Below are positions 1-64,000 of a stretch of DNA of 64,000 nucleotides, one piece after another. The stretch covers positions 321,899 to 385,898 of the forward strand of contig JBGSQF010000013.1 of the NCBI GenBank assembly GCA_041738235.1. The letters run 5' to 3'. Numbering within the stretch: position 1 is the first letter of the stretch; each line of letters begins with the position of its first letter. Under the pieces are notes generated by a model. The model did not search any database. It saw only the letters and a program-made list of their open reading frames with translations, and was not told the DNA's origin. The stretch is from Minisyncoccia bacterium. GTDB taxonomy: Bacteria > Patescibacteriota > Minisyncoccia > Moranbacterales > GCA-2747515. Position numbers and translations under genes: made by a program.

Positions 1-189
1 ATTTTCCATAGACTGTTATGTGCTACACAATTAGTGACTTTAGTATACGTTGAGAAAGAAAAGTCCGCAACTTTTTCACTGGCTTCGATCTCTATTTGAC
101 TTGCATTTTTCGTCATTCATTCCCATACTACCCTCAAGGCATAATGCCGAAACTCTCTACCTGATCCACAGCAAAAAGAGGTTAGAACC

Positions 190-690
190 ATGCCTAGCAA
201 GCTCTTCGCAAAAAAAGACGAGAATTTCCACATTACGGTCGACTACGGGGTGCCTATCGGAAAGGCTTTGGAATTAGCTGAATCAGTTCTCAGATGGACT
301 GCTGTCGATCTCAATCTCAACTTAGAAAAGAGAACCTTTCCCCTCTTCTCAGGCATCAAGAAGTTCACCACTTACTATGCGGTGCTCCAACACGAATCCT
401 GCTGGCTCAGGGGGATGCGGGACGTCTTCCGGGAAGAGGATGTTGTACCAGCAGACATTTGGCAGTTCCTCGCCTTCCTCTATTTGTATGGGAGAACAGA
501 GGTAACTCCGAAAAATCCCTCTCCCATCGTCGCTGCCGCGCCAGGATCGACTTGGCTGTGTTCCCACGACTGTCTCAACGAGATGATCGGGGTTCGTTGG
601 GACACCTTCTACCACGCCCCCGGACCCAGTCTGGGAGTAGAATCCGACCCGTTCAGAAAAGGCATGCGTTTCTTGGCGATCCGGGCCTGA
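190..690 (+). CDS. hypothetical protein (166 aa)
   Basis: ORF with AAAGAGG Shine-Dalgarno 6-13 nt upstream of the ATG. Local GC is higher (~52%) than the window average. No recognisable motif. Confidence 0.35.
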   Translation: MPSKLFAKKDENFHITVDYGVPIGKALELAESVLRWTAVDLNLNLEKRTFPLFSGIKKFTTYYAVLQHESCWLRGMRDVFREEDVVPADIWQFLAFLYLYGRTEVTPKNPSPIVAAAPGSTWLCSHDCLNEMIGVRWDTFYHAPGPSLGVESDPFRKGMRFLAIRA

Positions 691-879
691 AACGTGCAAG
701 TCCTACCCATCAAAGGCGCCCTCTATCTGCAAAGATATTGGGCGCCTTCAACTTTTTTTGGACATACACACAACGATCTTACACTTTCACGACATATGGA
801 ATAGTAATTCGAAATGTGCTATCATAGAACACATTGATTTTCTCCCAAAACCATATAATCATAAAACTATTTACTCCCT

Positions 880-1458
880 ATGCGAAAGATCGTTCTTGAT
901 ATCGAAACACAAAATACCTTCCGTGATGTGGGGAAAAATGACCCAACGGCACTCGACATTTCCCTCCTCGTCATCTACGATTACGAAACGGATAAATACC
1001 TCTCATTCCTTCAAGACGACTTTCCAAAACTCTGGGCAATACTCGAACGATCCGATCTCATCATCGGATACAACTCCGACCATTTCGACATCCCACTCCT
1101 CAATAAATACTATCCGGGAGATCTCACAAGGATCAAAAGTGTAGACCTCCTCGTAGAGATCCAAAAATCGATCGGACGACGTGTTCGATTGGACGACGTG
1201 GCCTCCGCCACGCTCGGAGTAGGAAAAAGCGCCTCAGGACTTGAAGCGATCGAGTGGTGGAAAACCGGCGAAATAGAAAAGATCCGTGAGTATTGTGAGC
1301 AAGACGTTCGTGTTACCAAAGACGTGTACGAATATGCCAAAAAGAACAGTGCGCTGAAATACAAAGACATTGCCGGCATTCGAGAATTCCCTATTGACCC
1401 CTCCCGTTGGGAGCTTCAAATAAAGCCTGCCTCGATGAACTTTACCCTTCCTTTTTAG
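880..1458 (+). CDS. predicted 3'-5' exonuclease, RNase H-like fold (PolB-exo-like/DEDD family)
   Basis: Motifs LDIETQ (Exo I), GYNSDHFDIPLL (Exo II) and YCEQDVRVT (Exo III, DEDDy-like) in the order typical of RNase_H_2/DnaQ-like exonucleases. Confidence 0.6.
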   Translation: MRKIVLDIETQNTFRDVGKNDPTALDISLLVIYDYETDKYLSFLQDDFPKLWAILERSDLIIGYNSDHFDIPLLNKYYPGDLTRIKSVDLLVEIQKSIGRRVRLDDVASATLGVGKSASGLEAIEWWKTGEIEKIREYCEQDVRVTKDVYEYAKKNSALKYKDIAGIREFPIDPSRWELQIKPASMNFTLPF

Positions 1459-1484
1459 AACCTTTACTAAGTGTTTCCATTTTT

Positions 1485-1523
1485 AAACCGCGGTCATGAC
1501 CTCTGCATGGTACCGCGGTTTTT
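1485..1523. terminator. bidirectional rho-independent terminator between convergent genes
   Basis: Perfect 10-bp stem AAACCGCGGT/ACCGCGGTTT with a 17-nt loop. A-run upstream and T-run downstream. Sits between the + gene ending at 1458 and the - gene ending at 1550. Confidence 0.5.
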
Positions 1524-1549
1524 GTCTGCTGACGTGAGAGCTCCTTATC

Positions 1550-1888
1550 TCACGGATCTAGGCGAACAGGAATGCTGTTCTGTTTCCTTTTCTTTACCTT
1601 TGCCTCCCGACATCCAATCCCCTTCTCGCAGCACCTGATCCAAACGAGGATCAAGAACCCCGCGCAGAGACCGATGACAAGGTACCAAACCCAGTCAGGA
1701 AAAATAAACCTGCTTTCCAGCCCCGAATGGACAGAGAATGTTCCCATCGGGAACGATGGATTAGCAAGTGTTCGATTAACGAAGGGCATCGCGATCAATG
1801 CAAGAAATGCCATCACAGAGACGATCCAAAATTTTGGATTCTTCAGGCGGCATATGAAGCATTTTCTAGAAATACACCACTTCTTCAT
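1550..1888 (-). CDS. small membrane protein (hypothetical)
   Basis: 112-aa ORF with two predicted hydrophobic helices. GGAG 8 nt upstream of the start. Confidence 0.35.
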   Translation of the reverse strand: MKKWCISRKCFICRLKNPKFWIVSVMAFLALIAMPFVNRTLANPSFPMGTFSVHSGLESRFIFPDWVWYLVIGLCAGFLILVWIRCCEKGIGCREAKVKKRKQNSIPVRLDP

Positions 1889-2028
1889 TACTGCTCCTAC
1901 ACTTTCGATTGAACATTATTCTCTTTATACAACCTTTGTACCCGTTTTGTCTAATGCTAATAAATTTCTATGTACTGAAAAAACTTGGGTCGCGGTGTCA
2001 TCTGGCACCGCGACCCACAATACCGCCC

Positions 2029-2235
2029 TCATTTCCTCTCTGGCCGTCCCTTGGCCATGAGCCTTTCCCATCCCAGAAGAGCAAGGTAGACGAGAGTCCC
2101 AACACCCAAACCCCATATCCATTGATCCGGCCAACTCTCTGGGCTGGACTCTGTGGCCCATCCAGCAATGAGAGCAAGGGTTCCCGATATTGCAATGTTC
2201 ACACATTGCACGCCGATGCGTTCCAAAGGCTTCAT
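2029..2235 (-). CDS. small membrane protein (68 aa, hypothetical)
   Basis: Internal ATG at 2235 is preceded by a strong SD AAAGGAGGG 7 nt upstream. Two hydrophobic helices. The longer ORF start (2394) lacks an RBS. Confidence 0.45.
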   Translation of the reverse strand: MKPLERIGVQCVNIAISGTLALIAGWATESSPESWPDQWIWGLGVGTLVYLALLGWERLMAKGRPERK

Positions 2236-2404
2236 ATCACCCTCCTTTGAGTGATCGAGTGACATACGATGTGGTAATCTTGGTATACTCCTTTCTTGAA
2301 TATCCGTCCAGAAAAAGCATAGAAACAACACCACATAAAACCACCCTTGCCTGAAATCAAAAAATCGGGTATGCTCGTAAACGTACTCGAACAAAAAAGT
2401 ATAT

Positions 2405-2479
2405 GCCGCGTTCGTCTAGCCCGGTCAGGACGCCAGGTTCTCATCCTGGAAATCATGGGTTCGAATCCCATACGCGGTA
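2405..2479 (+). tRNA. tRNA-Glu (anticodon CUC)
   Basis: Cloverleaf read by eye: acceptor GCCGCGU/ACGCGGU (one G-U pair), D-arm GUCU/GGAC, anticodon stem CCAGG/CCUGG with loop UUCUCAU, T-arm AUGGG-UUCGAAU-CCCAU, discriminator A. CCA not encoded. Strongly resembles bacterial tRNA-Glu. Confidence 0.7.
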
Positions 2480-2491
2480 CAAATAGCAACC

Positions 2492-2526
2492 AAAAAAGAT
2501 GGTCTTAATGGCCATCTTTTTTTGTT
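2492..2526 (+). terminator. rho-independent terminator downstream of tRNA-Glu
   Basis: 8-bp stem AAAGATGG/CCATCTTT followed by a T-run of 7 or more. Confidence 0.5.
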
Positions 2527-2535
2527 TTTGTGTAG

Positions 2536-2672
2536 CCACGTATGGGATGAGAAGGGTATTTCAAAAAGGCAAACTGCTTTGCGTTTTTGAAAACCCGGGC
2601 TTTGGAGGAGAAAGCAAGGCATGTGCCAAAGGGCACGACTTGCGACGGAGGAAAAGGAATCCCATACGCGGT
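2536..2672 (+). repeat. ~137-nt structured direct repeat, copy 1 (attL-like; carries an 18-nt identical copy of the tRNA-Glu 3' end)
   Basis: About 90% identical to 6319-6456. Ends pair as a 10-bp stem CGTATGGGAT/ATCCCATACG. Internal hairpins GGCATGTGCC and GCAAG...CTTGC. The 3' end AATCCCATACGCGGTACA is identical to tRNA positions 2464-2481. Confidence 0.7.
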
Positions 2673-2678
2673 ACACTT

Positions 2679-2708
2679 AAAAAATGCCTTTTCAAAAGGC
2701 ATTTTTTT
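2679..2708. terminator. bidirectional rho-independent terminator
   Basis: A-run, palindrome ATGCCTT-TTCAA-AAGGCAT, then T7. Could terminate + transcription through repeat copy 1 and/or the minus-strand gene ending at 2888. Confidence 0.5.
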
Positions 2709-2710
2709 CT

Positions 2711-2738
2711 TACCTGTGTATGAGATTCGAACCTGATT
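2711..2738 (-). other. decayed inverted copy of the tRNA-Glu 3' half (att-site remnant)
   Basis: Minus-strand reading AATCAGGTTCGAATCTCATACACAGGTA aligns with tRNA AATCATGGGTTCGAATCCCATACGCGGTA, with a 2-nt deletion and 4 substitutions. Confidence 0.4.
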
Positions 2739-2887
2739 GTCGACACAATAACTCACTACCCACTCACTCACCGTATCTCTCCCCTTCTTTTTTCCAATAA
2801 AAAACCGACTCTTCCTTAAGTCGGCTGGGATGTCTCCCATTCGTGGCCATCTTTGGTCTTTGATTGCTCTCATCTTCTCTACTTTCC

Positions 2888-4537
2888 TCAATAGCAGAGA
2901 TAGTTGTCGTTCCAGGTATGCGGATCGGAAGGCTCCAGCCATTGCACACACCGCTTCCCTCCAATTGGTCCGGCACTGGACCAGGAGAAGTTAAGCGGAC
3001 TGCTCGGTGGCACGCAGAGGTAGTTGTCGTTCCAAGTATGCGGGTCAGCGCTTTCTCTAATCTGCGTACAGCGCATCCCTCCGATCGATCCGGCGCTGTT
3101 CCAACGCATCCCGTAGTCCTGGGTTGCGCAGAAGTAGTTATCCATCCAGGTATGCGGGTCAGCTCCTTCCGAGATCTGCGTGCAGTAGGCCCCGGAAACG
3201 GGTCCGGCATAGGACCAGACAAAAGTGCCGTCGGGACTTGTGGGGAAGTTAGTTACCGTGAACCCCATCGTCTGGGCATTATTGCCTTCGTTAGACTCAT
3301 GCAGGTTTCCCTGGTAGTCGGCGTAACATTGATAGGTGCGAGTTCCTGTGTCTCCCAGTCGGAAGCTATTGCTTATGTACTCCATCTTTTTTGCTCCGAC
3401 TCGCATGTCGCCTGCATCGACACCGTCATCTCCACGGCGGTTTCCTTGATTGATTTGGTAGTCAATGCGGAAACCGTTTGGGGCGTCACGGTTACCCACG
3501 TTTTGCACCTCGCAATACGGGTTGACGTAAGAATCCTTTCGAATGAATCCTCCCTGTCGAATAACCCAACCGTTTACCTTGAGGTACAGGTCGGAAACGA
3601 TGAGGTCGGCCTTCCAAGGCACGACATGGTAGGTGGCGCTTTTGCAGTTGTTGGCTTCGTTTAGCTCCGGAAGCCAGCCTTTGGAGTCCACGCAACAGGT
3701 GTACGTGCGATCTCCGGTGTTGCCCAGCTTCCAGCTGTCCCAGACCACTTCCGTGGCAATTTCACCCACTCTCGATTCTCCGGGGTCAAGGAAGTCCTCG
3801 TCACGCTCACTGCCATCCATACGGTGCGATACCTTGACTTGCAGAGGCGAGTCGATCTCGCCCAGATTGGTCATCTCGCAGTACGGATGCCAATAGTTAT
3901 CCTCCAATAATGTGGCGCCGTTGTAGTAGCGAGCACCCGTTATGGCATCAGAGAAATAGACGTCGGTGACGGTGAGGTCGGGACGCAGGCTTGTGACCTC
4001 GTACCGTTCCACACGGCTCTTGTTGTCACCCTCGTCATACTCTTCGACTTCGTTCCTGAAGTCGATCTCGGTGCGGAAGGCGATTGAGGAGATACCATCG
4101 GGGATGATGTAATCCTTCGTCTCCGTGATCGTCTCGCCTTCGTCGAGCTTGGCGATGGTGATGTAGCCCGTTTGCCATTGGACCCATTCTCCATCGTCGA
4201 TTGACACGAGATACTTGATGTCGATGGTGTCGGCATTGTCCCTCGTCTTCCAATTCCCCGCGTCGCCTCCCACAGCCTTCACCGCGACGCGGTTTCTGGC
4301 TTTCATACCGGGAAGGAATTGATCGTGTCCGGCGTAGAGCTCGTTGCCGTCGACACCGAGGATATCGGTGTCGTTTTTGAGGTTGACGGGGTCGAGGGGT
4401 TGAGGGTCGGTGGGATCAGATGTTGATCCGCCCGCTCCCGAGGTTGTAACAGTGATAGTAACTCCCTCGCAATCGGAAGCGAATGCCTCCGGAAGCAGAA
4501 GGAATAATGCAGTGACGAACAGTATGCCATATCTCAT
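2888..4537 (-). CDS. secreted repeat protein (549 aa) with CARDB-like segments and three C-terminal ~45-aa Cys repeats (C..DPHTW.DNY.C)
   Basis: ATG at 4537 with SD GGAGGAAAT upstream. Signal peptide MRYGILFVTALFLLLPEAFA. Three C-terminal ~130-nt tandem coding repeats. Elevated GC (~55%). The longer ORF start at 4663 overlaps the upstream gene and lacks an RBS. Confidence 0.7.
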   Translation of the reverse strand: MRYGILFVTALFLLLPEAFASDCEGVTITVTTSGAGGSTSDPTDPQPLDPVNLKNDTDILGVDGNELYAGHDQFLPGMKARNRVAVKAVGGDAGNWKTRDNADTIDIKYLVSIDDGEWVQWQTGYITIAKLDEGETITETKDYIIPDGISSIAFRTEIDFRNEVEEYDEGDNKSRVERYEVTSLRPDLTVTDVYFSDAITGARYYNGATLLEDNYWHPYCEMTNLGEIDSPLQVKVSHRMDGSERDEDFLDPGESRVGEIATEVVWDSWKLGNTGDRTYTCCVDSKGWLPELNEANNCKSATYHVVPWKADLIVSDLYLKVNGWVIRQGGFIRKDSYVNPYCEVQNVGNRDAPNGFRIDYQINQGNRRGDDGVDAGDMRVGAKKMEYISNSFRLGDTGTRTYQCYADYQGNLHESNEGNNAQTMGFTVTNFPTSPDGTFVWSYAGPVSGAYCTQISEGADPHTWMDNYFCATQDYGMRWNSAGSIGGMRCTQIRESADPHTWNDNYLCVPPSSPLNFSWSSAGPIGGKRCVQWLEPSDPHTWNDNYLCY

Positions 4538-4580
4538 GGCCGGATTTCCTCCGTTTTTGGGTTGATTGGTTGACATGTGA

Positions 4581-5300
4581 TCACTTGATGCACATGTCAC
4601 CTTTACCGAAGAGTGCATCATAGCTGACATCGTCCGGGTAATGCACCTGGAAGATGTCCGCACACACAGGCCAGGCGTACGTTCTCACGATCTGTCGGTT
4701 GCTGTCGAGTCCGTACCAGGCTTGTGCTTTGATGCACGAGGTGTCGAAGGGGTACCAGGCGTAGTTACCGACCTTGCGGACGGTGAACTGGTTGCCGGGG
4801 ATGGTGGCGGGGTCTTTCTCGTAGATGAACCCACGGAGGGTCCAACTGCCCTTAACATCAGATCCAAGATCCGTATTACGGTGATAAGTGTTACCGCTTC
4901 CTGGGTAGTAAGTGGCGTGATTAATGCCATCCTCAAACCCCTGGCTCTTATACCAATCCATCTCCAAAACATCGAAAGATCCGTCGGTGTATGCCTCCTC
5001 GACGTAAGCGACATGGCCTTCGAACTCCGCGATTGCGCCATCTTTCGGCTCGAACCCGACCATGAAGTCCAGGTTCCGAAGCTTATCGGACCACTGTCCG
5101 CCGTTCCATCCACTTCCGGTTATCGCCGAGGCGATGTCCGGGCGTTTGTATGCGGCCCACCAGGTGCAGTTTCCATGGTCACCACACTCGAAATGGCTCG
5201 TCGTGGACGTATATCCATAACACACCGAGTCACCAGCCAGCGCATTCACTCCGAAGAAAAACACGCAGACGCCAATCAGCCGAGCAAGTAAATTGCTCAT
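4581..5300 (-). CDS. secreted CHAP-domain peptidoglycan hydrolase/amidase
   Basis: Signal peptide. CHAP signature with Cys in GNCTWWAAY and downstream His in GHVAYVE. GC about 55%. Confidence 0.7.
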   Translation of the reverse strand: MSNLLARLIGVCVFFFGVNALAGDSVCYGYTSTTSHFECGDHGNCTWWAAYKRPDIASAITGSGWNGGQWSDKLRNLDFMVGFEPKDGAIAEFEGHVAYVEEAYTDGSFDVLEMDWYKSQGFEDGINHATYYPGSGNTYHRNTDLGSDVKGSWTLRGFIYEKDPATIPGNQFTVRKVGNYAWYPFDTSCIKAQAWYGLDSNRQIVRTYAWPVCADIFQVHYPDDVSYDALFGKGDMCIK

Positions 5301-5413
5301 GATATAAATCCTCTTTCAAGTTGTTAAGGGACGCACATTCTTTGAGAAACGGATATTACCGCTTCAGAGATCGCACGAGAGGTCATGCGATCAAAAAGAG
5401 GTAAAACTGTATC

Positions 5414-6103
5414 TTACTTTTTGAGAATGATACTCTCTGCCATTGTATCAAGAATTTCTTTTCTTATGATATTTTCTTGAGTCATTCTGGCAGTAAGTGT
5501 AAGTGAAATCTTCTTATTGATAATATAGTAAGACTGTTGCATTTGAGAATTTTCATACGTAGCCGAGCAATATGCAATAAAAGGTAATTTTTTGTCATTA
5601 AGAATTTTACATTCAGCAGAGGGATTATTGTCTTTTGCCATGTAGAATATGGAGTCTATCTCATCTTGAGGAGTTCCAGCATCCGAGGTTGCTGTTCCCC
5701 TGTCCGTAATCACGATCTCTGTATTATTGAAAATATCTAATGGAACATTTGATCCTATACCAGAGAAAATTCCAATGTCTGGATGTTTCTCAATATCAAA
5801 ATCTGGGTTATTCGTAATTATTTGCGCATTTTCGTTTGCATCTAGCACTTTCCAATACCACTCTTTCGGGAATTTAATCGTGAAATATTCCGTTTCTTTT
5901 GTTTGCCAATGACTCACATCGAGATCGACATCTGTCACAAAATTTTGATTCTGTTCTTCTTGCTTCCTTTGCTCTTCTTCGGTCTGTTTTTGATTCATTT
6001 CTATCCCCCTCTCCACCTTCCCCGAATACCACAAAACACCCCCGGCAATGAGGACGGCAACAACAAAGAAAATGCTGAGGAATGCGATGCTTTTTTTGGT
6101 CAT
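5414..6103 (-). CDS. membrane-anchored hypothetical protein (N-terminal TM, Gln/Glu-rich linker, beta-rich ectodomain)
   Basis: The ORF track start is a TTG. The in-frame ATG (MTKKSIAFLSIFFVVAVLIAGG) immediately precedes a TM helix. AT-rich (~33% GC), unlike the adjacent island genes. Confidence 0.45.
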   Translation of the reverse strand: MTKKSIAFLSIFFVVAVLIAGGVLWYSGKVERGIEMNQKQTEEEQRKQEEQNQNFVTDVDLDVSHWQTKETEYFTIKFPKEWYWKVLDANENAQIITNNPDFDIEKHPDIGIFSGIGSNVPLDIFNNTEIVITDRGTATSDAGTPQDEIDSIFYMAKDNNPSAECKILNDKKLPFIAYCSATYENSQMQQSYYIINKKISLTLTARMTQENIIRKEILDTMAESIILKK

Positions 6104-6318
6104 AGGGATGATAATAGATTGAATATATTTCTTGTTCAATTTACTATAATTAGCGGGATATGTCAATGTTTTTTAAGCCCGAATTTTTAAAAATACTCCA
6201 AAATCCCCCATCATTTCCCCTACCCTACTCCAATCCAAAGTTCCAAGAACATCACACAGGGGGTACAACTAAGGTAAACAAAAAATACACCCTTCCCAAG
6301 GATGTATTTTTTTTGTAA

Positions 6319-6456
6319 GCGCGTATGGGATGAGAAGGGTATTTCAAAAAGGCAAACTGCTTTGCATTTTTGAAAACCCGGGCTTTGGAGGAGAAAGCGA
6401 GGCATGTGCCAAAGGCACGCCTCGCGACGGAGGAAAAGGAATCCCGTACGCGGTTC
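6319..6456 (+). repeat. ~137-nt structured direct repeat, copy 2 (attR-like; tRNA-Glu 3' end with 2 mismatches)
   Basis: Same architecture as copy 1. Compensatory changes keep the pairing (GCAAG/CTTGC becomes GCGAG/CTCGC; an A.C mismatch at the stem end becomes G-C). Preceded by a terminator-like hairpin ATACACCCTT/AAGGATGTAT plus T8 at about 6285-6314. Confidence 0.7.
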
Positions 6457-6659
6457 AACTCAAGAGCATCTTTTTAAAGTGCATTCTACCTATTTTAGGG
6501 ATTACTCATCTAACTCAATCCCTTCTTTATAATTAGATCCTCATCAACTATCGCTACTGAACAGGAGGTAGAGATAAAAAATCCCCCCCTCTAGCTGATA
6601 AGGGATACACAAAAAAATATGTCACTACCAAAAAAATACAAGTTACCTTGACTTTCCTC

Positions 6660-9600
6660 CTACCACGTCCACGGATTCCACAATACAAAATTCTTAGTAG
6701 GTCGTGTCAAAGCTGGAGGAGTGACGGATTGTTGCGTCTGTTGAGTTTCTTGGGTTGAATTCGTTGGGTTTTGGATTTCTTCTGTGACTTGTCTTTCTGT
6801 ACGTGCTCCTTGCACACTCCCCTCTTCTGCTTGAGTTTGCGTTTCTGTCTGTGATGATACTTGTTGTATCTGACTTACGTAGTTTAGTACAATCGAAGTA
6901 TCTACTCTGTTTCCCGCTTTATCATAGGCTCGAATATTGAGAAGATACGTTCCAAGAGGAAGAGATTCGGGAAGAAGATAAAAAGACTCTTCAACACCTT
7001 GTCTTCTCCAAGACTTTAGAACTTTTCCATTCATATCGACAAGTTGAACCTTATAATAGGAAAGACCCGATCCATTAGGATTGTCAGCTGCAAGAAAATC
7101 TATTCTCTCTTTTCTGGTGAGAGTCTTTTTTTCTGGAAGAGGATTAATGAAAAAGGGATCGGTCTTATCAGTGATAAGAGTAAAGAAGTCAGAGATATCT
7201 GATCTATTCCCAGTGCTATCGATATAGCGTACGGCATATTGATTTTTTCCTTCCTTACTAGAAAGATTGAAGTTCCAAGAGCCCTTCTCATTTATAGAGA
7301 TAGTTTTGAGTTTTTTAGTACCTCCTTTATCTGTTTTGGTATAGAGAGTTATGGTTCCATTTCTTGCTTTTGGATTCTTTCCCTTAAGTCTGGGAGTGGT
7401 ATCGGATCGATAGTTAACATCTTTGAAAGAAATAGATTCCTCATTAGCAGAAAGGTTGCTCTTATTGTCATTTTGGAATTGTTCAAGGTTGGATTCTGAA
7501 GTTTGAAGCGTGGCGGAGTGAATGACAGGAGTGATATTGGGATCTTGTGTAGAAAGAGTTGCTTTCCAAGTAAAATTATTTGCTTTGGTATACTGGGGAA
7601 ATGTTATGGGAGGAGTGAAATCAGCCCAAGTAGATCCGTTGTCTATTGAGTATTGATACTCAATGCTAGTGCCTTCTGGAATCGTTTGATCTGTCTGGAA
7701 AGAGAGGAGTTCATTGGTATTTGGGAAAGAGAGGGTTTGTGAGGTGTAAGTGCCTGAATCAGAGATAAAAAGTCCGTCCTCTTGCCGAGCATATTTGATC
7801 TCCACGCTATCAAGGCTGGGCGTAATGGAATTGTCTTGAGTCGCAAGAACTGCCTTATAGCGAAAGTTGCGGGATAAGTTAACAGGCAGAGCATAAATGC
7901 CAGGATCGGTTCCCAAACTTGTGTATGTTTGACCTTCATCAAAAGAGTAGAACATTTCTATAGAAGTTCCTTCGGGAATAGTGGCTTCCCAAGATAGCTC
8001 AGAATACACCTCTTTTTGGTACGTGTCGGAAATATATTCTAAAGAAAAAAAATAATTCGTATCAAGAACGTTCGTATCTGAATCATTGTCCACATCGGTA
8101 CAGAGATCTGTATTTGATCCTCCAATAGCATAAATCCCACCATTTACCAACTCAGTTGATACTCTATTGAGACCAGTTGGTAATATCCCAATAATATCCC
8201 ATTTATCGTACTCCGGGTCATAGCTATATATATCCTTTGCACGAATAAGCGCATCATCTTTTCCTCCAATATATATAAGCTTACCATTTATAACTACCGT
8301 ATCACCACCACCTCGATATGAAGGCAGAAATGCCAAATCCGTATCCCATGTATCCGTGGCTGGATCATAACTTGCCATAGAGTTGGACACCATACCATCA
8401 CAATCCCGCCTCGCCCCAACGATATACAACTTTCCATTAATAAATTGACCCGAAGCCTGATTCATTTTTACAACAGGGGCAGGTGTTCCGGCCTCCCAAG
8501 TATCTGTTTCTGGATCATAGATCTCCATCTCAGTAGATGAAAGACCAGAACAATCTAAACCACCACTAATGTAGACAGGACCACCTCCCACGACATAGAT
8601 CTTCCCGTTATATACTCCTCCGACAGCTCCTTCCCTCACCCGACTCATAGGTGCGCCCGCTGTCCAAGTATCCGTTTCTGGGTCATATATTTCTACAGAA
8701 GAAAGTTCTGTCTTTGTAGGATAAACTCCGGTAGCACCTCCAAAGACATAGAGTTTGCTATCGTACGCAACAACCATTGGTCTCGTTCTTGTTTGCACCA
8801 TTGGGGATTTAGTCTCCCATGTATCGGTTGCTGTGTCGTAAACCAATAATGTATTATGTCCGCAATTTCCACAACTCATCTTTCCCCCACCCACAACATA
8901 TATTTTTGAACCAATAACAGCACTTCCCGCGCCTTTTGTCTCTTCGGGAAGAGGCGCTTTGTTTTGCCAAGTGTCACTCGATTCAGCATATACGGTTTTA
9001 ACATAAACTCCCTCACTATTATATACGTTATCTATATCAACAACCGAAAGACCGCTTTTATTATCCTCTTCATAGAAAGCCCCTGATTCACTCTTTTTGA
9101 CACTAACATACAAAAGATGATGAGTACCATCCAGAAAAGAATTGTGAACGCTATTATTTACGATTTCTGGAGTTGAAACATTATTATACGTTTTGACCAA
9201 AACATCATCTGCTGGACTCACTGTTCCCCGTGTATCAATAACCGAGAGGGCACCATTATTAATATTGGGATCATTTTTACTACTTACATATAAGAGATCG
9301 TTCGCAGAATCTAAAAAGGCATGCACTACATAATTATTCGCTATCGCTGGGGTGGTAGTTGTTTTATAAGTGATCACCAAAACATCGTCAGTGGCGGTCA
9401 CAGTTCCTTGCGTGTTGATCACGGTAAGACCACCCCCTAAAGTCCCCACATACAAAAGGTTATGCACCGAATCCATAAAGGAGTACGAAACATTGTTACC
9501 CCCGATCGCTGGGGTGGTAGTTGTTTTATAAGTGATCACCAAAACATCGTCAGTGGCGGTCACAGTTCCTTGCGTGTTGATCACGGTAAGACCACCACTT

Positions 9601-10436
9601 GTACTAACGTAAAGGAGATGCGTCGTCTCATCCAAGAAAGCATGCGATACGGAATTATGTCCTATCGCAGGTGTGGTGGTAGTTTTGTATGTTTTTACAA
9701 GTGTGTCATCACCAGCGCTGACCGTTCCTTGCGTGTTGATCACGGTAAGACCTCCACCCAAAGTAGCTATATAGAGAAGATTACGTAAATCATCAAGAAA
9801 AGCATATTTAACAGTGCTGTCATCGATTGCTGGGGTTGTAGTAGTGGTGTAGGTAGTAACCAAAACATCATCAGAGGGAGAAACAGTTCCTTGCGTGTTG
9901 ATCACAGATAATCCCTGACCATCAATGCTTATGTAGAGAAGATCGTTCTTTAAGAATGAGTTATGTATCATATTCCCGGGCAATGCTGGAGTCGATTCTG
10001 TGGAGTAAGTAATAATCAAACTGTCATCAGTTGGATCAACGGTATTACGCGTGTCTATAACTGAAACGCCTAATGAAGTATTAATATACAAAAGACCCTT
10101 AGAGACATCGAGAAATGAACTCCCTGTATTCCTGCTACTAAGCCCCGCAAAAGATCCGCTGGAATATAAATAACTTTTACCAAGAGTTACTTTCCCCTCA
10201 CCATTACGTGAAACTCTTGTAACAAGAGGACTATTATTTACGTAACCTGAATTAAAATCTCCGTCTGTGGTATCTGTATGAATGGTAGTTTTATATTTTA
10301 GACGTAAGTCTCCCGGAATTTGATAAAGATCAATATTTTCATCAGTTGTCCCCATCTCCCAATCCTCCTGAGAAGTAAAAACTTGCCCCTGACTTGAGGC
10401 GTAGACGAACTGCAAAGAAAAAAAGGGGGCCAACAA
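6660..10436 (-). CDS. giant secreted surface protein (1258 aa): YVTN-like beta-propeller repeats, Kelch-repeat propeller, Ig/FN3-like domains, Gln/Thr-rich C-terminus
   Basis: Six or seven ~54-aa repeats LLYV..GGGLTV(I)NTQGTV...TTTTPAI. Kelch-like blades (KIYVVGGG, KLYVFGG, YDPETDTW). The annotated start is TTG. A canonical signal peptide lies upstream in another frame (see findings). Confidence 0.75.
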   Translation of the reverse strand: MLAPFFSLQFVYASSQGQVFTSQEDWEMGTTDENIDLYQIPGDLRLKYKTTIHTDTTDGDFNSGYVNNSPLVTRVSRNGEGKVTLGKSYLYSSGSFAGLSSRNTGSSFLDVSKGLLYINTSLGVSVIDTRNTVDPTDDSLIITYSTESTPALPGNMIHNSFLKNDLLYISIDGQGLSVINTQGTVSPSDDVLVTTYTTTTTPAIDDSTVKYAFLDDLRNLLYIATLGGGLTVINTQGTVSAGDDTLVKTYKTTTTPAIGHNSVSHAFLDETTHLLYVSTSGGLTVINTQGTVTATDDVLVITYKTTTTPAIGGNNVSYSFMDSVHNLLYVGTLGGGLTVINTQGTVTATDDVLVITYKTTTTPAIANNYVVHAFLDSANDLLYVSSKNDPNINNGALSVIDTRGTVSPADDVLVKTYNNVSTPEIVNNSVHNSFLDGTHHLLYVSVKKSESGAFYEEDNKSGLSVVDIDNVYNSEGVYVKTVYAESSDTWQNKAPLPEETKGAGSAVIGSKIYVVGGGKMSCGNCGHNTLLVYDTATDTWETKSPMVQTRTRPMVVAYDSKLYVFGGATGVYPTKTELSSVEIYDPETDTWTAGAPMSRVREGAVGGVYNGKIYVVGGGPVYISGGLDCSGLSSTEMEIYDPETDTWEAGTPAPVVKMNQASGQFINGKLYIVGARRDCDGMVSNSMASYDPATDTWDTDLAFLPSYRGGGDTVVINGKLIYIGGKDDALIRAKDIYSYDPEYDKWDIIGILPTGLNRVSTELVNGGIYAIGGSNTDLCTDVDNDSDTNVLDTNYFFSLEYISDTYQKEVYSELSWEATIPEGTSIEMFYSFDEGQTYTSLGTDPGIYALPVNLSRNFRYKAVLATQDNSITPSLDSVEIKYARQEDGLFISDSGTYTSQTLSFPNTNELLSFQTDQTIPEGTSIEYQYSIDNGSTWADFTPPITFPQYTKANNFTWKATLSTQDPNITPVIHSATLQTSESNLEQFQNDNKSNLSANEESISFKDVNYRSDTTPRLKGKNPKARNGTITLYTKTDKGGTKKLKTISINEKGSWNFNLSSKEGKNQYAVRYIDSTGNRSDISDFFTLITDKTDPFFINPLPEKKTLTRKERIDFLAADNPNGSGLSYYKVQLVDMNGKVLKSWRRQGVEESFYLLPESLPLGTYLLNIRAYDKAGNRVDTSIVLNYVSQIQQVSSQTETQTQAEEGSVQGARTERQVTEEIQNPTNSTQETQQTQQSVTPPALTRPTKNFVLWNPWTW

Positions 10437-10583
10437 ACATAAAAAAAAGGAAAAAACAATATTTTTTTTATTTTTTTCAGCATATCTTTAATAATTATTT
10501 TAACGCAAACCTTCTAAGAAAATGTAATAAAACCACTTTTTCAATAATATCACAAACATCCAAACTAAGATACATTAGATCTG

Positions 10584-11870
10584 CTATGGCATCGTATACG
10601 GTATCTCTTTCCATCGTTTGGTTTGTCGACAGAGAAGTTTTCCCGCTTCCTCCGGATGCGCCATCGCTTGCTCAACGGCCAACTCCATTCGCATGCCCTG
10701 TGATCCCTTTACTAAAACAATGTCGTTGGTGCGAAGATGACTCACAATAAATTTCCCAGCCGATACAGGATCTTCAAAAAGCGCTATGGATTTCTTATGT
10801 ATCCCCTCTCGTTCCAAAGCGTCCCCCAAGAGTTTCATACGCGACCCCACCAATACGATCCCAGCTGGTCGCATCTTTGCTATTGGCTTGGCTAACAACA
10901 TATGCCCTTCCACCTCTTCCGCGCCTAACTCCAACATATCTCCCAGAATGAGTATCTTTCTCCCAAAAGGAATCTGTTCAACTGTCTTTACCGCCGCAAG
11001 CGTTGATGTTGGAGAGGCGTTATACGTATCGTCAAATATCCATGATCCATTCACCCCAGAAATTGGCTGAAGCCTCCCAGGAGAGAGCTGGAAATCTTCC
11101 GATGTTTGAATAACTTCCAAAAGATTTATTTTCAGAGCATCGGCCACCGCAAACGCCGCAAGCACCGCATACACGTGGTGTTTGGCAACAAGATATTTCA
11201 AGCGGATCGGGAGGGTTTTTCCATCGTACTGTATTTTAAACCGCATACCGCACAAACCTTTATCAGTACATACCACAGAATCATTGAACGCGCGTAGCGT
11301 AGCTCGTTTGTGAAAACCATATCCGATGATCCGAGCAGAGGTTCGTTTTCTCATCTTCCATACCCGCACATCATCAGCATTAAGCACCGCGTACCCATCT
11401 GAGCTCAACGCCTCAATAAGCCTTCCCTTTTCTTCGGCGATCGCATCAAGGGATCCAAAGAACTCAAGATGACTCGAGGATATCTCCGTCACAACTGAAA
11501 CATTGGGACGCACAATCGAAAGAAGATATTTCATATCTCCCGGACGATCTACACCCAATTCCAATATCAAGGCATCTGGATATCGAATACGAAAAACCAT
11601 CAACAATAAAAATCGAAATCCGACTCCTATCCACCGAACGAGAGACCTTCCCGGAGCATCACATCCAAGTATTGTCAGAGGGACGCCAATTTCATTATTG
11701 AAGTTCTTTTCACTGCCACGCACAAACACGCGTGGTGAAAGGATGTGCATGATAGCGTCTTTTGTGGTCGTTTTTCCAACTGAACCAGTCACGCCTACAA
11801 CAACCGGTCGGTACTTTAGAAGCACCCCTTTGGCCATATATTTCAATATCCACTGCATCAATCCTTTCAT
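10584..11870 (-). CDS. murF: UDP-N-acetylmuramoyl-tripeptide--D-alanyl-D-alanine ligase (Mur ligase family)
   Basis: P-loop VVGVTGSVGKTTTKD, Mur ligase middle domain, DDTYNASP motif. Follows ftsI in the dcw gene order. Confidence 0.8.
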   Translation of the reverse strand: MKGLMQWILKYMAKGVLLKYRPVVVGVTGSVGKTTTKDAIMHILSPRVFVRGSEKNFNNEIGVPLTILGCDAPGRSLVRWIGVGFRFLLLMVFRIRYPDALILELGVDRPGDMKYLLSIVRPNVSVVTEISSSHLEFFGSLDAIAEEKGRLIEALSSDGYAVLNADDVRVWKMRKRTSARIIGYGFHKRATLRAFNDSVVCTDKGLCGMRFKIQYDGKTLPIRLKYLVAKHHVYAVLAAFAVADALKINLLEVIQTSEDFQLSPGRLQPISGVNGSWIFDDTYNASPTSTLAAVKTVEQIPFGRKILILGDMLELGAEEVEGHMLLAKPIAKMRPAGIVLVGSRMKLLGDALEREGIHKKSIALFEDPVSAGKFIVSHLRTNDIVLVKGSQGMRMELAVEQAMAHPEEAGKLLCRQTKRWKEIPYTMP

Positions 11871-11877
11871 AAAGCAC

Positions 11878-13653
11878 CTACTGTTTAGTCACTAATTGAT
11901 CTTGTTCCGTAGGAGGGATCTTTGCATGTTCGAGAAGAAATGTCATCATCTTCCCAAAAACCGGACCAGCAACCGTTTCCGCCCAGATCACCTTTTTTGG
12001 ATTATCGATCTTTACCACCACAACAAACTTTGGATCACCGATCGGCGCATACCCCGCAAATGATCCGATAGTTATACCCTCAGCATACCCTTTTTCATCT
12101 TTCTTGGCCACCTGGGCAGTTCCTGTTTTTCCTCCCACACGGTATCCGGGGATCTTAGCCTTCTTTCCATGTCCGTTTTCTACTACACTGTAGAGCATCT
12201 CCCCGATCTGTTTCGATGTACTTTCTTGTATGACCCGACGGTCCTCTTCAGGTTGCACGACCTCGACACTCCCATCAGGATGAATGATCCGATCCACAAA
12301 TTGCGGTTTCATGAGTCGCCCGCCATTGGCCAATGCAGAATACGCACGCGCCAATTGCAACGGAGTAAGTGAAATTCCCTGACCAAATGAGGCAGTAAAA
12401 AAGTTGATCTCTCGATTCAGATAATCCAGGTTCTTTATATTGCCTAAAGCCTCTCCAATAAAACCACTTCCCGTACTTTCTCCAAAACCAAAACGCCGTA
12501 CATATTCGGCAAACATCTTGTTTCCCAAAAGCTTCTCTACATACACGGTACCCGTATTCAGAGACTCATCAAGTACTCGTGTCATAGTTTGCAATCCATA
12601 CGCCTTTTCGTCGGAGTTTTTGATTGTATAACTGCCGGAATGCACTGCTCCTGTATCCACATACGTACTTTCAGGAGTGATCTTACCTTGATCGATCCCC
12701 ATGGCTATCGTAAAGGGTTTGAAGACTGATCCACACTCATATGACGATTGAATAGGTGTATTGATAAAAAGGGAGAGATCTTCTACCTTGGAGTATTCGT
12801 TCGGATCAAAATCGGGATAGGATGCAAGGGCAAGCACCTTGCCTGTGTTTGGATCCATCACCACCATACTGCCACTATCAGCCTCATTCTCGTCTATGGC
12901 TTCTTTGAGGATCCTTTCCGCCTCATACTGGATCGTGTGGTGGATCGATAATACAACATCTGAACCATCAGAGGGCGCTTCGAAAGAACCTGCTTCATGC
13001 AACATTCGTCTTCCGCCAGCATCACGTTTCCCAGATATCACTCCAGCCTCCCCGCCCAGAACACCTTCAAATGATGCTTCTATTCCATATCGACCAAGTC
13101 TTTTTTGCCCATCTGATCCGACGAATCCGATCATATGGGATGCCAGTGTTCCTCCAGGGTAATATCGATACTCCTCTGGGTGCACAAAGACACCTTTGAC
13201 ACCAGAATTTTGTATAGCATTTTTCTGATCCTCAGAAACCCGATGCTCGATCACCTCAAATGGATCTGAGCGATCTACAAGCTTTTGTTCGATCTCTGAA
13301 CGCTCCTTTCCCAATACGCTACTGAGCAATGAAACAACTGCATTCGGATCTGAAACCATGTTTGGAGCAATATAAACCATCGGATATTCGCGATTTACCG
13401 CAGCCGGGTAGAGTCCACTCTCAGTGTCATCCTCAAGATATATTTCTCCCCTCCTTCCTTGTAAAAGCTGAGAGATGTTATGCTGCTTGTCCGCCAAAAT
13501 TTGATACGTATCAGAAGCGCTTACCTGCAAATTATACAAACGAAGACTGACTATGATCGAGATCAGTAAAACTCCCAACGACAAAAACATCACGCGAACA
13601 TTTCGCGGGATCTCTCGAATACGCTCCGCCTTTCGCGCTTTCAGTTTCTTCAT
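11878..13653 (-). CDS. ftsI: penicillin-binding protein 2/3 transpeptidase (FtsI-like)
   Basis: N-terminal TM. SXXK (SVFKPF), SXN (NSDE region) and KTG (GGKTGTAQV) motifs. Position in the dcw cluster. Confidence 0.85.
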   Translation of the reverse strand: MKKLKARKAERIREIPRNVRVMFLSLGVLLISIIVSLRLYNLQVSASDTYQILADKQHNISQLLQGRRGEIYLEDDTESGLYPAAVNREYPMVYIAPNMVSDPNAVVSLLSSVLGKERSEIEQKLVDRSDPFEVIEHRVSEDQKNAIQNSGVKGVFVHPEEYRYYPGGTLASHMIGFVGSDGQKRLGRYGIEASFEGVLGGEAGVISGKRDAGGRRMLHEAGSFEAPSDGSDVVLSIHHTIQYEAERILKEAIDENEADSGSMVVMDPNTGKVLALASYPDFDPNEYSKVEDLSLFINTPIQSSYECGSVFKPFTIAMGIDQGKITPESTYVDTGAVHSGSYTIKNSDEKAYGLQTMTRVLDESLNTGTVYVEKLLGNKMFAEYVRRFGFGESTGSGFIGEALGNIKNLDYLNREINFFTASFGQGISLTPLQLARAYSALANGGRLMKPQFVDRIIHPDGSVEVVQPEEDRRVIQESTSKQIGEMLYSVVENGHGKKAKIPGYRVGGKTGTAQVAKKDEKGYAEGITIGSFAGYAPIGDPKFVVVVKIDNPKKVIWAETVAGPVFGKMMTFLLEHAKIPPTEQDQLVTKQ

Positions 13654-13670
13654 ATCTCCTGTAGTGACTC

Positions 13671-13994
13671 CTATCGCAAGGCAAGAGGCCCTGAACCGTT
13701 AACATACAAAACCTCTTCAGGGGCGATCGCTTGAAATTCACCCTCCCTATCTTTCAGTCGATGCAAAGAAGAAAGTTCTGCCATCTCGATCTGAAGCTGA
13801 CGATATTCCTTTGAGAGTTCCTGTATCCTCTGCTCCGAACGATGACTGCTGTTTCCTTGGATAGCGATCGCATTCGTTGAAGCCAGATAAAAACCAATCG
13901 AGACAAAAAGTATCGCCCCAGAAAAAGCAAGAAATATCACACAGAATCGTGATGTATATGCATGCTCATGTTGATGATGATGTCGTACGGTCAT
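13671..13994 (-). CDS. ftsL: FtsL-like cell division protein (bitopic, coiled-coil)
   Basis: Small protein with one TM helix and a periplasmic coiled coil (EYRQLQIEMAELSSL), between rsmH and ftsI. ATG at 13994 was chosen to avoid overlap with rsmH. Confidence 0.45.
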   Translation of the reverse strand: MTVRHHHQHEHAYTSRFCVIFLAFSGAILFVSIGFYLASTNAIAIQGNSSHRSEQRIQELSKEYRQLQIEMAELSSLHRLKDREGEFQAIAPEEVLYVNGSGPLALR

Positions 13995-14043
13995 AGACTT
14001 TTTGTATTTTGTATTTTTACTCCCAAACCTTACCGCTTCCACA

Positions 14044-14991
14044 TCACACTCTTTGAGCCACTCGTAGCTTTGCACTTCTCGATCTTGGATTGTTTTGGAT
14101 CTCCTGATCTGATGGAATGATCGGCTTTTTTGTGAGAATTTTTATCTTTGGAAGTTGCCCGCAACGGCACACTGGGAATCCAACTGGACAAATACATCCT
14201 TGCGCTTGATCCCGGAAAAATCTCTTCACAGAAATGTCTTCGCCGGAATGAAACGTAACGATCGCTACAACTCCCCCGATCCGTGTGACCGCAATAGAAC
14301 TTTCCAAAAATGTTCTTAAACTCTCCATCTCCTCATTCACGCTCATGCGCAACGCCATAAACGTCTTCGTTGCAGGATCTATCCTTCTCCCACGGTAACC
14401 ACTCGCGGCTGCGTCACGTACTATCTTTGCTAATTCATCGGTCGTGTCTATCGACTTTTCCCTCCTCCGCTCTCCGATCGCCTGCGCGATCCGATGAGCA
14501 TATTTTTCCTGAGCGTTGTCCCTGAGTATCTTCTCAATATCTTCTACCTTCCAATTATTTATAATATCCTTTGCGGTTATTCCCTTTGATCGATCCAAGC
14601 GCATATCCAACGGACCCTCTCTCAAAAAACTCAATCCTCTTGCTACATCCTCCAATTGATCCGAAGAAATACCCAGATCGGCCACTATCACATCAACCGT
14701 TTCTAGTCCGATCTCTTTCACAATATCCAATAACTCACCAAAATTTCTTTGTATCAAATGTACTGAGACGCCCTGTTCTTTCGCTTCCAAAACCCACTGT
14801 GCTCGTTCTGCTCTTTGGATCGCTTGCTCATCTCGATCGATACCAATGTACATCCCTCCAGGCGCAATATGACGCACGATCTCTCTTCCATATCCTCCAC
14901 CTCCTAATGTTGCGTCCACCACCACCATTCCCGGTCGTAGCTTCAACACATTCACCACTTCATTCAGCAATACGGGAATATGCTTAACCAT
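14044..14991 (-). CDS. rsmH: 16S rRNA (cytosine1402-N4)-methyltransferase
   Basis: N-terminus MVKHIPVLLNEV..VDATLGGGGY is the classic RsmH/MraW SAM-binding start. The ORF track start is TTG 3 codons upstream. Confidence 0.9.
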   Translation of the reverse strand: MVKHIPVLLNEVVNVLKLRPGMVVVDATLGGGGYGREIVRHIAPGGMYIGIDRDEQAIQRAERAQWVLEAKEQGVSVHLIQRNFGELLDIVKEIGLETVDVIVADLGISSDQLEDVARGLSFLREGPLDMRLDRSKGITAKDIINNWKVEDIEKILRDNAQEKYAHRIAQAIGERRREKSIDTTDELAKIVRDAAASGYRGRRIDPATKTFMALRMSVNEEMESLRTFLESSIAVTRIGGVVAIVTFHSGEDISVKRFFRDQAQGCICPVGFPVCRCGQLPKIKILTKKPIIPSDQEIQNNPRSRSAKLRVAQRV

Positions 14992-15021
14992 ACGGTTCAA
15001 AATTCAACATTCAAGATCCTA

Positions 15022-15456
15022 TCAATACAATCCCAACTCTCCCAATTTTTGTGCCACACTGTCCGTATCTTTTTCTGCCTTTGCTTTATATACGCTCCAT
15101 CGCTTTTCATCCCAGATCTCGATCCGATCAAAAAGTCCTGCAACTACCACCGTCTTTTTGACACCTGCATATTTTCGTAAATACTCAGGCAAAACAATTC
15201 GTCCCTGTTTGTCCACTTCAGTGTCCGTTGCTCCCGCAAGAAGCAACCGAACAAAACTCCTGGCCTGCGCATCTCCAATTGGGAACGTGCTCAACTTCTC
15301 TGCCATCTTTTCCCACACACGGACAGGATAGGCAAACAAGCAAGCATCCAACCCTCTCGTTACGATCATCTTCTCTCCTAACTCTCCGCGAAACTTTGAA
15401 GGAACCGCTATGCGATTTTTTGTATCAACCGTATGTGTGAATTCTCCGATGAACAT
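15022..15456 (-). CDS. mraZ: transcriptional regulator MraZ
   Basis: MFIGEFTHTVDTKNRIAVPSKFR and a second repeat GRIVLPEYLRKYAGV: two MraZ (SpoVT/AbrB-like) repeats. Confidence 0.9.
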   Translation of the reverse strand: MFIGEFTHTVDTKNRIAVPSKFRGELGEKMIVTRGLDACLFAYPVRVWEKMAEKLSTFPIGDAQARSFVRLLLAGATDTEVDKQGRIVLPEYLRKYAGVKKTVVVAGLFDRIEIWDEKRWSVYKAKAEKDTDSVAQKLGELGLY

Positions 15457-15526
15457 ACAAACAAGCTAAAAGTTGAAGGTCAAAAATCCATAAAGTAGCA
15501 TGCAGAAAATTCAAGGATTCAGATTT

Positions 15527-15573
15527 CACCACTTTTCCCCACTTATCTGCTATTTTACTCCACCAGCCCACAC
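15527..15573 (-). promoter_or_regulatory. candidate MraZ operator: direct GTGG(G/T) repeats upstream of mraZ
   Basis: On the minus strand GTGGG, GTGGAG, GTGGGG and GTGGTG lie 70-120 nt upstream of mraZ. The last two have 10-nt spacing, as in known MraZ boxes. Confidence 0.35.
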
Positions 15574-15742
15574 TCGTCAACACGAGTTATCCACCGCTCT
15601 CCACGATGACTCTCAAATACCCCTATCTCCTCAAATGATCGCCGATCCAAGCCCTTGATGGCCGGTATTTTCTCCCTAAAGACCTTCTACCCAATAAAAA
15701 AACCACCTTTCGGCGTTCATATCCTTTCTGAAATTACTTCAC

Positions 15743-15794
15743 CGCCCGCACAAGTTCTCTTCTTCACGATGTGAAGCTAAGAATTGTGCGGGCG
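15743..15794. promoter_or_regulatory. long GC-rich inverted repeat (15-bp stem, 21-nt loop) immediately 3' of the GC-rich gene
   Basis: CGCCCGCACAAGTTCT ... AGAATTGTGCGGGCG, with a nested mini-palindrome TTCACGATGTGAA in the loop. Confidence 0.4.
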
Positions 15795-15801
15795 ACAGCC
15801 C

Positions 15802-16239
15802 CTACGCGCATACTCCGGTGCACTCAGGGTGTGGTTGTGGGTTCGGCGGTGGGTTCGGAACCTCCTGCCCCGAGTCCGCCGACCACACCCGAGGCGGTGA
15901 GATACGATTGCGCCACCACGGGTCGGTGGCTTCTCGTTCGTCGTCCTCCTCCTCGAGAGGGGGTGGGGTAACCCCGCGTTCAATCGGGGGATGCATCAAC
16001 GCCTCCCCGTCAGGAGCTGGTAGCGTCTCCGCTGGTGGCTCCACCGCCAGCTCCTCGTCCGTCAGCCCCAGGTTCCCGTACTCGTCCGTGACGGGATCCG
16101 CACTTGCCAGCGACGTCCATGTCGCCAACAAAACGAGTAGGATTAGGATGGTGACGGCCGTCACCCACCCCCACCCCTTCTGAGAACGTGGTATCTCATC
16201 GTTCGGGTCCCACACTTCCACTTTGTTATCCTCCAGCAA
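15802..16239 (-). CDS. GC-rich (~62%) Pro/Glu-rich membrane-anchored hypothetical protein
   Basis: 145-aa ORF with an N-terminal TM (VTAVTILILLVLLATW) and a Pro-rich tail. Strong compositional contrast with its ~40% GC flanks. Confidence 0.5.
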   Translation of the reverse strand: MLEDNKVEVWDPNDEIPRSQKGWGWVTAVTILILLVLLATWTSLASADPVTDEYGNLGLTDEELAVEPPAETLPAPDGEALMHPPIERGVTPPPLEEEDDEREATDPWWRNRISPPRVWSADSGQEVPNPPPNPQPHPECTGVCA

Positions 16240-16379
16240 ATTTTTGGGGAATTTGAAAAAAGCACCCTCCTATCCCCAGGTTGAAAGGTACTGTCTCCAA
16301 TATTAGCACATATTGTATATTTTGTCAATAGCTAAGATGGGGATCCTCGCACCCCAAAAAACCGCAAGAGAGATCTCTT

Positions 16380-17084
16380 CTATGTCGCAAGACTGAAGAA
16401 AAAGATAAGCGCGTTGGAAAGTATGAACTGTATCGGACCCGAAAAGAATATAATGATAAAAAGCAGCAGGACCATCCCATACTGTTCAAAAAGGATCTGT
16501 GCCTCTTGTGAAAAAGGAAATATCGTATAGAGAAGTTTCGATCCGTCCAAAGGAGGAATGGGGATCAAGTTAAAGAACGCCAAAATAACGTTCCAAAAAA
16601 TGATCATAATACATACCTCATAGAAGATACCTCCCAACGATCCCGCTACCACATCTGCTGTACCACTCCAATCACGACTAAACATCAACTCCTGAATATT
16701 TTGCTTCATCAAGATCGGGATCAGTGTCAACTTTGCCAGAATGGCCGCAGTTATCGCGATCACAATGTTCGTTCCCGGCCCAGCAAGCGCTACAAGCAAA
16801 GGGCCCCACTTCTGATCCCAGAGATTGTACGGATTATAGGGAACTGGCTTCGCCCATCCAAATGCCATCTGAAAGTTCGATATTAATAAGAGAAATATCG
16901 GTACGATCACTGACCCCCATGGATCAACATGACTCATTGGTTTGAGCGTGAGTCGTCCGGCATACTGCGCCGTGCGATCTCCCAACCATAGGGCCACTAC
17001 ACCATGTGAAACCTCGTGCAAAATAATGGAGTACAGCAAAATAAGCAGATAAACCCCAATAAGAATAAATTCATGCATATACAA
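16380..17084 (-). CDS. site-2 protease family zinc metalloprotease (peptidase M50)
   Basis: HEXXH in a TM helix (ILHEVSHGVVA), polytopic membrane protein, downstream LDG motif (PPLDGSK). Confidence 0.7.
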   Translation of the reverse strand: MYMHEFILIGVYLLILLYSIILHEVSHGVVALWLGDRTAQYAGRLTLKPMSHVDPWGSVIVPIFLLLISNFQMAFGWAKPVPYNPYNLWDQKWGPLLVALAGPGTNIVIAITAAILAKLTLIPILMKQNIQELMFSRDWSGTADVVAGSLGGIFYEVCIMIIFWNVILAFFNLIPIPPLDGSKLLYTIFPFSQEAQILFEQYGMVLLLFIIIFFSGPIQFILSNALIFFFSLAT

Positions 17085-17204
17085 AAATTCAATTTCTCGG
17101 AACGAATTAAAGCCTCACAATGGAAAACAACATTCCCCTCTTGCAAGAATTCCTTTTCTATGTTACCATCAATCGCACGATAAATCAACCTTAAGTTTTT
17201 CTCT

Positions 17205-17378
17205 ATGTCTGGAAAATCTTGCACTCGTTGTAACAAAGTTGCTGGAAAAGGTAATGCCCGAAGTCATTCCAATATTGCCACAAAACGCAGATTCAACGCC
17301 AACATCCAAGCCAAGACGATCGACGGAAAGCAAGAGCAACTTTGCGCTTCTTGCATCCGAACGTTGAGCAAGGCGTGA
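17205..17378 (+). CDS. rpmB: 50S ribosomal protein L28 (57 aa, Cys4 zinc-ribbon type)
   Basis: Manual translation gives MSGKSCTRCNKVAGKGNARSHSNIATKRRFNANIQ...CASCIRTLSKA. L28 signature GN..SHSN..TKRRF.PN and CxxC...CxxC. Below the 60-aa cutoff of the ORF track. Confidence 0.75.
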   Translation: MSGKSCTRCNKVAGKGNARSHSNIATKRRFNANIQAKTIDGKQEQLCASCIRTLSKA

Positions 17379-17410
17379 TCTTACTTCAGGTCATACCCTA
17401 CCCATATAAG

Positions 17411-17437
17411 AAAAAGCCGGAAAGATCCGGCTTTTTG
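17411..17437. terminator. bidirectional rho-independent terminator (rpmB and the convergent minus-strand gene)
   Basis: AAAAA-GCCGGA-AAGA-TCCGGC-TTTTT. Confidence 0.55.
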
Positions 17438-17479
17438 TTGTTTACAGGCTCAGCATTCCTTTCACCATCTTCACAAAGA

Positions 17480-18142
17480 TCAAGACACCGCCACCTCACT
17501 CACGGCATTCTTAAACTCATCATAGATCGTCCTCAATTCCGAAATGTCCACATGCGAACTATAAGAAATGATCTCCATACGGATCCCTATAAGACGATCC
17601 TTGAATTTCTCACTGGACTCTCCTCGCTCAGTTGATTGCACGTAAGCCACATACACATCGCGAAGATACGTAATGAACGAAACGCATTCCTCTTTGTCCG
17701 TATACTTTGCTAAAAGCATCCGAGCTACCTCGTCCACCCGATCCACACCTCCACTAGACACCTTAAAATCCTCGTATATCTCTCGAGCAAGAGTTTTATC
17801 CATCTTTCCAACACTCAAAGATTCCTCAATATGATTTCTAGCCAATTCCTCGCGAATCTGCTCGTTGGTCCAATGCTTGATCTTTCCTTTCACAAAAACT
17901 TTTTCTGCAGATCGCATCATATCTATATACCCTACCAGATATGGGTTGGTCTCATATTTTCTCATAAGATGAAGGGAGACATCCTCAATATGTTGCCAAC
18001 GGCGATGTATCTCTGACTCCTGTCGATATTCCACCTCAAAGTTCTCGTACGGATTTCTCCCCACCATCGTTTGACCTGTGGCACCTTTTTGTTTTGAATT
18101 TTTTTGAAACCAGAGCATACGAAGAATATAATATGTCGTCAC
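17480..18142 (-). CDS. hypothetical protein (220 aa)
   Basis: Long ORF with protein-like composition and no recognisable motif. Confidence 0.5.
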   Translation of the reverse strand: MTTYYILRMLWFQKNSKQKGATGQTMVGRNPYENFEVEYRQESEIHRRWQHIEDVSLHLMRKYETNPYLVGYIDMMRSAEKVFVKGKIKHWTNEQIREELARNHIEESLSVGKMDKTLAREIYEDFKVSSGGVDRVDEVARMLLAKYTDKEECVSFITYLRDVYVAYVQSTERGESSEKFKDRLIGIRMEIISYSSHVDISELRTIYDEFKNAVSEVAVS

Positions 18143-18253
18143 TCCTTACAGATACAATACGCCCCTCCGAAAAAACCTGAGATCAACTCACCACAATGAT
18201 GTACTCTTTACTATAGTATACCACACATGAAGAGCTTGCGCTTTTTTCACAAC

Positions 18254-20263
18254 CTACACATCGAGGTTTTTCACCGATTTGGCATGCATTTGTATGAATC
18301 GTCTCCGTGGTTCCACATCCTTTCCCATCAGAACATCGAACATCTTTTCCGCCGCCTCCGCATCCTCGATGCATACTTTGTACATTAATCGATTCTCCGG
18401 ATCCATCGTCGTCTCCCAAAGCAGTTCCGGATTCATCTCTCCTAATCCCTTATACCGCTGTATCACTATTGAACCTTTTTGCTCCGTTTTTGCCAAAACA
18501 TTCCCATCGCCCACCTCTTCTTGTGGGGACTCTTCTTGAGATACTTCCTCTACCACAACACCCATCCTTTTGAGAAGCGCATCTTTTTCTTGATCCGTAT
18601 ACACATATGTTGTTTTTTTGCCTCTTTTTATTCCATACAAGGGTGGTTGTGCAATATAGATATATCCCCCACGAACCAGATCCTCAAAGTATCGGTAAAA
18701 GAATGTGAGCAACAATGTTCTAATGTGTGATCCATCGACGTCAGCGTCTGCCATAATGATGATCTTGTGATAACGCAACTTCTCAATATTAAAACTATCT
18801 CCAATGCCGGCTCCCAGAGCGATAATGATCGGTTTGAGCGTATCAGACTTCACCACTTTATCGAGTGTTGTTTTTTCCACATTCACCATCTTTCCTCGAA
18901 GTGGAAGTATCGCTTGATACATACGATCTCGCCCTTGTTTAGCCGACCCACCAGCCGAGTCTCCCTCTACAATATAGAGTTCCGCGTTTTCCGCCTTTCT
19001 CGTCGTACAATCAGCAAGTTTGCCGGGAAGCGTCATCCCTTCCAATACCCCCTTGCGAAGCACAGCGTCTTTTGCGGCTCGCGCGGCAATACGAGCTCGA
19101 ACAGTGAGTAGGCACTTCTCCAAAATAAGTTTTGCATCACTGGGATTTGCTTCCAGATACTCCGCAAGTTCCTTGGATACAACCCCTGCCACAGCCGTTC
19201 TTGCTTCGCTACTGCCCAGCTTTGCCTTTGTCTGACCTTCAAACTGAGGATCGGGAAGTTTAACGCTGACCACCGCCGTCAACCCCTCCGCCAGATCATC
19301 AGAAGTGAACGTTCCTTCTTTCTCTTTCAAGAAGTTGTGCTTCTTTGCATAGTCATTCAGAACACGCGTGAGCGCTGATTTGAATCCCGTAATATGCATA
19401 CCTCCTTCCGGGGTATGAATATTATTCGCAAATGCATACAAATGCTCCTTAAAACTATCCGTATACTGCAACGCTACTTCCACCATTACCTCCCCAGACT
19501 GTTTCTGTATGAATATAGGACGCTTATTTTTCACATCCAAAGAACGGTTGAGATAATCAACAAACGAAATAATCCCGGCGTCAAAATAGAAGGCATACTG
19601 TATCGGAGGTTCCACCTCTCCTGCACGTAGATCCTCCAAGGTGATCCGAACCCCCTTCGTCAAATAAGCTTGCCATCTTGTATAATCCAATATTTTTTTC
19701 CAATTGAACTCGATCTCCGGAAATATCTGAGGATCAGGACGAAAAGATACCTTTGTCCCTGTTTCCTTTGATGTACCGATCGCACGGACATCTTTCTTTG
19801 GTTTTCCTCTTTCATACTCTTGCATCCAAACCTTTCCATCTCTTTGAACCTCAACTTTCGTCCACTCAGAAAGAGCGTTTACCACAGAAACTCCCACGCC
19901 GTGCAACCCCCCCGACATCTTATATCCACCACCACCAAATTTTCCTCCAGCATGGAGGATCGTCAACACGGTTTCCAGTGTCGACTTTTTTGTTTGAGGA
20001 TGCTTCTCTACCGGGATACCGCGACCATTGTCTGCTATTTCGACCGTATTATTAGGAAGCAAGCGAATACGAATAGAATCACAATATCCTGCCATTGCCT
20101 CATCGATCGAGTTATTGACCACCTCCCAGATCAAATGATGAAGCCCTTCAAGCGATGTTCCCCCGATGTACATACCGGGACGCTTCCTCACCGGGTCCAA
20201 TCCTTCTAGGACCTGTATCGATTTGGCTCCATAAGAAGATTTTTCATTTTTCTCTTGTATCAT
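18254..20263 (-). CDS. gyrB: DNA gyrase subunit B
   Basis: GHKL ATPase N-terminus (LEGLDPVRKRPGMYIGGT...HLIWEVVNNSIDEA), TOPRIM domain (EGDSAGG), C-terminal GyrB tail. Confidence 0.9.
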   Translation of the reverse strand: MIQEKNEKSSYGAKSIQVLEGLDPVRKRPGMYIGGTSLEGLHHLIWEVVNNSIDEAMAGYCDSIRIRLLPNNTVEIADNGRGIPVEKHPQTKKSTLETVLTILHAGGKFGGGGYKMSGGLHGVGVSVVNALSEWTKVEVQRDGKVWMQEYERGKPKKDVRAIGTSKETGTKVSFRPDPQIFPEIEFNWKKILDYTRWQAYLTKGVRITLEDLRAGEVEPPIQYAFYFDAGIISFVDYLNRSLDVKNKRPIFIQKQSGEVMVEVALQYTDSFKEHLYAFANNIHTPEGGMHITGFKSALTRVLNDYAKKHNFLKEKEGTFTSDDLAEGLTAVVSVKLPDPQFEGQTKAKLGSSEARTAVAGVVSKELAEYLEANPSDAKLILEKCLLTVRARIAARAAKDAVLRKGVLEGMTLPGKLADCTTRKAENAELYIVEGDSAGGSAKQGRDRMYQAILPLRGKMVNVEKTTLDKVVKSDTLKPIIIALGAGIGDSFNIEKLRYHKIIIMADADVDGSHIRTLLLTFFYRYFEDLVRGGYIYIAQPPLYGIKRGKKTTYVYTDQEKDALLKRMGVVVEEVSQEESPQEEVGDGNVLAKTEQKGSIVIQRYKGLGEMNPELLWETTMDPENRLMYKVCIEDAEAAEKMFDVLMGKDVEPRRRFIQMHAKSVKNLDV

Positions 20264-20282
20264 ACGATTTCATTTAACCAAC

Positions 20283-20693
20283 TTATTCTTTCCTCCTCTC
20301 TTTTCCCGCAGAGAGCACAATAAACATTCCTTCCAAAAAAATAAACAACAATCCCAATAAGATCAAGACCCACCACACAAGAACCCGAAAACTCTGCAAT
20401 ATCAACATAACTACTACGAGTCCGCCCAACAATATTCCTTCACGAAAACCTGCTGATATCTTTTCTGATGGCCCCTCCGATCCCATAGACCGCATACGAA
20501 GCCAAAGCAACGCCAAAACACAGATCCCCGAAACGAGAAAGAAGACACTTCCATAGAAAAGGAGCTGCCCAACCAAACCCGATATAGTAGGATCTACCCA
20601 AAATAAAACGGTCGAAAAAACGATAAAAGAAAATATAACCTCCAAAACTATCACCAAAAAAAGCAGTCGGAAGCCCATATGCTCAAATTTCAA
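20283..20693 (-). CDS. polytopic small membrane protein (hypothetical; possible T4SS-associated)
   Basis: 136 aa, about four TM helices, immediately downstream of the T4SS ATPase gene. Confidence 0.45.
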   Translation of the reverse strand: MKFEHMGFRLLFLVIVLEVIFSFIVFSTVLFWVDPTISGLVGQLLFYGSVFFLVSGICVLALLWLRMRSMGSEGPSEKISAGFREGILLGGLVVVMLILQSFRVLVWWVLILLGLLFIFLEGMFIVLSAGKERRKE

Positions 20694-20828
20694 AAAAAAC
20701 TATAAGGGTATCATTTAGCACCCCTTTCTCTTCTAATATACTCCTATTTCACCCCCCTGGCAATATGCCGAAAGGACATCCTCAGATGTCCCCGTCCTCA
20801 AAAACGTTCCGTATAAAGCATTTTTCTA

Positions 20829-23348
20829 TCATGGAAACTTTGGAAATGCTGGGGGTGGCGAGGGAGCATTTGCCCGATTAAGACGATCTTCTATCTCTTT
20901 TTTTACAACATCCTTGTCTCGACCATAGCGCAAGCGAGACAATTCTTTTACTATCTCCACCTGTTCAGGTCGACCCTCTTTTGGTATATAGGTTTTCATA
21001 TTAAAAGGTTTTGTAGATTCATTGTTCATAAGTGCTCGCACAAAACAACTGTAATTATCAGCGTTCACCAGATCGTTGGCGGTAAATATCGGTTCAAATT
21101 GCTTTTCCAAGAATTCTGCATCTTCTGGTCCCACGCGAAATGCCGCCATTGATCCCACGTTCCCAAAGACCGCTTTAGAAATTTCCTCAGAAAGTTGTCC
21201 AATGAATTGATGTGCGATCGTCAGGTCCAAACGATACTTTCTCGCTTCTGAGAGGATCTGTGAAATAGAATCGGTTGTCACATTCTGAAACTCATCAATG
21301 TACAAATAAAAGTCACGACGTGTTGCCTCCGGCATATCTACACGCGACAATGCTGCCATCAACAATTTTCCGACTATCACCATACCAAGCAGATAACTGT
21401 TTGTTTCACCGATCTTTCCCTTGGAGAGATTGATAAGCAAGATCTTTCCTTCGTCCATAACCTTCCGAAAATCGATCGTGCTGACTTGCTGCGAAATGAT
21501 AGGTCGCATCATATCGTTAGCGATAAATTGCGTAAGTTTTGAAGTGATATAGGGTACCATATTGGCAAGCGATGCCTCTCCCCCAGCCTTCTCGGCCTCC
21601 TTCTGCCAAAAGTCCTTTACAATAGGATTCCCACACTTTGTAAGTTTATAACGACGAAATTGGTCGTCGGCGAGCACCTTTGGGATCTCCATTAACGTCG
21701 ACCCCGATTCCGGATCTTCCATAACCAAGAGCATGGCATTTCGCATATATTGCTCAAACATCGGACCCCCCGTTTGTTTGAGATCGTACAGCTTGTCAAA
21801 GATATTGATCATCTCATTGATCACGAAAGTTTTCTCCTCCGGACGATGGTACTCGAGCATATTAAGCCCAAAGGGGCGTTCAATGTCCGAGGGATCAAAA
21901 TGTACAACATCTTCCAAACGTTCTGCGGGGATCGATGCAAGGAGTGACTCAATGGCATCCCCGTGCGGATCGATAAAACACATTCCTTTACCATTGGCGA
22001 TATCCTGTTTTGCCAAACCCTCAAGAAAAACAGATTTACCAACACCTGTCTGTCCGATCACATACAAGTGTCGCCGTCGGTCTGAGTCGGAAAGGCGAAT
22101 ATCCGTCTTTGTGCCACGATAATCATTAAAGCCAAGTGCAAGCCCTTCTTTTGGAATGTTGGTAGGAGGAGGAGCAGCACCTGCCTTAAGCCATTTGATC
22201 TTTGGCGTTTGCGTCGTGGATATAGGAAAGTGAAACATACCCGCCAACTCTTCCACGCCCAAAACAACACTATTCCCCTTATTGAAAGTCCTCATTATAT
22301 AGTCAAACACTACGGCTTTCTTTTGGATCCTCTTTTTGACAACGAGATAATTAATATCAGCACGCTCAAACTGCCCAAAGGCATTTTCCATCTGTCCGAG
22401 TATTTGATCCGCCCGTTGGCGAGTCTTCGCCGAGGCAAGAAGACGAATATTCACAAAAAAAGCTCCTTTTCTCGTTTTTTGCTCAATGGCTTTTACAAGT
22501 TCCTGCTCATCAGGGGTCAACTGTATCGGATCCTTTTCCGACGGCATTTTTCGCTCTTGATCCTTACGCTTTCCTCCACCAGAGGCAACCACATCCAAAA
22601 AACCCTTACCCACCCCACCTGCAACATCTTTAATGATCGATTTACGAACATCCTTGAGCTGTTTTCCCTGTTGCATCTTATGAGCGATATTTCTCCCGGT
22701 ACTTCGCCATCCATCCCCTGCCGGCACGAGAAGGAATTGAATAGCCGCCCCTTCCTCTATCGTCTCAAGTCGACTAAGCGCATTACTGATCTCATTCATC
22801 GGATCGACGTCCATCTCCTCGTACGTCAGTAGCGGCAACGCAGATGAACCCTTGAGCGTGAGAGCAGAAACAGCGTGTTCGGAATCTGAGGTAAAGATCG
22901 TATAGTCGGAAGTTTGTTCGATAAGCGCATCTGGAAAAAAACTGTGGATCTGCTTCTCTATCGCCTCGCGGTATCGCCTTGGAAAAGAAACATAAAAAAA
23001 TATCTCCTCACTATTCGACGGATTCGCCATTTCCAGAGAGAACGTTGCGTCCCCCATTGGATTTCCAAACATAGAATGGCGTTTCTTTAGCCCTGCGAGC
23101 GAAGCGAGTAGTTGTTCCATTGCTCCTATTTCTTCTTTCCACTGTTCAGGATTGCCTCCAGTCTCCCCCTGTTTCTTGCCCCCTCCAAGAGTAACTCGAA
23201 CGACCTCCAGATCCATATTCAAAGACGCCTGTACCTTTCGACGAAAGACCACGATAGATTGAAAAAGAAAAACACCGCCACTTATAAATGCTGCTATCCC
23301 AGCAATAAGTATCAGTGAAAGAAACAAAAGCTGAATTGGATCTGTCAT
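20829..23348 (-). CDS. type IV secretion/conjugation-type ATPase (VirB4/TrbE-like or VirD4/TraG-like), 839 aa
   Basis: N-terminal TM helix and a ~400-aa N-domain. Walker A LYVIGQTGVGKS followed by IDPHGD, Walker B YLYIDEFQNV, motif RKYRLDLTIAHQFIGQL. Confidence 0.6.
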   Translation of the reverse strand: MTDPIQLLFLSLILIAGIAAFISGGVFLFQSIVVFRRKVQASLNMDLEVVRVTLGGGKKQGETGGNPEQWKEEIGAMEQLLASLAGLKKRHSMFGNPMGDATFSLEMANPSNSEEIFFYVSFPRRYREAIEKQIHSFFPDALIEQTSDYTIFTSDSEHAVSALTLKGSSALPLLTYEEMDVDPMNEISNALSRLETIEEGAAIQFLLVPAGDGWRSTGRNIAHKMQQGKQLKDVRKSIIKDVAGGVGKGFLDVVASGGGKRKDQERKMPSEKDPIQLTPDEQELVKAIEQKTRKGAFFVNIRLLASAKTRQRADQILGQMENAFGQFERADINYLVVKKRIQKKAVVFDYIMRTFNKGNSVVLGVEELAGMFHFPISTTQTPKIKWLKAGAAPPPTNIPKEGLALGFNDYRGTKTDIRLSDSDRRRHLYVIGQTGVGKSVFLEGLAKQDIANGKGMCFIDPHGDAIESLLASIPAERLEDVVHFDPSDIERPFGLNMLEYHRPEEKTFVINEMINIFDKLYDLKQTGGPMFEQYMRNAMLLVMEDPESGSTLMEIPKVLADDQFRRYKLTKCGNPIVKDFWQKEAEKAGGEASLANMVPYITSKLTQFIANDMMRPIISQQVSTIDFRKVMDEGKILLINLSKGKIGETNSYLLGMVIVGKLLMAALSRVDMPEATRRDFYLYIDEFQNVTTDSISQILSEARKYRLDLTIAHQFIGQLSEEISKAVFGNVGSMAAFRVGPEDAEFLEKQFEPIFTANDLVNADNYSCFVRALMNNESTKPFNMKTYIPKEGRPEQVEIVKELSRLRYGRDKDVVKKEIEDRLNRANAPSPPPAFPKFP

Positions 23349-23389
23349 AGATAGAAAAACTCAATAAAGATAAAAAGGGGGAATAACAT

Positions 23390-23824
23390 CTAACCTTCCT
23401 CTTTTAGCAATCCTTTCGAAACCAGTTCCTGATACAGTTTATGCGATAATTGATCGTGTAACATATCCAAAGCATACATATCATCCAGCTCGATCGCCAC
23501 CTTAAAAGCATGTTCCGGACCCTTCTCCATAGCAATATTCACCAACTTTTGGATGCGCGTCTCCTCATCCACAGAAGAGACACTCGACACATCATTACTC
23601 ACCGAAGAGTGGATTTGTCCCGAAGAACTTTGTGCTTGCGATCTTACACGCTCCAAAACCTTTTCATACGAATTCTCCTTCGCCACTTCCGGAGCTTGCT
23701 CTAAAACACTTTCAGGTGAGCGGTCTCGCTCCGCAACACCCGCTGACCCACCTTCTAGATCGACAGGTGCTTCCTGAGTAGCACCCCTCTCTTCTTCGAT
23801 CGGCTCAAGATTATATACAGCCAT
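23390..23824 (-). CDS. acidic hypothetical protein (144 aa)
   Basis: ORF upstream of the T4SS ATPase on the same strand. Highly acidic. Confidence 0.4.
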   Translation of the reverse strand: MAVYNLEPIEEERGATQEAPVDLEGGSAGVAERDRSPESVLEQAPEVAKENSYEKVLERVRSQAQSSSGQIHSSVSNDVSSVSSVDEETRIQKLVNIAMEKGPEHAFKVAIELDDMYALDMLHDQLSHKLYQELVSKGLLKEEG

Positions 23825-23856
23825 ACATAAGAACGTTATCTAATTAACACCCACGA

Positions 23857-25560
23857 CTACCCCTTACCAACCACACTTAGTACCCATTCCAACTTTCCCT
23901 TTCCTGCGCGATGTACTGCTATTGTCAGCCAACGAGCAGCATCCTCCCTATTTTTTGCATTCCACATTTCGGCAAATTTCTTTCCTTCGATCTTGAGTCC
24001 AACTCCATAGCTTTTTGCAGCCAAAATATATCGTCCCCAACGCAGTTGTCGCGTTCGATCCTTTTCAGCTTCGCTCATCTTTTCTTCATGCATTATGCTA
24101 CCCCCCAAATACGCCATCATCTTTTCTTGAGCTGCAATAAGTTTCTGCTGCTCACCAGGCGACACCGTTTCTAAGTAGGTCTCCCAATACGCCTTTGGGT
24201 CCCCCTTCATCACCTTAGAAAACTCCTCTCCCTTCCATTGAGCCTTCTTTGAAGGCGCTTCTGACATCGCGCTCTTACTTGCAGGAGTGGCCACAACCTC
24301 TTTGCTCACAGTGTCAGATACCGGTTCTGCTTCACCTGTTTTTCCGTCCCATCCCAATTTTTTGGATATCCCATCAAGTACATCTTGTCCATCAGCCAAA
24401 ATATCCTCCGTACTTTGTATATCTATCGTATCCTGCAGGTCATTCAGGTATCGATCTTCAATTGCCTCGACAGCCTTCTTTTCTTCCTTTTTTCCTTTTT
24501 CCATAAAATCTTTCTCATCCTCCTCTGCCTCTTCCCAGGCGATCTCCAGTTCTTGAGCCTTATCGCGTAGACTGTCATAACTCACCTGAGCAGCATTGAT
24601 CTCCTCCTTGAAAGCACCAAGGTCTACACCTTCATACTCGACACGACCGACTGAAGCCGCTATAGCCTTGGGAAACAACCGCTTGATCCTCGCAAAAAAA
24701 CCATCTCTTTTTTTGATCAAATTTTGCAGTGCTTGTTCCGCTTCACCGGCTTTTTCCCTTGCTGCCTCCCATTCTTCCTTTGCTGCCACGGTCTTACGTT
24801 GAAACTCCATAAACTGCTCTTGTTTCCCCTGAACGCCCTCCTCCGCCTCCTTCGCCACATGGTCGGAAACATGTTCACCACCTTCTTCTACCGATCCCTG
24901 CACTAGAACTGGCCCCTTTTGGTTTTGCAGCTCTCGTATTCTGTCTTCACTACTTAAAACGATATTTTCGATCCCCTGACCTTTTTTACTATCAACTCCC
25001 TGCTGCACCTGCTTATTCAACTCATCAATTCTTCTCTTGAGCGCCTCGATCTCTTCTTGTGGGGAAGGTTGAACAACAGCTGACCCCAACTCCTCATCAG
25101 CATCAACTGTCATATCTGGATCAGAGTTTACCGAAGACGCGCTCTGTTCCGCTTCCACAGGTGGGTCGGATTCGATCGCACCCGTCTCCGCGTCCTTTTT
25201 ATCTTCAGGAGGAGTAACTTCCGGATATATCTGAAACTTTTCTTCCACTTCGTTGAGAAAAAATGGAATAGGCTGTGTTTTGATTCCACTCGCTTTTATA
25301 GTAACGATCCCCCCCACATTTTTGTTGCGAAGCGAGGTCCAACGGATCGACCTTATCGCGCAGGGAGTTCCATTATATATGAACTGCAATCGACCAGACC
25401 GCATCAAGTCCTCAACAGAACCAACTTTTTCGACCGAATCTCCTTTCGCAACCCCACGCAGTCTAGCCAGGATCTTTTGTTCAAAAACATCCCTGGCTTC
25501 GGTGATCTTTGGGTCTTCTTTCTTAACTGAATCTGCGGGATCAGTTCTCCTTCTCGACAT
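23857..25560 (-). CDS. coiled-coil, Glu/Lys-rich hypothetical protein (567 aa)
   Basis: Long ORF with extensive predicted coiled coil. Possible T4SS-associated scaffold. Confidence 0.5.
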   Translation of the reverse strand: MSRRRTDPADSVKKEDPKITEARDVFEQKILARLRGVAKGDSVEKVGSVEDLMRSGRLQFIYNGTPCAIRSIRWTSLRNKNVGGIVTIKASGIKTQPIPFFLNEVEEKFQIYPEVTPPEDKKDAETGAIESDPPVEAEQSASSVNSDPDMTVDADEELGSAVVQPSPQEEIEALKRRIDELNKQVQQGVDSKKGQGIENIVLSSEDRIRELQNQKGPVLVQGSVEEGGEHVSDHVAKEAEEGVQGKQEQFMEFQRKTVAAKEEWEAAREKAGEAEQALQNLIKKRDGFFARIKRLFPKAIAASVGRVEYEGVDLGAFKEEINAAQVSYDSLRDKAQELEIAWEEAEEDEKDFMEKGKKEEKKAVEAIEDRYLNDLQDTIDIQSTEDILADGQDVLDGISKKLGWDGKTGEAEPVSDTVSKEVVATPASKSAMSEAPSKKAQWKGEEFSKVMKGDPKAYWETYLETVSPGEQQKLIAAQEKMMAYLGGSIMHEEKMSEAEKDRTRQLRWGRYILAAKSYGVGLKIEGKKFAEMWNAKNREDAARWLTIAVHRAGKGKLEWVLSVVGKG

Positions 25561-25728
25561 ATCTTTTTATTTTACAAAATGTAATTGAAGTATACCATAG
25601 ATCACGCTCTGTGCACAGAATACCCGTCCCCAAACCCTTTGAAGAAATTACTCTCTACAACTTGCTCTTAACATACATATATGTTACCATTCCCAGTCCC
25701 CTAAAAATATTTATAATACCCCTATTAT

Positions 25729-26808
25729 ATGAAAAAATATCTCATTATCGGCATTACTTTGATCATCGTCGTTGTGGTTGTCTTTTTTGGATTTCAAACC
25801 AGAAAGAATTCCGAACTGCAAACATCGGAAGATGCACCCACCGCAAGTCCACTATCAGTTCAAACGCTCTCATTCGCCAAAGCAAAAACATCTTCCTCAG
25901 AGCGGTCATTCCCCACAACTATAACCATGGAAGGAGAGGCAACGATCATCGCTGAGGTTCCCGGAACGATCATCGCTGATACTGTTTCTCTTGGATCTCG
26001 AGTTGGCGTGGGACAAACTCTCTATAAGATCGATGAGCGTGGAGGATCGATATACTCCGAAACAGGTTTCGAGAGCACGGCTCTTTTACAAGCTAAACTT
26101 GCTCTTAAAAATGCTGAGGAGTCTTACGGTCAAGCCAAACGTGATTACGAAAAAAATGAGAGTCAGGCAATGAAGACTGCACGCGACATCCAAAAAAACC
26201 TCCGCGACATTGCTCTATCCAATTACAACGCTCTACTCGATAAATACACTATAAAAAGCCCTCTCTCCGGTACCGTAACTATGGAATCTGCTGCTCTCGG
26301 GGACAGTGTCACTCCTGGAACAGTCCTAGCAACCATAGGCGCTGGAAAAAAGATCGCTCGTTTTTACGTCCCTGCAAATGATCTTTCTCTTTTCTCTACT
26401 GGACAACCGGTATCTCTCCTCGCCAACAATACTTCGATCCCTGGATCTATTCGCCGAATCTCTCCTATTGCCGACGACGCCAGCAAGCGTTTTCTTATTG
26501 AAGCTGTCAGCACAGATAAAACTTTCCAAACGCTTCCCTCCGGAACGATCGCAACACTTGCCATTACGCTCACACGATCTGCTCAGAAAGACGCCGTACT
26601 CATTCCCCTTTCAGCTCTCCTTCAAGAGCAGAACGGGAGTTTTGTCTTTGTGGTAGAAGATGGCCACGCCAAACGCCAAGAAGTCGATATCAACGCCATA
26701 TACGGAGAAACAGTAGAAATATCTGGGGACTTCAACACAGATACACAATTCATAGTGACCAATGCCAAACGACTTTCCGACGGAACAGCCGTTGCTATTG
26801 AAAAATAA
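25729..26808 (+). CDS. efflux RND transporter periplasmic adaptor (membrane fusion protein, HlyD family)
   Basis: N-terminal TM, then a lipoyl-like/alpha-hairpin/beta-barrel architecture. Followed 19 nt later by the RND permease gene. Confidence 0.75.
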   Translation: MKKYLIIGITLIIVVVVVFFGFQTRKNSELQTSEDAPTASPLSVQTLSFAKAKTSSSERSFPTTITMEGEATIIAEVPGTIIADTVSLGSRVGVGQTLYKIDERGGSIYSETGFESTALLQAKLALKNAEESYGQAKRDYEKNESQAMKTARDIQKNLRDIALSNYNALLDKYTIKSPLSGTVTMESAALGDSVTPGTVLATIGAGKKIARFYVPANDLSLFSTGQPVSLLANNTSIPGSIRRISPIADDASKRFLIEAVSTDKTFQTLPSGTIATLAITLTRSAQKDAVLIPLSALLQEQNGSFVFVVEDGHAKRQEVDINAIYGETVEISGDFNTDTQFIVTNAKRLSDGTAVAIEK

Positions 26809-26827
26809 ACATACCCTATAACAGCCT

Positions 26828-29800
26828 ATGCAAGAAAAAGATCTCACCTCATCATCCAAATACTTTTCTCAACTTTCCTTCGATCCAAAACTCCGAAAAG
26901 GTTTTTTCCATTTCTTTGTATCACGTCCACGTATCGTGATCCTAATGATCATTCTTCTCACGGGCTGGGGATCCTACGCTTATCTGACACTCCCGAGAGA
27001 ATCCAGTCCAGAGGTAAAAATCCCTGTAGCGATCGTATCTGTAGTTTTCCCTGGAGCCTCTCCAAATGATGTAGAGGAACTCGTGACCAAGAAAGTTGAA
27101 ACGGAACTCTCCTCTCTCAAGGGGGTCGACAAAATTCAGTCCTCTTCTTCCAACTCCCTCTCCATAACCACGGTCAATTTTAGTGCGAGTGAAAATCTCG
27201 AAAATGCCATTCGCAGTGTTCGTGATTCCGTCGATAACATCAGATCAAAACTTCCCGACCAAGCAAATGACCCGGTCGTTTCAGAAGTGTCCTTCAGCGA
27301 TCAACCGATCCTTACCCTTTCTCTTACTGGACCCTATGATGGTACGACACTCTATACCTATGCCGAAACGCTCAAAAAAGAACTCGAGAAAGTTTCCGGG
27401 GTCCGCGAAGTGATCCTTTCAGGAGGTGAGCAAACGGAATTTTCCATAAATTACATTCCTGAAAAGATCTCTTTTTACGGTATCTCACCCGCGGTAGCCA
27501 ATCAGGCAGTCACTGCTCGAAATACCTCCATTCCGGGAGGAAATTATGATGGACAATCCTTTTCCTATCCAATACGTTCCGATGCCCGATTCTTCGACGC
27601 CAAGGCACTCGGCGAAACACCCATTCTCACTACTAAAGATGGTGCCGTAGTACTCCTACGGGACATCGCCACCATTTCTGAAAGTCCGATCCCTCGTACG
27701 ACCGCTTCACGATTTTCCTTAAATGGTTCAGTACCCGAAAATGCTGTTACGCTCGATATCAAAAAGAAGACTGGAGGATCGGTACTGGATATTGTAGAAA
27801 ACGCAAAAAAAAGAGCAACAGAACTTACTCCCTCCTTTGGCGAAGGTATCAAGATCGAGACCACCGTGGATTTCTCAGAACAGATCCGTGAAGACTTTGA
27901 TCAACTAGGGAAAGACTTTGCCATTACCGTTCTTTTGGTGGTGGGTACGCTCTTCCTTATAGTGGGTCTCAAAGAAGCCTTCATCGCGGGACTAGCAATA
28001 CCCATGGTGTTCTTCTCGACCTTTGGGGTCATGATGGCCACGGGTACATCACTCAACTTTCTTTCTCTCTTTTCACTCATCCTATCCCTTGGGCTTCTAG
28101 TAGACGACGCTATCGTAGTAGTGTCGGCCACCAAGCAATATCTGCGAAGCGGAAAATTCACTCCTGAAGAGGCGATCCTTTTGGTCCTCCGTGACTTCAA
28201 GATCGTACTCCTTACCACCACACTCGCCACTACGTTCGCCTTCCTTCCTCTTCTCTTGGCAAGTGGAATCATCGGAGAATTCATCAAATCGATCCCTATC
28301 ACCGTTTCTGTGACCCTCATCTCTTCACTGATCATAGCGCTCATTATCAATAACCCCCTTGCGGCCGCATTGGAACGAATACGTTTCACGAGAGCTTTCC
28401 TCTGGATAACGATCGCTATACTTATTCTCTTCTCCTGGACCTCTCTTGCATGGATCCCTGGCATCGCCGGATATTTCGGAGCCTCACTGGCGCTGGCTGG
28501 CATCGTGTCCCTGCTTTTTTTCCGATTCTCCAAAAAAGGAGAGTCTACACTCAACACCAACGAGCGTCTACTTCAAGAGGAACGCCGAAGTGACGAGCTC
28601 ATAAAGAAGCGTCTTCAGACTAGCACTATTGATCATCCTGACTTCTTTCATCGACTCCTCCATGGCATCGTCGGATTTGAAAGAATTATCCCGGTCTACG
28701 GTCGAGCTCTCAACTACGTTCTCGCCTCCAAAAAACATCGGGTTATAACACTGATCGCGACAGTGCTTCTTTTTCTTGCTACGCTTACCCTTCCTGTTCT
28801 CGGCATCGTCAAAACGGAGTTTTTTCCTTCAACGGACAGTAACCTGCTCTTCATCAATGTCACCGCATCATCAGGACTCAAGCTTGACGAAACAGACAGG
28901 CTCACTATGCGTGTTGAAGAAAAACTTCGCAACTACAAAGAGATAGAAAGTTTCTCTACCATTGTAGGACGCGCCGGAATATCCACCAATGGTCCGGGAG
29001 GCTCTGCCGGAGATTCATCAAATCTTGCCGGGATCACCGTTCGGCTGGTAGATAAAAAGGATCGCACGACTCCTTCGTACGACCTTGCCACAAAGATCCG
29101 TAATGACCTCGCAACGATAAACGATGCTGATATCACCGTCGAAGCGGAGCAAGGTGGCCCTCCTGCCGGTGCCGCCTTTGAAGCGCGTATCACCGGAGAT
29201 GACCTCCGCGTTCTCTCCGCGACGGCCGATGATCTTAAAAAGATCCTCGAAACGATCCCCGGTGTCGTAGGGGCCGATATTTCCCTCAAGGAAGCCCCTG
29301 CAGAATACACGTTCACGCTCGATCCCGATCGAGTAGCCCTTTATGGACTCGACGCTACTTCGGTCGGATCCACATTGCGCATGGCCATTTCCGGCGTAGA
29401 GATCTCAACAGTCCTCCGAGACAACAAAGAATATTCCGTTGTCGCACGATTTGATAAACAATATATTTCCACACTTGAATCAGTTCAAAATCTTGAAATA
29501 ATAAATAGAAATGGGACCCCCGTATTTCTCAAGGACGTTGCCAAGATCGAGCTCAAGCCCTCGGTAAATTCCATCGCGCGTACCGATGAACAGCGCGTTG
29601 TCACATTGGCCGCCGGTGTTGAAGGAAAAACCAACCCACAAGATATTCTCAAAGCCTTCCAGGAAAAGGTTGCGAAAGAGTATACCCTCCCCGAAGGGTA
29701 CAGCATCGGCTATGGTGGTCAAAACGAGGAAAATGCCAAGTCGGTGCAATCGATCCTCCAGGCGATGATAATTGCTGCGGCACTTATCATTACCGTACTT

Positions 29801-30235
29801 GTCATCCAATTCAACTCTTTCCGGAAGGCAGTACTTGTGCTTGTCACATTACCTCTTGCGCTCATTGGGGTATTCATCGGGCTCGCGCTATTTCAGATCC
29901 CGCTCTCCTTCCCCGGACTCATCGGGATCCTGGCGCTTTTTGGTATCGTCGTAAAAAATGCCATCATCTTGGTTGATAAAATAAATCTCAATCTTAAAAC
30001 GGGCATTCCTTTTGCCGAGTCAGTGCTTGATGCCGGAAAATCTCGTATCGAAGCGATCGTCATCACCTCGCTCTGTACCATCCTCGGCATCCTCCCCGTC
30101 ACGCTCAGCAATGACACCTGGCGAGCACTAGGCAGTGCCGTCATCTTCGGTCTGGTCTTTTCTTCTTTCCTCACACTCTTTATTATCCCCACACTCTACT
30201 TCGTCATCGCTCGGAAAGAAGAACGGGAAAAATAA
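26828..30235 (+). CDS. efflux RND transporter permease (AcrB/HAE family, 1135 aa)
   Basis: Twelve TM helices with two large periplasmic loops. The conserved TM4/TM10 regions are typical of ACR_tran proteins. Confidence 0.85.
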   Translation: MQEKDLTSSSKYFSQLSFDPKLRKGFFHFFVSRPRIVILMIILLTGWGSYAYLTLPRESSPEVKIPVAIVSVVFPGASPNDVEELVTKKVETELSSLKGVDKIQSSSSNSLSITTVNFSASENLENAIRSVRDSVDNIRSKLPDQANDPVVSEVSFSDQPILTLSLTGPYDGTTLYTYAETLKKELEKVSGVREVILSGGEQTEFSINYIPEKISFYGISPAVANQAVTARNTSIPGGNYDGQSFSYPIRSDARFFDAKALGETPILTTKDGAVVLLRDIATISESPIPRTTASRFSLNGSVPENAVTLDIKKKTGGSVLDIVENAKKRATELTPSFGEGIKIETTVDFSEQIREDFDQLGKDFAITVLLVVGTLFLIVGLKEAFIAGLAIPMVFFSTFGVMMATGTSLNFLSLFSLILSLGLLVDDAIVVVSATKQYLRSGKFTPEEAILLVLRDFKIVLLTTTLATTFAFLPLLLASGIIGEFIKSIPITVSVTLISSLIIALIINNPLAAALERIRFTRAFLWITIAILILFSWTSLAWIPGIAGYFGASLALAGIVSLLFFRFSKKGESTLNTNERLLQEERRSDELIKKRLQTSTIDHPDFFHRLLHGIVGFERIIPVYGRALNYVLASKKHRVITLIATVLLFLATLTLPVLGIVKTEFFPSTDSNLLFINVTASSGLKLDETDRLTMRVEEKLRNYKEIESFSTIVGRAGISTNGPGGSAGDSSNLAGITVRLVDKKDRTTPSYDLATKIRNDLATINDADITVEAEQGGPPAGAAFEARITGDDLRVLSATADDLKKILETIPGVVGADISLKEAPAEYTFTLDPDRVALYGLDATSVGSTLRMAISGVEISTVLRDNKEYSVVARFDKQYISTLESVQNLEIINRNGTPVFLKDVAKIELKPSVNSIARTDEQRVVTLAAGVEGKTNPQDILKAFQEKVAKEYTLPEGYSIGYGGQNEENAKSVQSILQAMIIAAALIITVLVIQFNSFRKAVLVLVTLPLALIGVFIGLALFQIPLSFPGLIGILALFGIVVKNAIILVDKINLNLKTGIPFAESVLDAGKSRIEAIVITSLCTILGILPVTLSNDTWRALGSAVIFGLVFSSFLTLFIIPTLYFVIARKEEREK

Positions 30236-30258
30236 AAATTTTCCATTTTTCCATTTTT

Positions 30259-30290
30259 AAAGGGGTCCCGTTGTGGTCCCTTTTCCTTTT
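30259..30290. terminator. possible terminator between convergent genes
   Basis: AAAGGG-(13 nt)-CCCTTTTCCTTTT. Weak stem. Confidence 0.3.
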
Positions 30291-30412
30291 GTCCGAGTGG
30301 ATGTTCCTGTCTCACTTTCCCTACCAGGCTCTAGGGGTCGTTGCCCCCTCTATGTCAATATATCACAAAACACCTCTTGTGAGCCGTTTTATTCACACAC
30401 AAACTTATAGGA

Positions 30413-30733
30413 TCACAGGCCCTCCCCCTTCAAAGCGCCCTCCATCTTCTTCCCTTCCGCGTCCACCGTTCCCTGCACATCTTCAGCAGCTTCCTTGGCA
30501 GAGTTTAGCTGCTCCAGACGTGTCTTGGGAACCGATCCATCAGGACCCGCGGGAAGCAAATTCTGCACCTCAGTTCCCACACCCTTTTCTTCCGAAGAAA
30601 GGTAGATCTTTACAAATAACATCACAATGATCGCCGTTGCCAAAAGAAGCACGAGAAGTCCAATAAAACCTTTTTTATTTTTATGCATAGTATTGAGCTT
30701 AGCTGTTTTACACAAACCAAACGTACACCCCAT
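30413..30733 (-). CDS. small membrane-anchored hypothetical protein
   Basis: Probable start at the internal Met (MHKNKKGFIGLLVLLLATAIIV). Single TM and a low-complexity tail. Confidence 0.35.
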   Translation of the reverse strand: MGCTFGLCKTAKLNTMHKNKKGFIGLLVLLLATAIIVMLFVKIYLSSEEKGVGTEVQNLLPAGPDGSVPKTRLEQLNSAKEAAEDVQGTVDAEGKKMEGALKGEGL

Positions 30734-30992
30734 AGAGAAGTGCTATGTTTTGTACGATCAACATTGGAATACCCAGTACAAAGTACCACTTGCGCGTTTT
30801 GTGTCGGAACACCCACATCCCCGCATACACTCCCACGCTCCCAAACATCGTCGCCAAGAAAAACAGCATTCCTTCCGAGATCCGTTCCGCACCCTCCTTT
30901 TTTGATCGCATTTTATCCCACAAAATAACCAAGAATGCACCCACATTCACAACTGCAAAAAAGTATATGAAGATACGGGAAATATTCTCCAT
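30708..30992 (-). CDS. DUF1294-family small membrane protein
   Basis: 94 aa, WDK..SKK...RISE...FRHKTRK motif typical of DUF1294. Confidence 0.55.
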   Translation of the reverse strand: MENISRIFIYFFAVVNVGAFLVILWDKMRSKKEGAERISEGMLFFLATMFGSVGVYAGMWVFRHKTRKWYFVLGIPMLIVQNIALLYGVYVWFV

Positions 30993-31010
30993 ATTGATCC
31001 TCGTAAAGGT

Positions 31011-31547
31011 TTATATGACTTCTTCTCGTTGAGATCTCTCCCACTCCTCTATTCGCTTACTCGCCCTCTCCATATAATGTGCAAATACCGATCCCTCCCG
31101 GGACACCCCCTCCACCTCTACTGTTTCATGCATAAATTCTATCTGCAAAACATCCTGCATAATAGGCAAGATATCATCCCGATCGGCAACAACGCTTTGT
31201 CGCGCAAAGAATTCAACACGTGGGGAGTCAGGCATATTTCTATTGGTCATAAACTTTTTTTTAGACTCTTCTTCCCATTCTTCCCGTAGTGATCCTGTAA
31301 GATCAAATGACTGGTCTTTCATGATCTTTCCCTTTTCTTCTGCCAAATGAGCGAGAACTTTGTTGAGTTTGGGGTAAATTCCGGATTCAAGAAACGATGC
31401 GTATATTCTTCTCATTCTTACGACTCTCTGATCCTGTGAGGAACGAAAAATATTTTCCATAGAATGCCTCCACTCCTTAACCCTTCTCATATCTTCTCCT
31501 ACAAACTTTCCTTGCATATCCATCTCCGGAAAATATTCTGCCTTCAT
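31011..31547 (-). CDS. hypothetical protein (178 aa)
   Basis: ORF with no recognisable motif. Confidence 0.45.
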   Translation of the reverse strand: MKAEYFPEMDMQGKFVGEDMRRVKEWRHSMENIFRSSQDQRVVRMRRIYASFLESGIYPKLNKVLAHLAEEKGKIMKDQSFDLTGSLREEWEEESKKKFMTNRNMPDSPRVEFFARQSVVADRDDILPIMQDVLQIEFMHETVEVEGVSREGSVFAHYMERASKRIEEWERSQREEVI

Positions 31548-31678
31548 AGAGTACTCTTTAAATGTTATACCCTCATATTACACGAAAAATAATTAATCCC
31601 AAAATCCTTCTTGTTATCCCCATCTACGTTCTTCCGTTTGTCAGACACCGTTTCCCCTGCTACAATATCCTTACAAAT

Positions 31679-33442
31679 ATGAAAGAGTTTTCCCTTTCGA
31701 ACAATATTTTTCTCTTCTTCTCTGGATGGGGATTTTTAGGTGTTCTCTTGGCATGGACAGGAAAATTTAACGCTTTCTGGTTTATCGCTTATACCATCGT
31801 CTTTTGTATGATCACCCTTCTTGTCGCTTGGCGATCCAGACACAAGGTTTCAGATGCTAGACCTTCTTCTCTCCTCTCACGACTCTCCCACTACCTCTTC
31901 CCCGCACTTCTTGCATGTCTTCTTGCTTCCTTTTTTCAACCCACAACCTACTTCTCCGGACGCGATGAGGGATCTATCTTTCAAGCTTCCTTTGAACTAG
32001 AGCAAACACGCTCCCTGGCATTTTCTTCCCCAGAGTCCCGTGCGTTCTTTGATATCTATCATAAAGGCCGGGCTCTCAATTATCCCGGATTTTACTACAC
32101 TGAAAATGGATCACTGACCACACAATTTCCTATTGCGTACATCGCATGGCTCGCCTCATTCCTCTCCCTCTTTGGGCTGACCGGACTTATGGTCGCCAAT
32201 GGCACGCTCTTATTCCTCTTCTTTCTTGCGGTCACACATATCATCCAAACATTTGCTCCGAAAAAATGGGGTGTGATCGGGATGATCCTTCTCGCCACCT
32301 CCTTCCCAATATTTTGGTTTTCGCGATTTACGCTCAGCGAGAATTTTGCCCTTGCTTTCCTTTGGATATTTATTTGGAGCATCTACGCTTTCGCTCACAG
32401 CCCGGATCGAAAAAAATTATTTCTTCTATTGCTTACTGGAACACTTCTGCTTTTTGGACGCATAGAAGGGATCGCCTTTCTAGGAATGGCTGCTCTTTTT
32501 CTGTTCTACAAAAAAAATACACGAGTTTTTCTCACAAAAAGTATTTGGATCCATATTATTCTTCCGCTCATCCTATTTGCTCTCTTGGCTTTCATATCAT
32601 TTTCCGTGAACACGCCCTTCTACATCACCATCGTCAAAGGGTTTTTGGAAGGATCCTCAGAGGCGCTGAGCAATGCCCCATCAATTCTCTCTACGTTCAT
32701 TGACCGAATAAGCATTCTGTTCCTCTATGGGATCGGGCTTTCTCTACTCCTTGGAAGTGTCGGTTTCTACTTTCTCGTGAAAGAAAGATCCAAAGAAAAC
32801 GCTCTTACCGCTACCCTTTGGATAGTGCTCCCTTCATTCTTATATCTGTTTATATCTTTTATATCTCCCGACCATCCTTGGATGCTACGTAGATTTATGT
32901 TCTCGATCGTGCCGACCTTCCTGCTCTTTTCCATATTCCTTTGTGTCAAAGCAGAATCACCACGACACCGATTCCGAGGGTACGCATTCGCATTCGTACT
33001 GCTCATCGCGCAACTCAGCTCTCTCCTTTATTTCTTTCCCATTTCACAAGGAGATGACCTTCTCAGGTCGACCAAAAATATAGCGGCTTCCTTGCCAGAG
33101 AACGACCTCGTACTCGTGGACCAACTGGCTAGCGGAGATGGATTTCATATGCTGTCAGGTCCGCTCCAAACCCTCCTCAGTCGTCATGCCCTTTATTTTA
33201 TGAACCCCTATGACCTCGATCGTCTCGATCTCTCGGATTTTTCTACTGTCTCCCTCCTCGTTCCCGAAGGTCGTGAGGATATCTATGCACCCATACTGGC
33301 TGAACACGGTGCACGAAGAATGAATACCTTTCCGATATCCTTTTCCACACTCGAAAGCACCTCACTTTCTTCCCACCAATTCCCCAAAAAAATTCATATC
33401 GAGCAAAATGTTATTCTCTATCGATGGGAAGCATCAGAGTAG
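31679..33442 (+). CDS. polytopic membrane protein, putative GT-C-fold glycosyltransferase (ArnT/PMT-like)
   Basis: ATG at 31679 precedes the first TM. About 12 TM helices with a large C-terminal soluble domain. Architecture resembles 4-amino-arabinose/mannosyl transferases. No residue-level confirmation. Confidence 0.5.
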   Translation: MKEFSLSNNIFLFFSGWGFLGVLLAWTGKFNAFWFIAYTIVFCMITLLVAWRSRHKVSDARPSSLLSRLSHYLFPALLACLLASFFQPTTYFSGRDEGSIFQASFELEQTRSLAFSSPESRAFFDIYHKGRALNYPGFYYTENGSLTTQFPIAYIAWLASFLSLFGLTGLMVANGTLLFLFFLAVTHIIQTFAPKKWGVIGMILLATSFPIFWFSRFTLSENFALAFLWIFIWSIYAFAHSPDRKKLFLLLLTGTLLLFGRIEGIAFLGMAALFLFYKKNTRVFLTKSIWIHIILPLILFALLAFISFSVNTPFYITIVKGFLEGSSEALSNAPSILSTFIDRISILFLYGIGLSLLLGSVGFYFLVKERSKENALTATLWIVLPSFLYLFISFISPDHPWMLRRFMFSIVPTFLLFSIFLCVKAESPRHRFRGYAFAFVLLIAQLSSLLYFFPISQGDDLLRSTKNIAASLPENDLVLVDQLASGDGFHMLSGPLQTLLSRHALYFMNPYDLDRLDLSDFSTVSLLVPEGREDIYAPILAEHGARRMNTFPISFSTLESTSLSSHQFPKKIHIEQNVILYRWEASE

Positions 33443-33492
33443 AAGAATATTCCGCTCAACAAATCACAATTTCTTTAAATGATCTTAAAAAG

Positions 33493-33518
33493 AACGGCCC
33501 TATAAAGCCGTTTTTTTT
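33493..33518 (+). terminator. rho-independent terminator of the GT-C gene
   Basis: AACGGC-CCTATAAA-GCCGTT followed by T8. Confidence 0.55.
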
Positions 33519-33527
33519 GTTTAATTA

Positions 33528-33556
33528 TTGACACTTATCAATAATAATGCTATAAT
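33528..33556 (+). promoter_or_regulatory. consensus sigma70-type promoter (TTGACA-17-TATAAT) driving the GC-rich small gene
   Basis: Perfect -35 (33528-33533) and -10 (33551-33556) with a 17-nt spacer. Followed by a ~120-nt GC-rich structured leader (hairpin TGGAGGA-ACCC-TCCTCCA) and SD AAAGGAG before the ATG at 33680. Confidence 0.55.
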
Positions 33557-33679
33557 ATACGGTTAATTTTCGTTCCTTAAAATGGCGTGAAACTTCTCGC
33601 GAGCATGGTGTGGAGGAACCCTCCTCCACGACTCACTCGCGGGAAACCCCCGCAATCCACATACAGAAAAGGAGCAGAA

Positions 33680-34060
33680 ATGAAGCCCGAGCGAGTTCTA
33701 GCTTTCGGAATATCAGTCATGGTGGCATTGGCCATTTGGCTCTGGGTCGAAGGGCGGGAGGAGGTGCGGGTGCGGGAGATCACTCACGCTCTCCAGCACC
33801 TCAACCGCGGAGACGCGGTCATCTTCCGCGACGGACGTCACGGGGAGGTTGTCCAAGGAAGGGAGTCTCCGCCAGTGGGGATCAGCACCCTGGACGGCGA
33901 GATGACCCTCCCGATCGTCATCATGGAGATCTATGGTCCAGGTGACGGGAAATGGGAGGGGCGGATGACGTACGCCGTCCACCGCGTCGGGGCGATCGCC
34001 CCAGACATCGAGAGGGTCGAGCTGAAGGGAGTTCCGGACCCCCGACCCACCACCCCATAG
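33680..34060 (+). CDS. GC-rich (~63%) small membrane-anchored hypothetical protein (126 aa)
   Basis: ATG with SD AAAGGAG. N-terminal TM (VLAFGISVMVALAIWLW). The ORF track start further upstream lies in the leader. Confidence 0.55.
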   Translation: MKPERVLAFGISVMVALAIWLWVEGREEVRVREITHALQHLNRGDAVIFRDGRHGEVVQGRESPPVGISTLDGEMTLPIVIMEIYGPGDGKWEGRMTYAVHRVGAIAPDIERVELKGVPDPRPTTP

Positions 34061-34092
34061 ATTCGTTTGCCGACGCGTTGGCGAACAAAAAC

Positions 34093-34130
34093 CCCGCTAC
34101 AAAAGATATGTAGCGGGTGTTTTCTTTTTA
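34093..34130. terminator. bidirectional rho-independent terminator
   Basis: Perfect 9-bp stem CCCGCTACA/TGTAGCGGG, then a T-rich run. Sits between convergent genes. Confidence 0.55.
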
Positions 34131-34154
34131 TAGCATTCTTTTTCAAAAGATATT

Positions 34155-35294
34155 TTATTGATCATTTCGTATCCATTCCATCGTCTCTCTTGCACATTTG
34201 TCCCACGAGAATTTTTTGAGCTGCGATCGACCCTTTTCTCTGCATTTCTCTTGAAGTTCTTTGTCCCCCAACACTTGTTGTAGTTTTTCTGTAAGATCGC
34301 CTAGCGAATTTGCATCAAAATACACCGCACCCTCCCCTCCCACTTCTGGAAGACTTGAATTGTTGGCACATATCACCGGAACATCCTGCGCAAACGCTTC
34401 CAAAACAGGCAAACCAAAACCTTCATACAAAGAAGGAAACACGAACACAGAAGCATGTTTATACAGCATTTCTCTTTCTCCGAAGGAAACCAAACCGGGC
34501 AAAACAATGTCTTTAAAGTATTCTGAGCTTCCCGCCGTTTTGATAACATTTTCCCAAAGCCATGCCTTCTCTCCTACGAGCATAAGTTTTAGATCCGAAG
34601 ATCGAGAGTCTTTCTTGAGTCTTTCAAATGCGTGAATGAGCATCTCAAGGTTTTTTCTTGGCTGAATGGCTCCCACATATAATATATATCGAGTATTTGG
34701 TATATCCAGAGCGATCTTCTTACTCGTCATCTGTTCCCTGTTCCCTCCTTCTCGTCCCTCGTTGCTCATGATTTGTTTCTCATATCCATGGTATACCACT
34801 CGTATCTTTTGTTCAGAAATATCCGGATAATACAAAAGAACGTCACGCTTGGTAGACTCCGAAACGGCAATTATACGATCGCTCTTTTTAATTGCTTGAT
34901 CGGTAAGCATTGTAAGGCGCCGGAGGTCACCCTTAGGAAAATGCTCGGGAAATTTGCGAAATGCCAAGTCATGGATCGTCACTATCGTTTCCATCTTCTG
35001 TGGCCGACTCAGCGGAATAGCCTGCATCGGCATCCAGAGTCGATCCGGTCGCGTCTTCCAAAGCTCGAGTGCGAATCGTGTCTGCGTCCAGAAAAAAGGA
35101 AATGGGATAGACCGCACTCTATATTTTGAAAAGTCTTTTGGTTCAAGCAGAGGGTTAAATGTCCCGCGATGATAGATTGAAAACATATCCTGAGGTGCAA
35201 CCTTTCCAAAGCGATTAAGGAGCTCGAGAATATATACGCGTGTTCCATCGATCCGCTTTCCGTCAAGGTCCGCTGCTTGAATGGCGATTTGCAT
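34155..35294 (-). CDS. glycosyltransferase family 4 (GT-B, Glycos_transf_1)
   Basis: C-terminal motif VFVFPSLYEGFGLPVLEAFAQDVPVI and the E-X7-E region typical of GT4 enzymes. Confidence 0.8.
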   Translation of the reverse strand: MQIAIQAADLDGKRIDGTRVYILELLNRFGKVAPQDMFSIYHRGTFNPLLEPKDFSKYRVRSIPFPFFWTQTRFALELWKTRPDRLWMPMQAIPLSRPQKMETIVTIHDLAFRKFPEHFPKGDLRRLTMLTDQAIKKSDRIIAVSESTKRDVLLYYPDISEQKIRVVYHGYEKQIMSNEGREGGNREQMTSKKIALDIPNTRYILYVGAIQPRKNLEMLIHAFERLKKDSRSSDLKLMLVGEKAWLWENVIKTAGSSEYFKDIVLPGLVSFGEREMLYKHASVFVFPSLYEGFGLPVLEAFAQDVPVICANNSSLPEVGGEGAVYFDANSLGDLTEKLQQVLGDKELQEKCREKGRSQLKKFSWDKCARETMEWIRNDQ

Positions 35295-35306
35295 AAATAG
35301 GTATTA

Positions 35307-35759
35307 TTATTCCCAACTCACATTATGTTCTCGCAAAAATATTCTCGAACAGAGTGAGCCTTCTTTCGCCGATCTTTGTAGGTCGCTAAAATCGTCTGTC
35401 CATTTTTGTTCAACATACTGTGTCACACCTTCAAACGCTTGGGGTACAACTGGTTCACCGGCAATGATCTCAACCTCATAATCTCGAAGGATCAGAATAT
35501 ACTCTCCTCTATCAGCGGTGTCTTCACCAAGCATGTTCACTATTCGTACATCTACGCCCAATTTGATCCTTGCTGCGCGCGCAACAGTATCTTCCCACAA
35601 CTCCTGAGGATCCTTCTTTGAGGCCGCTGGAAACCCCCAGTGACCCGCTACGTCCGCATCATCATCTGGACGCCTCACAATAAGAAATTTTGATCTCTCT
35701 GCATTATAGACGACAAGCGCTACAGAAACTGTAACTGGTTTTTCACTATTCATATTCAC
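35307..35759 (-). CDS. Nudix-like hydrolase (divergent)
   Basis: VALVVYN...LIVRR..GHWGFPAA...ELWEDTVARAARIKLG loosely matches the Nudix fold and box. Low confidence. Confidence 0.4.
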   Translation of the reverse strand: MNMNSEKPVTVSVALVVYNAERSKFLIVRRPDDDADVAGHWGFPAASKKDPQELWEDTVARAARIKLGVDVRIVNMLGEDTADRGEYILILRDYEVEIIAGEPVVPQAFEGVTQYVEQKWTDDFSDLQRSAKEGSLCSRIFLREHNVSWE

Positions 35760-35772
35760 GCATTATAACTCA

Positions 35773-36924
35773 TTAGTTGATACTGTGCTCCAATAACTTT
35801 TTCGCGTCCTTACAACTCTTTGTTTCCATGAGTTGTATCCTAAGTTCCTTTGCCCCAGAGAATCCTCGAACATATGACGCATAGTGCTTCTTTAAGATAT
35901 CATAGTTCTTGGTTTCTCCCCAGGTAATATCAAAAAAAACGATAAGCGCTATAAGCGCACGCAGGCGATTGTCGGAATCAGCCTTGAACATTTGACTATC
36001 GGTGTTTAACACAACTTTCTTTTCCACTCTCCCTATATCAGCTTTACTTAGCATCGACTCGAAACGTTTTTGTTCGGATGAGATACGAGGCACGAATGAG
36101 GAGCGAAGTAAGCCGTACTGTTGTACGGCGTCAAGCACCGAAGCTCGCAACAAAGCAGATCGCCGAACAGGAACGTTTCGAGTAAACACCCAAGGATTTC
36201 CGAAAATACCTCGACCGATCATGATCCCGTCACAGCCCGTTTCTTTGACGCGCCGTTCTCCCTCCTCACGATTTGTTACATCCCCATTCCCTATGATCAC
36301 TGTTCCTGTACCTCGTGCCATTTCTACAATCTTTGGCATCTCCTCCCAATGCGCCAAAACTTTGGACATTTCTTTGCGAGTTCGAAGATGTACGATAAGC
36401 GCCGCCGGTCTTTCTTTCAATAATTCCCCGATCCAAGCCTCTGTTTCGATCATATTGTATCCAATGCGCGTCTTGACCGCTACCGGAATATCCCCCGCGC
36501 CTTCCTTGAGCGCCCGAATAATAGCTCGTGCTCGAGCAGGGTCCTGTATAAGTGCCGCTCCTGCTCCCTGTTTCTCAACCTTTTTATCTGGGCATCCCAT
36601 GTTGACATCGATCCCATCAAATCCTAGTTCGCGCACGAACTGCGCGCACCACAAAAAATCCTCTGGGTCGCTTCCGAACACCTGTGCCACGATCGGTCGC
36701 TGTGTCTCGGTATAAAAAAGATCTCGAACAAGTGCTTTTCGTCCGAGATCTGAGAGGAGTCCTTTGCAGGCAACAAATTCTGTGTATAGAACATCCGGTT
36801 TACCTGTACGCGCGATAAACTCACGGAATGCCACGTCCGTCACATCTGCCATAGGCGCCAAAACAAAGAACGGTTTCGGTAAATCATTCCAAAAATTTTT
36901 CATCTTACAACCCTTATCTTTCAA
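35773..36924 (-). CDS. dus: tRNA-dihydrouridine synthase
   Basis: FVLAPMADVTDVAFR N-terminal motif, TIM-barrel FMN-binding pattern, C-terminal helical domain. Confidence 0.8.
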   Translation of the reverse strand: MKDKGCKMKNFWNDLPKPFFVLAPMADVTDVAFREFIARTGKPDVLYTEFVACKGLLSDLGRKALVRDLFYTETQRPIVAQVFGSDPEDFLWCAQFVRELGFDGIDVNMGCPDKKVEKQGAGAALIQDPARARAIIRALKEGAGDIPVAVKTRIGYNMIETEAWIGELLKERPAALIVHLRTRKEMSKVLAHWEEMPKIVEMARGTGTVIIGNGDVTNREEGERRVKETGCDGIMIGRGIFGNPWVFTRNVPVRRSALLRASVLDAVQQYGLLRSSFVPRISSEQKRFESMLSKADIGRVEKKVVLNTDSQMFKADSDNRLRALIALIVFFDITWGETKNYDILKKHYASYVRGFSGAKELRIQLMETKSCKDAKKLLEHSIN

Positions 36925-38061
36925 TTATGCTGCTTCTCGGAAGGAATCTTCCTCTAAGGAATTCTCTTCTAAGGAATCATCTTGCTGCTTCTCCAAATGA
37001 GCAATTCTCTGAAGAACAACCTCTACTGTCTCACTTTGATTAAGTGATTCCCGAAAAGAAGGACTGTTCTCAGCGAGTTTGAAAATGCTTTCCTTTTCCT
37101 CTTCCGAAATCGTTGAAAACCTTTTATCTCGAAGAGTTTTCCATCTGTCCCCATCTCCTTCTGTAAGAGACTGCGCAAGTTTGGATGCTTTACCGAGAGG
37201 CCACTCCATCTGCGATGGTGGGACTAACCGAGAAATTCGCTCGACCCAATTCGCCAATGTCTCGTTTTGATGTTCCATTGCAAAGAGATCCTTGGCAACA
37301 GGTGCTCGTTTTACGAGATCGATGGATGTCTGCACAATACGATCCTGATATTGTTTATACTCTTCATTCGAGAAAATATCTTGGTAAAACAAAGATTCCA
37401 TCTTTCCGTATTGAGAAATATCATCAAAAAAAGTGCTTGCGATGATACTATTTTGAAACCGATCCAACTCTTTCGATCTTCTCTCTTTTGTTTCAGTAAT
37501 GCCCCTCTCTGAAGTTGTCTGTTGCTCAATGTTCATTTCTCCCGTCTCTTCCGTCGCAACCGAAGGCATCTCTCCTCCTTCAACACTACCTTCTCGTTTT
37601 TTTCTCAGCACTCTACTAACCCTCGATATCCAAGCAAGCATGATCTCCCCTTCTCGAATCGACAAGTCTCTTCCCGTATACTCTCCACCAGAGGAAAGAG
37701 CCTCAAGAGACCGCTGCGTGATCGCCTGGACCCTACTTTCTAGCCCAGGATCTTGTTCCTTAGCATGCTCAAATGTGAGGTTGCTTATCTCACGCCAGAA
37801 GTCTTGATCGTTTCCGGAAACCTCGAGCATAAGGGAGAGCACCTCACCAGATTCATTCCCTTCAATGTCTATGATACGTCCCTGTTCATCCGTCTTTACC
37901 TGAGCTTTTGGATCAATAATCAGTCGCTCCCTCCCTCCGAAAAAGAAGGCACCAACGCGAGAACTTTTAACACGTTCCCACAAGCTCTTAGTTGTTTTCC
38001 CACTCAACTCTCTCCCAGCAATTTTTTTGGCGGGATCATTTGATGTCATCCTTTCGAACAT
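36925..38061 (-). CDS. hypothetical protein (378 aa)
   Basis: ORF with a 1-nt gap to dus, so probably co-transcribed. No motif recognised. Confidence 0.45.
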   Translation of the reverse strand: MFERMTSNDPAKKIAGRELSGKTTKSLWERVKSSRVGAFFFGGRERLIIDPKAQVKTDEQGRIIDIEGNESGEVLSLMLEVSGNDQDFWREISNLTFEHAKEQDPGLESRVQAITQRSLEALSSGGEYTGRDLSIREGEIMLAWISRVSRVLRKKREGSVEGGEMPSVATEETGEMNIEQQTTSERGITETKERRSKELDRFQNSIIASTFFDDISQYGKMESLFYQDIFSNEEYKQYQDRIVQTSIDLVKRAPVAKDLFAMEHQNETLANWVERISRLVPPSQMEWPLGKASKLAQSLTEGDGDRWKTLRDKRFSTISEEEKESIFKLAENSPSFRESLNQSETVEVVLQRIAHLEKQQDDSLEENSLEEDSFREAA

Positions 38062-38178
38062 AGGATTTCTCGTTTATTATTTAGTATATAACTTCCTCCT
38101 CTAGGATACACTATTTTTGAACATCTCACAATACAATTACAATTGCATGCTGAGTCAAAAGATGCTACCATTTTATAT

Positions 38179-38628
38179 ATGAAAACGATCGCCTTCAACA
38201 AACGAGCTTCTTATGATTACTTCCTCCACTCACATACCGAGGCAGGAGTGGTTTTAAGTGGACAAGAAGTACGATCTATAAAAACTGGGCATATCAGCCT
38301 CAAGGGAAGCTTTGTGACCGTAAAAGGATCGGAGCTCTACCTTACGAACGCCAATATCCCTCCCTATATTCACGCCGGGGAGATCAAGAACTATGACCCC
38401 ACTCGTCCACGAAAACTCCTTCTCAAAAAGAACGAGATCGCCTCTTTTATAGGGAAAAGCAAGGCTGAAGGCATGACCCTTATCCCCACTCGAGTATATG
38501 TCAAAAAAGGGAAAGTAAAGGTGGAGATTGCCACCGCTACAGGAAAGAAAAAGTACGACAAACGCGATACCATTGCCAAGCGAGAATCCAAGAGAAGGAT
38601 CGAACGCACCCTTCGTACCAATTCTTGA
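38179..38628 (+). CDS. smpB: SsrA-binding protein SmpB
   Basis: MKTIAFNKRASYDY...GKVKVEIATATGKKKYDKRD...RTLR, a classic SmpB. ATG at 38179 chosen. Confidence 0.85.
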   Translation: MKTIAFNKRASYDYFLHSHTEAGVVLSGQEVRSIKTGHISLKGSFVTVKGSELYLTNANIPPYIHAGEIKNYDPTRPRKLLLKKNEIASFIGKSKAEGMTLIPTRVYVKKGKVKVEIATATGKKKYDKRDTIAKRESKRRIERTLRTNS

Positions 38629-38653
38629 CAAGAAGTGTTTTTTGCCGTATTAT
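38625..38653 (+). promoter_or_regulatory. candidate ssrA promoter (TTGACA-17-TATTAT)
   Basis: -35 overlaps the smpB stop codon. About 95 nt upstream of the mature tmRNA 5' end. Confidence 0.4.
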
Positions 38654-38749
38654 TAGCCCCAGATTGGAAAAGTCGTTTTTCCTTATTTTCCTTTTTACAA
38701 AGACCTAGATCGTCGCATTCGCTATTTTTTCTCAGAAAAAGTCTCGAAT

Positions 38750-39183
38750 GGGGTTGTTTAGATTCGACAGGTTGTTATTTGACATAAGTAAGCAAGCCGG
38801 TTCACGCGCGGTAACACCGAAACCTTCTCCGCGCACTCGATAAGTGCAAACTTCATCACAAAAGCCAAAGACGCTATTGCGCGAGCATTTAGCACCTCTT
38901 TCGCTACCGCCCTGGCTTAATTGCCGAGGCCATCGAATTTCGTGACTCCTTATAACGAATGTTCGGTGTCATATGTATAAGGATAGTCCTCTTCCCCCTT
39001 CTCGAAGGAAGAAGGACGAAACCTCCGAGACCGCCTTAGATGTACTTTGTTTGTTTCTGGGCATCTTCGGTTGGTTCAGGTGAAGGGAAGTAATGCGCCT
39101 TTTATCTGTCAAACAAACTCTGCTTGAAGAAAGCTTTGTCATATCATCTCTGGACATGGGTGCAATTCCCATCAACTCCACCA
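38750..39183 (+). ncRNA. ssrA: tmRNA (ssrA), ~434 nt
   Basis: 5' GGGGTTGTTTAGATTCGACAGG matches the tmRNA consensus GGGGCUGAUUCUGGAUUCGACGGG. 3' GGACATGGGTGCAATTCCCATCAACTCCACCA matches the T-arm plus acceptor and encoded CCA. Acceptor pairs GGGGUUG/CAACUCC. In-frame tag ORF ends ...FATALA-TAA (stop 38918-38920). Lies just downstream of smpB. Confidence 0.8.
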
Positions 39184-39207
39184 ATACCGTTAACGTAAAA
39201 CATATTC

Positions 39208-39753
39208 ATGCGCAGAAGATTCAGACGTCCAAAAAAATTCAAAGTGATCGAACCAAAGTTCAAGGCCAACGAGAAGATCCTTTCTCCTCGTGTTTTTGTG
39301 ATAGACGAGAACAATGTTTCACTGGGAGATATGGATACTGCCAAGGCACTTGACCTCGCCAACGAACGTGGGTATGATCTGGTAGAGGTTTCACCAAAAG
39401 CAAATCCTCCAGTTTGTCGATTGATCGATTTTGGGAAGTTTCAATATCAACAGGCCAAGCAGGAACAACAAGCAAAGGCCAAACAGAAAAAAGTTGATAC
39501 CAAGGGGGTTCGCATCGGACTCCGAACCGACACTCACGATCTTCACTTCAAAAAAGTCCAGTCAGAGAAATTCCTCAAGAAAGGACATAAAGTAAAGATC
39601 GAGATCGTGCTCCGTGGTCGAGAAAAAGCCCATCAGGTTCTCGCCAAACAATCCTTGAAAGAATTCCTCTTATCCATTGAGGTTCCCCACACTGTCGAGG
39701 ATGAGATAAAAAGTTTCCCAGGGGGTTTTAATACACTTATCGCTCCGGAATAA
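39208..39753 (+). CDS. infC: translation initiation factor IF-3
   Basis: VRLIDENNVSLG...GYDLVEVSPKANPPVCRLIDFGKFQYQ plus a C-domain. Followed by rpmI and rplT. Confidence 0.85.
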   Translation: MRRRFRRPKKFKVIEPKFKANEKILSPRVFVIDENNVSLGDMDTAKALDLANERGYDLVEVSPKANPPVCRLIDFGKFQYQQAKQEQQAKAKQKKVDTKGVRIGLRTDTHDLHFKKVQSEKFLKKGHKVKIEIVLRGREKAHQVLAKQSLKEFLLSIEVPHTVEDEIKSFPGGFNTLIAPE

Positions 39754-39757
39754 ATAT

Positions 39758-39958
39758 ATGAAACAGAAGACCAAGAAATGTGTCGCAAAGAAGATCAGGG
39801 TAAGCGCTAAGAAGAAGATCCTTCGACGCCACAGCGGACAAAACCATTTTAACGCGAAAGAGTCAGGAAAGACCCGGAGAAACAAGCGCAAATCCCAAGG
39901 ACTGAATGCCACGGATTCACAAAACGTTCTACGAGCCGTTCCCTACATTCAATCGTAA
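39758..39958 (+). CDS. rpmI: 50S ribosomal protein L35
   Basis: 66-aa basic protein, MKQKTKK...RRHSGQNHF. In the infC-rpmI-rplT context. Confidence 0.8.
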   Translation: MKQKTKKCVAKKIRVSAKKKILRRHSGQNHFNAKESGKTRRNKRKSQGLNATDSQNVLRAVPYIQS

Positions 39959-40016
39959 CACGACTTTGATTCCAGAACAGTTATTTTGATCAATATTCAG
40001 CTAATAGAACACTATT

Positions 40017-40364
40017 ATGAGTCGAGTAAAACGAGGAGTAGCCGCTTCCAAACGGCGCAAGAACATCATTAAACAAGCAAAGGGATTCAAATGGAAAAGA
40101 AAATCCCATTATACCGCAGCCAAAGAGGCGGTGATCAAGGCAGGAAAGTATGCCTATCGAGATCGACGAACTAAAAAACGAGTGAATCGTCGCCTCTGGA
40201 TCACCCGACTCAACAATGCGGTACGTGAATTAGGGCTCACCTATCGAGAACTCATTCACCTCCAACAGGTAAAGAATAATACCCTGGACCGAAAAGTGCT
40301 TTCCGAAATGGCTGTAAAAGATCCGAAAATGTTTGCTCGCGTCATAGAGGAACTTAAGAAATAG
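40017..40364 (+). CDS. rplT: 50S ribosomal protein L20
   Basis: MSRVKRGVAASKRRKNIIKQAKGF...AGKYAYRDRRTKKR..RRLWITRLNNA, near-consensus L20. Confidence 0.9.
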   Translation: MSRVKRGVAASKRRKNIIKQAKGFKWKRKSHYTAAKEAVIKAGKYAYRDRRTKKRVNRRLWITRLNNAVRELGLTYRELIHLQQVKNNTLDRKVLSEMAVKDPKMFARVIEELKK

Positions 40365-40428
40365 CCCTTGATAATACTCAAAGAAAAGCACCTCTCTCGG
40401 GAGGTGTTTTTCAATCAAAATACCACTT

Positions 40429-41388
40429 ATGTCATTACCACATAAAGCCCTTGCCCTTGTTGGCCCCACTGCCTCGGGAAAATCAGACATTGCCATTGCA
40501 CTTGCCAAGAAGTATCATGGCGAGATCATTTCCTGTGACTCACGGCAAGTGTACCGAGGAATGAACAAAGGGACTGGAAAAGTCATAAGAGACCAGATCA
40601 TTCTCTCCGACGAACGTGTCTTCTTATCTGAAGGCATACGACACTGGATGATCGATATTGTAGAACCTAGTACGATCTATAACGTTGTAAAATTTCAGAA
40701 AAAGACGAACCGTATCATTGCAGATATCTTCAAACGAGGAAAAATTCCTATTCTGTGTGGTGGTACCGGACTCTGGGCGCAAGCCGTTGTAGAAAACATG
40801 ACATTCCCCACAGCACTCCCAGATACAAGTATACGAAAGAAATTGATCGATACCACAACCGATGAATTACTGACTCAACTCACATCACTCGATCCTGATC
40901 GAGCAAAAGTTATTGATCCCAAAAATAGACATCGCCTCATCCGAGCAATAGAGATAGCAGTTCAAACAACAGAATACAAAGAACAGATACCACATAGATC
41001 AAAAAGAAATTTTATCTACACACCCATTGATTGGATCGTTATCGCAATAAATCCAAAGAGAGAAGTCCTTTTTGAAAAAATAGAGGAACGACTCAAAAAG
41101 CGACTCGAAGAGAGTATGATCGACGAGGTAGAAATACTCCACCAAGAGAAGAAAATATCGTGGACACGTCTTGATTCGTTTGGTCTTGAATATCGATGGA
41201 TCACACGCTACCTTCGGGGTTTTATTTCTTACCAAGAAATGCACGATAAACTCCTTTTCGACATTCGCCATTATGCTAAACGCCAACTCACCTGGCTAAG
41301 GCGCTGGGAAAAAATGGGACGAAAGATCCATTGGATCACCTCTCAAAAAGAAGCTCTCACAGTTTCTCAAACTTTCCTTAAAAAGTAG
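40429..41388 (+). CDS. miaA: tRNA dimethylallyltransferase
   Basis: P-loop LVGPTASGKSDIAIALAKKYHGEIISCDSRQVYRGMNKGTGK, typical MiaA N-terminus. Confidence 0.85.
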   Translation: MSLPHKALALVGPTASGKSDIAIALAKKYHGEIISCDSRQVYRGMNKGTGKVIRDQIILSDERVFLSEGIRHWMIDIVEPSTIYNVVKFQKKTNRIIADIFKRGKIPILCGGTGLWAQAVVENMTFPTALPDTSIRKKLIDTTTDELLTQLTSLDPDRAKVIDPKNRHRLIRAIEIAVQTTEYKEQIPHRSKRNFIYTPIDWIVIAINPKREVLFEKIEERLKKRLEESMIDEVEILHQEKKISWTRLDSFGLEYRWITRYLRGFISYQEMHDKLLFDIRHYAKRQLTWLRRWEKMGRKIHWITSQKEALTVSQTFLKK

Positions 41389-41660
41389 GGAGGCCGGCTG
41401 CGCGTTGCGCACACCGGCCCCAGACACTCAGGAAATCCCACACTGCTTCAGAACCTCCTGAGGGGACATCCCTTCTGGGAGTCCATTCGGATATTGAAGA
41501 TGGGGATAACAGTACGACCTGCTACATGCTCCCACATACCCGCACCGAAATTGACCATTCCGGTCCGTACCAGAGACAAACGGGATCTCCGGATGGAGGC
41601 ACGTTTCATACCCTGCGGGACACTGTATCGCTCGCGCATTCATGTTTCCACCTCACCACT
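41389..41660. ncRNA. GC-rich (~58%) structured intergenic region: candidate ncRNA (SRP-RNA-like motif)
   Basis: Nested hairpin GGCCGG-CTGCGCGTTGCGCACA-CCGGCC at the 5' end. Internal UACCAG...CUCC-GGAU-GGAG-GCAC resembles SRP RNA domain IV (UACCAGG...UCC-GGAA-GGA-AGCAG). No RNase P signatures. Confidence 0.3.
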
Positions 41661-41665
41661 AAGGA

Positions 41666-41692
41666 GCTAATGAAAACCACTCACTGAGTGGC
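41666..41692 (-). terminator. probable terminator of pyrB
   Basis: Hairpin CCACTC-ACT-GAGTGG overlapping the pyrB stop, followed on the minus strand by TTTTCATT. Confidence 0.35.
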
Positions 41693-42643
41693 TGTTGATA
41701 ATACCCTTTTCCTCCGACCTTTGTCGGAAATTTCCAAAATCATTTTGAGAAGCACCATCCGGACATAAAGCCCATTCTCTACTTGTCGAAAATACCCCGC
41801 TCGAAGATCACTATCCACTTCCGGATCGATCTCACCCACACGAGGCAGTGGATGCAAAACAACCGATCGTTTCTTCATTTTTCTCATCCAGCTTCTGTCC
41901 AGAACGTACTTCCCAGCGACTTTCTCGTAAACATCCGCTCTGTCCCCAAAACGTTCCTTCTGGATACGCGTCTGATATACTACATCCACCTTGGAAAGCA
42001 CACCTAACACATCTTCTCGTTCCTCAAAGTCAACTTGTTTTTTCCGAAGATACGTAAGAATATCTTTTCGCATCGCCACTTCCTTCGGTGCCACAAAGTA
42101 GATCTTCTTTACCTTGAATTTCGTTAAAAGATATGTCAGTGAATGCACCGTACGTCCATACAATAGATCCCCCACAAAGACAATGGAAATGCCGTCAATT
42201 TTTCCTATCTCTCGTTGTATCGTAAAAAGATCAAGAAGTGCTTGTGTAGGATGCTGCCCCGCTCCGTCCCCTGCATTGATAATAGGAACTGAACTTGCTT
42301 GGGCCGCTCGATCCGCCGCTCCTGTGTCAAAATGTCGAAGTACAATAGCATCCGCATATTTCCCTACAACACGCATTGTGTCTTCCAACGTTTCTCCCTT
42401 GGCTGCCGAAGAGAATTCTCGAGCATTTTCCGTCGTGATCACCGATGCCCCCAACTGAAGCGCTGCGGATTCGAACGAAAGACGCGTACGTGTGGAAGGT
42501 TCGTAAAAAAGCGTGGCAACGATCTTTCCTCGGAGCGTTTCTCCGTACTCGCTCCGATCCATAGACTGCAGATCTTCTGCTTCCAAAAATATCCTCTCCA
42601 TTGTCCCCCTATCAAATTGTTGTGCCCGTATAACATGCTTCAT
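41681..42643 (-). CDS. pyrB: aspartate carbamoyltransferase catalytic subunit
   Basis: STRTR carbamoyl-phosphate motif (YEPSTRTRLSFE), HPTQ and HPLPR motifs. ATG at 42643 (MKHVIRAQQF) chosen. Confidence 0.8.
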   Translation of the reverse strand: MKHVIRAQQFDRGTMERIFLEAEDLQSMDRSEYGETLRGKIVATLFYEPSTRTRLSFESAALQLGASVITTENAREFSSAAKGETLEDTMRVVGKYADAIVLRHFDTGAADRAAQASSVPIINAGDGAGQHPTQALLDLFTIQREIGKIDGISIVFVGDLLYGRTVHSLTYLLTKFKVKKIYFVAPKEVAMRKDILTYLRKKQVDFEEREDVLGVLSKVDVVYQTRIQKERFGDRADVYEKVAGKYVLDRSWMRKMKKRSVVLHPLPRVGEIDPEVDSDLRAGYFRQVENGLYVRMVLLKMILEISDKGRRKRVLSTATQ

Positions 42644-42803
42644 ATATTTGAAAGTATTTTTGGACCAGAAAAAAACCGCCACAGGGGCGGTCTTATAAGA
42701 TCGTTTCAAATTTATTTTTGGTTGTTGCGGTAATTTCTTTCATATTTTCCCTTATTGTACTCTCCTACTTTTAGATGTCAAACAGGAGTTATCCACACTC
42801 GAT

Positions 42804-44270
42804 CTATATAATGTTCTTCTTCAGGATCTCCATCACCACTCCCGGATTCGCCTTGCCTTGAGTTTCTTTCATTACCTGACCCATCAAATATTGAAGGGCA
42901 TTCTGTTTTCCTGCACGATAGTCTGCAACAGATTTCTTATTTGCCTCTAATACCTTTTCTACCACCTCTTCCAGCTCGCCAGCATCGTTCGTTTGGGCGA
43001 GATTCTTTTCCGCAATAATATGATCCGGATCATCCCCCGTTTCATACATAGCAGCTAATACCGTTTGTGCTGCACTTGAGTTTATGCGCTCATCCACGAC
43101 CAACGCAATAAGTTCCGCAAAGTTCTCTGGCGTTATTTTTACATCCTGAATATTCTCTCCCTTCTCAATAAGATGCTTTCGTAGTTCAGTGATACTATAA
43201 TTTACCGCTAGTTTCCTTGCCCTTTCAATAACATCCCTGATCTCTTGAGATTGCTTCTTTTCATCAAGCTCGCTCATAACCCGCTCAAAGTACTCTGCAA
43301 ATCCCTTGTCTGACACTAAGATCTCTGCGTCCTTGTCCTCAATGCCATACTGCAAAATAAATCTTCCTCGCTTTACATCAGGCATCTCGGGTAGTAACAT
43401 GCGCAATCTTTCCACATACTCCGGCGTAAACTCCATCGGGGGAATATCTGGTTCAGGAAAATACCGATAATCGTGTGCCGACTCCTTCTTTCTCTGAGAG
43501 AATGTGATCGATCGATTATCATCCCAACCCCGCGTTTCTTGTACCACCTGTTCACTTGAGTCCAACACCTCTGTTTGTCTTTTGATCTCATAAACTATGG
43601 CGCGCTCCACTGATCGAAAGGAGTTCAAATTCTTCACCTCGACTTTCGTTCCACTCAAACGATCCTGTCCCTTCTTATGAAGAGAAATATTTGCCTCACA
43701 ACGCATCTGCCCCTTTTCCATATCAGCATCACTTACCGAAAGATACCGCAAGATCTGCTGAAGTTTCTGACAAAACTTCCGTGCCTGTTCACCACTTTCA
43801 ATATCTGGTTCTGTTACCAATTCCATAAGCGGAACACTCGAACGATTGAGATCCACCAGTGTTCCTCCGTTTACTTTATCATGCTGTGATTTCCCCGTGT
43901 CCTCCTCCATATGCACACGCGTGATACCTACACGTTTCCCATCGATCTCTAAAGATCCCTCCTCCACGAGAGGTTCATCATATTGAGAGATCTGATACCC
44001 CTTGGGAAGATCAGGATAAAAGTAGTTCTTTCGATCAAATTTTGACTTGAGATTCACTCGACATCCTAAAGCAAGTCCCACCTTTTGCACAAACTCGATG
44101 GCTTGTCGATTTGGAACGGGAATTGCCCCCGGTTGACCCGTACATACCGGACAAATATGAATATTCGGTTCCTTCTCAAGTCCCAAGCCATTTTTACAAC
44201 GACAAAACATCTTAGACTTGGTCTTTAATTCACAATGGACCTCCATGCCAATGACGGGAATGTATTTCAT
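42804..44270 (-). CDS. gatB: Asp-tRNA(Asn)/Glu-tRNA(Gln) amidotransferase subunit B
   Basis: MKYIPVIGMEVHCELKTKSKMFC..C...C zinc cluster. Full-length GatB/GatE architecture with a YqeY-like C-terminus. Confidence 0.9.
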   Translation of the reverse strand: MKYIPVIGMEVHCELKTKSKMFCRCKNGLGLEKEPNIHICPVCTGQPGAIPVPNRQAIEFVQKVGLALGCRVNLKSKFDRKNYFYPDLPKGYQISQYDEPLVEEGSLEIDGKRVGITRVHMEEDTGKSQHDKVNGGTLVDLNRSSVPLMELVTEPDIESGEQARKFCQKLQQILRYLSVSDADMEKGQMRCEANISLHKKGQDRLSGTKVEVKNLNSFRSVERAIVYEIKRQTEVLDSSEQVVQETRGWDDNRSITFSQRKKESAHDYRYFPEPDIPPMEFTPEYVERLRMLLPEMPDVKRGRFILQYGIEDKDAEILVSDKGFAEYFERVMSELDEKKQSQEIRDVIERARKLAVNYSITELRKHLIEKGENIQDVKITPENFAELIALVVDERINSSAAQTVLAAMYETGDDPDHIIAEKNLAQTNDAGELEEVVEKVLEANKKSVADYRAGKQNALQYLMGQVMKETQGKANPGVVMEILKKNII

Positions 44271-44309
44271 ATATTTTTAGACATGCCGTATATAAACCCT
44301 CAAAATAGT

Positions 44310-44855
44310 TCAGACTATCCCCCGAATCACCTCATCCACCTTTGTCTGCAATTCGTCTCTGCCTCGTTCATTTATCACTACAAAATCTGCCATAGCAATA
44401 GGGCCCCCTTGGCTCAAATTGACGATCTGCGCATAATCACGCGACCGAGCCTCTTCCAGCGTAAGAGGTCGATCCGGACGATGCAAAAGACGCGCGTACC
44501 GAGTCTTTGGGGAACTGTGGACAGCAATAGTGGTCATGCTCTCACCAAAACGGTCTTTGAGTACCAAAAACTCTTCCCAGCTATAAAGACTCTCCACCAA
44601 CACCACATCTTCCCCGGAGAGCATTTCTAATTTCTCAATTACCTTGCGGGCATAATAATCCTGTCCATGAAGGGCACGGAGGTCTTCTCTCACCAGTCGC
44701 TCATTGGCTTGTATTGGTTCAAGTCCACGAAGCTTCATTTCATCAAAGGTTACCTCCCCAAAATACACCTTTTTCCATTGGTGTTTTTGCATTAAATACT
44801 CTATAACTTCCGTTTTTCCAGATCCCGGCATCCCAAGAAGTGCAATCACTTTCAT
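44310..44855 (-). CDS. P-loop nucleotide kinase (dephospho-CoA/cytidylate kinase-like; possible (d)NMP kinase)
   Basis: Walker A LLGMPGSGKTE at the N-terminus, ~180 aa, kinase-sized. Substrate unknown. Confidence 0.5.
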   Translation of the reverse strand: MKVIALLGMPGSGKTEVIEYLMQKHQWKKVYFGEVTFDEMKLRGLEPIQANERLVREDLRALHGQDYYARKVIEKLEMLSGEDVVLVESLYSWEEFLVLKDRFGESMTTIAVHSSPKTRYARLLHRPDRPLTLEEARSRDYAQIVNLSQGGPIAMADFVVINERGRDELQTKVDEVIRGIV

Positions 44856-44899
44856 AGCGTCATATAAATTTTTACAGATTCGTTATCCCTGGTTGGTCA

Positions 44900-45385
44900 T
44901 TACCGCTCCAGTACCACAAACCGATACTGAAAATTCTCATCTTGACTCGGTCGGTCACTTATAGTTTTCCCGAAACTTCCCTCATATTCAGGAAAAAAAA
45001 CATCGGCATCAGGAAAACTGGCATCGATCAACGTCAAATATAATCTATCAGATTTTGGAAGAAAAAGCGAGTACACCATCGCCCCACCAATGACAAAAGC
45101 CTCCCCATCCTTCTCATACTGCTCAGCCAATAGAAGGGCCTCCTTCAGGCTGTACGCCACGATCACTCCCTCGAAAGCAAAATTTTTATCTTGGGTAAGA
45201 ACAATATTTACCCTTTTTGGAAGCGGTCGACCAATCGATTCAAACGTCCTTTGTCCCATGATCACTACATGCCCACGCGTAGTATCACGAAAATATTGCA
45301 TATCTTCAGGAATGTTCCACAGTAGAGCATTATTTTTCCCTAATTCTCGATTTTTTCCAACAGCCGCGACCATAGAAAGGATCAT
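44900..45385 (-). CDS. folA: dihydrofolate reductase
   Basis: MILSMVAAVGKNRELGKNNALLW...VIMGQRTFESIGRPLPKR.NIVLT. ATG at 45385 gives a ~161-aa DHFR. Confidence 0.8.
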   Translation of the reverse strand: MILSMVAAVGKNRELGKNNALLWNIPEDMQYFRDTTRGHVVIMGQRTFESIGRPLPKRVNIVLTQDKNFAFEGVIVAYSLKEALLLAEQYEKDGEAFVIGGAMVYSLFLPKSDRLYLTLIDASFPDADVFFPEYEGSFGKTISDRPSQDENFQYRFVVLER

Positions 45386-45395
45386 AAATAGACAG

Positions 45396-46040
45396 TTAGG
45401 GTTTAAAAATAGATGAATATATTTCCTCGGAAATTTCCTCAACAGGTCGTAAAACTCCCCTCCGCACACATTGAATCGTAACCCATCCATACCTTTTTGC
45501 CAACCATCGAGCACACCGAGATGATCGATCCTGGTACACCCTGTTTTTCTCTGCCATATCCCGATCTTTTTCTTGGATCATATCACGCGAAACAAGAACA
45601 GGAACATGCAAGAATACCGTCTTGTTTGGTTTTGGCAGTCCAAGAACGCCATACTCTAGACCTTCGATCCATTGTAAAAATTCTTTTCTTTGTGAATTAT
45701 TCAGGATCTTTCCCCCTTGATGGATCTGGTTAGAGCTCACATACCGGTCTAGAACGACTATACACCCTTCCTTGAGCCACCGCTCAATCTTCTGCTTCGA
45801 TTCAAAACGATCCACAGCATACAGCACTGAAGCGATACGCGCATCCAACTCCATAAAACCTCCATGCAAACCTCGTAAACACTCCCCGATCAACCCGCCA
45901 CAAATATTCTTTTCATACTGGGGAAAATCAAGCGTCCGCACCTTGTGTCCCATTTGCCTCAACCGTTTTACCAACGATCTCGCCTGTGTCGCTTTCCCCG
46001 ACCCGTCTATTCCATCAATAACGATAAGTTTGCCTTTCAT
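45396..46040 (-). CDS. tmk: thymidylate kinase
   Basis: LIVIDGIDGSGKATQ P-loop, DRY-like motif, lid region. Confidence 0.85.
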   Translation of the reverse strand: MKGKLIVIDGIDGSGKATQARSLVKRLRQMGHKVRTLDFPQYEKNICGGLIGECLRGLHGGFMELDARIASVLYAVDRFESKQKIERWLKEGCIVVLDRYVSSNQIHQGGKILNNSQRKEFLQWIEGLEYGVLGLPKPNKTVFLHVPVLVSRDMIQEKDRDMAEKNRVYQDRSSRCARWLAKRYGWVTIQCVRRGVLRPVEEISEEIYSSIFKP

Positions 46041-46801
46041 ACAAAGTCAATATCCGCAATACACTGATAATGATCCGCCTCAAGTTTCCGAATCTCATAC
46101 CTACTCACTTTCCAGTGTTTTGATAGTAGAATGTGATCCTGCTGACCTTTTCCTGGAGCTGTTTCTGTGTCGGTAAACACTTCAAAGAAGTTTCCTACAG
46201 AAAAAACTCTCGGAAGCATTTCTGCTAGATACGAGTAATTGAAATCCCCCACCAATACTGTCGGAACCTTTTTATATTGCAACACGAAATTTTCAATTGT
46301 GTCACGTACATTTTGAAACTCCCCCTCCATAGCATTCCTTCCAAGATAGTGATACGCAACTAAATGCGTATTGAGCAACATCACTTCCTGACCATCCACA
46401 TCCAAACAAGAACACGCTATGCCCACATCCAACGATCTCCAAACATCTCCATTTTCTCGAACCTTTTGAAGGTTTGGATTTGGCAATTCAAAGAAAAAAC
46501 TTTCTTTGATCGGGTATCGAGAAAAGTTCGCCAGAGATAACCAACTTTCTTCTTTAATATGCGACTCCCCATACGGATAGTTCTCACTTCGATTATAGCC
46601 CACCTTCGAGACCATTTCTGAAAAGGTCATCGTCTTTCCAGCCAAAGCATGATGCGTTTCTTGAAGTCCAACTATATCAGCATTGATGTCCAAAATATGC
46701 CTCAAAAAATACTCTTGATCCTCCTTCTCATGCTGGTATCCATCTTGCAGAGTACCCAAAAATCGGTGTTCCCCACCAACATTCCATGACAAAATTCTCA
46801 T
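46037..46801 (-). CDS. endonuclease/exonuclease/phosphatase (EEP) family protein
   Basis: MRILSWNVGG N-terminus, conserved Asp/His positions and a C-terminal SDH-like motif of the EEP fold. Confidence 0.65.
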   Translation of the reverse strand: MRILSWNVGGEHRFLGTLQDGYQHEKEDQEYFLRHILDINADIVGLQETHHALAGKTMTFSEMVSKVGYNRSENYPYGESHIKEESWLSLANFSRYPIKESFFFELPNPNLQKVRENGDVWRSLDVGIACSCLDVDGQEVMLLNTHLVAYHYLGRNAMEGEFQNVRDTIENFVLQYKKVPTVLVGDFNYSYLAEMLPRVFSVGNFFEVFTDTETAPGKGQQDHILLSKHWKVSRYEIRKLEADHYQCIADIDFV

Positions 46802-47253
46802 AAAGTTCCCTTAATGCCCTCAATAAGTAAACTCTGCGCATCCCGTACCGCGTTTTTTACATTAGGCAAAGTTACACTGAGATGGTTGAGTGCCTGCATA
46901 GAAACCCATTGTGGCTCTGTTTCTTTCGAAGACACCAATTCTCCAACATACTTCGTGCACACGTATATATCCACGGAAAACCTTTTCACAATACCGTCCT
47001 TTCTTTGAATGTCCGCACAATATTGTTTTACAAAGCTCAGCTCCCTCATATTCACTTCCAGACCGGTTTCTTCTTTAAGTTCTCGTGCTGCCGCATCAAT
47101 GCTCGCCTCTCCTTTCTGGATCCTCCCAGCTGGCAAACCATAAACATCCGTCAAATGTGAGGCCCCTTCAAGGTGCTTCACAAGTAGCACCTGTCCCCCG
47201 TCATTAAATACTACCACACCCGCCGTCGGAACAATTTGTGGATCTTGCGCCAT
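46798..47253 (-). CDS. Nudix hydrolase
   Basis: Canonical Nudix box GLPAGRIQKGEASIDAAARELKEETGL. Confidence 0.75.
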   Translation of the reverse strand: MAQDPQIVPTAGVVVFNDGGQVLLVKHLEGASHLTDVYGLPAGRIQKGEASIDAAARELKEETGLEVNMRELSFVKQYCADIQRKDGIVKRFSVDIYVCTKYVGELVSSKETEPQWVSMQALNHLSVTLPNVKNAVRDAQSLLIEGIKGTL

Positions 47254-47297
47254 ATTTCAACAATTTCTTAACAAATTCTTTGCCCCTGAAAAATGAA

Positions 47298-48290
47298 TTA
47301 TTTCTTCTCCATATACTTTCGCCAATTTTTTCGAAAATCATCTGTGTAAACCCCGCCCGTTGTAGACATAGTGGCACGAATCGAGGGGTGTGTTTTATAT
47401 CCATCAAGATGCGCATGCTCGGGAAGAAAATCGTCGATATCTTTTACGACATCATCTATGGTCAATGTTGGGAATTTGAATGGTTTTCGGGTAAGCTGTT
47501 CCTTTACCTGCTCAAAATGATCCCCATAGATATGCGCATCCCCAAATGTATGGATAAATTCCCCAGGTTCATTTCCTGTCGCACGAGCTAGAATATATGC
47601 AAGAAGAGCATAACTTGCGATGTTGAATGGTACACCCAAAAACATATCAGCACTACGCTGATAGAGCTGAAGCGAAAGCTTCCCATTTTTGACATTGACC
47701 TGATACATATTATGGCAAATGGGAAATCGGCACGCTTCTTTGGGAAGTGCCATACCATAGAGGTATTCCGGGTTCCAAGAATTGACCAATGCGTTGTGGC
47801 AATCAGGGTCACGCTTTACCTCCTCTACTATCCATCGAACCTGATCCACTGTCCGCCCATTCCTGGCTGGCCACCTTCGCCAAAGCTCTCCATAGATCTT
47901 CGGGAGTTCCCCCCACCTCGAAGCAAATCGTTTATCGGCTTTGATCTTTTGGATAAATTCCTTTTTGGTCAACTTGGACAGCGATCTCCTCTTGGACTGC
48001 TTTTCCAAATAGATCTTGTAGGGGTAATCATTCCAGATCGGCACTTTATTCTCAATAAGGTATTTAATGTTACTTTGTCCCGACAAAAACCAATACAACT
48101 CATGCAAAACCCCTTTCCAATACACTTCTTTGGTGGTCAGAAGTGGAAAACCCTTGGAAAGATCAAATCGGATCTGTCGCCCAAACACACTATACGTCAC
48201 CGCGCCCGTTCCCTTATCATCTTGCCGAACCCCATTCTTGAGGATATCCTCCAACAGGTCAAGATACTGATATTCTGGATGTTTTGCCAT
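47298..48290 (-). CDS. thyA: thymidylate synthase (ThyA, long form with insert)
   Basis: N-terminus YLDLLEDIL..G...DKGTG.VTYSVFGRQIRFDLSKGFPLLTTKEV.WKGV..ELYWFLSG, catalytic Cys in FPICH, C-terminal ...DAHIYGDHFEQVKEQL. 330 aa, like the L. casei-type enzyme with a ~50-aa insert. Confidence 0.85.
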   Translation of the reverse strand: MAKHPEYQYLDLLEDILKNGVRQDDKGTGAVTYSVFGRQIRFDLSKGFPLLTTKEVYWKGVLHELYWFLSGQSNIKYLIENKVPIWNDYPYKIYLEKQSKRRSLSKLTKKEFIQKIKADKRFASRWGELPKIYGELWRRWPARNGRTVDQVRWIVEEVKRDPDCHNALVNSWNPEYLYGMALPKEACRFPICHNMYQVNVKNGKLSLQLYQRSADMFLGVPFNIASYALLAYILARATGNEPGEFIHTFGDAHIYGDHFEQVKEQLTRKPFKFPTLTIDDVVKDIDDFLPEHAHLDGYKTHPSIRATMSTTGGVYTDDFRKNWRKYMEKK

Positions 48291-48296
48291 ATGTTT

Positions 48297-48494
48297 TTAT
48301 ACATTATCTTTTTTATTCAAAATAGCCACGCCAATACACACTACTAGATATACTCCCAGAACGAGAATACTGATGTTCTTCACAAATGAAAATGAGATTG
48401 AATACCGAACAGCCGCCAACAGATCAAAGAAAGGCAAAGAGACAATAATAAGTGTTGCGATCACTTTCTTCTTTGTAGGGAGAAAAAAATTCAT
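48297..48494 (-). CDS. small two-TM membrane protein (hypothetical)
   Basis: 65-aa ORF, hydrophobic. Confidence 0.3.
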   Translation of the reverse strand: MNFFLPTKKKVIATLIIVSLPFFDLLAAVRYSISFSFVKNISILVLGVYLVVCIGVAILNKKDNV

Positions 48495-48511
48495 GCATCT
48501 CTCGTTACCCC

Positions 48512-49171
48512 TTAGTGAGATGCTTTATACTCCTCAAAGTCTTTGGCCATGTTTTCAAAAAGTCCCTCCGCCATCTCACGACTCACTTCAAATCGTAATT
48601 TTTCTTTCTTGTCCAACTTCCTTTGTATAGAACTCTCCAATTTTTCTCGATGTGCCCACTCGATAAATAACATATATAATCTCTTATCGGAGGGAAGCGC
48701 CAAAGCATCAGCATCTTTAATAATCTTCATCTCATCAGTATCACTTGAGTAGCTGATAATCCCCCTTATCTTTGCAAGGCGCCCCTTTTCAAGTCCTAGG
48801 CCATCAAGAAATTCCTCAGATACAAGCACGTTAAACGACTCATGTGCTCGGTGAAGCGTTTCGGCATCCGCTTTATGTGTTTTACCAATATCGTGCAGAA
48901 GCGCCCCCACAGAAACGACCAAAGAATCACATGGAACACTTTCGGCAATTTTCCGAGCGATTTCCTCGACTCGACAGCTGTGATCGTACATCACGTGCCA
49001 ATCATTGAAACTATAATGAGGATTTTCCTGAAAAGCCTTCTTCACAAAATCCCGTGTCTTTTGAATTACAGCTAATTCATCCATATTCATTGCTTGCTTC
49101 CATTCTAAGAAATTAGTTGTGCTGAGCGCCGCCACCCCCGAAAAGGTCGTCGAGGTTACGAACTCAAACAC
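48512..49171 (-). CDS. HD-domain phosphohydrolase
   Basis: H...HD motif (GALLHDIGKTHK) and a downstream conserved Asp. Confidence 0.7.
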   Translation of the reverse strand: MFEFVTSTTFSGVAALSTTNFLEWKQAMNMDELAVIQKTRDFVKKAFQENPHYSFNDWHVMYDHSCRVEEIARKIAESVPCDSLVVSVGALLHDIGKTHKADAETLHRAHESFNVLVSEEFLDGLGLEKGRLAKIRGIISYSSDTDEMKIIKDADALALPSDKRLYMLFIEWAHREKLESSIQRKLDKKEKLRFEVSREMAEGLFENMAKDFEEYKASH

Positions 49172-49191
49172 TTATGATCAGTGTCCTAAGT

Positions 49192-49749
49192 CTAACCTTT
49201 TTTTGGTTCCGGTGTAAAGTTTTTTTTCCAATTATCTCCATTAAAACGCCCTGTTTCTGTATAATCCCGAGAAACAGGAGAGGATAACTTGCTAAACGTG
49301 AGTTGCGCAATGGCCATTCCTGGTCGCAAAATGATCGGAACCACATTAAAATTCGCCAATTCCAGAGTAATGTGCAAAAAATGCCCGGGGTTAATAATTC
49401 CGGCGGTATTGTGCACTACGAGCCCTATTCTTGCCAAAGAACTCTTCCCCGATATCTGAATGAGATACTCGTATGATCCCACAAAATCCTTGAGCGTTCC
49501 GAGAACCGTCGCTCGTGGGTGCAATACGAACTCTTCTCCATCAGGGATTTCCACTTCGCTCGTCTTGGGGAATATTTTATGAGCCGGATCGATCGCCTGC
49601 GTCTCGTGCGCGCTCGTGAGAATAAACCTATTTCCCAACAACACATCGTAACTTGCCGGCTGAAGTCGATTTTCATCAAATTCCTTGATAGTAATCACCC
49701 CATCTTCCACCGCCTTTTTTATGTCTCCATCGGATAAGAACATACTCAC
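49192..49749 (-). CDS. dcd: dCTP deaminase (dUTPase superfamily)
   Basis: MFLSDGDIKKAVEDGVITIKEFDENRLQPASYDVLLG resembles the Dcd N-terminus. Trimeric dUTPase-fold motifs. Confidence 0.75.
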   Translation of the reverse strand: MSMFLSDGDIKKAVEDGVITIKEFDENRLQPASYDVLLGNRFILTSAHETQAIDPAHKIFPKTSEVEIPDGEEFVLHPRATVLGTLKDFVGSYEYLIQISGKSSLARIGLVVHNTAGIINPGHFLHITLELANFNVVPIILRPGMAIAQLTFSKLSSPVSRDYTETGRFNGDNWKKNFTPEPKKG

Positions 49750-49789
49750 TACAAATTACAAATAAATGCCCATACAAATATACAAATAC

Positions 49790-50230
49790 CTAATCACTGA
49801 CTACCCGTTCTTTTAAAACTTTTTCCAGTTGAACAAGTAGATCTTTTTCATCTTCCGCCTCGATCATACTACTGACTGCAGGATTTCCTCTTGTCATTCT
49901 TCCCACCAATTCTCCCTTAAACCAAAACAAAATAATATCTGAGGTAGTAATTCTTGCAATTTCTAACTCGGCACCCACGCCCAGTGAAGGCATACCTACA
50001 TAAGCAATAAGCATATCCGATGATGCCACCTCTCTATGGTCCGTCTTCCACACTTCGCGGGCGCTTACTTGTGGATCTTTTATCGGATCCGTTCCACCAA
50101 GATGAGGGATATAAACGGAATCAAAATACTTGGAAGCGACCTTTCCAACATCCTCATATAAGCGCTTCATCTTCTCTATTTCCTTGACTCCCGTCAGCGG
50201 ACCAGAGATATATACTTTTTTCATATCCAT
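49790..50230 (-). CDS. nucleoside 2-deoxyribosyltransferase-like protein
   Basis: KVYISGPLTG...YIPH...D.......D..M...ADMLIAYVG...G...ELEIA pattern of the Nuc_deoxyrib_tr family. Confidence 0.6.
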   Translation of the reverse strand: MDMKKVYISGPLTGVKEIEKMKRLYEDVGKVASKYFDSVYIPHLGGTDPIKDPQVSAREVWKTDHREVASSDMLIAYVGMPSLGVGAELEIARITTSDIILFWFKGELVGRMTRGNPAVSSMIEAEDEKDLLVQLEKVLKERVVSD

Positions 50231-50315
50231 TCTTTTACCGTTTTATACCAAATCAATCTCGAAAAATTTTTAATTCCCCGAATTAAAACACTTTTTACTT
50301 TAAACTTTTCACTTT

Positions 50316-50999
50316 TTACTGAATTGTAAACGTCTTCTCCGTTCCGTAATACTCCTGCCAATGTTGATTGTAATGGGCAAACATTCGCTCGAGGCGATCT
50401 TGAGGAAGTTCTTCTACGCCCAATGTTGCCATAAGCGCACGAATCTCCTTTTTTACTTCGTCGGCGGAAATATTCTCCGACACCACTCGTTCAAATTCTG
50501 CCAAATAACCATACCCGGCGTTGCGATCGATACAGATATGCGTCCCATCACTCATTTCATATTCTTCACGATCACGTGACCACTTGGCTTGATACTCACA
50601 CCCACTGGCAATCACCAATGCGTCAACCTCATCGATGCTCATTGCCACCGTTGATTCAAACTCAATGCGTGCTGTGCCATTGGAGCTTGTCGTATCGTCG
50701 ATAGAGGCTTTGATCACAAATAATACCACATCATCAGTCTTGCGTGTGCGAATGGAAATATTTTTTCCTTCGTGAAGTATACGCAAAAAACGTTCAGTCC
50801 CATCAGGTGAGATCGTTTGTAGAAAGTTTTTTTCCAACAGCTTCATATCACCTCCCACGAAGTAATGATTGAGCTGTTTGTTCGTATCAATAATGCGACA
50901 ACTTGGGTCAAGCTCCAACATTCTTTTTTTGAGCTCTTGCACCTTCTCAATACTCCCCAACAATGACTTGATCTCCACTTCTACCAAATGATTTTCCAT
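50316..50999 (-). CDS. CYTH-domain protein (triphosphate tunnel metalloenzyme family)
   Basis: N-terminal EVEIK motif and the alternating charged beta-strand pattern of CYTH/CyaB-like enzymes. Confidence 0.5.
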   Translation of the reverse strand: MENHLVEVEIKSLLGSIEKVQELKKRMLELDPSCRIIDTNKQLNHYFVGGDMKLLEKNFLQTISPDGTERFLRILHEGKNISIRTRKTDDVVLFVIKASIDDTTSSNGTARIEFESTVAMSIDEVDALVIASGCEYQAKWSRDREEYEMSDGTHICIDRNAGYGYLAEFERVVSENISADEVKKEIRALMATLGVEELPQDRLERMFAHYNQHWQEYYGTEKTFTIQ

Positions 51000-51100
51000 A
51001 AAAGCTCCAATAATTTAATTGTATTAATTTTTCTATTATACCCCTATTCTGCCTATCCGTAAAATATCAGGAAAGTCCGTACAAAAAGAAAAAACGGACA

Positions 51101-51664
51101 TTATCGATCCGTTTTTATCTTCTTTATGATCTCCTCAGTTTTCTGCATAAGCTCTTCGAGCGTTCCTTCATTGTAGAGTGTAAAATCGGCATGACTGCCT
51201 ATCTCCGGGATACTTTTCTCTGTCTCCAAAGAAGCCTCCATCGTAACAAACTTCTCAAAAGGAATATTATCATCCGACTTCTCTCCACGACCTACTGTTC
51301 GTTTCCATCGCAATTCTTGACTTGCCGTAACATAGATCAGTATACTATTCTCAAACTTCCGCAGATATTCATAGTCCTCCATGTACCGAAGTCCATTGAT
51401 CGAGGCGATATCCTCAATAAACGCGATCTTACGATCCAATGCTCGGCAAAAGATATCCTTACCAAAATGTTTTTTGAATTCCACAGCGATCCATGCCTGG
51501 TCTTCTCGGGACGGTCGCTCAAAGAACATTCTGAGGATATCTTTGATAGGATCGGAAAAACGGAGCAGCACCGCTCCATATACATCACGAAGATGGTATG
51601 CCACCGTATCTTTCCCAGAACCACTTTCTCCAACCAAACCAATAACGAGGGGATGTTTTTGCAT
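51101..51664 (-). CDS. deoxynucleoside monophosphate kinase, phage T4 gp1-like
   Basis: LVIGLVGESGSGKDTVAYHL...RFSDPIKDILRMFF parallels T4 dNMP kinase IFLSGVKRSGKDTTADFI...QLAGPIKDALAYAW. Confidence 0.65.
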   Translation of the reverse strand: MQKHPLVIGLVGESGSGKDTVAYHLRDVYGAVLLRFSDPIKDILRMFFERPSREDQAWIAVEFKKHFGKDIFCRALDRKIAFIEDIASINGLRYMEDYEYLRKFENSILIYVTASQELRWKRTVGRGEKSDDNIPFEKFVTMEASLETEKSIPEIGSHADFTLYNEGTLEELMQKTEEIIKKIKTDR

Positions 51665-51689
51665 ACCTTCTTAAATTACCCTTGAAAGA

Positions 51690-52367
51690 TTATTGCACAC
51701 GAATGCTCGGTCCCATTGTAGAACACACTGACAAAGATACAATAAATTTCCCCTTCACAGAACCTGGTTTGGATTTGGCGATCGTTTCGGTAAATACCCC
51801 AAAGTTTTCCTGTAGTTTTTCGATTCCGAATGATACTTTTCCAATAACCTGGTGGATATTCCCGGTATTATCATTTTTAAAATTCACCTTTCCCTTTCGC
51901 AGTGACTCAACAGCCTCCGTTACTTTTGTTGTAACCGTTTCCGTCTTCGGGCTTGGCATCATGCCTCGAGGTCCCAAGATCTTAGCCATGGGGGCAAGTT
52001 TCGGCATCATCTCCGGAGTAGCCACCAATATATCACAATCGAGAGCAAAGAATTTTCCAGATTTAATATCCTCGATCAACTCCTCTCCTCCAACAACATC
52101 TGCTCCAGCTTTCTTTGCATCAGCCTGAGCGGTTGATGTGATCACGGCAACCTTTTTCTGTTTTCCCGTTCCATGAGGAAGTACGATCGTTCCCCGTATC
52201 TGTTGGTCACCTTTTTTAGGATCGATATTGAGATGCATATGCACTTCAACCGACTCATCAAACTTTGCTGTTGCGTTCTCTATCACGAATTGCAACGCAT
52301 CAGAGGGTGTATATACCTTATCCTCCAACTTCTCTATTACTGCTCGATACTTTTTTCCTTGTTTCAT
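51690..52367 (-). CDS. rplA: 50S ribosomal protein L1
   Basis: ATG at 52367 (MKQGKKYRAV). Conserved L1 core, GKVNFKNDNTGNIHQVIGKVSF. Confidence 0.85.
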   Translation of the reverse strand: MKQGKKYRAVIEKLEDKVYTPSDALQFVIENATAKFDESVEVHMHLNIDPKKGDQQIRGTIVLPHGTGKQKKVAVITSTAQADAKKAGADVVGGEELIEDIKSGKFFALDCDILVATPEMMPKLAPMAKILGPRGMMPSPKTETVTTKVTEAVESLRKGKVNFKNDNTGNIHQVIGKVSFGIEKLQENFGVFTETIAKSKPGSVKGKFIVSLSVCSTMGPSIRVQ

Positions 52368-52476
52368 ATGTTTTTCGTGGTGATAACGAGTCAACAACTC
52401 TCCCACAAATTAAATACTTATATTAATTCATCTTTCAAAGGATCCCGAATACATTTTCAGAGATATTCCCCGTCAT

Positions 52477-52902
52477 TTATTCACTGATCTTGATGCCCAT
52501 TGATCGCGCTGTTCCTTCAACGATCTTTATTGCAGCCTCAATATCATTTGCATTCAAATCCTCCATCTTGATCTCAGCGATTTCCCGCACCTGTGCTTTC
52601 GTTACCTTCCCAGCTGTATCCTTAAGAGGATTAGCAGCTCCTTTCTCGACCTTCGCTGCCTTCTTCAATAATTCCGATGCGGGGGGCGTCTTCATGACAA
52701 AATCAAATGTTCGATCCTCAAAAACCGTGATCTCCACTGGAACCACATCACCCATACGATCTTTCGAGGCCTCATTGAATTTGGTGCAAAAATCCTGAAT
52801 ATTCAAACCGTGCTGCCCCAATGCTGGGCCAACTGGAGGAGCGGGATTTGCTTTTCCTCCTTGTATCTGAAGCTTGATCACTGTTGTTACTTTCTTTGCC
52901 AT
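52477..52902 (-). CDS. rplK: 50S ribosomal protein L11
   Basis: [35 protein letters not shown], near-consensus L11. Confidence 0.9.
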
Positions 52903-52926
52903 AACACTACAAAAATTACAAATTGA

Positions 52927-53472
52927 TTATACCTTTCGTATCTGCAAGAAATCGAGTTCCACCGGTGTCTCCCGACCAAATATCGACACCAACACCTTTA
53001 TCTTCCCCTTTCCTTCATCAACATCCTGCACTTTTCCATCAAACTCCTTAAATGGTCCATCAGTGATCTTCACACTATCCCCACTCTTTACATCGATCTT
53101 GAATTTCGGCTCAGCAACACCCATTCTTTTCTTAATAGTAGATACTTCCTGAGGATCAACAGGCGTGGGTGTAGTTCCCAAGCCAATGAACCCGGTCACG
53201 TTGGGCGTATTCCGAACAACATACCAAGAAGCATCCGTAACGATCATATCCACTAAAACGTACCCTGGATATATTCTCTCATCCACAACAACACGCTTCC
53301 CCCCTTTTATCTTTATCTTTTTCTCTTTTGGAACAATAACGTCAAAGATAAGATCCTGCATATCCATCGATTCGATACGCTGTTTCAGGTTCCTTGCTAC
53401 ATTATCCTCATACCCTGAATATGTATGTATAACATACCACGCTCGACCATGATGTTGTGATTGTTTGGCCAT
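52927..53472 (-). CDS. nusG: transcription termination/antitermination factor NusG
   Basis: WYVIHTYSGYE NGN domain and C-terminal KOW (GDSVKITDGPFKEFDGKV). Confidence 0.9.
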   Translation of the reverse strand: MAKQSQHHGRAWYVIHTYSGYEDNVARNLKQRIESMDMQDLIFDVIVPKEKKIKIKGGKRVVVDERIYPGYVLVDMIVTDASWYVVRNTPNVTGFIGLGTTPTPVDPQEVSTIKKRMGVAEPKFKIDVKSGDSVKITDGPFKEFDGKVQDVDEGKGKIKVLVSIFGRETPVELDFLQIRKV

Positions 53473-53558
53473 ACAGAATGATCCCTTATATAATAAATTA
53501 TAAAACCCCTAGTATAAAGATACGTTATCCACCTTTCTTTAAAATAACTGACCAAAAC

Positions 53559-53747
53559 CTATCCCAAGAAGAAAGTTCGTAAACCCCAACTAAATAAGTA
53601 ATCCAACCCGCCAAGGAAAAGAGCAGTAAGAACACTCAAAAATATCACCAAAAGGGTGTAATTTTTGACTTGGTCTTTTGTTGGCCAGTTTACTCTTTTG
53701 AGTTCTGCCTGCGACTCCTTAAAGTAGGTCGTAATATCCTTTATCAT
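53559..53747 (-). CDS. secE: preprotein translocase subunit SecE
   Basis: 62 aa, ELKRVNWPTKDQV then a single TM. Immediately upstream of nusG. Confidence 0.75.
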   Translation of the reverse strand: MIKDITTYFKESQAELKRVNWPTKDQVKNYTLLVIFLSVLTALFLGGLDYLFSWGLRTFFLG

Positions 53748-53788
53748 ATTTTTCCTTTTTTAAAAGCCCTTCTGGGCTTCGTAGCTAC

Positions 53789-53817
53789 ATAATAGAACAA
53801 TATACCCTGCTTGTCAA
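53789..53817 (-). promoter_or_regulatory. sigma70-type promoter for secE-nusG-rplK-rplA (TTGACA-17-TATTAT on the minus strand)
   Basis: -35 at 53812-53817 and -10 at 53789-53794 (minus strand). A GC hairpin GAAGCCC-AGAA-GGGCTTC at 53763-53782 lies in the leader or acts as terminator of the upstream gene. Confidence 0.45.
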
Positions 53818-53844
53818 ACGCTCTCCTATAATAGAGAAAAATAC

Positions 53845-55809
53845 TTATTGACCGATTTCAACATGGATCTTATTAGGATCTACAGGGAGTTTATTTTGAA
53901 GATGAATGCCCTGCGCCTCCACCTCAAAGCTCTGCACCTGAGAATACTTATTCAGCACATCCTGTAACCCAGACTCATCCTTTCCAGCAACATCAAGACG
54001 TATATCATTTACTGGAAGAACTGGAAAAAAGTATCCGGAAACAAACATTTTTATATCAGCTGTTTTATTGTCAAAGTTAGTGGTGATCTTACCATATTCT
54101 ATGTGAATAGAACGATTATCGGAAATTTTCCTTTCACTCTCGGACAAGTTTCCACTAAGTTTTTCTAAAGCCATATTTTCCATGTCCTGATCAGAGAATG
54201 CTATGTAGCGAACAGCTACCTTTGCCTGAAGCTCAAAAGTATCCGTAACAGTACCGATAGAAGGAACTGGCTTTTCTTCAAGAAACTTCACTTCAATAAG
54301 ATCCTCCAAGGTATTTCCCGATGATACGTCTGTTTTCGCTTTCTCCATGACCTTGGTCCGTATAGAGTCTTCTATATTTTTCTTTGCTTGGATAATATCT
54401 TGATCTGAAACAGACCTGTTCTTTTCATTCTCTGCTCCCCCTCCAGACATTATCTGTTGAGATTCAGCGTAGATCTTTTCGTATTTTGGCCCCCCAGAGA
54501 ATCCAGGTATGGTAAATTTAGTAGCTTCAATATTATATTCAGCCCCAGGAACATCCGCCTGCGCTTCAACTTCCACTTGACCCGGCTGCATGACCCCATC
54601 CTTCTCATACATACCCGGCACAACAATGGATTTCGTAATGCGAAATATCTTCCCATCCGGTGTTTGTAGTCGAGTAGTCGCTACCAACGGCTGATCCTCG
54701 GTACTAAAAGCATTGTAGATCGTCACCATACCGTATGCCTTGCTTCCTCTGCCTGAAGCGATCCCCGTGGCTGATCCTGACATGTTCACATCCTCTTGAT
54801 ATTCAGAAAAGTATGCCTGAACACTACCATCTCCACCATCAACCGCTAAAAGATAACTCACATCCCCAGAGATATCTTCTTTTTTTGGATAAGCTGTTAC
54901 CTTCACCTCTGGATTTCCAATATACATCCAAACAACGAACATCATCCCAATAATAATGGCGAAAGAACCCACCACGATCCATCGAATTCGAAAACCCTTA
55001 GACGCTTTCTTTTCTTGCTGACGGTCGAGTGTTTCTAATGACAGAGCGCGTCGCTCTCTTGAACTCTCGTCACTATGCCGGATTTTCTCTGAAAGACTTT
55101 CTCTCCTATTCTTAGGGAGATCCTGATATGGACCTTTGCTGAGACCCCTATCGTTCCAAGCATGCGAACCCATTGTATTGTCTGCTCCATCATCTGAGAA
55201 AGTTTGTTGCACTCGCTCTCTTGACTCAGAAAAAGATCCGGAATCAGTTTTTACATCTGACCTTCTAGGAGTCTTTGCTCTAAACAAGGACTGAACAGCT
55301 GATCGTGGTGCAGCCCTCAATACTGGTTGTTTCTGTATATTCTCAGCAGATGGATCAATAGGCGCTTCCTGTCGTGCTACAACTTTTACCGACTCAGCAT
55401 ACGGTCCCGGAACCGCATCAAACGATCTGGGCATCCTATCAGAATTCCTCAACACACTTGTTACTTCTGATTGTGGTTGTGGCACTCGCTGATTTCGTAC
55501 CTCCTCTCCCACACCGCTTGCAGGTTGTTCCTCTTTAAGAAAAAGCATTTCCTCCAACGTGTGTCGAACAAAAAATCCTACACGCGTTGCCATCTGAAAC
55601 CCTTGTTCATCCTGAGTGACTATGGAAACATCTTTCCCCAATCGATCTGCTTCCCGCTTCAGGAGGCGCATGGTAATGACACTTGAAAATAAAAGTGCCC
55701 GATGTGGAACAACTAGCACAATAAAACCGGCCTCCGTTGATTTCATCCGGGCTATAAAAGAAAGGATCTCATCGTCAGGATCTACATGAAAAATGACGTA
55801 TCCAGACAT
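53845..55809 (-). CDS. membrane hypothetical protein (654 aa; cytoplasmic N-domain, disordered linker, one TM, large extracytoplasmic beta-rich domain)
   Basis: Single central TM (WIVVGSFAIIIGMMFVVWMY). Sits where ftsZ would be expected after ftsA, but has no tubulin motifs. Confidence 0.5.
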   Translation of the reverse strand: MSGYVIFHVDPDDEILSFIARMKSTEAGFIVLVVPHRALLFSSVITMRLLKREADRLGKDVSIVTQDEQGFQMATRVGFFVRHTLEEMLFLKEEQPASGVGEEVRNQRVPQPQSEVTSVLRNSDRMPRSFDAVPGPYAESVKVVARQEAPIDPSAENIQKQPVLRAAPRSAVQSLFRAKTPRRSDVKTDSGSFSESRERVQQTFSDDGADNTMGSHAWNDRGLSKGPYQDLPKNRRESLSEKIRHSDESSRERRALSLETLDRQQEKKASKGFRIRWIVVGSFAIIIGMMFVVWMYIGNPEVKVTAYPKKEDISGDVSYLLAVDGGDGSVQAYFSEYQEDVNMSGSATGIASGRGSKAYGMVTIYNAFSTEDQPLVATTRLQTPDGKIFRITKSIVVPGMYEKDGVMQPGQVEVEAQADVPGAEYNIEATKFTIPGFSGGPKYEKIYAESQQIMSGGGAENEKNRSVSDQDIIQAKKNIEDSIRTKVMEKAKTDVSSGNTLEDLIEVKFLEEKPVPSIGTVTDTFELQAKVAVRYIAFSDQDMENMALEKLSGNLSESERKISDNRSIHIEYGKITTNFDNKTADIKMFVSGYFFPVLPVNDIRLDVAGKDESGLQDVLNKYSQVQSFEVEAQGIHLQNKLPVDPNKIHVEIGQ

Positions 55810-55846
55810 AACAACTCTTTTTTAAAAACACAACGACTACGCCCGA

Positions 55847-57094
55847 TCATACAACTTTACGTGCCTCCCTTCGCAAGATTCCCGAAAGAAATTTCTCTTC
55901 ATCAAGAAGTTCCACACCCAAACTCACTAAACTCATCGGCGTGACATCTTGTGGTGTTGACAATTCCCCAGTCCGATCCTCAACGCGCTTTACATCCTTT
56001 GGATGAAGAAAATTGACGGTCAATGTTTTTGAGAAAGGTAGTTCTTGTGTCCATTCGGGAAGCAAAAGTGATTCCCGGATCTCCTCCAGCCCTGATCCTC
56101 CTCCACAGAGAAATATTTTGGAAGGAAGAACATCATTTTCAGAAAATTCTGCCAAAGACATCTCCATACCTCCAAGCCACACCAGACTATCTTCCTTTAA
56201 TATACTGCGAACAGGATCCCGGTCCCTTGCAGCAAGAGTTCCCTGAGAATATCCGATCTTCACCCTCTCCGCCTCAGCAAAATCCAAATTAAATGCCTGC
56301 GCCAATCGTTTTGTAAATACTCGCCCCCCAAGCGCAAACATTCTCGTCCCCTCCAATCCGCCATTTCGTACCACGGCAATATCGGTTGTCCCGCCTCCAA
56401 TATCCACAAATATGGCATGAAAATCAAAATTATCATCCTGCATGACTGATTTTGCAACTGCGTAAGGTTCTGCCACGATAGAAAAAATATCAACACCGAT
56501 GTCGTCTGCTATCTTTTCTAAGGCTCCCAAATGCACCAGTGGTGCATACGCATTAAAAACACTGATAGACACATCGGTTCCCTGAAATCCAATTGGACTC
56601 GTAACTTTGTATCCATCGATACGAACATCCACCAAAGCAGAATTGACCAGACGAACCTCGATCGTCTGTTGTCCCGTATCCAGCGCAAGCTGTTTTTTTA
56701 TTCGTTCATATGCATTTTGCTGTACCTGTCGAATGATCTCTTTCACCTCTGAGACATCAATACGAATACTCGATCTGATTCGCTTATAATGTACGGTCGT
56801 AGTTGTGCCCTTTACTAATTCACCAGCAATACCCAGAATAGATTTTCCCACATTCTTTACGTGAGCGCTTTTTTTCGCTTTCTCAATAGCTACCCTCGAT
56901 GTGTCGATCACTCCTTGGATGTGAGAAATAGCACCGCTACGCATATTCCCAGGCTTTTGTGCCTCTTTCCCGACCCCAAGAATAATGCCTTTATTCGCCT
57001 TTTTGTCCACCTCAAAAACCAAAGCCTTAACAACTTCCGTTCCAATATCCAATGCTAAATATTTTTCAGACGATCCTCCTCCCCAAAAAGACAT
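55847..57094 (-). CDS. actin-like ATPase of the FtsA/PilM family
   Basis: LALDIGTEVVKALVFEV phosphate-1 motif, SGAISHIQGVIDTSRVAIEKA, DIGGGTTDIAV phosphate-2 and a ...CGGGS adenosine motif. 415 aa favours FtsA over PilM. Confidence 0.6.
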   Translation of the reverse strand: MSFWGGGSSEKYLALDIGTEVVKALVFEVDKKANKGIILGVGKEAQKPGNMRSGAISHIQGVIDTSRVAIEKAKKSAHVKNVGKSILGIAGELVKGTTTTVHYKRIRSSIRIDVSEVKEIIRQVQQNAYERIKKQLALDTGQQTIEVRLVNSALVDVRIDGYKVTSPIGFQGTDVSISVFNAYAPLVHLGALEKIADDIGVDIFSIVAEPYAVAKSVMQDDNFDFHAIFVDIGGGTTDIAVVRNGGLEGTRMFALGGRVFTKRLAQAFNLDFAEAERVKIGYSQGTLAARDRDPVRSILKEDSLVWLGGMEMSLAEFSENDVLPSKIFLCGGGSGLEEIRESLLLPEWTQELPFSKTLTVNFLHPKDVKRVEDRTGELSTPQDVTPMSLVSLGVELLDEEKFLSGILRREARKVV

Positions 57095-57174
57095 AGTAAG
57101 CGAGATTTATTAAGATACAAACCTACCTATATGAACAAAACATGACTCCCAATATATAGGTTCTCATTTGATAA

Positions 57175-58185
57175 TTATACCACAATTACCTCGATCTGCT
57201 CTGCAACAACAGACATCTCACTCAATGTCAATAATCCATCTCGCGCTCCATAATACTGAACAACGCTCCCACCGTTGGCAATTCCCCATCGCAAACATTC
57301 TGCCATATCCTTTCCTCGCAGATAGGCCGCAATGAATGCTCCCGTAAAAGCGTCTCCTGCGCCAGTGCTATCCACAATATGCTCGACCTTCCTTGATCTT
57401 GCAAAATAGCAAGTTTCTCGATTGTATACCCATGCCCCACGATCACCATCAGTAATAACTGCATACTTTGCCCCAAACGACGTTATTACCTCCGCAAGAT
57501 ATCTTTCTTCACTCAGGCGATCTCTTTCAACATTTTCGTTCTCCCTCAAAATAACTTCTATAGCCTCATCCTTATTTACAAAGACTATCTCACTTATACC
57601 CATAAGGCTCACTACACAATGTACATCATCTACAATATTCCTCTGCCCAGGATTGTAATACACTCGAGCCAAATGGTCCTTCACAACACCTTCTATAACA
57701 GTGATATTATCTTGCCATTCCCCATACATCCCACTGACAAATATCTCTTCCAGATTCTCGATATCTTCCTTTTTTACTTTGAGTCGCTCATTAGCGTCAC
57801 GATTATACACAACGGTTCTGTCAGCACTTTTTGGCTCAACGATAATACATGCCACATCCGTTCCTACACCCTTTTCTCGGGTCAGATACCGAGTATCAAC
57901 CCCCTCATTAGAAAGGTCCGCAATGATCTCTTCTCCATAGGTATCCTCTCCCACAACAGAATAACTCAACGGTTGCACCTCAAGTCTTGCTAAAGCCAAA
58001 GACACATTCAAAGAACACCCTCCTGGGGCCTCATATCGGTTTTCCGTACGATATTTAGCACCCAATTCTAAGAGTATATTTTTTTTAGATGTTAGGTCCT
58101 CCGGGGTATTATAGACCCGCACATCCTCAAGAGGAAAAAATATATCCCGAGACGCAGAACCGATGCACACGATAGATTTACTCAT
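57175..58185 (-). CDS. PfkB-family carbohydrate/nucleoside kinase (ribokinase-like)
   Basis: N-terminal IVCIGSASRDIFF and C-terminal anion-hole GAGDAFTGAFIAAY. Confidence 0.75.
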   Translation of the reverse strand: MSKSIVCIGSASRDIFFPLEDVRVYNTPEDLTSKKNILLELGAKYRTENRYEAPGGCSLNVSLALARLEVQPLSYSVVGEDTYGEEIIADLSNEGVDTRYLTREKGVGTDVACIIVEPKSADRTVVYNRDANERLKVKKEDIENLEEIFVSGMYGEWQDNITVIEGVVKDHLARVYYNPGQRNIVDDVHCVVSLMGISEIVFVNKDEAIEVILRENENVERDRLSEERYLAEVITSFGAKYAVITDGDRGAWVYNRETCYFARSRKVEHIVDSTGAGDAFTGAFIAAYLRGKDMAECLRWGIANGGSVVQYYGARDGLLTLSEMSVVAEQIEVIVV

Positions 58186-58261
58186 ATATAATTTATTTAA
58201 GCTCTTCAAACCAACATCTACTTAGTTGAGAACATAAGCCCTTCCACGAGAAACAAAAAGA

Positions 58262-58681
58262 TCAAAATGTAGTATTTGACCCCCTCAACCAGGTATCGAT
58301 CGCCGTAATAATGATCAATCCTGAAAGCATTATAATAACACCGACGATCGAATAGATCATATTGCGTTTTGCTGTTTCAATAATGTCATCATTCCCAGCA
58401 GAAACTAAATATTGTATCCCGGAGATCACGAAAGCGATAATAGCAACGGTACCAGCAATTAGCAAAAGCCACTTTAAAACATTGAGCGATACCTCTAGCG
58501 GAGTCTTTTCCGACAATCCAAGTTTTGTCCCTTTTGGGACACATGTTCCTTTATACAGCGTAAGGTTAGAATCTTGCTTTGTACAATCGGACTCAGTGAG
58601 CGCATATACATTTGACTGTAAGAGAAAGCAAGAAAGAAATAAAAAACTTATCAAAAAAAGTTTTTTCATATCAAAAATCAT
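58262..58681 (-). CDS. secreted protein with conserved C-terminal two-helix membrane hairpin module (pilin-like paralog 1; VirB2/TrbC-like topology)
   Basis: Signal peptide, ~45-aa ectodomain, then the shared module LKWLLLIAGTVAIIAFVISGIQYLVSAGNDDIIETAKRNMIYSIVGVIIMLSGLIIITAIDTWLRG. Confidence 0.55.
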   Translation of the reverse strand: MIFDMKKLFLISFLFLSCFLLQSNVYALTESDCTKQDSNLTLYKGTCVPKGTKLGLSEKTPLEVSLNVLKWLLLIAGTVAIIAFVISGIQYLVSAGNDDIIETAKRNMIYSIVGVIIMLSGLIIITAIDTWLRGSNTTF

Positions 58682-58740
58682 AATCTATTTTTACTTTCTT
58701 ATTTTTACAAGATCTTATTTCCATTTTACCACTTTTCACC

Positions 58741-58776
58741 CAAAAACAAAAGCGACCCTTGGCATAGGATCGCTCT
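58741..58776 (-). terminator. rho-independent terminator after paralog 2
   Basis: Minus-strand AGCGATCC-TATGCCAAG-GGTCGCT followed by TTTTGTTTTTGG. Confidence 0.4.
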
Positions 58777-58796
58777 TGCGAAAATACAGAGAGTAT

Positions 58797-59222
58797 TTAG
58801 AACTGAGAGGTGGTTCCGCCAAGCCAGGTACTGACCGCATTGATGATGATGAGTCCCATAAGCGCTACGATCACACCAACGATCGCGTAGATCATCGTTG
58901 TCTTTGCTTTCTCTATTTTGTCATCATCTCCAGCCGCAGTGAGGTACAGGATACCAGAGATCACAAAAGCGATAACCGCCAAAAATCCTACTAAATAGAG
59001 CAACCAGCGCATTAATGTAAGCACAACCACTGAGATCCGAGCAGAAGACAATTCAGATGCCGACCCCGAATCAGTAAGTCCAGTTGACCACCCGCCGTCT
59101 GCCGGACCAGTAATTGCCGCCTCCACTCCTCCTGCCAAAGAAAACAAAACGACTCCGAAAACAAATACCGAAACAATAAACAAAGCACCTCGCATTTTCT
59201 CCACCAAAAACATTTGCCTCAT
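58797..59222 (-). CDS. pilin-like paralog 2 (same C-terminal module, Ser/Gly-rich ectodomain)
   Basis: Module MRWLLYLVGFLAVIAFVISGILYLTAAGDDDKIEKAKTTMIYAIVGVIVALMGLIIINAVSTWLGG. About 90% aa identity to paralog 3 over the module, with a shared 33-nt identical core. Confidence 0.55.
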   Translation of the reverse strand: MRQMFLVEKMRGALFIVSVFVFGVVLFSLAGGVEAAITGPADGGWSTGLTDSGSASELSSARISVVVLTLMRWLLYLVGFLAVIAFVISGILYLTAAGDDDKIEKAKTTMIYAIVGVIVALMGLIIINAVSTWLGGTTSQF

Positions 59223-59260
59223 ACTTTTTTTATTAATTTTTAAACATTATGTAATAAACA

Positions 59261-59647
59261 TTAAAATTGAGCAGTTTGTCCGCCAAGCCAAGTATTTATG
59301 GCATTCACAATAATGAGTCCCATGAGCCCAACAATTACCCCAATGATTGCATAGATCATCGTTGTCTTTGCTTTCTCTATCTTATCGTCATCACCTGCTG
59401 CAGTAAGGTAAAATATAGCAGAAATCACAAAAGCAATGATCGCAAGAAATCCCATGATATAAAGAAGCCAGCGCAGAAGGCTCAGGACAACCCCAGATAT
59501 GGACGTCGAGCTCAAACCAAGTCCGGTCAAGTTAGAATTACTGGTTGGATTTGTCCACTGTGCGCTCACCACCACTGGAGCAAGAAGAAGAGATGCTCCA
59601 ATCCCATACCACATCCGCCGAATGTTTCGAATTATGTGCATAGGCAT
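59261..59647 (-). CDS. pilin-like paralog 3
   Basis: Signal peptide, ~35-aa ectodomain, then the conserved module ...AAGDDDKIEKAKTTMIYAIIGVIVGLMGLIIVNAINTWLGG. Confidence 0.55.
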   Translation of the reverse strand: MPMHIIRNIRRMWYGIGASLLLAPVVVSAQWTNPTSNSNLTGLGLSSTSISGVVLSLLRWLLYIMGFLAIIAFVISAIFYLTAAGDDDKIEKAKTTMIYAIIGVIVGLMGLIIVNAINTWLGGQTAQF

Positions 59648-59755
59648 TTCTAATTACTTTTTATTTTTATTATTCTCCACACACTCCTTTTGTAAACAGG
59701 AAAGGATGCATAGATCTCAGTCACTTGCTTTTATGTTAACACAAAATCTCGCGCA

Positions 59756-60034
59756 TTACAATAACATATCAATTGTGGATAACATCACAAGCGCTCCAAG
59801 CGCCACGATCACTCCGACCACCGAATAGATCATCCACTTCTTTGCCCGATCAAGAACATCTTGGTTTCCACTTGCTAAAAGATATAAAAGTCCCAAGCCA
59901 ACGAACGCGATAACTGCAACCACTCCAAAAACTTGAAGTAGCCATTGTAACACATTAGTTAAAACGGTCGATATAGGAGTGGCATCAGTGATCACTCCAG
60001 CGTACGCGGTAGGTATGGACAGATATTGGAACAT
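59756..60034 (-). CDS. pilin-like paralog 4 (minimal form, 92 aa)
   Basis: Short leader directly followed by the module LQWLLQVFGVVAVIAFVGLGLLYLLASGNQDVLDRAKKWMIYSVVGVIVALGALVM. Confidence 0.5.
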   Translation of the reverse strand: MFQYLSIPTAYAGVITDATPISTVLTNVLQWLLQVFGVVAVIAFVGLGLLYLLASGNQDVLDRAKKWMIYSVVGVIVALGALVMLSTIDMLL

Positions 60035-60066
60035 CTTTTTTTCAGAGTTGGATCAGTTATCTATTA

Positions 60067-61464
60067 CTACTGTACATATATAAGAACCGTTGATTTCTTT
60101 GTTGTATCAGCTTTGTATATCGCTGTTATAGTCGTACTCCCTGCAGAAACAGCTCGCACGACCCCATTATCATCAACCGTTGCCACGGCAGTGTTACTTG
60201 ACGTCCAGGTAGCAAGATCATTTGAGATCTGAGTTCCCCCCTGTGGTGGCCCAAGGGCGGGACACTGGATCGCCTGTGTGCTCGTATAGAGGTTTAGGAC
60301 CGTTTCACTCCCCACACTTGCGGTCTTCATCCCGGGACATGCGATAAGATATGCGATATCCGGAGGAAGAACGAGTATTTGAACAGATTCCTTTCTTCCG
60401 TTTATTGCTGCCGTGATCGTAACATTTTTCCCACCCGTAGTAGTGGCTGGTGCGGTCACCTTTCCCTTATCAACGGTAGCTAGGGTAGTATCAGATGATG
60501 TCCAGGTAGCCGTACTGGTAACATCGGTAGCACTTCCGGTATTATTGCAATCCGAGATCGTACTTGTGGCAGAATCCCATGCCTTAAGCTGAACCGAATC
60601 TCCTGCTTTAAGTGATTGGCTCGCGTACAACCCACATATGGCCATATCCCCACTTCCACTACCCCCACCACCTCCGCTACCACCTCCTCCACCGTCACTA
60701 CCACCATCTCCCGATTCAGAAGTTGTGTTACACGACACCTGCCACCAATTGCCCGATACATAACTCTTGTTGATCGGGAGTACCAGGATAACGGCATTGA
60801 TGATCACCCAAGAAAGTAATACGATCGTAAAACCAACAAGTGTATTTTTAATGAATGTTTTAGCACTTTCCATCATGGAGGAGTTCCCTGCTGAAGCAAT
60901 GTACATGAGACCCGCCGCCACCAACATCACAAATGCCACTGCTGTCAAAACCCTCATACCCCAATTGATGATATTTTGAATGAGTTGGAAAAGATGACAG
61001 AGCGTACAAGTAGACTGTCCTGTTCCACCACACGGAACCAATCCACCAGATGAAGATCCCGTATTTGTTTGAGAAGTCGACTCCGTCCCACCACAACAAA
61101 TGTCTGTCGTTCTTTTGGTGCAATCGGTACTCGTCCCAGAAGTCTGCCCCCCAGTACAAGCAGAAGAAGCAACACAAGAACCGTCCTTGTAGGTCTTTCC
61201 CCCAGATGTATAACTACAGGACTGTGCCTGAATGTCAATTTGCAAGATCGCATCACAACAAATATCCGTCTGAGAAGTACATTGGTTACTAGCCCCCTTA
61301 AATTGAGAAGTACAGGATGTTGCAAGCTTGCACGTCCCTGCGTACGTATACGATCCACTCGCATAGGTGCATGTTTCACCCGCTGCAAACACTTCTTGAG
61401 GCAAGCCCACTATCACCGCCAACGAGAATAACCCAAGAAAAAATGTGAGGATCTTTGTTTTCAT
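60067..61464 (-). CDS. 465-aa chimeric surface protein: signal peptide, three Cys-rich ~40-aa repeats, embedded pilin-like two-helix module, poly-Gly/Ser linker, two Ig-like (Big_2-type) domains
   Basis: Repeats C.Y.SG..TY..G.C......C......C....TDICC. Module INWGMRVLTAVAFVMLVAAGLMYIASAGNSSMMESAKTFIKNTLVGFTIVLLSWVIINAV. Linker GDGGSDGGGGGSGGGGGSGSGD. Two segments with ATVD..G.V.A...G..TITA. Confidence 0.6.
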   Translation of the reverse strand: MKTKILTFFLGLFSLAVIVGLPQEVFAAGETCTYASGSYTYAGTCKLATSCTSQFKGASNQCTSQTDICCDAILQIDIQAQSCSYTSGGKTYKDGSCVASSACTGGQTSGTSTDCTKRTTDICCGGTESTSQTNTGSSSGGLVPCGGTGQSTCTLCHLFQLIQNIINWGMRVLTAVAFVMLVAAGLMYIASAGNSSMMESAKTFIKNTLVGFTIVLLSWVIINAVILVLPINKSYVSGNWWQVSCNTTSESGDGGSDGGGGGSGGGGGSGSGDMAICGLYASQSLKAGDSVQLKAWDSATSTISDCNNTGSATDVTSTATWTSSDTTLATVDKGKVTAPATTTGGKNVTITAAINGRKESVQILVLPPDIAYLIACPGMKTASVGSETVLNLYTSTQAIQCPALGPPQGGTQISNDLATWTSSNTAVATVDDNGVVRAVSAGSTTITAIYKADTTKKSTVLIYVQ

Positions 61465-61509
61465 CTTGCCTATGTATTACAGATACTTATAGACCGCCTT
61501 AGACACATT

Positions 61510-62799
61510 TTACCCATTCTCTTTTCGAAAATTCCTCCATCCCGCATACACTGCCCGCTCTCCCAATTCCTCTTCTATACGAAGGAGTTGATTATACTTG
61601 GAAAGTCGCTCTCCGCGACAAGGTGCACCGGATTTGATCTGTCCCGCACCAACCGCTACAGAAAAATCCGCGATAAAATCATCCACCGTTTCTCCGGATC
61701 TGTGACTCACATACACCGTATACCCGCCTGCGTGAGAAACGCGCACCGCTTCCCTTGCTTCTGTGACGGTTCCAATCTGATTTAGCTTGATGAGTGATGC
61801 ATTCGCGACACCACCAGTAATAGCATCTTGAATTATTTGTGGATTTGTACAAAACAGATCATCCCCAACCAACTGGATCTTATCTCCCAATCTTTTGGTG
61901 ATCTCCTGCCATCCCTCCCAATCATTTTGCCCCAGGGCATCCTCAATAGAAACAATCGGATAATCCGTAATCCACCGCTCCCACAGGTCGATCATTTGCG
62001 CTGTACTGAGTCGTCGTTTGTCCGACTTAAAGAATTCATATTCGCCATCATGCCACAGTTCGCTCACTGCCGGATCTAATCCTATTGCAATATCCTCACG
62101 CGCTCGATATCCTGCTTTCTCAATACTTGCTACCATCATTTCGATCGCTTCTTCATTAGATGCCACATTTGGAGCAAATCCCCCCTCATCGCCCACACCC
62201 GTAGAAAGTCCTTTATCCTTCAGCATTCCCTTTAATATATGATACACTTCTGATCCCATCTGGAAAGCTTGGGAAAAATTCTTGGCTCCTACTGGCACAA
62301 ATTTGAATTCTTGAAAATCGATAGTATTGTCTGCGTGCGCTCCTCCGTTGATGCTATTAAAGCAGGGGGTGGGAATAATGACAGCCTCATCTCCTCCCAA
62401 AGATCGATAGAGAGGTAACCTCTTTTGGTTCGAGTTAGCTCTCGCGCATGCCATCGACACTCCCAATATGGCATTAGCCCCAAGATTACCCTTATTATTC
62501 GTACCATCCAATTCGATCATTGTTTGATCGATCCCCTCTTGATCCTCCACATCCAACCCGAGAAGCACCGGGGCAATAACCTCGTTTACATTACGCACTG
62601 CCTTGGTTACTCCCTTTCCTCCATATCGCTTTTCATCCCCATCACGAAGTTCTACAGCTTCACGATCCCCCGTGGAAGCACCAGAAGGGACTCCCGCACG
62701 ACCTATCGAGCCATCTTCAAGCATCATATCTACTTCCACCGTTGGGTTTCCCCGAGAATCCAGAATCTCCCGAGCATATATCTTTGTGATCTTTGCCAT
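61510..62799 (-). CDS. eno: enolase (phosphopyruvate hydratase)
   Basis: MAKITKIYAREILDSRGNPTVEVD..., near-consensus enolase throughout. Confidence 0.95.
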   Translation of the reverse strand: MAKITKIYAREILDSRGNPTVEVDMMLEDGSIGRAGVPSGASTGDREAVELRDGDEKRYGGKGVTKAVRNVNEVIAPVLLGLDVEDQEGIDQTMIELDGTNNKGNLGANAILGVSMACARANSNQKRLPLYRSLGGDEAVIIPTPCFNSINGGAHADNTIDFQEFKFVPVGAKNFSQAFQMGSEVYHILKGMLKDKGLSTGVGDEGGFAPNVASNEEAIEMMVASIEKAGYRAREDIAIGLDPAVSELWHDGEYEFFKSDKRRLSTAQMIDLWERWITDYPIVSIEDALGQNDWEGWQEITKRLGDKIQLVGDDLFCTNPQIIQDAITGGVANASLIKLNQIGTVTEAREAVRVSHAGGYTVYVSHRSGETVDDFIADFSVAVGAGQIKSGAPCRGERLSKYNQLLRIEEELGERAVYAGWRNFRKENG

Positions 62800-62815
62800 A
62801 CGATTACCTTGTTAC

Positions 62816-63892
62816 TTATTTATGATCTATACCCTGACTAACCTTCTTTGACTTGCTTAATACTTCTATCCCCGGCATCCTCTCCCCGCCCAAAAAATCG
62901 AGCATCGCTCCTCCACCAGTTGAAACAAAAGAGATCTTCTCCATCAATCCCATTTCTTCCAATGCCTGCACCGATTCCCCACCACCAACGATCGAGTATG
63001 CATCCAATCTAGCAATGGCTTGTGCTATTTCATGTGTTCCGCGAGCATAACGAGTGTCCTCAAACATACCCATAGGACCATTCCATATGATCGTCTCTGC
63101 CAATTTCATCTTTTCAATAAAGAGATCTATTGTTTTTGGACCGATGTCCAAACGATCGTCCACGAAGTCCACTGGAAGAAATACTCTATCAGAAAATTGT
63201 ATGCCCTCATCTATCGCTTCATTCGCTATCTTTCCACCCACCAGAATTATATCATACTCTTTTTCCAACCTCCTCAGAAGTGGAAGCTTGGTTTCGATCT
63301 TCGCCCCACCAATGACCGCCACTGCAGGACGTTTTGGCTGAGTTAGAATCTGAGAAAGATATTCCACTTCCTGTTGCAAGTGAAGTCCTGAAAAGCTTGG
63401 CAAAAATTTCGTTATTCCCGTAACAGATGCTTGATCCCTATGACATACACTAAAAGCGTCATTGATGAACACATCAAATGAAGATGCGATCGCTTGGGCA
63501 AAGTCGTTATCGTTCTCTTCTTCCCCCGGATAGAATCGTACGTTCTCAAGTAAAAGAACCGACCTTGTGGGTACCTCATCAAGAGCTTTTTTGATCTCCT
63601 TCTGAGAGATGTCCGACACAAAGATAGCCTGATACCCCAAAACACGCACGATATCGTCCAAAATATTTTTCAAAGAAAGACTTGGATCCGGCTTTCCGTC
63701 AGGACGACCGAGATGCGTGATAAGCGTCACGCTATGAGCCCCTTTTGACAAAACGTATTCGATGCTCTTTTTTGAACTCTCCACTTTATATCGCTCCGTA
63801 ATATCGCCGTTTTTAAGCGTTACATTAAAATCTACTCGCATAAGCACCTTCTTTCCCACATATTCAACATCTTGCATTTTCTTCAGCTCCAT
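62816..63892 (-). CDS. pgk: phosphoglycerate kinase
   Basis: VLMRVDFNV N-terminal motif, HLGRP, C-terminal GGGESVQALEEMGL...STGGGAMLDFLGG. Confidence 0.85.
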   Translation of the reverse strand: MELKKMQDVEYVGKKVLMRVDFNVTLKNGDITERYKVESSKKSIEYVLSKGAHSVTLITHLGRPDGKPDPSLSLKNILDDIVRVLGYQAIFVSDISQKEIKKALDEVPTRSVLLLENVRFYPGEEENDNDFAQAIASSFDVFINDAFSVCHRDQASVTGITKFLPSFSGLHLQQEVEYLSQILTQPKRPAVAVIGGAKIETKLPLLRRLEKEYDIILVGGKIANEAIDEGIQFSDRVFLPVDFVDDRLDIGPKTIDLFIEKMKLAETIIWNGPMGMFEDTRYARGTHEIAQAIARLDAYSIVGGGESVQALEEMGLMEKISFVSTGGGAMLDFLGGERMPGIEVLSKSKKVSQGIDHK

Positions 63893-64000
63893 ACAGAGTA
63901 CTTTATATTTAACACTGCTCAGAACAAAACTTAATATTCACATTATACTATTCAAAAAGCAAAACCCCAAGCATTCTCTCTGGAGCACCTTTATCCCATA

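Follow-up and report, generated by a model that had tools for sequence, protein, structure and literature searches.

A one-base frame break in the homopolymer-packed signal-peptide leader of a large secreted-protein gene from a Moranbacteria-like Patescibacterium

The large gene, its split reading frame and its homologues

The stretch of DNA analysed here, 64,000 nucleotides long and referred to as the window, comes from a Moranbacteria-like Patescibacteria genome. On its minus strand it carries a large gene lying downstream of a murF-like Mur ligase gene (10584..11870, minus strand), which is the last gene of the dcw block. A terminator-like hairpin with a run of T (6586..6605, minus strand) is located approximately 55 nt past the stop codon of the large gene. 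At the 5' end of the gene, two reading frames overlap. The ATG at 10481..10483 (minus strand) opens an ORF of 61 codons (10298..10483, minus strand), listed as MLKKIKKILFFPFFYVCWPPFF LCSSS... up to the stop. In both the minus-strand reading and the ORF listing its product begins MLKKIKKILFFPFFYVCWPPFFLCSSS..., with the N-terminus MLKKIKKILFF, and ends at a TAA. Only the first 9–22 codons of this ORF are true signal-peptide sequence, and beyond them it reads through the mature region out of frame. The open span of the long frame is 6660..10487 (minus strand), reaching five bases before the ATG, and a TTG is the nominal start of its listed ORF (6660..10436, 1258 aa). From this frame comes the second half of the signal peptide (..APFFSLQFVYA), and the frame is entered from the ATG frame by an insertion of 1 nt, which is equivalent to a -1 shift of the ribosome. 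Insertion of one T in the T7 run of the coding strand yields MLKKIKKILFFPFFYVCWPPFFSLQFVYA|SSQGQ... and a stop-free ORF of 1274 aa. The sequence-only reading of this DNA had described a signal peptide opened by the ATG whose frame ends after 61 codons, a 1258-aa ORF with a nominal TTG start offset by one base, and plus-strand tracts of A7 (10418-10424) and G5 (10425-10429) at which a single extra base (A7 to A8) would fuse the frames. The two ORFs bear out this description, the tract coordinates are right, and the fused ORF of 1274 aa is uninterrupted.

The encoded protein contains tandem repeats of ~53 aa in its N-terminal third, a Kelch propeller, a beta-sandwich, Big_13 Ig-like domains, and a C-terminal WNPWTW (Pfam matches to Kelch_1 at 4e-36 and to Big_13 at 5e-9). 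The ~53-aa repeats (LLYVST..GGLSVINTQGT) are common to many Patescibacteria proteins from Moraniibacteriota, Paceibacterota, and Dojkabacteria, and the large protein can be aligned over its full length with P0002-P0005 (39-44% identity). By these similarities, it belongs to a Patescibacterial family of secreted proteins with repeat, Kelch, and Ig-like domains. The closest homologue, P0002, matches the downstream ORF end to end without further lesion; the rest of the ORF is therefore intact and of full length relative to this protein.

Wherever the 5' end of a homologue is readable, it encodes a normal, undivided signal peptide in frame with the mature part, and no frameshift inside the signal peptide was found among ~18 homologues. 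Several apparent exceptions were considered and rejected. Two proteins that seemed to lack a signal peptide, P0006 and P0022, are gene-caller truncations with an in-frame ATG or GTG upstream. The frame breaks in L006, L010, and L017 are N-gaps, and those in L007 and L016 are positioned in the repeat region, outside the signal peptide. L016 has an ATA at the start-codon position in addition to its one-base deficit in the repeat region. In the public collection the exact protein occurs only as P0001 (1231 aa), encoded on one NCBI contig of 407,907 bp and called from an internal ATG (10353..10355, minus strand). Exact-pattern scans of genome and metagenome contigs and searches of protein collections gave no further copies of the locus, the N-terminal 267 aa, used as a protein query for fragments of an in-frame allele, retrieved distant homologues only, and a plasmid search with the locus gave no match. 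A relative with ~80-84% nucleotide identity (L021) did not yield the orthologous 5' end, synteny stopping at murF.

The divided signal peptide and the homopolymer cluster

As assembled, the hydrophobic core of the signal peptide is divided between the two frames, and an undivided 29-aa peptide ending in V-Y-A|S exists only after a +1 repair. The predicted signal-peptidase site, read from the sequence, lies in the long frame at 10397..10406 (minus strand), with the cut between 10398 and 10397. The n-region after the start codon is positively charged (MLKKIKK) in the ATG frame, and a MKKxxKK pattern is likewise present in homologues L006, L016, and L015. The mature N-terminus, SSQGQVFTSQEDWEMGTT, also aligns with the homologues, the window reading VYA|SSQGQVFTSQEDWEMGT where they read xxA|..Q..TSQxDFxxGT. 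The gene under study is expected to encode a signal peptide, since ~18 homologues combine an in-frame one with this mature N-terminus (A|SxxQ..TSQxDF..GT). A lipoprotein signal was considered and rejected by eye, there being no acceptable lipobox before either Cys.

An alternative explanation for the two frames would be that translation begins elsewhere, at TTG 10436, ATT 10460, or ATG 10355, giving a product without a classical signal peptide and a gene without functional defect. The public call takes ATG 10355, which has a perfect AGGAGG (10369-10364) 8 nt upstream, the long frame does contain a TTG at 10436, and homologue L016 has an ATA at its start position. Initiation at TTG 10436, however, would supply only MLAPFFSLQFVYA, ~13 aa in which the charged n-region is absent. 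The genome does not use Shine-Dalgarno sequences, and the AT-rich region upstream of ATG 10483 is without one, as are the other gene starts in the window; the AGGAGG is accounted for by conserved Q-E-D codons, and ATG 10355 is probably not the biological start. Furthermore, the residues before ATG 10355 are kept as coding sequence in homologues, and all domains of the protein are of extracellular type. We find an alternative start hardly credible.

The coding strand between the ATG and the cleavage site is packed with homopolymers. Candidate sites for the indel, all on the minus strand, are an A7 run encoding Lys-Lys (10471..10477), an A8 run (10462..10469), a T6 run (10451..10456), a T8 run (10441..10448), and the adjoining C5 (10429-10425) and T7 (10424-10418) runs (10418..10429), the last pair being the site named in the sequence-only reading. 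Adding one base to any of these six runs (A7, A8, T6, T8, C5, T7; 10477-10418) gives a 29-aa signal peptide and the whole 1274-aa ORF. Because the long frame extends without a stop as far as 10487, and that of the ATG down to 10298, the frames can cross anywhere in 10483-~10400. The tract at which the frames were said to cross does exist, but the crossing is not specific to it, all six runs restoring the ORF equally.

The runs differ in the quality of the peptide that repair would produce. Repairs in A7, A8, T6, or T8 lead to ...FFLCLLAPFFSLQFVYA, with a mean Kyte-Doolittle value of 2.3-2.4 for the core, whereas repair at T7/C5 leads to ...FYVCWPPFFSLQFVYA, with a less hydrophobic core (mean 1.46). 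The signal peptide of homologue L006, MKKTVKKLGLFILIFQFAFLPFISQNTFA|SSGSQTLTTQADF, is likewise 29 aa long. Its comparison with the window suggests that the ATG frame is the authentic one for MLKKIKKIL and the long frame the authentic one for APFFSLQFVYA|SSQGQVFTSQEDW, and it weakly places the lesion in the interval from T6 to T7. A priori, the highest mutability would belong to the 8-nt runs, provided that they measured 9 nt before the base was lost. The shift cannot be pinned to the plus-strand A7/G5 tract as had been proposed, given that A8 and T8 are longer, at least as likely to be the site, and give a better hydrophobic core on repair.

The region as a whole is unusual in its run content. 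It includes the 80 nt with the highest homopolymer density in the window, 41 of the 80 bases lying within runs of at least 5. This load exceeds what the peptide and the codon usage of the window would lead one to expect (resampling, P ~5e-5 to 1.4e-3 for at least 41 bases), and at least four runs of at least 7 are also infrequent in the same codon-usage resampling of the signal-peptide region (P 0.008-0.034). At most 25 bases fall within such runs in any of 16 homologous signal-peptide regions, as compared with 41 here. The single tracts, at 7-8 nt, are of ordinary length; there are 58 runs of at least 7 in the window, in which the maximum is 8.

Origin of the missing base

To locate independent assemblies of the locus, the MurF protein was used as an anchor, with an exact MurF match sought in Logan per-run assemblies. 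The search gave one contig of 3259 nt from SRR28170474 and one of 3069 nt from SRR28170473, each running through murF and 400-800 nt into the large gene. Over their whole length they match the window at 100% identity, all six tracts included, showing that the frameshift is present in the DNA of the dominant genotype. The literature search gave no paper naming either run.

A sequencing or assembly artefact would mean that the true genome is one base longer in one of the runs and that the gene is intact. Homopolymers are classic sites of miscalled indels, and six of them lie together here; the remainder of the gene is perfectly intact; and all three assemblies (the MAG and two from Logan) probably stem from one study, such that they could share a systematic homopolymer miscall. 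Set against this, the same sequence was recovered in two separate runs that Logan assembled independently. Outside the focal T7, 41 runs of at least 7 lie in frame inside genes of the 64 kb, eight of them 8 nt long, and Pfam models cover the neighbouring proteins essentially in full (MraW, MraZ, DHFR, Tmk, PBP, Mur ligase, and GyrB; for an AcrB-like protein, the N-terminal half only). These intact in-gene runs and the Pfam coverage indicate that the assembly is not prone to homopolymer indels. No homopolymer frameshift was found in other genes of the window. The overlapping ORFs at 190-1458, 2505-4663, and 44900-46040 were considered as frameshifts and dismissed as over-extended starts or spurious ORFs. 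Systematic compression of 9-nt runs to 8 would also fit the lack of runs of at least 9 in the window, where ~3 would be expected from relatives (seven 9-mers, none longer, in ~200 kb). A technical ceiling of this kind was rejected, as the deficit is not significant against the relatives (P ~0.06) and is biologically expected, runs of 9 being known to be avoided (PMC1088944). The absence of A/T runs of at least 9 from the window and their rarity in relatives instead fit the view that 9-mers are unstable. Given the identity of the two Logan assemblies and the lack of other homopolymer frameshifts, the artefact offered as an alternative in the sequence-only reading is disfavoured, and we judge it quite unlikely.

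We consider a genuine slippage-type deletion of one base in the homopolymer-packed leader to be the best explanation and hold it with moderate confidence, the resulting allele of a secreted protein with repeat, Kelch, and Ig-like domains being OFF or leaky. According to this proposal, a secreted-protein gene of 1274 codons would have become one base short at its 5' end, within a 60-nt stretch of nearly all homopolymers, in a manner that parts the ATG and the Lys-rich N-terminal portion of the signal peptide from the rest. The lesion would be a replication-slippage deletion in one run. An A9 to A8 or T9 to T8 event is the likeliest candidate, since longer runs slip more and since repairs of these runs give a better hydrophobic core. 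The allele would be OFF for secretion or strongly down-shifted, and it might revert at a low rate by the same slippage, although the in-frame allele was not found. Expression is probably leaky, as an extra base added by RNA polymerase at A8/U8, or a -1 slip of the ribosome at A_AAA_AAA or U_UUU_UUU, would restore the frame.

Whether the cluster is more than a place where a base was lost bears on a further claim of the sequence-only reading, namely that this is a phase-variable contingency locus, its runs maintained under selection, at which slipped-strand mispairing toggles secretion of the surface protein and which the assemblies caught in the OFF state. Runs whose length would toggle the frame do lie in the 5' part of the coding sequence; the one allele found is out of frame, and this part of the claim stays a proposal. 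The position is apt, the cluster lying at the beginning of a surface-protein gene that is large, variable, and situated at a synteny break. So is the homopolymer load, which surpasses both the expectation from peptide and codon usage and all 16 homologous regions, and no lesion interrupts the 1258 codons downstream. For inlA, switching is documented at tracts of 6-7 nt (PMC2831843). However, a single allele is present in the three assemblies (MAG, SRR28170473, SRR28170474), with the proviso that consensus assemblies hide minority alleles. Many runs elsewhere in the window are at least as long as these tracts and stay in frame, and the ~18 homologues are without a frameshift in the signal peptide. 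The rates measured for A6/A7 tracts are only ~1e-7 to 1e-6 (in inlA, ~5.5e-7 for A6 to A7 and ~4e-8 for A7 to A6; PMC2831843). The same pattern was not found in other surface genes, the secreted and pilin genes of the window being unshifted. The signal peptide encoded at 58262..58681 is likewise rich in A/T runs, yet intact. Our literature search gave no report of homopolymer phase variation in Patescibacteria; in Mycobacterium tuberculosis, glpK is reportedly phase variable. Overall, phase variation is possible, but we found no evidence for an evolved, regularly used switch, to which we assign a fairly low, if appreciable, probability.

Alternatively, the genomic frameshift could be the functional wild type, with an obligatory -1 ribosomal frameshift or transcriptional slippage programmed into expression. 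The ATG frame contains in-phase heptamers of the X_XXY_YYZ type at 10469-63 (A_AAA_AAA, in the A8 run, a possible site of transcriptional or ribosomal slippage), at 10448-42 and 10424-18 (T_TTT_TTT), and at 10427-21 (C_CCT_TTT), and a -1 slip at any of these four leads into the long frame. By our calculation, a coincidence of phase for the three long runs has a probability of ~0.15 by chance and is not significant. The longest runs, A8 and T8, stand at the lower limit of known transcriptional-slippage sites, for which the typical threshold is 9 and in some cases 8 (PMC1088944), and the window contains no run of at least 9. Efficient -1 shifting at AAA-AAA near start codons can proceed without a stimulator (PMC1851650). 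No downstream stimulatory structure was detected here (fold z = 0.35), the nearest small hairpin being 17 nt downstream of T7, and none of the homologues shares the two-frame layout, each being encoded in a single frame. The lack of a stimulatory structure and of conservation makes a programmed site unlikely, and we regard obligatory recoding as very improbable.

Documented precedents make a leaky phenotype plausible for the slippage deletion that we favour. Single-base deletions near the start codon were suppressed by 25-60% at C-AAA-AAA in pDEST17 (PMC1851650), non-programmed -1 suppression is diffuse and amounts to 1-10% in aggregate (PMC10861913), and addition of an extra A in an A8 run gave ~10% full-length apoB, A8 being used also by some IS elements (PMC1088944). 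By analogy with these cases, leakiness could help to explain why such an allele is tolerated beside an intact ORF.

Implications and comparison with known systems

Patescibacteria (CPR) live attached to host cells, and to our knowledge the variation of their surface proteins is largely unexplored. One bold interpretation sees the six runs as a slippery leader favoured by selection, together forming a multi-tract switch that would set the export of a giant surface protein through DNA phase variation combined with leaky -1 restoration at the level of RNA or the ribosome. We consider this unlikely, but if true, no contingency or recoding locus would have been described in Patescibacteria before it. 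A reversible switch or a leaky site would imply that ultra-small episymbionts tune the exposure of a giant adhesin-like protein with simple-repeat devices of the type used by pathogens. If the allele is merely a recent inactivating deletion, the lesson is practical, as public annotation from the internal ATG hides both the signal peptide and the lesion. Gene callers likewise truncated the signal peptides of homologues P0006 and P0022.

In classical slipped-strand contingency loci, such as the poly-G/C tracts of Campylobacter and Neisseria, the length of a tract in the 5' coding region sets the frame of a surface protein, as it does here. Classical tracts typically exceed the genomic background in length, are rich in G/C, recur in numerous genes of a genome, and demonstrably vary within populations. 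The locus described here showed none of these properties.

Transcriptional slippage is also said to rescue genomic frameshifts in Blochmannia. Rescue of this kind is also reported for Citrobacter tssM (PMC4256274). As in the cases reviewed by Baranov et al. (2005; PMC1088944), the gene studied here has a one-base deficit by A/T runs and is otherwise intact. Documented rescue mostly involves runs of at least 9, and of 8 in a few cases (PMC1088944), whereas the maximum here is 8. Non-programmed -1 suppression (pDEST17 C-AAA-AAA, PMC1851650; tiling proteomics, PMC10861913) offers a similar parallel, with a deletion near the start codon and in-phase AAA-AAA/UUU-UUU, as here. The demonstrations come only from over-expression, in E. 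coli and two further bacteria, and the locus described here has no conserved stimulator.

A close parallel is inlA of Listeria monocytogenes (Orsi, Bowen & Wiedmann 2010, PMC2831843), which encodes a large surface protein and likewise has a short 5' poly(A) in its signal-peptide region. The A7 form of inlA is in frame and the A6 form is frameshifted, with the loss of one base truncating the product, as at this locus (PMC2831843). In inlA, both alleles have been seen in strains and the reversion rate has been measured; here, only the out-of-frame allele was found, six clustered runs make the site ambiguous, and the organism is an uncultivated Patescibacterium. The tracts are of the same length class (6-8 nt) in both, and reversion by slippage is possible in both. 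By this analogy, the deletion in the Patescibacterial leader is most likely the same kind of event as the A7/A6 change of Listeria inlA.

Start calls and frame breaks in the giant gene and its homologues

The public call of the giant repeat/Kelch/Ig-like protein gene at an internal ATG (window 10353-10369, minus strand) was made because AGGAGG occurs there. This hexamer consists merely of conserved Q-E-D codons, and a Shine-Dalgarno motif is otherwise not seen at genes of this genome. Database starts also lie too far downstream in the homologues P0006 and P0022 (L001 1459-1503; L002 1456-1503), for both of which normal signal peptides are regained with an in-frame ATG or GTG further upstream.

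Two homologue loci show irregularities of their own. Locus L016 has ATA (5938-5960) at the position of the ATG start of its sister paralogue from the same MAG (L006 5941), and its repeat region is one base short at an A4 run (L016 6640-6665). Given the ATA and the one-base deficit, the L016 paralogue is probably a pseudogene or the product of a low-quality assembly. In L007, the frame changes at a (TA)6 dinucleotide run (3590-3610) within the LLY motif of a repeat unit, which could reflect microsatellite slippage or repeat misassembly.

Homopolymer runs and the 3' end of the giant gene

Across the whole 64 kb window, A/T runs reach a maximum length of 8 (13 runs of that length); the related loci, about 200 kb in total, contain seven 9-mer A/T runs and none longer. 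The 493-nt stretch 3' of the giant gene (window 6167-6659) holds no convincing gene. Within it lie a T8 run (6307-6314), a C7 run (6583-6589), a terminator-like hairpin (6605-6586), and two A7 runs (6611-6617 and 6630-6636).

The giant protein ends in WNPWTW (window 6660-6720, minus strand), as does its closest homologue, P0002, and in both a Q/T/E-rich linker precedes this tail. The tail is absent from the remaining family members inspected. It could serve as a sorting or anchoring motif.

Synteny break and neighboring features

Compared with the relative L021 (6895-7236), synteny (window 2480-10583) stops exactly at the murF stop codon; across mraZ to murF, nucleotide identity is about 80-84%. 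CARDB, CHAP, and unknown proteins are also encoded in the block that runs from the giant gene as far as tRNA-Glu(CTC) (2405-2480, plus strand), and the GC content of this block is uneven (51% at 2-4 kb, 40-42% at 6-10 kb). It may be a variable island.

Elsewhere, the window encodes a full-length tmRNA (38750-39183, plus strand; tag ANFITKAKDAIARAFSTSFATALA) and pilin-like and coupling-ATPase-like genes (58262-59647, 60067-61464, and 20829-23348, all minus strand). A larger pilin-domain/Big_2 protein adjoins three tandem small T4SS_pilin-like genes, and a VirD4/TraG-like coupling ATPase is encoded farther off. Taken as a group, these genes resemble the type IV secretion or pilus-like sets that are typical of CPR bacteria.

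Follow-up and report, generated by a model that had tools for sequence, protein, structure and literature searches.

A GC-rich, lineage-restricted orphan gene between an M50 protease gene and mraZ in a Moranbacteria chromosome: a candidate old foreign islet

The question raised by this locus is where a small GC-rich gene came from that stands on the minus strand of a 64-kb stretch of bacterial DNA (64,000 nt, hereafter the window, by which we mean the whole stretch that was analysed), with an M50 protease gene on one side and the mraZ-rsmH-ftsL-ftsI-murE cluster on the other. A sequence-only reading of this DNA had suggested that the gene was acquired horizontally from a high-GC donor, and had put forward Actinobacteria as the obvious candidate donor if the organism were an epibiont of that group. 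The premise did not survive: GyrB encoded in the window is 70–72% identical to proteins named Candidatus Moranbacteria or Moraniibacteriota, which places the organism in Moranbacteria (Parcubacteria, Patescibacteria) and not among the Saccharibacteria that live as epibionts of Actinobacteria, and with this placement the idea of a Saccharibacteria-like epibiont fails. To our knowledge no host is established for Moranbacteria, and our search of the literature found neither a Moranbacteria host nor a link between Moranbacteria and Actinobacteria. The description of the genome as AT-rich was also too strong, because the whole window has 44.7% GC and is thus only moderately low.

A mechanically called open reading frame at 15802–16239 on the minus strand encodes 145 aa from a TTG start. 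The public protein P0001 (139 aa, MEVWDPN...) and its homologue P0002 both start at the GTG at 16221–16219, and because this start is shared by the two proteins and a GGAGGA motif is present 7 nt upstream of it, the GTG is the likely true start and is preferred over the TTG. The gene, here called X, would then cover 15802–16221 and encode 139 aa. The features of the X unit are the following.

16300–16328, minus strand: promoter of X, sigma-70-type, TTGACA-17 nt-TAATAT with an extended -10 TG (consensus scan, 10/12 + TG)
16240–16299, minus strand: 5' leader of X (fold; 91% identity to the related contig L001)
16229–16234, minus strand: Shine-Dalgarno sequence GGAGGA, 7 nt before the GTG (sequence reading)
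15802–16221, minus strand: gene X, 139-aa protein (ORF calls, start of P0001, dN/dS 0.205 against L001)
15742–15795, minus strand: GC-rich 3' hairpin of X without a U tract (RNA fold; conservation in L001)
15697–15715, minus strand: putative small intrinsic terminator, CGCC-GAAA-GGUG followed by U7 (seen in the fold)

ORFs in the window that encode 100 aa or more have a mean GC of 0.456 (sd 0.044) and a mean GC3 of 0.450 (sd 0.069). X, with a GC of 0.632 for the 145-aa ORF or 0.645 in the codon analysis and a GC3 of 0.712, is about 4 sd higher than the window genes in both measures, and the earlier remark that it is far above the local GC holds. When the protein sequence was kept fixed and the codons were redrawn from the window's own usage, X was expected to have a GC of 0.553 ± 0.014 and a GC3 of 0.453 ± 0.040, so that the observed values exceed expectation by z = 6.6 for GC and z = 6.5 for GC3. 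The proposed check of GC3 and codon use against the genome, made here against the window, thus leaves X a GC3 outlier after its amino acids are controlled for. Amino-acid composition, which is rich in Pro, Ala, Gly and Glu, contributes roughly half of the excess in GC, and codon choice contributes the other half. Moreover, the protein itself looks as if it were the product of a GC-rich genome: GARP is 0.34 compared with 0.24 ± 0.04 for window proteins, FYMINK is 0.09 compared with 0.27 ± 0.05, and K/(K+R) is only 0.14 compared with 0.53 ± 0.14.

In 5.8 billion protein clusters X has one homologue, P0002, which is 61% identical by BLASTP and 69% identical in a global alignment, and which sits on a 7.2-kb contig (L001) from a different sample. 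Gene order is common to the window and L001 (L28, M50 protease, X, mraZ, rsmH, ftsL, ftsI, murE), and the flanking proteins are 81–99% identical. Within X, differences between the two sequences number 37, 27 and 60 at codon positions 1, 2 and 3, with a dN/dS of 0.205 and a dS of 1.2; for the flanking genes dS is 0.7–1.05 and dN/dS 0.01–0.11. Several blocks of amino acids are kept despite synonymous changes, namely MEVWDPNDE, PVTDxYGN, EELAVEPPA, DDEREATDPWWRNRI and PHPECTGVCA. This pattern of substitution indicates that X is a genuine protein-coding gene under purifying selection. The orthologue in L001 has a GC of 0.62 and a GC3 of 0.66, among neighbours with a GC of 0.41–0.45 and on a contig with 43.5% GC.

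An N-terminal transmembrane segment and a Pro/Glu-rich tail had been noticed in the product, and both are borne out. The hydropathy peak covers residues 17–40 and the AlphaFold model consists of one helix at 15–39 with the remainder as coil (pLDDT 45–60), which together put the helix at ~15–40; the tail of 98 aa contains 20% Pro, 22% Asp+Glu and 5% Lys+Arg and ends in PHPECTGVCA, so that a conserved CxxxC motif stands at the C-terminus. By eye, R12 and K15 are found before the helix and ASA|D after it (ALA|N in L001), which would suit a signal anchor of N-in/C-out topology as well as a signal peptide that is cleaved after ASA. The invariant acidic 9-mer at the N-terminus suggests a retained cytoplasmic tail and thus favours the anchor reading, by which X is predicted to be an anchored protein with a cytoplasmic N-terminal tail. 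More broadly, the product is predicted to be a membrane-anchored or secreted, disordered, acidic and proline-rich surface protein. Searches of Pfam, NCBIfam, PHROGs, PADLOC and PDB gave no family match for X or its orthologue, and the structure model, one helix plus disorder, is too poor to query folds. After synthesis the product would insert N-in/C-out or be cleaved after ASA, and its acidic, polyproline-like disordered tail of ~98 aa, with a C-terminal CxxxC loop, would be shown on the cell surface, where it most plausibly would make envelope or partner contact in an ultra-small, probably episymbiotic bacterium. Speculatively, the adjacent M50 site-2 protease could also act on X, judging from the N-in/C-out topology and the cytoplasmic 9-mer MEVWDPNDE.

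Four sites in the 64-kb window pass the strict promoter filter, and two of them front X and a second GC-rich gene, Y (see below). The X promoter is one of the two among these four sites with a perfect TTGACA, and L001 carries TTGACA-17-TATAAA at the matching place. Transcription of X would start right after the -10 element. The stem-loop of the leader (16300–16253) has a core of GUACCUUUC and GGAGGGUGC, which is followed by U6 and then by CCCCAAAA. At the other end of the gene, the inverted repeat had been described as one of 15 bp, which is about right: its perfect arms are 11 nt long (15743–15753 and 15784–15794), and the folded RNA has an outer stem of 17 pairs that contains one bulge, followed by an internal loop and a 6-bp inner stem with an AUC loop. 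The hairpin is present as a single copy in the window, and the 121-nt stretch that includes it (15690–15810) folds with z = -4.1 compared with dinucleotide shuffles. Downstream of this large hairpin the sequence reads GGUGAAGUAAU, hence there is no U tract. The putative small terminator with U7 was missed by the consensus scanner, because it has 4 stem pairs and the scanner requires a minimum of 5.

Conservation of the non-coding elements was measured against a neutral benchmark, the 41% differences between the window and L001 at four-fold sites of the flanking genes, and ordinary neighbouring spacers are 48–52% identical between the two. The 60-nt leader (16299–16240) is 91% identical (P=4e-8 vs the neutral rate), the 3' hairpin is the same at 51 of 52 positions, loops included (P=4.5e-11 vs the neutral rate), the small terminator is 91% identical (P=1.2e-3; its stem is CGCC/GGCG in L001), and the mraZ promoter with its GTGG repeats is 93% identical (P=3.2e-10). 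The leader had no Rfam match and no second copy within the window. These comparisons clearly point to the leader and the 3' hairpin as selected non-coding elements without an Rfam family, and conservation of the hairpin loops appears to exceed what a terminator or stabiliser would need; of the X unit, only the leader and this hairpin might hold something new. The stem-loop at the 5'-end and the hairpin at the 3'-end would stabilise and delimit the X mRNA, and the U7 hairpin would be the actual terminator, shielding the mraZ promoter. The 5' stem-loop with its U6 could equally be an attenuator or a very small RNA.

A second GC-rich gene, at 33680–34060 on the plus strand, had been pointed out in the sequence-only reading, and its composition is indeed of this kind. 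The features of this Y unit are the following.

33528–33556, plus strand: promoter of Y, TTGACA-17 nt-TATAAT, 12/12 + TG (consensus scan)
33680–34060, plus strand: gene Y, 126-aa orphan with an N-terminal transmembrane helix (GC 0.64, GC3 0.76)
34065–34117, plus strand: tandem 3' hairpins of Y (folds, z=-5.0)

The leader of Y is structured and GC-rich (z=-3.9). Of the two 3' hairpins of Y, the first (34065–34086) has a GC stem of 9 bp and lacks a U tract, and the second (34093–34117) is a canonical terminator that can work in both directions. The layout of Y thus parallels that of X, with a consensus promoter, a leader, an ORF with a transmembrane helix, a U-less hairpin and a canonical terminator. 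Y matches itself alone in protein databases, a donor search for it found no relatives either, and its structure model (pLDDT 47, low confidence) does not suffice for a search by fold. A third GC3-rich block at 2888–5300 encodes CARDB and CHAP proteins with a GC3 of 0.65–0.67 (z=12 and 8.5). This block adjoins a tRNA-Glu, the last 19 nt of which are repeated exactly 194 nt downstream. X was also compared with Y and with the CARDB protein for paralogy or common flanks, and neither was found for either pair. GC3 outliers of the size of X number 3–4 in the window, compared with two in ~530 kb of other Parcubacteria loci, both of these at contig ends.

Searches for a donor extended from proteins to genomes and mobile elements. 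An exhaustive profile search with X (HMMER, 1.84 billion representatives) found, besides X itself, just P0012, which proved to be a spurious match to a repeat protein. The one match in GTDB representative genomes (L003) was a chance 8-mer, PVTDEYGN, in a repetitive Firmicutes lipoprotein, and X searched as an RNA gene gave only chance matches below threshold in Rfam. A donor homologue, for which BLAST-type searches had been proposed, did not appear: the sole homologue is P0002, from a low-GC sister organism and at the same locus. Around X we found no convincing flanking direct or terminal inverted repeats and no convincing target-site duplication, and Pfam scans, in which genes were tested across ~2.9–35 kb of the window, showed no integrase near X. 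An empty site was not recovered in the contigs of six closer GyrB relatives, which have another gene order after gyrB or end short of the junction (L088 ends inside M50). In 80 more distant JGI MraZ loci neither M50 nor X is present upstream of mraZ, and L001, the only relative for which the M50-mraZ junction was recovered, does contain X.

Because the two lineages that carry X have diverged at 41% of neutral four-fold sites, any transfer of the gene would predate their split and was not recent. Four-fold-site differences between the window and L001 are 0.43 in X and 0.41 in the flanking genes; an argument that saturation (dS ~1.2) rules out neutral amelioration was dropped, because these differences reach only 41–43%. 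GC4 of X is 0.64 in the window and 0.55 in L001, and that of the flanking genes is 0.42 and 0.38, respectively. By a simple F81 relaxation of our own calculation, approximately one third of the GC4 excess would be lost per lineage, and an ancestral GC4 of ~0.65–0.75 would suffice, in a test of two sequences and 47 four-fold sites where amelioration and maintained GC look alike. Neutral amelioration of an X that was acquired before the split of the two lineages is thus feasible.

The reading that we prefer, with a probability of roughly 0.55, is that X is a functional, lineage-restricted gene that originated as a foreign one-gene islet, is old and partly ameliorated, and has since been domesticated. 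Foreign origin is the most economical explanation because both codon and protein composition of X are atypical and such GC3 outliers are rare elsewhere. By this account an ancestor of two or more Moranbacteria lineages would have gained a single-gene segment, consisting of the ORF and the U-less GC hairpin, at a chromosomal site flanked by the M50 protease gene and the mraZ division operon. The segment would have come from a GC-richer organism or mobile element, perhaps an unsampled one, and would since then have been ameliorating slowly while it became domesticated. Of the horizontal acquisition proposed earlier, the atypical composition beyond amino-acid content stands, but no donor has been found and the event was not recent. 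Patescibacteria are reported to carry individually transferred genes as well as islands, up to 13% of genome length, and transfers into them come mostly from other Patescibacteria (PMC12455944).

Among the points against a foreign origin is the fold stability of the X mRNA, which leaves room for selection on codon GC. This is the core of a reading that we hold to be distinctly less probable, although it deserves weight, in which X is native and lineage-specific, possibly de novo, and its high GC is kept by selection, which would act at codon positions 1 and 2 through a disordered product rich in Pro, Ala, Gly and Glu and at position 3 through an mRNA that is stable and GC-rich. Such a gene would fit with the absence of a donor in any resource searched, with the G:C ratio at four-fold sites of ~2:1, as in host genes, and with the fact that the sole homologue, in a low-GC sister, is equally GC-rich. 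The sequence-only reading had itself named such a distribution, homologues confined to low-GC relatives and similarly high in GC, as a sign that Pro/Gly/Ala coding drives the composition; the distribution is literally what we find, but this coding explains only about half of the excess, which is the share that a native origin can draw on. The mRNAs of both orthologues fold better than synonymous-codon shuffles (z=-2.8 and -3.1). However, 20 control genes in the same fold test gave -0.66±1.15 with a minimum of -3.7, and one of the 20 has a more extreme z-score than X. Moreover, the structures predicted for the two orthologues have only 6 of ~145 pairs in common, and changed pairs are canonical no oftener than in shifted controls, that is, they are not preferentially compensated. 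Conserved mRNA structure as the cause of the high GC3 was therefore rejected, because the folds are stable but are not common to both orthologues. We also know of no mechanism that would lift GC3 in merely 3–4 genes for exported proteins, and the large excess of R over K together with the low FYMINK are classic marks of evolution in a GC-rich genome. Active maintenance of GC also enters a broader proposal, which we consider improbable: X and Y would exemplify a type of GC-rich orphan cassette in Moranbacteria that has not been described, self-contained and strongly expressed, with a consensus extended -10 promoter, structured leader, ORF for an exported (anchored or secreted) protein, U-less hairpin and canonical terminator. 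The leader (60 nt) and hairpin (52 nt) would then act in cis as novel elements at the RNA or DNA level, perhaps as sites of protein binding, recombination or attenuation.

Lateral acquisition could also have had a special form, with X as a moron-like cargo gene from a phage or another CPR mobile element. X stands as a self-contained unit, with a promoter and terminator around the ORF, and differs in composition from its neighbours, which would agree with this, as would the presence in the same window of the GC3-rich CARDB/CHAP island beside tRNA-Glu with its duplicated 19 nt of the tRNA 3' end. X nevertheless has no PHROGs match, no tblastn match in 50,697 phage records and no relatives in plasmids or IMG/VR, its neighbours M50, mraZ, rsmH, ftsL and ftsI are not phage genes, and att-like repeats are absent, so that we regard a moron-like origin as improbable. 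A recent transfer from the actinobacterial host of a Saccharibacteria-like epibiont is very improbable. The high GC itself would suit such a donor, and terminator hairpins without a U tract, which the X hairpin recalls, do occur in high-GC Actinobacteria. Against this, the organism belongs by its GyrB to Moranbacteria/Parcubacteria, exhaustive searches gave no actinobacterial homologue, and the divergence of the two lineages that share X, at 41% of neutral sites, is not that of a recent event. Very-high-GC Actinobacteria prefer GGC, GCC and CCG, whereas X and Y pooled use GGG at 59%, GGC at 5%, CCA at 38% and GCG more than GCC, and by this comparison their codon profile is GC-shifted, yet not actinobacterial. 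Of ~130 transfers inferred for Patescibacteria in an aquifer survey, 1 had Actinomycetota as the donor (PMC12455944). The nomination of Actinobacteria as donor is thus not upheld. Scarcely credible, finally, is the idea that the X segment is an artefact, by chimeric assembly or contamination, or that it is non-coding, as a structured RNA or an antisense gene. The GC-rich DNA of X does bear long ORFs in several frames, and the folding energy of the coding stretch is low. But the junctions of X in the window agree with those in two further assemblies, L002 and L001. The first of these may stem from the same data as the window, to which it is 100% identical, and L001 is from a different organism, with a nucleotide identity to the window of 69% inside X and 85% in the flanks. 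A non-coding X is likewise contradicted by substitutions of the coding type, by amino-acid blocks kept through synonymous changes, by the lack of an Rfam family and by an RNA structure that is not conserved.

If X is indeed a domesticated foreign islet, it would represent another case in which a streamlined CPR genome has fixed and domesticated a small gene of foreign origin that encodes a surface protein. Proteins of this type likely mediate contact with partner cells, which would make X and Y reasonable candidates for studies of the Moranbacteria surface. The locus also shows that a GC anomaly can last essentially undiminished over a neutral divergence of ~0.4 substitutions per site. Current understanding is unchanged by this locus: atypical-GC orphan islets and horizontal transfer in Patescibacteria are already on record, and X, as an atypical-GC orphan islet, is a known phenomenon in kind.

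Amelioration of laterally acquired, compositionally atypical genes is reportedly described by the model of Lawrence and Ochman. Genomic islets undergoing such amelioration and the single-gene transfers in Patescibacteria (PMC12455944) resemble X in that a single accessory gene with foreign GC, GC3 and amino-acid use is set between conserved housekeeping genes, in a narrow lineage and with an exported product. X differs from them in that no donor, mobility genes or empty site were found and in that the GC excess is equal in two well-diverged lineages. Phage morons are independent promoter-ORF-terminator units of differing GC inside prophages; X is alike in that a near-consensus promoter and a terminator of its own accompany it and that its composition departs from that of its neighbours, but it is chromosomal, between M50 and mraZ, outside a prophage and without phage homologues found. 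With integron cassettes and their attC sites X shares one short ORF and, directly behind it, an inverted repeat of ~52 nt that is imperfect and has a bulged base, but the X hairpin (CGCCCGCACAA...TTGTGCGGGCG) lacks the R''/R' cores (RYYYAAC...GTTRRRY), and X has its own promoter, no integrase nearby and no cassette array. Y is similar to YajC (PF02699) in that an N-terminal transmembrane helix is followed by a small beta-rich domain, with a weak profile match at residues 13–62; its score, 17.6 bits where 28.2 would be required (E=0.0036), shows, however, that it is not a member. The 3' hairpin of X, a long GC stem right after the stop codon and without a U run, is close to U-less ('I-shaped') terminators and 3' stabiliser hairpins, from which it differs by near-complete conservation that includes the loops (51/52). 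The leader of X resembles the 5' mRNA-stabilising stem-loops of the ompA or aprE type, having a stem-loop at the predicted 5'-end of the mRNA.

The surroundings of gene X (15802-16221), the GC-rich orphan, contain these features:

15529-15597, minus strand: block of 69 nt upstream of mraZ, 93% conserved relative to L001, the contig of a related organism that holds the sole orthologue of X
15580-15552, minus strand: mraZ promoter, TTGACG-17-TAAAAT, inside the 69-nt block
16380-17084: M50 site-2 protease gene, directly upstream of X

GTGG and AAGTGG motifs recur in the 69-nt block and are probably MraZ operator boxes. The predicted topology makes X a bitopic protein whose cytoplasmic side carries a conserved 9-mer, and it is conceivable that X would be a substrate of the adjacent protease. 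The dcw cluster, including ftsL, lies just downstream of X.

Within the window, only the promoter of Y, the second GC-rich orphan gene, combines a 12/12 sigma-70 match with an extended -10 (Y unit, 33528-34117), and the 124-nt leader that follows is strongly structured (z = -3.9), with the Shine-Dalgarno sequence base-paired in its predicted fold. Tandem hairpins lie on the 3′ side of Y. This layout is common to the X and Y units, while the two proteins are unrelated. Measured against synonymous-codon shuffles, the strongest surplus of mRNA folding among the 20 control genes (z = -3.7) belonged to a 115-aa ORF at 40017-40364 on the plus strand.

The single match to X among the GTDB representative genomes (L003, 796-1100) is a lipoprotein of a Firmicutes MAG with repeated VTD(E/K)xG(N/K)xVTD units, one of which matches PVTDEYGN of X exactly. 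We take this as a low-complexity match that arose by chance, since ∼90 such 8-mers would be expected in a search space of 596 Gb. In the contigs of closer relatives (L004-L006; GyrB 84-90% identical), the order of genes past gyrB is unlike that of the window, even where GyrB is 90% identical, and in each of them a region rich in glycosyltransferases holds a small gene of the 23S_rRNA_IVP / bAvd family:

L004, 14333-14683
L005, 18203-18601
L006, 15191-15544

Further features of the window are as follows:

2405-2480: tRNA-Glu, 3′-terminal 19 nt GAATCCCATACGCGGTACA
2888-5300: GC3-rich block adjoining the tRNA-Glu repeat, GC 0.55, GC3 0.65-0.67
6660-10436, minus strand: gene whose 1258-aa product combines Kelch beta-propeller repeats with a bacterial Ig-like (Big_13) domain
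38750-39183, plus strand: tmRNA, tag peptide ANFITKAKDAIARAFSTSFATALA

The 1258-aa product is probably a large surface protein. The final 19 nt of tRNA-Glu recur exactly at 2657-2675, 194 nt downstream, and this duplicated 3′ end looks like an att-site remnant. The adjoining block codes for two proteins, one of 591 aa that has a CARDB domain and, at its C-terminal end, DPHTWNDNYLC repeats, the other of 239 aa that has a CHAP domain; both are host-like in amino-acid composition but not in codon use.

Follow-up and report, generated by a model that had tools for sequence, protein, structure and literature searches.

The GC-rich unit and its surroundings

The locus described here lies in a 64,000-nt stretch of DNA, analysed over its full length and referred to below as the window, and consists of a small GC-rich open reading frame (orf126) with its own promoter, leader and terminator, placed between the gene of a 626-aa multi-pass protein and a convergent glycosyltransferase gene. 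Its features are the following:

33486..33519, plus strand: intrinsic terminator of the upstream 626-aa gene (13-pair stem, then a T-run)
33528..33556, plus strand: sigma-70-type promoter TTGACA-17-TATAAT with a TGn (TGc) extended -10, predicted from its match to the consensus
33534..33555, no strand assigned: left arm of an imperfect inverted repeat, complementary to 34128-34149 at 18/22 positions
33563..33679, plus strand: predicted 5' UTR of ~117 nt, its start placed from the position of the -10
33572..33578, plus strand: anti-SD stretch GUUCCUU, predicted to pair with the Shine-Dalgarno sequence (SD; unpaired probability 0.00-0.23)
33594..33645, plus strand: core leader hairpin predicted by folding, with the middle helix CUUCUCGCGA/UCGCGGGAA around the apical GUGGAGGA-ACCC-UCCUCCAC
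33669..33675, plus strand: SD AAAGGAG, ~4-5 nt upstream of ATG 33680
33680..34060, plus strand: 126-aa ORF (orf126), with 63% GC, codon periodicity and a transmembrane helix
34065..34086, plus strand: small GC-rich 3' hairpin GUUUGCCGA-CGCG-UUGGCGAAC (dG -11.2, z -2.3)
34093..34127, no strand assigned: bidirectional intrinsic terminator, stem 34093-34117 plus T-run (dG -18.4, z -6.2)
34128..34149, no strand assigned: right arm of the imperfect inverted repeat, pairing with 33534-33555
34155-35294, minus strand: convergent GT4 glycosyltransferase gene (Pfam 3e-29)

The preliminary description of this DNA had pointed to a perfect consensus promoter as a rarity in the window, and our scan confirmed that TTGACA (33528-33533) and TATAAT (33551-33556), separated by a 17-nt spacer, make up the sole 12/12 match in the 64 kb, the chance rate being a mean of 0.01 such matches per window in dinucleotide shuffles. 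Judged from the consensus and the extended -10, this promoter should drive strong transcription of the unit. The claim that the gene is bracketed by strong terminators was also borne out by the intrinsic terminators at 33486-33519 and 34093-34117; the upstream one is readable as a minus-strand terminator too (33512-33493), and the downstream one is common to the orf126 unit and the convergent GT4 gene. The hairpin at 34065-34086, directly past the stop codon, is not followed by a U-run. Both the promoter and the terminators have an AT-rich composition like that of native sequence, and for this reason the promoter may not have come with the GC-rich insert.

The 18/22 complementarity of the inverted-repeat arms, both AT-rich, was equalled in 1 of 500 shuffles, and the left arm shares positions with the spacer of the promoter and with the extended -10. 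No direct repeat indicative of a target-site duplication abuts the arms, and neither paralogues of the cassette nor repeats or further copies of an element were found elsewhere in the 64-kb window; because both a target-site duplication and a second copy were missing, the unit was not called a MITE- or IS-like mobile element. An integron cassette and a type I toxin were set aside more informally, given the own promoter of the unit, the 126-aa protein and the lack of any visible attC-like site or integrase. As a separate observation, the minus strand of the right arm contains TGCTATAAA, which could be an extended -10 directed towards the terminator.

The placement between two glycosyltransferase genes, as originally proposed, holds clearly for the downstream GT4 gene and much less so for the upstream 626-aa protein, which is only a putative GT-C-like enzyme, its match to the NCBIfam LA_3751/3752 family (E 1e-12) being far below the cut-off. 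Beyond GT4 there follow genes for NUDIX, Dus, SmpB and tmRNA, nothing in this neighbourhood being phage-like. The tmRNA gene (38750-39183) is found directly after smpB (38143-38628) with an 11/12 promoter ahead of it at 38625-38653; it is 434 nt long, carries insertions relative to the Rfam model and specifies the tag peptide ANFITKAKDAIARAFSTSFATALA.

Coding sequence, composition and the sister cassette

A Shine-Dalgarno sequence followed by a 126-aa, 63% GC, membrane-anchored ORF had been described from the first reading, and all these elements were recovered in our analysis, the hydrophobic segment being an uncharged helix at residues 6-23. The start codon has been called in three ways, at 33605 (151 aa, NCBI), at 33680 and at 33719 (113 aa, Logan), and we would prefer ATG 33680 because of the SD and its spacing. 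The GC contents at the three codon positions are 0.69/0.44/0.76, a codon periodicity with a chi-square p=1.5e-7, and this order (GC3>GC1>GC2) is the pattern of genes from GC-rich genomes. AlphaFold single-sequence models of the full-length protein and of its soluble part alone were both of low confidence (pLDDT ~47-48, the soluble part on its own being no better); the full-length model (pLDDT 47.5) shows a helix at residues 3-23, a second helix and five strands, and a Foldseek search of the PDB with it gave no match at E<=0.001. The product would be a single-pass membrane-anchored protein with a C-terminal, ~100-residue beta-rich domain that is weakly predicted to face outward.

Searches for relatives of this protein covered several collections. 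The word-indexed search over 5.8 billion protein clusters recovered the orf126 self match only; exhaustive phmmer over 1.84 billion representatives added one spurious repeat protein (P0002); viral contigs, phages and plasmids gave no match by DNA or protein, and PHROGs, PADLOC and NCBIfam held nothing for it. The remaining five reading frames of the region did not match Pfam. An antisense frame in register with orf126 (33713-34092, minus strand) stays open for 126 codons with no Pfam match, as is expected in GC-rich coding DNA, and could mislead gene callers; the concatenated antisense-frame query was swamped by 8000 low-complexity candidates.

The only lead to a function is a weak, sub-threshold match to YajC (PF02699), and orf126 could be placed in no assignable family. 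The match reaches 17.6 bits (E 0.0036) against a gathering threshold of 28.2 bits, persists at 15.2 bits (E 0.019) after removal of the transmembrane helix and has the pattern L..L.RGD.V....G.HGEV. It would be compatible with a very divergent YajC- or NfeD-like membrane-anchored small beta-barrel acting as an accessory of a translocon or membrane complex, as would the predicted succession of a transmembrane helix, a second helix and five strands and the fact that YbbJ is the best PDB sequence match (E 0.25). Like YajC, orf126 is small, starts with an N-terminal transmembrane helix and has a GD-x-V...G-x-x-G-x-V-like motif past it; its C-terminal part is longer, however, the exhaustive phmmer search did not retrieve any member of the YajC family, the Foldseek search was equally silent, and the 64-kb window contains no secD, secF or tgt, the neighbours of orf126 being glycosyltransferases, NUDIX and Dus. 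We regard this relationship as unlikely.

In composition, orf126 departs from its surroundings, with 63% GC versus 44.7% in the window and ~44-45% in its flanks, and a GC3 of 0.76 versus a median of 0.44 (sd 0.07) over 65 non-overlapping window ORFs (0.43-0.47 in the flanks), i.e. ~4.5 sd above the window distribution. Four of the 65 ORFs are GC3 outliers: orf126 itself (0.72-0.76), a minus-strand ORF at 15802-16239 (0.71), a CARDB protein gene (0.65) and a CHAP protein gene (0.67), all of them coding for proteins that start with a hydrophobic signal or anchor. The three others are located as follows:

2888-4663, minus strand: 591-aa CARDB-repeat protein gene, GC-rich, with C-terminal 'DPHTWNDNYLC' repeats
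4581-5300, minus strand: CHAP-domain protein gene, GC-rich, with an SD
15802-16239, minus strand (unit 15700-16328): sister ORF orf145, GC 0.63, 139-145 aa, Pro/Glu-rich

The CARDB and CHAP genes form a GC-rich pair (~0.55; GC3 0.65-0.67) encoding secreted proteins at 2405-5300 on the minus strand, beside tRNA-Glu (2405-2480), which looks like a tRNA-adjacent acquired island.

The translation signals deviate as well. A survey of 38 well-defined window genes found a 4-nt SD core ahead of the annotated start in 4, versus a background of 8.5%, and a 5-nt SD ahead of any in-frame start within the first 25 codons in 3; the upstream regions of these native genes are A/T-rich, and they are essentially devoid of Shine-Dalgarno sequences. 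An SD is present in front of orf126 (AAGGAG-5-ATG), orf145 (GGAGGA-7-GTG) and the CHAP gene (GAGGA-8-ATG). Since composition and translation signals both deviate, they point to an SD-using, GC-rich source for orf126.

The orf145 unit shares with that of orf126 the whole layout of promoter, structured leader, SD, 62-63% GC ORF, 3' hairpin and terminator, with no sequence similarity between the two in either proteins or leaders. Its promoter is TTGACA-17-TAATAT with a TGn (16328-16300, minus strand), its product has an N-terminal hydrophobic segment ending in ASA, and the unit closes with a long 3' hairpin (z -5.2) and then a terminator. Unlike that of orf126, the orf145 leader hairpin is followed by U6 and looks like a terminator, and orf145 has an orthologue in a relative. 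This orthologue, 62% GC over its length, is carried by a Logan contig (L129, sample ERR14790927) whose DNA is 81% identical, and it occupies the corresponding position there, flanked by the genes for the M50 peptidase and MraZ; its amino acid identity is 61% by BLASTP (69% over aligned codons). The dN/dS of orf145 is 0.20 at a dS of 1.2 (neighbour genes, dN/dS 0.01-0.10 at dS 0.9-1.05), and while its coding sequence has accumulated many substitutions and indels, hardly any change is seen in its 5' leader and 3' hairpin. A unit of this type can thus be a real, vertically inherited and fast-evolving protein gene with constrained UTR structures. Exact SmpB and NUDIX look-ups and 90%-identity cluster look-ups for the ERR14790927 relative, the nearest one known, returned the self contig only, and no orf126 homologue from that sample was present in the protein collections searched; the conservation of orf145 would support orf126 as a protein gene by analogy only.

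We also considered that the orf126 transcript might be a structured non-coding RNA and the ORF a mere by-product of high GC, a reading that could draw on the orphan status of the protein, its poor structure models, the several frames open across the GC-rich block and the folding of the whole transcript (z -5.2). Hairpins in the UTRs and the terminator account for most of the latter excess, because the coding sequence alone is only mildly structured (z -2.1) and its reverse complement similarly so (z -2.6). The strong GC periodicity in precisely the SD-linked frame, the clean transmembrane helix after the SD and ATG, the lack of an Rfam match and the protein-level purifying selection on the analogous sister cassette all stand against a non-coding transcript, which we consider improbable.

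The structured leader

The leader, presumed to start near 33563, runs for ~117 nt up to ATG 33680, and its structure agrees with the earlier description, including the nested hairpin in which the apical GUGGAGGA-ACCC-UCCUCCAC is enclosed by CUUCUCGCGA/UCGCGGGAA. The whole leader folds as one three-tier stem-loop (dG -43.3 kcal/mol, z -4.1) in which the core hairpin at 33594-33645 (dG -31.2 kcal/mol, z -6.05) is followed by GGGAAACCCC... and not by a U-run; the fold is a single unbranched rod without any multi-helix junction or pocket-like internal loops, no more than a few nucleotides separate its stable stem from the presumed 5' end, and the leader sequence does not display three-base periodicity. 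The SD (33670-33675) is predicted to lie in the closing helix together with 33572-33578, with an unpaired probability of 0.00-0.12, and its sequestration as an expression platform is seen in silico only.

The suggestion that this leader could be a riboswitch or an attenuator found no backing. Rfam searches (Rfam 15) of the whole window at the gathering threshold and of 33450-34160 at E<=10 retrieved nothing relevant, with no match to 33557-33679 at either level and merely terminator-like noise around 33450-33600; no terminator-like site was called inside 33557-33679; a covariance model built on the leader had no match besides the leader itself when run over the window plus 33 related loci, 388 kb altogether; and a scan of viral sequences for the apical hairpin yielded generic terminator hairpins only. 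The leader belongs to none of the known families of riboswitches or leaders, and terminator-based attenuation by it is excluded. It is nevertheless worth weighing whether a ligand- or signal-responsive cis-regulatory RNA of another kind (riboswitch, thermometer, attenuator) controls the small gene. The stability of the leader well beyond that of shuffles, the predicted pairing of the SD (probability ~0.9-1.0), an alternative hairpin GCGGG-AAAC(C)-CCCGC that competes with the middle helix, and the nearly 100% conservation of the UTR hairpins in the sister cassette in spite of its diverging coding sequence would all be in keeping with such a role; the failed Rfam searches, the missing intrinsic terminator, the unbranched rod with neither junction nor pocket-like loops and the absence of the motif from the rest of the window and the 33 related loci make it unlikely.

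Judged from the predicted fold, the most economical role for the leader would plausibly be occlusion of the SD and/or stabilisation of the mRNA 5' end, the relevance of SD occlusion being uncertain where the genes of the genome otherwise make no use of SDs. The leader and 3' hairpins may equally be baggage of the intergenic regions of a donor.

Origin of the unit and its resemblance to known systems

The relatives of the window GT4 are nearly all MAGs of Candidatus Moraniibacteriota (Patescibacteria/CPR), at 46-56% identity, and genome and metagenome scans did not detect any relative with a GT4 above 56%. The organism itself is a Candidatus Moraniibacteriota (CPR) bacterium, and the window sequence is also present on a 407,907-bp NCBI contig. 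In ~25 Moranbacteria loci the gene order is conserved: a 626-aa gene is followed by a 335-444-aa gene and a 130-141-aa gene, which face GT4. The slot occupied in the window by orf126 holds in these loci a single-pass and a multi-pass protein gene, respectively, neither of them annotated (L002, L003, L005-L009, L014, L049-L053, L055-L059, L061, L064, L065 and L067), and one sub-clade has an extra ABC-F ATPase gene in the same slot. No orf126 homologue was encountered in the syntenic loci, so that the comparison between the glycosyltransferase genes uncovered two different genes in relatives and in none of them the same gene at ordinary GC; GC-rich islands are rare across 322 kb of related loci. 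Since the window GT4 nests within the diversity of the syntenic Moranbacteria loci, loss of the gene pair is the derived state. Both genes flanking orf126 have intact ends, and tblastn with the two slot genes of the relatives left no trace anywhere in the 64-kb window. By this synteny, the event at the slot was the replacement of two genes rather than a simple insertion.

Some of the contigs compared (L005, CAZMNQ010000004.1; L015; L021; L023) are labelled as Bdellovibrionales or Gammaproteobacteria; L005 has Moranbacteria-type synteny (GT4, a ~334-aa gene and a GT-C-like gene) despite its label, which suggests mis-binning or mislabelling of these MAG contigs.

The position of orf126, exactly that of the gene pair in relatives, could be taken to mean that the gene is native, either arisen de novo or left as a fast-diverged remnant of the two slot genes, and the AT-rich, native-like promoter and terminators would fit such an origin, to which a large survey has often ascribed orphan genes (PMC11293555). 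Yet its GC1 and GC3 alike greatly exceed those of native genes, whereas orphans of that sort tend to match or undercut the GC of their genome (PMC11293555), the canonical SD is not a native feature of this genome and the tblastn searches recovered no remains of the former pair. A native origin appears to us very unlikely. Even less credible is that the GC-rich segment is an assembly chimera derived from a co-occurring GC-rich organism. The change in composition is abrupt, and the sole other assembly with the segment stems from sample SRR28170474 and possibly from the same reads; this independently assembled Logan contig (9,496 bp) is 100% identical to window positions 29685-39180, including both junctions, the segment is coherently framed by promoter, SD and terminators, and a second cassette of the same type is found at a conserved site in a different organism from a different sample, all of which argues against a chimera.

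We thus favour, as the probable though by no means settled reading, a horizontally acquired, lineage-specific orphan gene in a stand-alone monocistronic unit that encodes a small membrane-anchored protein. The impression of an inserted, self-contained cassette recorded in the preliminary description has held up, in the light of the foreign GC3, the SD in an SD-poor genome, the want of homologues and the ~25 loci with other genes in its place. The horizontal origin is inferred from composition and synteny alone, neither a donor nor a homologue having been found. Under this favoured reading, a foreign GC-rich fragment of ~0.5 kb (roughly 33594-34086), comprising the leader hairpin, the SD, the ORF and the 3' hairpin, would have taken the slot between the GT-C-like gene and the convergent GT4, replacing two membrane-protein genes. 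The unit would be transcribed strongly from the consensus sigma-70 promoter with its extended -10; the leader rod, by pairing the SD with the 5' anti-SD, might throttle or condition translation and/or protect the 5' end of the mRNA; the product would be a 126-aa single-pass membrane-anchored protein, and the transcript would end at the bidirectional terminator common with GT4.

If this is right, the locus offers a clean, datable case of genes replaced through horizontal transfer in a CPR bacterium with a streamlined genome, in which a small exported protein of foreign origin, with foreign-style translation signals, would have come under a consensus promoter inside a conserved envelope-glycosylation locus. 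The locus opens no long-standing question. In CPR episymbionts, the proteins most readily suspected of host interaction are those of the surface, which makes it reasonable to study the expression and localisation of orf126. The GC-rich, SD-bearing units (orf126, orf145 and the CARDB/CHAP pair) all encode predicted exported proteins, and it is tempting to speculate that they are acquired genes forming a class of their own with surface or effector functions, that their strongly structured UTRs act as cis-regulatory RNAs of a new type and that the orf126 leader gates translation by SD occlusion on cue, for instance upon host contact; we hold this to be quite unlikely.

As in known 5' UTR stems that sequester the SD, the SD of the orf126 leader is predicted to pair with an upstream anti-SD; there is no evidence of a ligand, temperature or protein trigger for this leader, however, and the native genes of the window organism appear not to use SDs at all. 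In its architecture the unit recalls phage morons, autonomous add-on units in prophages that have their own promoter, their own terminator and a deviant composition (PMC3594210). Three of the four defining features are present (own promoter, own terminator and deviant GC), and, like a moron, the unit is a single small gene inserted between neighbours that in relatives lie side by side or have something else between them. It is not located in a prophage, though, but in a housekeeping region of the chromosome, its neighbours being the GT-C-like, GT4, NUDIX, Dus, SmpB and tmRNA genes; phage and viral collections and PHROGs contain no homologues of orf126, and it replaces two genes rather than merely adding DNA. 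By this comparison, the orf126 unit is built like a moron without being one.

In other respects the gene resembles the species-specific orphan genes of prokaryotes, which are likewise short, lacking in homologues and poor in structure prediction, and whose GC tracks that of the genome, being lower for de novo or phage-derived orphans (PMC11293555). Against this background of orphans usually at or below genome GC (PMC11293555), orf126 differs in its GC3, ~4.5 sd above that of the window, and is unusual among them in being equipped with expression signals foreign to the genome in which it resides.

What the first reader, a model, noticed from the sequence alone, without database searches (positions are those of the whole stretch)
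44310..51664. Contiguous 7-kb deoxynucleotide metabolism supercluster including a phage T4-type dNMP kinase
Twelve co-directional genes sit in this block.

- Canonical thymidylate genes: folA, tmk and thyA (long form).
- Salvage and sanitising genes: dcd, nucleoside 2-deoxyribosyltransferase-like, two Nudix hydrolases, an HD phosphohydrolase and an EEP nuclease.
- A CYTH triphosphatase-like protein.
- Two extra P-loop kinases. One (51101-51664) resembles T4 gp1 dNMP kinase. In phages that enzyme phosphorylates dGMP, dTMP and 5-hydroxymethyl-dCMP.

The assembly fits a scavenging lifestyle. It would also be the right toolkit for making or handling a non-canonical deoxynucleotide. The T4-like kinase plus the deoxyribosyltransferase are the unusual elements.
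Basis: partly seen in the sequence, partly recalled or inferred. Interest (0 to 1): 0.55.

Follow-up and report, generated by a model that had tools for sequence, protein, structure and literature searches.

The report
Patescibacterial thymidylate-synthesis and nucleotide-salvage gene cluster
This is a real but essentially housekeeping cluster that makes ordinary thymidine nucleotides in an ultra-small (Patescibacteria/CPR) bacterium; what stands out is not a phage T4-type kinase or an exotic DNA base but a lineage-wide, oddly rebuilt enzyme core (CYTH enzyme, dCTP deaminase, variant thymidylate synthase).

Summary
The block is real: 11 nucleotide-metabolism genes plus a 65-aa membrane ORF sit back to back on the minus strand between rplA and gatB. 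Only one Nudix is present, not two.

The host is a Patescibacteria (CPR) bacterium. In 84 related loci the 7-kb block is not conserved as a unit. The conserved part is CYTH-dcd-thyA (51/84) plus folA, usually beside nusG-rplK. The other genes form a variable shell.

The ThyA homolog belongs to the thymidylate synthase clade. It is 42.5% identical to L. casei TS against 22-27% to the T4 and SPO1 hydroxymethylases. It keeps C146, E58, H147, N177, W80 and Y94. It is linked to folA, and once fused to a dCMP deaminase. So canonical dTMP synthesis is the best reading and the non-canonical-base idea is weak.

The "T4-type" kinase is a UPF0200/SSO1041-family kinase and a paralog of the other kinase. 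The "deoxyribosyltransferase" is closest to DNPH1-type nucleotide N-glycosidases.

Three undescribed oddities:
- ThyA lacks three of the four phosphate-binding arginines. It also has an invariant insert before the catalytic Cys and a C-terminal extension.
- Dcd carries Asn at the dUTPase-type catalytic Asp.
- The CYTH enzyme is mutually exclusive with a Dcd/Dut-like paralog, so it may act as a dUTP hydrolase.

The parts
51101..51664 (-). kinB: 187-aa P-loop nucleotide kinase of the UPF0200/SSO1041 family.
   Evidence: Pfam DNMK scores 31.1 bits, but only over residues 8-70. phrog_139 'dNMP kinase' gives 1.9e-23. The family profile A3 hits 3LW7/3H0K at E 2.6e-30 over the full length, against 1DEK at 4.9e-7 over the P-loop only. 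The AF2 model has pLDDT 95.5, and the Foldseek top hit is 3LW7 with TM 0.74/0.80. It lies next to CYTH and/or tmk in 8 related loci.
51035..51116 (-). Terminator-like hairpin at the end of kinB, followed by a promoter-like site (TTTACG-17-TATAAT) upstream of the CYTH gene. This may be a transcription-unit boundary.
   Evidence: These are consensus matches only, and their counts in the region are not above the shuffled expectation.
50316..50999 (-). CYTH / triphosphate tunnel metalloenzyme (TTM), 227 aa. It is the conserved partner of dcd-thyA.
   Evidence: The ExExK motif (E7, E9, K11) is invariant in 44 homologs. So are R84/R86, K97, R111/E113/E115, K139/R142/R144 and E168/E170. The profile hits PH1819, Saci_0718 TTM and class IV adenylate cyclase. 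The AF2 model has pLDDT 92.6, and the Foldseek top hits are 7NSD, 2EEN and 3N0Z. It is present in 51/84 loci, directly upstream of dcd.
49790..50230 (-). DNPH1/NDT-superfamily protein, 146 aa. It is probably a (deoxy)nucleotide N-glycosidase and is a lineage-specific accessory gene.
   Evidence: As a single sequence it gets only weak hits: Pfam E 0.01-0.04 and phrog_355 at 1.6e-5. The family is small, with 53 homologs. Profile A2 hits DNPH1/5-hmdUMP N-hydrolase at 1e-9, CMP N-glycosidase at 1e-7 and NDT at 3.5e-6. The PSLGVGxE motif is invariant. The gene is absent from all 83 other loci.
49192..49749 (-). dcd: dCTP deaminase of the 'N-type'. Asn replaces the motif-III Asp.
   Evidence: TIGR02274 scores 137.9 against a cut-off of 92.8. 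The best PDB match is the M. tuberculosis dCTP deaminase:dUTPase 2QXX at 3e-31. IINPGH aligns with IDPGF in Dcd and with GLID (D90) in E. coli Dut. The deaminase Glu is kept (TLELAN).
48512..49171 (-). HD/HDIG phosphohydrolase. The likely true start is at 49090, giving 192 aa. Accessory gene.
   Evidence: Pfam HD 1.4e-11 and TIGR00277 HDIG 6e-11. The gene call on the identical contig L001 is 192 aa. It was found in the neighbourhood only on contigs of this same organism.
48297..48494 (-). 65-aa hydrophobic ORF with two predicted membrane helices and no known family.
   Evidence: It is called as a gene on the identical contigs L001/L002. It has no homolog in the other loci.
47298..48290 (-). 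thyA: thymidylate synthase of a Patescibacteria-wide variant subfamily.
   Evidence: The catalytic set is conserved. The changes are R21K, R126H (120/120 homologs), R127N (118/120) and W83Y. There is a 7-aa insert with an invariant CRFP just before the catalytic Cys, and a C-terminal extension of about 22 aa.
46798..47253 (-). Nudix hydrolase, MutT-like, 151 aa. Accessory gene.
   Evidence: Pfam NUDIX 8e-18. TIGR00586 mutt gives 3.7e-12, below its cut-off. A Nudix gene lies next to thyA in 5 loci.
46037..46801 (-). Endonuclease/exonuclease/phosphatase (EEP) family protein, 254 aa. Accessory gene. It overlaps each neighbour by 4 nt.
   Evidence: Pfam Exo_endo_phos 6e-10. There are no homologs in the other loci.
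45396..46040 (-). tmk: dTMP kinase.
   Evidence: Pfam Thymidylate_kin 4.6e-21. NF005923 gives 1.5e-39, below its curated cut-off. tmk lies near thyA in 12/83 loci.
44900..45385 (-). folA: dihydrofolate reductase. The ORF runs to 45514, but the DHFR domain starts at the internal Met at 45385.
   Evidence: Pfam DHFR_1 5.4e-49, residues 46-203 of the long ORF. folA is present near thyA in 71/83 loci.
44310..44855 (-). kinA: 181-aa UPF0200/SSO1041-family P-loop kinase, a paralog of kinB.
   Evidence: 3LW7 matches at E 6.6e-18 over the full length. It is 24% identical to kinB, E 4e-10. An ortholog occupies the same position (after folA, before gatB) in relative L087.

Best explanation
This is the chromosomal thymidylate-synthesis and deoxynucleotide-salvage locus of a Patescibacteria (CPR) bacterium, and it makes ordinary dTTP.

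Proposed pathway:
1. Dcd deaminates dCTP to dUTP.
2. dUTP is hydrolysed to dUMP. I infer that the adjacent CYTH/TTM enzyme does this, because this Dcd has lost the Asp that dUTPase-type enzymes use to activate water.
3. The variant ThyA methylates dUMP with methylene-tetrahydrofolate, giving dTMP and dihydrofolate.
4. FolA regenerates tetrahydrofolate.
5. Tmk makes dTDP.

Around this conserved core, this lineage has collected accessory genes:
- Two UPF0200-type nucleotide kinases, presumed (d)NMP kinases.
- A DNPH1-like nucleotide N-glycosidase.
- A MutT-like Nudix.
- An HD phosphohydrolase.
- An EEP nuclease/phosphatase.
These would scavenge and clean up deoxynucleotides taken from a host.

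Shown: the gene identities, the conserved synteny, and the residue patterns.
Inferred: every enzymatic step, and especially the CYTH step. My confidence in the CYTH step alone is about 0.3.
For: Gene identities.

Organism: every close homolog of ThyA and CYTH comes from Patescibacteria MAGs. The locus lies between rplA-rplK-nusG-secE and gatB-pyrB. The same frame is seen in relative L087 (ThyA 84% identical).

ThyA is a thymidylate synthase:
- It scores above the NCBIfam equivalog cut-offs.
- It is 42.5% identical to L. casei TS over its full length, against 27% and 22% partial identity to the SPO1 and T4 hydroxymethylases.
- C146, E58, H147, R166, S167, D169, N177, H207, Y209, Y94, W80 and K48 are conserved in about all 120 homologs.
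- It keeps the positions that both hydroxymethylases have changed.
- folA lies beside it in 71/83 loci, glyA in L086 and tmk in 12 loci.
- Homolog P0093 is a dCMP-deaminase::ThyA fusion, which implies dUMP is the substrate.

Core synteny: CYTH-dcd-thyA, tightly packed, occurs in 51/84 loci.

CYTH has the complete TTM catalytic signature and fold.

Dcd has Asn at the position that aligns with the dUTPase motif-III Asp. The Asn-type Dcd goes with an adjacent CYTH in 43 of 46 cases.

CYTH and a Dcd/Dut-superfamily paralog (or a canonical dut) never co-occur. The counts are 51 CYTH only, 29 other only, 0 both. In L034 and L058 the paralog sits exactly in the CYTH slot.

There is no defence-system or phage signature, and composition is uniform.
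Against: - No enzyme was assayed.
- ThyA lacks R21, R126 and R127 and the canonical C-terminal carboxylate. From my recall of the TS mutagenesis literature, these features matter for dUMP binding and for active-site closure in studied TS enzymes. Its kinetics, or even its exact substrate, could therefore differ.
- The Dcd's best structural relative is a bifunctional enzyme. It could still release dUMP itself, which would leave CYTH without the proposed job.
- The paralog that replaces CYTH lacks both the Asp and the deaminase Glu. It is not an obvious dUTPase, which weakens the 'same slot, same function' argument.
- The CYTH-versus-paralog split largely follows lineage (Parcubacteria-type against Microgenomates-type loci), so the counts are not independent events.
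- Four loci combine CYTH with an Asp-type Dcd.
- I could not check whole genomes for dut.
- The accessory genes are not conserved, and their roles are guesses from family names.
Confidence: 0.75

Rival explanations
1. Non-canonical base toolkit. The ThyA homolog would be a hydroxymethylase or other pyrimidine C5-modifying enzyme. The kinases and the N-glycosidase would then process or police a modified deoxynucleotide such as 5-hydroxymethyl-dUMP.
For: - The ThyA deviates from canonical TS in ways that echo the real hydroxymethylases. It has K at position 21 as in T4 gp42, has lost R127 as in SPO1 gp29 (Q), has a longer loop before the catalytic Cys, and has a non-canonical extended C-terminus.
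- The neighbouring 146-aa protein is most similar to DNPH1. The PDB entries that match are titled 5-hydroxymethyl-dUMP N-hydrolase.
- kinB matches a phage dNMP-kinase PHROG.
Against: - By score and identity it is in the TS clade.
- It keeps H147, K48, PFNIASYALL and GDAH-Y, which both hydroxymethylases have lost. It also keeps W80, which SPO1 gp29 has lost.
- It is tightly linked to folA. A hydroxymethylase does not oxidise folate and does not need DHFR; this point rests on established enzymology.
- One homolog is fused to a dCMP deaminase.
- The variant is near-universal in Patescibacteria, where it would have to be the only thymidylate source.
- The DNPH1-like gene and most accessory genes are absent from the other 83 loci.
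- No glycosyl-, amino-acyl- or pyrophosphoryl-transfer genes are present.
Confidence: 0.05
2. The core is an ordinary dcd-thyA-folA operon. Dcd is bifunctional and delivers dUMP directly. CYTH does something unrelated to dUTP: inorganic triphosphate or polyphosphate hydrolysis, cyclic-nucleotide synthesis, or another NTP phosphohydrolase reaction.
For: - The Dcd's closest solved relative is the bifunctional M. tuberculosis enzyme.
- From my knowledge of the family, characterised TTM/CYTH enzymes are mostly tripolyphosphatases, thiamine triphosphatases, RNA triphosphatases or class IV cyclases. The closest folds here are of that kind.
- Four loci pair CYTH with an Asp-type Dcd.
- The paralog that replaces CYTH lacks the dUTPase Asp.
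Against: - CYTH is packed immediately upstream of dcd-thyA, often overlapping it, across lineages whose CYTH proteins share only about 50% identity.
- It is perfectly exclusive with a Dcd/Dut-superfamily gene or with dut in the same slot.
- The motif-III Asp is replaced by Asn in the Dcds that travel with CYTH.
Confidence: 0.4
3. The block is a phage-derived or mobile auxiliary module, or a nucleotide-depleting anti-phage island, rather than host housekeeping.
For: - kinB matches phrog_139.
- kinA and kinB resemble the kinase-like domain of defence-type dCTP deaminases (PADLOC PDLC02373).
- The Nudix matches a PADLOC candidate family.
- The accessory content differs between close relatives.
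Against: - The block is embedded between ribosomal-protein genes and gatB, in the same frame as in a relative.
- GC content and skew do not break across it.
- There are no integrase, repeats or tRNA at its borders.
- The PADLOC hits are domain-level only, with no deaminase or effector domain.
- Only 20 weak phage hits were found for kinB, at 25-28% identity.
Confidence: 0.03

Closest known systems
Bacterial thyA-folA / dcd-dut thymidylate pathway (E. coli type), with long-form ThyA as in Lactobacillus casei and Enterococcus faecalis
   Same: The same chemistry is expected: dCTP to dUTP to dUMP to dTMP, with DHFR recycling. ThyA is 42.5% identical to L. casei TS and carries the long-form insert and all catalytic residues. 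thyA-folA linkage is classic.
   Different: - ThyA has K/H/N in place of R21/R126/R127 and Y in place of W83.
- It has an invariant 7-aa insert before the catalytic Cys and a C-terminal extension of about 22 aa.
- Dcd has Asn instead of the motif-III Asp.
- No dut lies in the neighbourhood. A CYTH/TTM gene occupies the operon instead.
Triphosphate tunnel metalloenzymes / CYTH (Saci_0718 TTM, PH1819, Yersinia class IV adenylate cyclase, thiamine triphosphatase)
   Same: It has the ExExK motif, the basic and acidic tunnel residues, and the eight-strand tunnel fold (Foldseek E 5e-11 to 1e-8).
   Different: It is about 45 aa longer, with a conserved C-terminal helical extension (LPQDRLERMFAHYNxHWxEYYGT). 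It is only 16-20% identical to any solved TTM. It is genomically locked to dcd-thyA. The papers I could search do not report that context for any CYTH protein.
UPF0200 / SSO1041 'adenylate-kinase-related' proteins (PDB 3LW7, 3H0K)
   Same: kinA and kinB both align over their full length, and the kinB model superposes with TM 0.74-0.80. 3LW7 was crystallised with AMP, which suggests an NMP-kinase-like site.
   Different: They are bacterial (CPR), present as two paralogs, and placed in a deoxynucleotide operon. The family has no assigned substrate.
Phage T4 gp1 dNMP kinase (Pfam DNMK, PDB 1DEK)
   Same: It has the SGKD-type P-loop followed by a PIKD motif, and a similar C-terminal N-[DE]-G-[ST]-LEEL end. 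Pfam DNMK scores just above its gathering score, and phrog_139 gives 1.9e-23.
   Different: Only about 60 N-terminal residues match the DNMK model. The roughly 85-residue gp1 middle segment is missing. 1DEK is not among the top 50 fold matches. No T4-like phage homolog was found at E <= 1e-3.
DNPH1 (Rcl) 2'-deoxynucleoside 5'-phosphate N-hydrolase, and the MilB/BlsM CMP N-glycosidases, within the nucleoside 2-deoxyribosyltransferase superfamily
   Same: It has the PSLGVGxE motif, with the nucleophile Glu and a Ser that in DNPH1 binds phosphate (residue roles recalled, not tested here). It has an N-terminal Y-x-x-G. The family profile hits DNPH1 at 1e-9 and MilB-type enzymes at 1e-7.
   Different: It is below the Pfam cut-off as a single sequence, belongs to a small family (53 proteins) and has unknown substrate preference. 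True NDT transferases score lower, at 3.5e-6.
Phage pyrimidine hydroxymethylases (T4 gp42, SPO1 gp29)
   Same: Same fold family (PF00303). Shared features are K at position 21 (T4), loss of R127 (SPO1), a longer pre-Cys loop and a non-TS C-terminus.
   Different: Identity is 22-27% and only partial. Asn177, H147, K48 and the folate-side motifs are TS-like, not hydroxymethylase-like.

Membership tests
Thymidylate synthase ThyA (EC 2.1.1.45) | Matches the family HMMs above curated cut-offs | tested here: met
   PF00303 scores 318 bits. NF002496 scores 357.8 against 325. TIGR03284 scores 353.8 against 108.
Thymidylate synthase ThyA (EC 2.1.1.45) | Catalytic Cys146 plus E58, H147, Y94, D169, N177, H207, Y209 and W80 (E. 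coli numbering) | tested here: met
   All are present in the window protein and in 119-120 of 120 homologs.
Thymidylate synthase ThyA (EC 2.1.1.45) | Four-arginine dUMP phosphate site (R21, R166, and R126'/R127' from the partner subunit) | tested here: not met
   Only R166 is kept. The others are K21, H126 (120/120 homologs) and N127 (118/120).
Thymidylate synthase ThyA (EC 2.1.1.45) | Protein ends at the conserved ...KAPVA(V/I) C-terminus, whose carboxylate closes the active site with R21 and W83 (role recalled from the literature) | tested here: not met
   About 22 extra residues follow this point. W83 is replaced by Y and R21 by K.
Thymidylate synthase ThyA (EC 2.1.1.45) | Functional coupling to dihydrofolate reductase | tested here: met
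   folA lies within 10 kb in 71/83 loci, usually adjacent.
Thymidylate synthase ThyA (EC 2.1.1.45) | Converts dUMP and CH2-THF to dTMP and DHF | not testable with these tools
   Needs an enzyme assay or complementation of a thyA deletion.
dCMP/dUMP hydroxymethylase (T4 gp42, SPO1 gp29) | Closer in sequence to hydroxymethylases than to TS. Asp at position 177 for dCMP enzymes. TS-specific H147 and folate-side motifs lost. | tested here: not met
   Identity is 22-27% and partial, against 42.5% over the full length to TS. N177, H147, K48, PFNIASYALL and GDAH-Y are all retained.
T4 gp1-type dNMP kinase (Pfam DNMK PF21448) | Family HMM above the gathering score | tested here: inconclusive
   It scores 31.1 bits against 27.1, but only residues 8-70 match positions 3-64 of a 232-position model. 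36 of 64 family members hit DNMK, against 60 for AAA_18.
T4 gp1-type dNMP kinase (Pfam DNMK PF21448) | Full-length similarity in sequence or fold to gp1 (1DEK) | tested here: not met
   1DEK matches the P-loop only (E 0.02 for the single sequence, 4.9e-7 for the profile) and is absent from the top 50 Foldseek hits.
UPF0200 / SSO1041 kinase family | Full-length sequence and fold match to 3LW7/3H0K | tested here: met
   kinA matches at 6.6e-18. The kinB profile matches at 2.6e-30. The kinB model has TM 0.74/0.80.
CYTH / triphosphate tunnel metalloenzyme | N-terminal ExExK plus conserved basic and acidic tunnel residues | tested here: met
   E7, E9, K11, R84, R86, K97, R111, E113, E115, K139, R142, R144, E168 and E170 are invariant in 44 sequences.
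CYTH / triphosphate tunnel metalloenzyme | Tunnel fold, and family HMM match | tested here: met
   Foldseek gives E 5e-11 to TTM and class IV cyclases on a model with pLDDT 92.6. The window protein alone is below the Pfam cut-off (16.2 against 23.2), but most homologs carry PF01928 and the profile hits PH1819 at 1.3e-9.
dCTP deaminase (Dcd), trimeric dUTPase superfamily | Family HMM above cut-off and catalytic Glu of the deaminase | tested here: met
   TIGR02274 scores 137.9 against 92.8. The Glu in HITLELAN aligns with the Glu of M. tuberculosis HITLELSN.
Bifunctional dCTP deaminase:dUTPase | Motif-III Asp (I-D-P-G), equivalent to the water-activating Asp of dUTPases | tested here: not met
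   The window Dcd has Asn (IINPGH), as do 46 of the 57 Dcds in related loci. 43 of those 46 lie in loci that also carry CYTH. Whether Asn abolishes dUTP hydrolysis is inferred, not measured.
Nucleoside 2-deoxyribosyltransferase / DNPH1 superfamily | Catalytic Glu nucleophile in a conserved G-x-E motif, and family-level sequence match | tested here: met
   S82, G84, G86 and E88 of PSLGVGAE are invariant. The profile hits DNPH1 at 1e-9 and NDT at 3.5e-6. The single sequence is below the PF05014 cut-off (14.4 against 28.8).
Nucleoside 2-deoxyribosyltransferase / DNPH1 superfamily | Transferase (nucleoside) versus hydrolase (5'-nucleotide) activity | not testable with these tools
   The ranking favours the nucleotide-hydrolase branch, but the substrate must be measured.

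The most novel reading that the evidence does not exclude
Patescibacteria would make thymidylate with a rebuilt enzyme set.
- A CYTH/triphosphate-tunnel enzyme would serve as a non-homologous dUTP hydrolase, a new class of dUTPase. It would work downstream of a Dcd that has lost the dUTPase-type Asp.
- It would feed a thymidylate synthase whose nucleotide-phosphate site and C-terminal lid have been re-engineered. Three of the four arginines are gone, with an invariant Cys-Arg insert and a C-terminal extension in their place.

A more extreme version is that the variant ThyA has a different substrate or product, such as dUDP or 5-hmdUMP. The evidence does not strictly exclude this, but I put it at 5% or less.
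Probability: 0.25. Interest if true: 0.65.

Novelty: new variant of a known kind. Interest (0 to 1): 0.42.

Why it matters
As flagged (a T4-type kinase and a possible exotic base), the finding is mostly ordinary. It is a thymidylate and salvage operon in a host-dependent bacterium.

It matters for a different reason. It exposes a phylum-wide version of one of the best-studied enzymes in biochemistry, thymidylate synthase, that lacks arginines and a C-terminus treated as near-universal. It also exposes a conserved CYTH partner whose job is unknown.

If CYTH proves to be the dUTP hydrolase, that would be a new, unrelated solution to an essential genome-protection step. It would also give a first physiological role to a bacterial CYTH family.

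The variant ThyA could show how dUMP binding and lid closure can be achieved differently. It would also be a lineage-specific target or marker for Patescibacteria.

Tried and rejected
- **Hydroxymethylase reading.** I fetched the real SPO1 gp29 and T4 gp42 sequences and aligned them. I rejected this reading on clade membership, TS-specific residues and folA linkage, but recorded the partial resemblances.
- **T4 gp1 membership.** I tested it with Pfam, PDB sequence search, a 64-sequence profile, an AF2 model with Foldseek, and tblastn against 50,697 phage records. Only the P-loop/PIKD region supports it. SPO1 gp22.1, annotated 'possible HMdUMP kinase', is unrelated to kinB.
- **Defence or phage island.** PADLOC and PHROGs gave only domain-level or generic matches.
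- **A second Nudix.** None was found.
- **dut in the window and loci.** tblastn with E. coli and B. subtilis Dut found one canonical dut (L015) and led to the 179-aa paralog. Whole-genome absence of dut could not be tested, because only about 20 kb per genome is accessible.
- **Literature.** Searches for CYTH with thyA/dcd/dUTPase, for ThyA variants in CPR, and for UPF0200 found nothing relevant.
- **Promoter and terminator scan.** It gave counts at the shuffled expectation.
- **ThyA structure model.** I did not build one, because the tool returns no coordinates. The question of whether the insert Arg reaches the phosphate could not have been answered that way.

Full report
**What is in the sequence**

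Twelve consecutive minus-strand ORFs fill 44310-51664. Gaps between them range from a 4-nt overlap to about 100 nt. In transcription order they are:
- kinB (51664-51101)
- a CYTH protein (50999-50316)
- a 146-aa NDT/DNPH1-like protein (50230-49790)
- dcd (49749-49192)
- an HD phosphohydrolase (49171 or 49090 to 48512)
- a 65-aa hydrophobic ORF (48494-48297)
- thyA (48290-47298)
- a Nudix (47253-46798)
- an EEP protein (46801-46037)
- tmk (46040-45396)
- folA (45385-44900)
- kinA (44855-44310)

Pfam and NCBIfam confirm folA, tmk, thyA, dcd, Nudix, HD, EEP and two P-loop kinases. There is one Nudix, not two.

The block is flanked by rplA-rplK-nusG-secE on one side and gatB-pyrB on the other. Nearly all large ORFs from about 41.7 kb to 64 kb lie on the minus strand, and GC skew is negative throughout. 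Co-directionality therefore carries no information. The functional clustering does.

**Which organism**

Homologs of ThyA and CYTH come almost only from Patescibacteria/CPR MAGs: Moraniibacteriota, Paceibacterota, Nomurabacteria, Kaiserbacteria, Doudnabacteria, Microgenomates and others. Proteins 100% identical to the window's CYTH and NDT-like proteins sit on an NCBI contig of 407,907 bp. The closest named genome is a Moraniibacteriota chromosome, CP065011.1, with ThyA 81% identical.

**Is the block conserved as a unit?**

No. I fetched 80 loci from species-representative genomes and several metagenome contigs, then located homologs of each window protein by tblastn.
- thyA is accompanied by folA in 71/83 loci, by dcd in 58, and by CYTH in 48. 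CYTH rises to 51/84 after adding close relatives and removing four short contigs of the window's own organism.
- nusG-rplK lies nearby in about 25 loci.
- tmk appears in 12, kinB in 7-8 and Nudix in 5.
- HD, EEP, the NDT-like gene, kinA and the small ORF appear essentially only in this organism.

The typical Parcubacteria-type arrangement is nusG-rplK-...-folA(opposite strand)-CYTH-dcd-thyA, with the last three genes abutting or overlapping.

A relative with 84% identical ThyA (L087) has the same frame as the window: secE-nusG-rplK-rplA-kinB-CYTH-x-dcd-x-thyA-folA-kinA-x-gatB. In the variable slots it carries a SAM methyltransferase, a small CBU_0592-family protein and a DUF6886 protein instead. 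Another relative at 87% (L086) has HAD-HAD-Nudix-CYTH-dcd-x-thyA-glyA.

So there is a conserved core with a fluid accessory shell.

The protein is a thymidylate synthase by every family measure.
- PF00303 scores 318 bits, and it scores above two NCBIfam equivalog cut-offs.
- It is 42.5% identical to L. casei TS over its full length, and it has the long-form insert.
- In an alignment with E. coli and L. casei TS and 120 homologs, C146, E58, H147, R166, S167, D169, N177, H207, Y209, Y94, W80 and K48 are conserved.

I fetched the two classical hydroxymethylases from the phage records (SPO1 gp29, T4 gp42) and aligned them.
- Both have lost H147, K48, the PFNIASYALL segment and GD(A/T)H. SPO1 has also lost W80, and T4 has Asp at position 177.
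- The window protein keeps all of these.
- Identity to them is 27% and 22% over partial alignments.

Three further points support dUMP to dTMP with dihydrofolate as product, not hydroxymethylation:
- folA is linked in 71/83 loci.
- glyA lies alongside in L086.
- One homolog (P0093) is a single polypeptide joining a dCMP deaminase to this ThyA variant.

**The ThyA is not fully canonical**

- R21 is Lys.
- R126 is His in 120/120 homologs.
- R127 is Asn in 118/120.
- W83 is Tyr in 119/120.
- A 7-residue insert, with a nearly invariant A-C-R-F-P, precedes the catalytic Cys.
- The chain continues about 22 residues past the canonical ...KAPVA(V/I) end, through a conserved T-G-G and a Trp/Lys-rich tail.

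From my recall of the TS literature, R21, R126' and R127' bind the dUMP phosphate together with R166. R21 and W83 hold the C-terminal carboxylate when the active site closes, and removing the last residue abolishes dTMP formation.

All the deviations therefore fall in two functional units, the phosphate pocket and the lid. They are fixed across the phylum, and ThyA identity between lineages is an unusually high 60-87%.

Some of these traits echo the hydroxymethylases: K21 in T4, Q127 in SPO1, a longer pre-Cys loop and a different C-terminus. This is why I keep a small probability on a non-standard reaction. I found no description of this variant in the searchable literature.

**The 'T4-type' kinase**

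Evidence for the T4 resemblance:
- The Pfam DNMK hit (31.1 bits against 27.1) covers only residues 8-70.
- phrog_139 'dNMP kinase' matches over the full length at 1.9e-23.

Evidence against a specific T4 relationship:
- The single sequence matches S. solfataricus SSO1041/UPF0200 over its full length (4e-7), while 1DEK matches only at the P-loop (0.02).
- A 64-sequence profile gives 2.6e-30 for SSO1041 against 4.9e-7 (P-loop only) for 1DEK.
- The AF2 model (pLDDT 95.5) superposes best on 3LW7 (TM 0.74/0.80). Next come dephospho-CoA, UMP/CMP and adenylate kinases. 1DEK is not in the top 50.
- Only 20 phage records hold a weak homolog (25-28% identical, mostly Bacillus phages). None is T4-like.

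kinA is a clearer UPF0200 member (6.6e-18) and a paralog of kinB. Both resemble the kinase-like domain of defence-type dCTP deaminases at domain level only. UPF0200 has no assigned substrate. 3LW7 is titled as an AMP complex. '(d)NMP kinase' is therefore a reasonable but untested label.

**The 'deoxyribosyltransferase'**

As a single sequence it is below Pfam cut-offs. Its family is small, with 53 proteins, some carrying PF05014. The family profile ranks as follows:
- DNPH1, titled in the matching PDB entries as 2'-deoxynucleoside 5'-phosphate N-hydrolase or 5-hydroxymethyl-dUMP N-hydrolase: 1e-9.
- CMP N-glycosidases of the MilB type: 1e-7.
- True transferases: 3.5e-6.

The PSLGVGxE motif is invariant. 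A nucleotide N-glycosidase role, either sanitation or release of deoxyribose-5-phosphate, is the best guess. The gene is absent from every other locus examined, so it is not part of the conserved system.

**The conserved core and a proposed mechanism**

The CYTH protein carries the full triphosphate-tunnel signature, invariant in 44 homologs: ExExK, paired Arg/Lys and paired Glu. It folds confidently (pLDDT 92.6) into a TTM. Saci_0718, PH1819 and class IV adenylate cyclase are the nearest structures.

The Dcd is closest to the bifunctional M. tuberculosis enzyme. However, it has Asn where Dcd and Dut enzymes have the motif-III Asp (IINPGH against IDPGF or GLID). In dUTPases that Asp activates the attacking water; this is established knowledge that I did not re-verify here. 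Among 57 Dcds in the loci:
- 46 are Asn-type, and 43 of these lie in loci that also carry CYTH.
- 11 are Asp-type, and 7 of these lack CYTH.

Loci without CYTH, mostly Microgenomates-type, instead carry a 179-aa Dcd/Dut-superfamily paralog directly upstream of thyA. This holds for 28 loci. One further locus has a canonical dut there. In L034 and L058 the paralog occupies exactly the CYTH slot between folA and dcd. The tally is:
- CYTH only: 51
- paralog or dut only: 29
- both: 0
- neither: 4, of which three are at contig ends

I therefore propose that CYTH hydrolyses dUTP to dUMP for ThyA.

Caveats:
- The split tracks lineage, so the counts are not independent.
- Four loci pair CYTH with an Asp-type Dcd.
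- The paralog itself lacks both the Asp and the deaminase Glu, so its own activity is unclear.
- Known TTMs mostly act on other triphosphates.
- I could not survey whole genomes for dut.
- No paper in the library links CYTH to dcd, thyA or dUTP.

My confidence in this step is about 0.3.

**Other rivals**

A phage, mobile or defence origin is unlikely. The block is embedded in a conserved chromosomal frame. Composition does not break across it. There are no integrase, repeats or tRNA at the borders. PADLOC and PHROG matches are only generic.

**Verdict**

The 'scavenging' reading is right. The 'non-canonical nucleotide' and 'T4-type kinase' readings are not supported.

What is really there is the Patescibacteria thymidylate module in an unusually expanded form. 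Its interest lies in three lineage-wide, apparently undescribed features:
- an arginine-poor ThyA with an extended C-terminus
- an Asn-type Dcd
- a dedicated CYTH partner

Noticed in passing
L055:4359-4898, L006:7483-8022, L037:3658-4197, L019:9432-9977, and about 24 more loci; L034:8920-9387 and L058:8903-9370: A 179-aa Dcd/Dut-superfamily paralog (PF22769, 5e-27) sits directly upstream of the variant thyA in loci that lack CYTH. It has Pro or Ala in place of the motif-III Asp and Gly in place of the deaminase Glu (GNVPPGY...TFGLKN). It therefore fits neither a standard dCTP deaminase nor a standard dUTPase.
   Followed up: partly
P0093 (537 aa; homolog): This is a single polypeptide joining an N-terminal zinc dCMP deaminase (HAE...PCxxC) to the variant ThyA (AHN, RFPICH). 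It is a Rosetta-stone hint that the variant uses dUMP.
   Followed up: partly
L003:9589-9996, L086:9581-9991, L088:9612-10019: A conserved ORF of about 135 aa, with no Pfam match even at E <= 1, lies between dcd and thyA in the closest relatives. In the window this slot holds the HD gene and the 65-aa ORF.
   Followed up: partly
L087:9171-9860: In a close relative (ThyA 84% identical), a class I SAM-dependent methyltransferase is inserted between dcd and thyA.
   Followed up: no
L088:11433-19379: In another relative, thyA is followed by Bro-N proteins, an rve integrase, an N6/N4 DNA methylase, RhuM and a ResIII helicase. This looks like a mobile or defence island inserted right next to the thymidylate core.
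   Followed up: no
L071 (JAHLMT010000005.1, labelled Aenigmatarchaeota archaeon), and many loci labelled 'uncultured Gammaproteobacteria' or 'Saccharibacteria': The Patescibacteria-type thyA, with the same neighbours, occurs on contigs whose record titles name other groups, including a DPANN archaeon. This could be mislabelled bins or horizontal transfer.
   Followed up: no
window 41681-42709 (-): An aspartate carbamoyltransferase (pyrB) lies two genes beyond the cluster. A de novo pyrimidine step is worth noting in an organism expected to rely on salvage.
   Followed up: no
window 38750-39183 (+) and 2405-2480 (+): tmRNA (Rfam 98.5 bits; tag ANFITKAKDAIARAFSTSFATALA) and tRNA-Glu(CTC) are the only structured RNAs detected in the 64 kb.
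   Followed up: yes
window 1-64000: GC skew is negative in all but one 2-kb window. From about 41.7 kb onward almost all large ORFs are on the minus strand. This is consistent with a single replichore with strong gene-strand bias.
   Followed up: no
window 50316-50999 (residues about 190-227 of the CYTH protein): The CYTH family carries a highly conserved C-terminal helical extension (LPQDRLERMFAHYNxHWxEYYGTxKTF). It lies beyond the part of the protein that aligned to solved TTM/CYTH chains in the PDB sequence searches. It might contribute to substrate (base) recognition or to partner binding.
   Followed up: no
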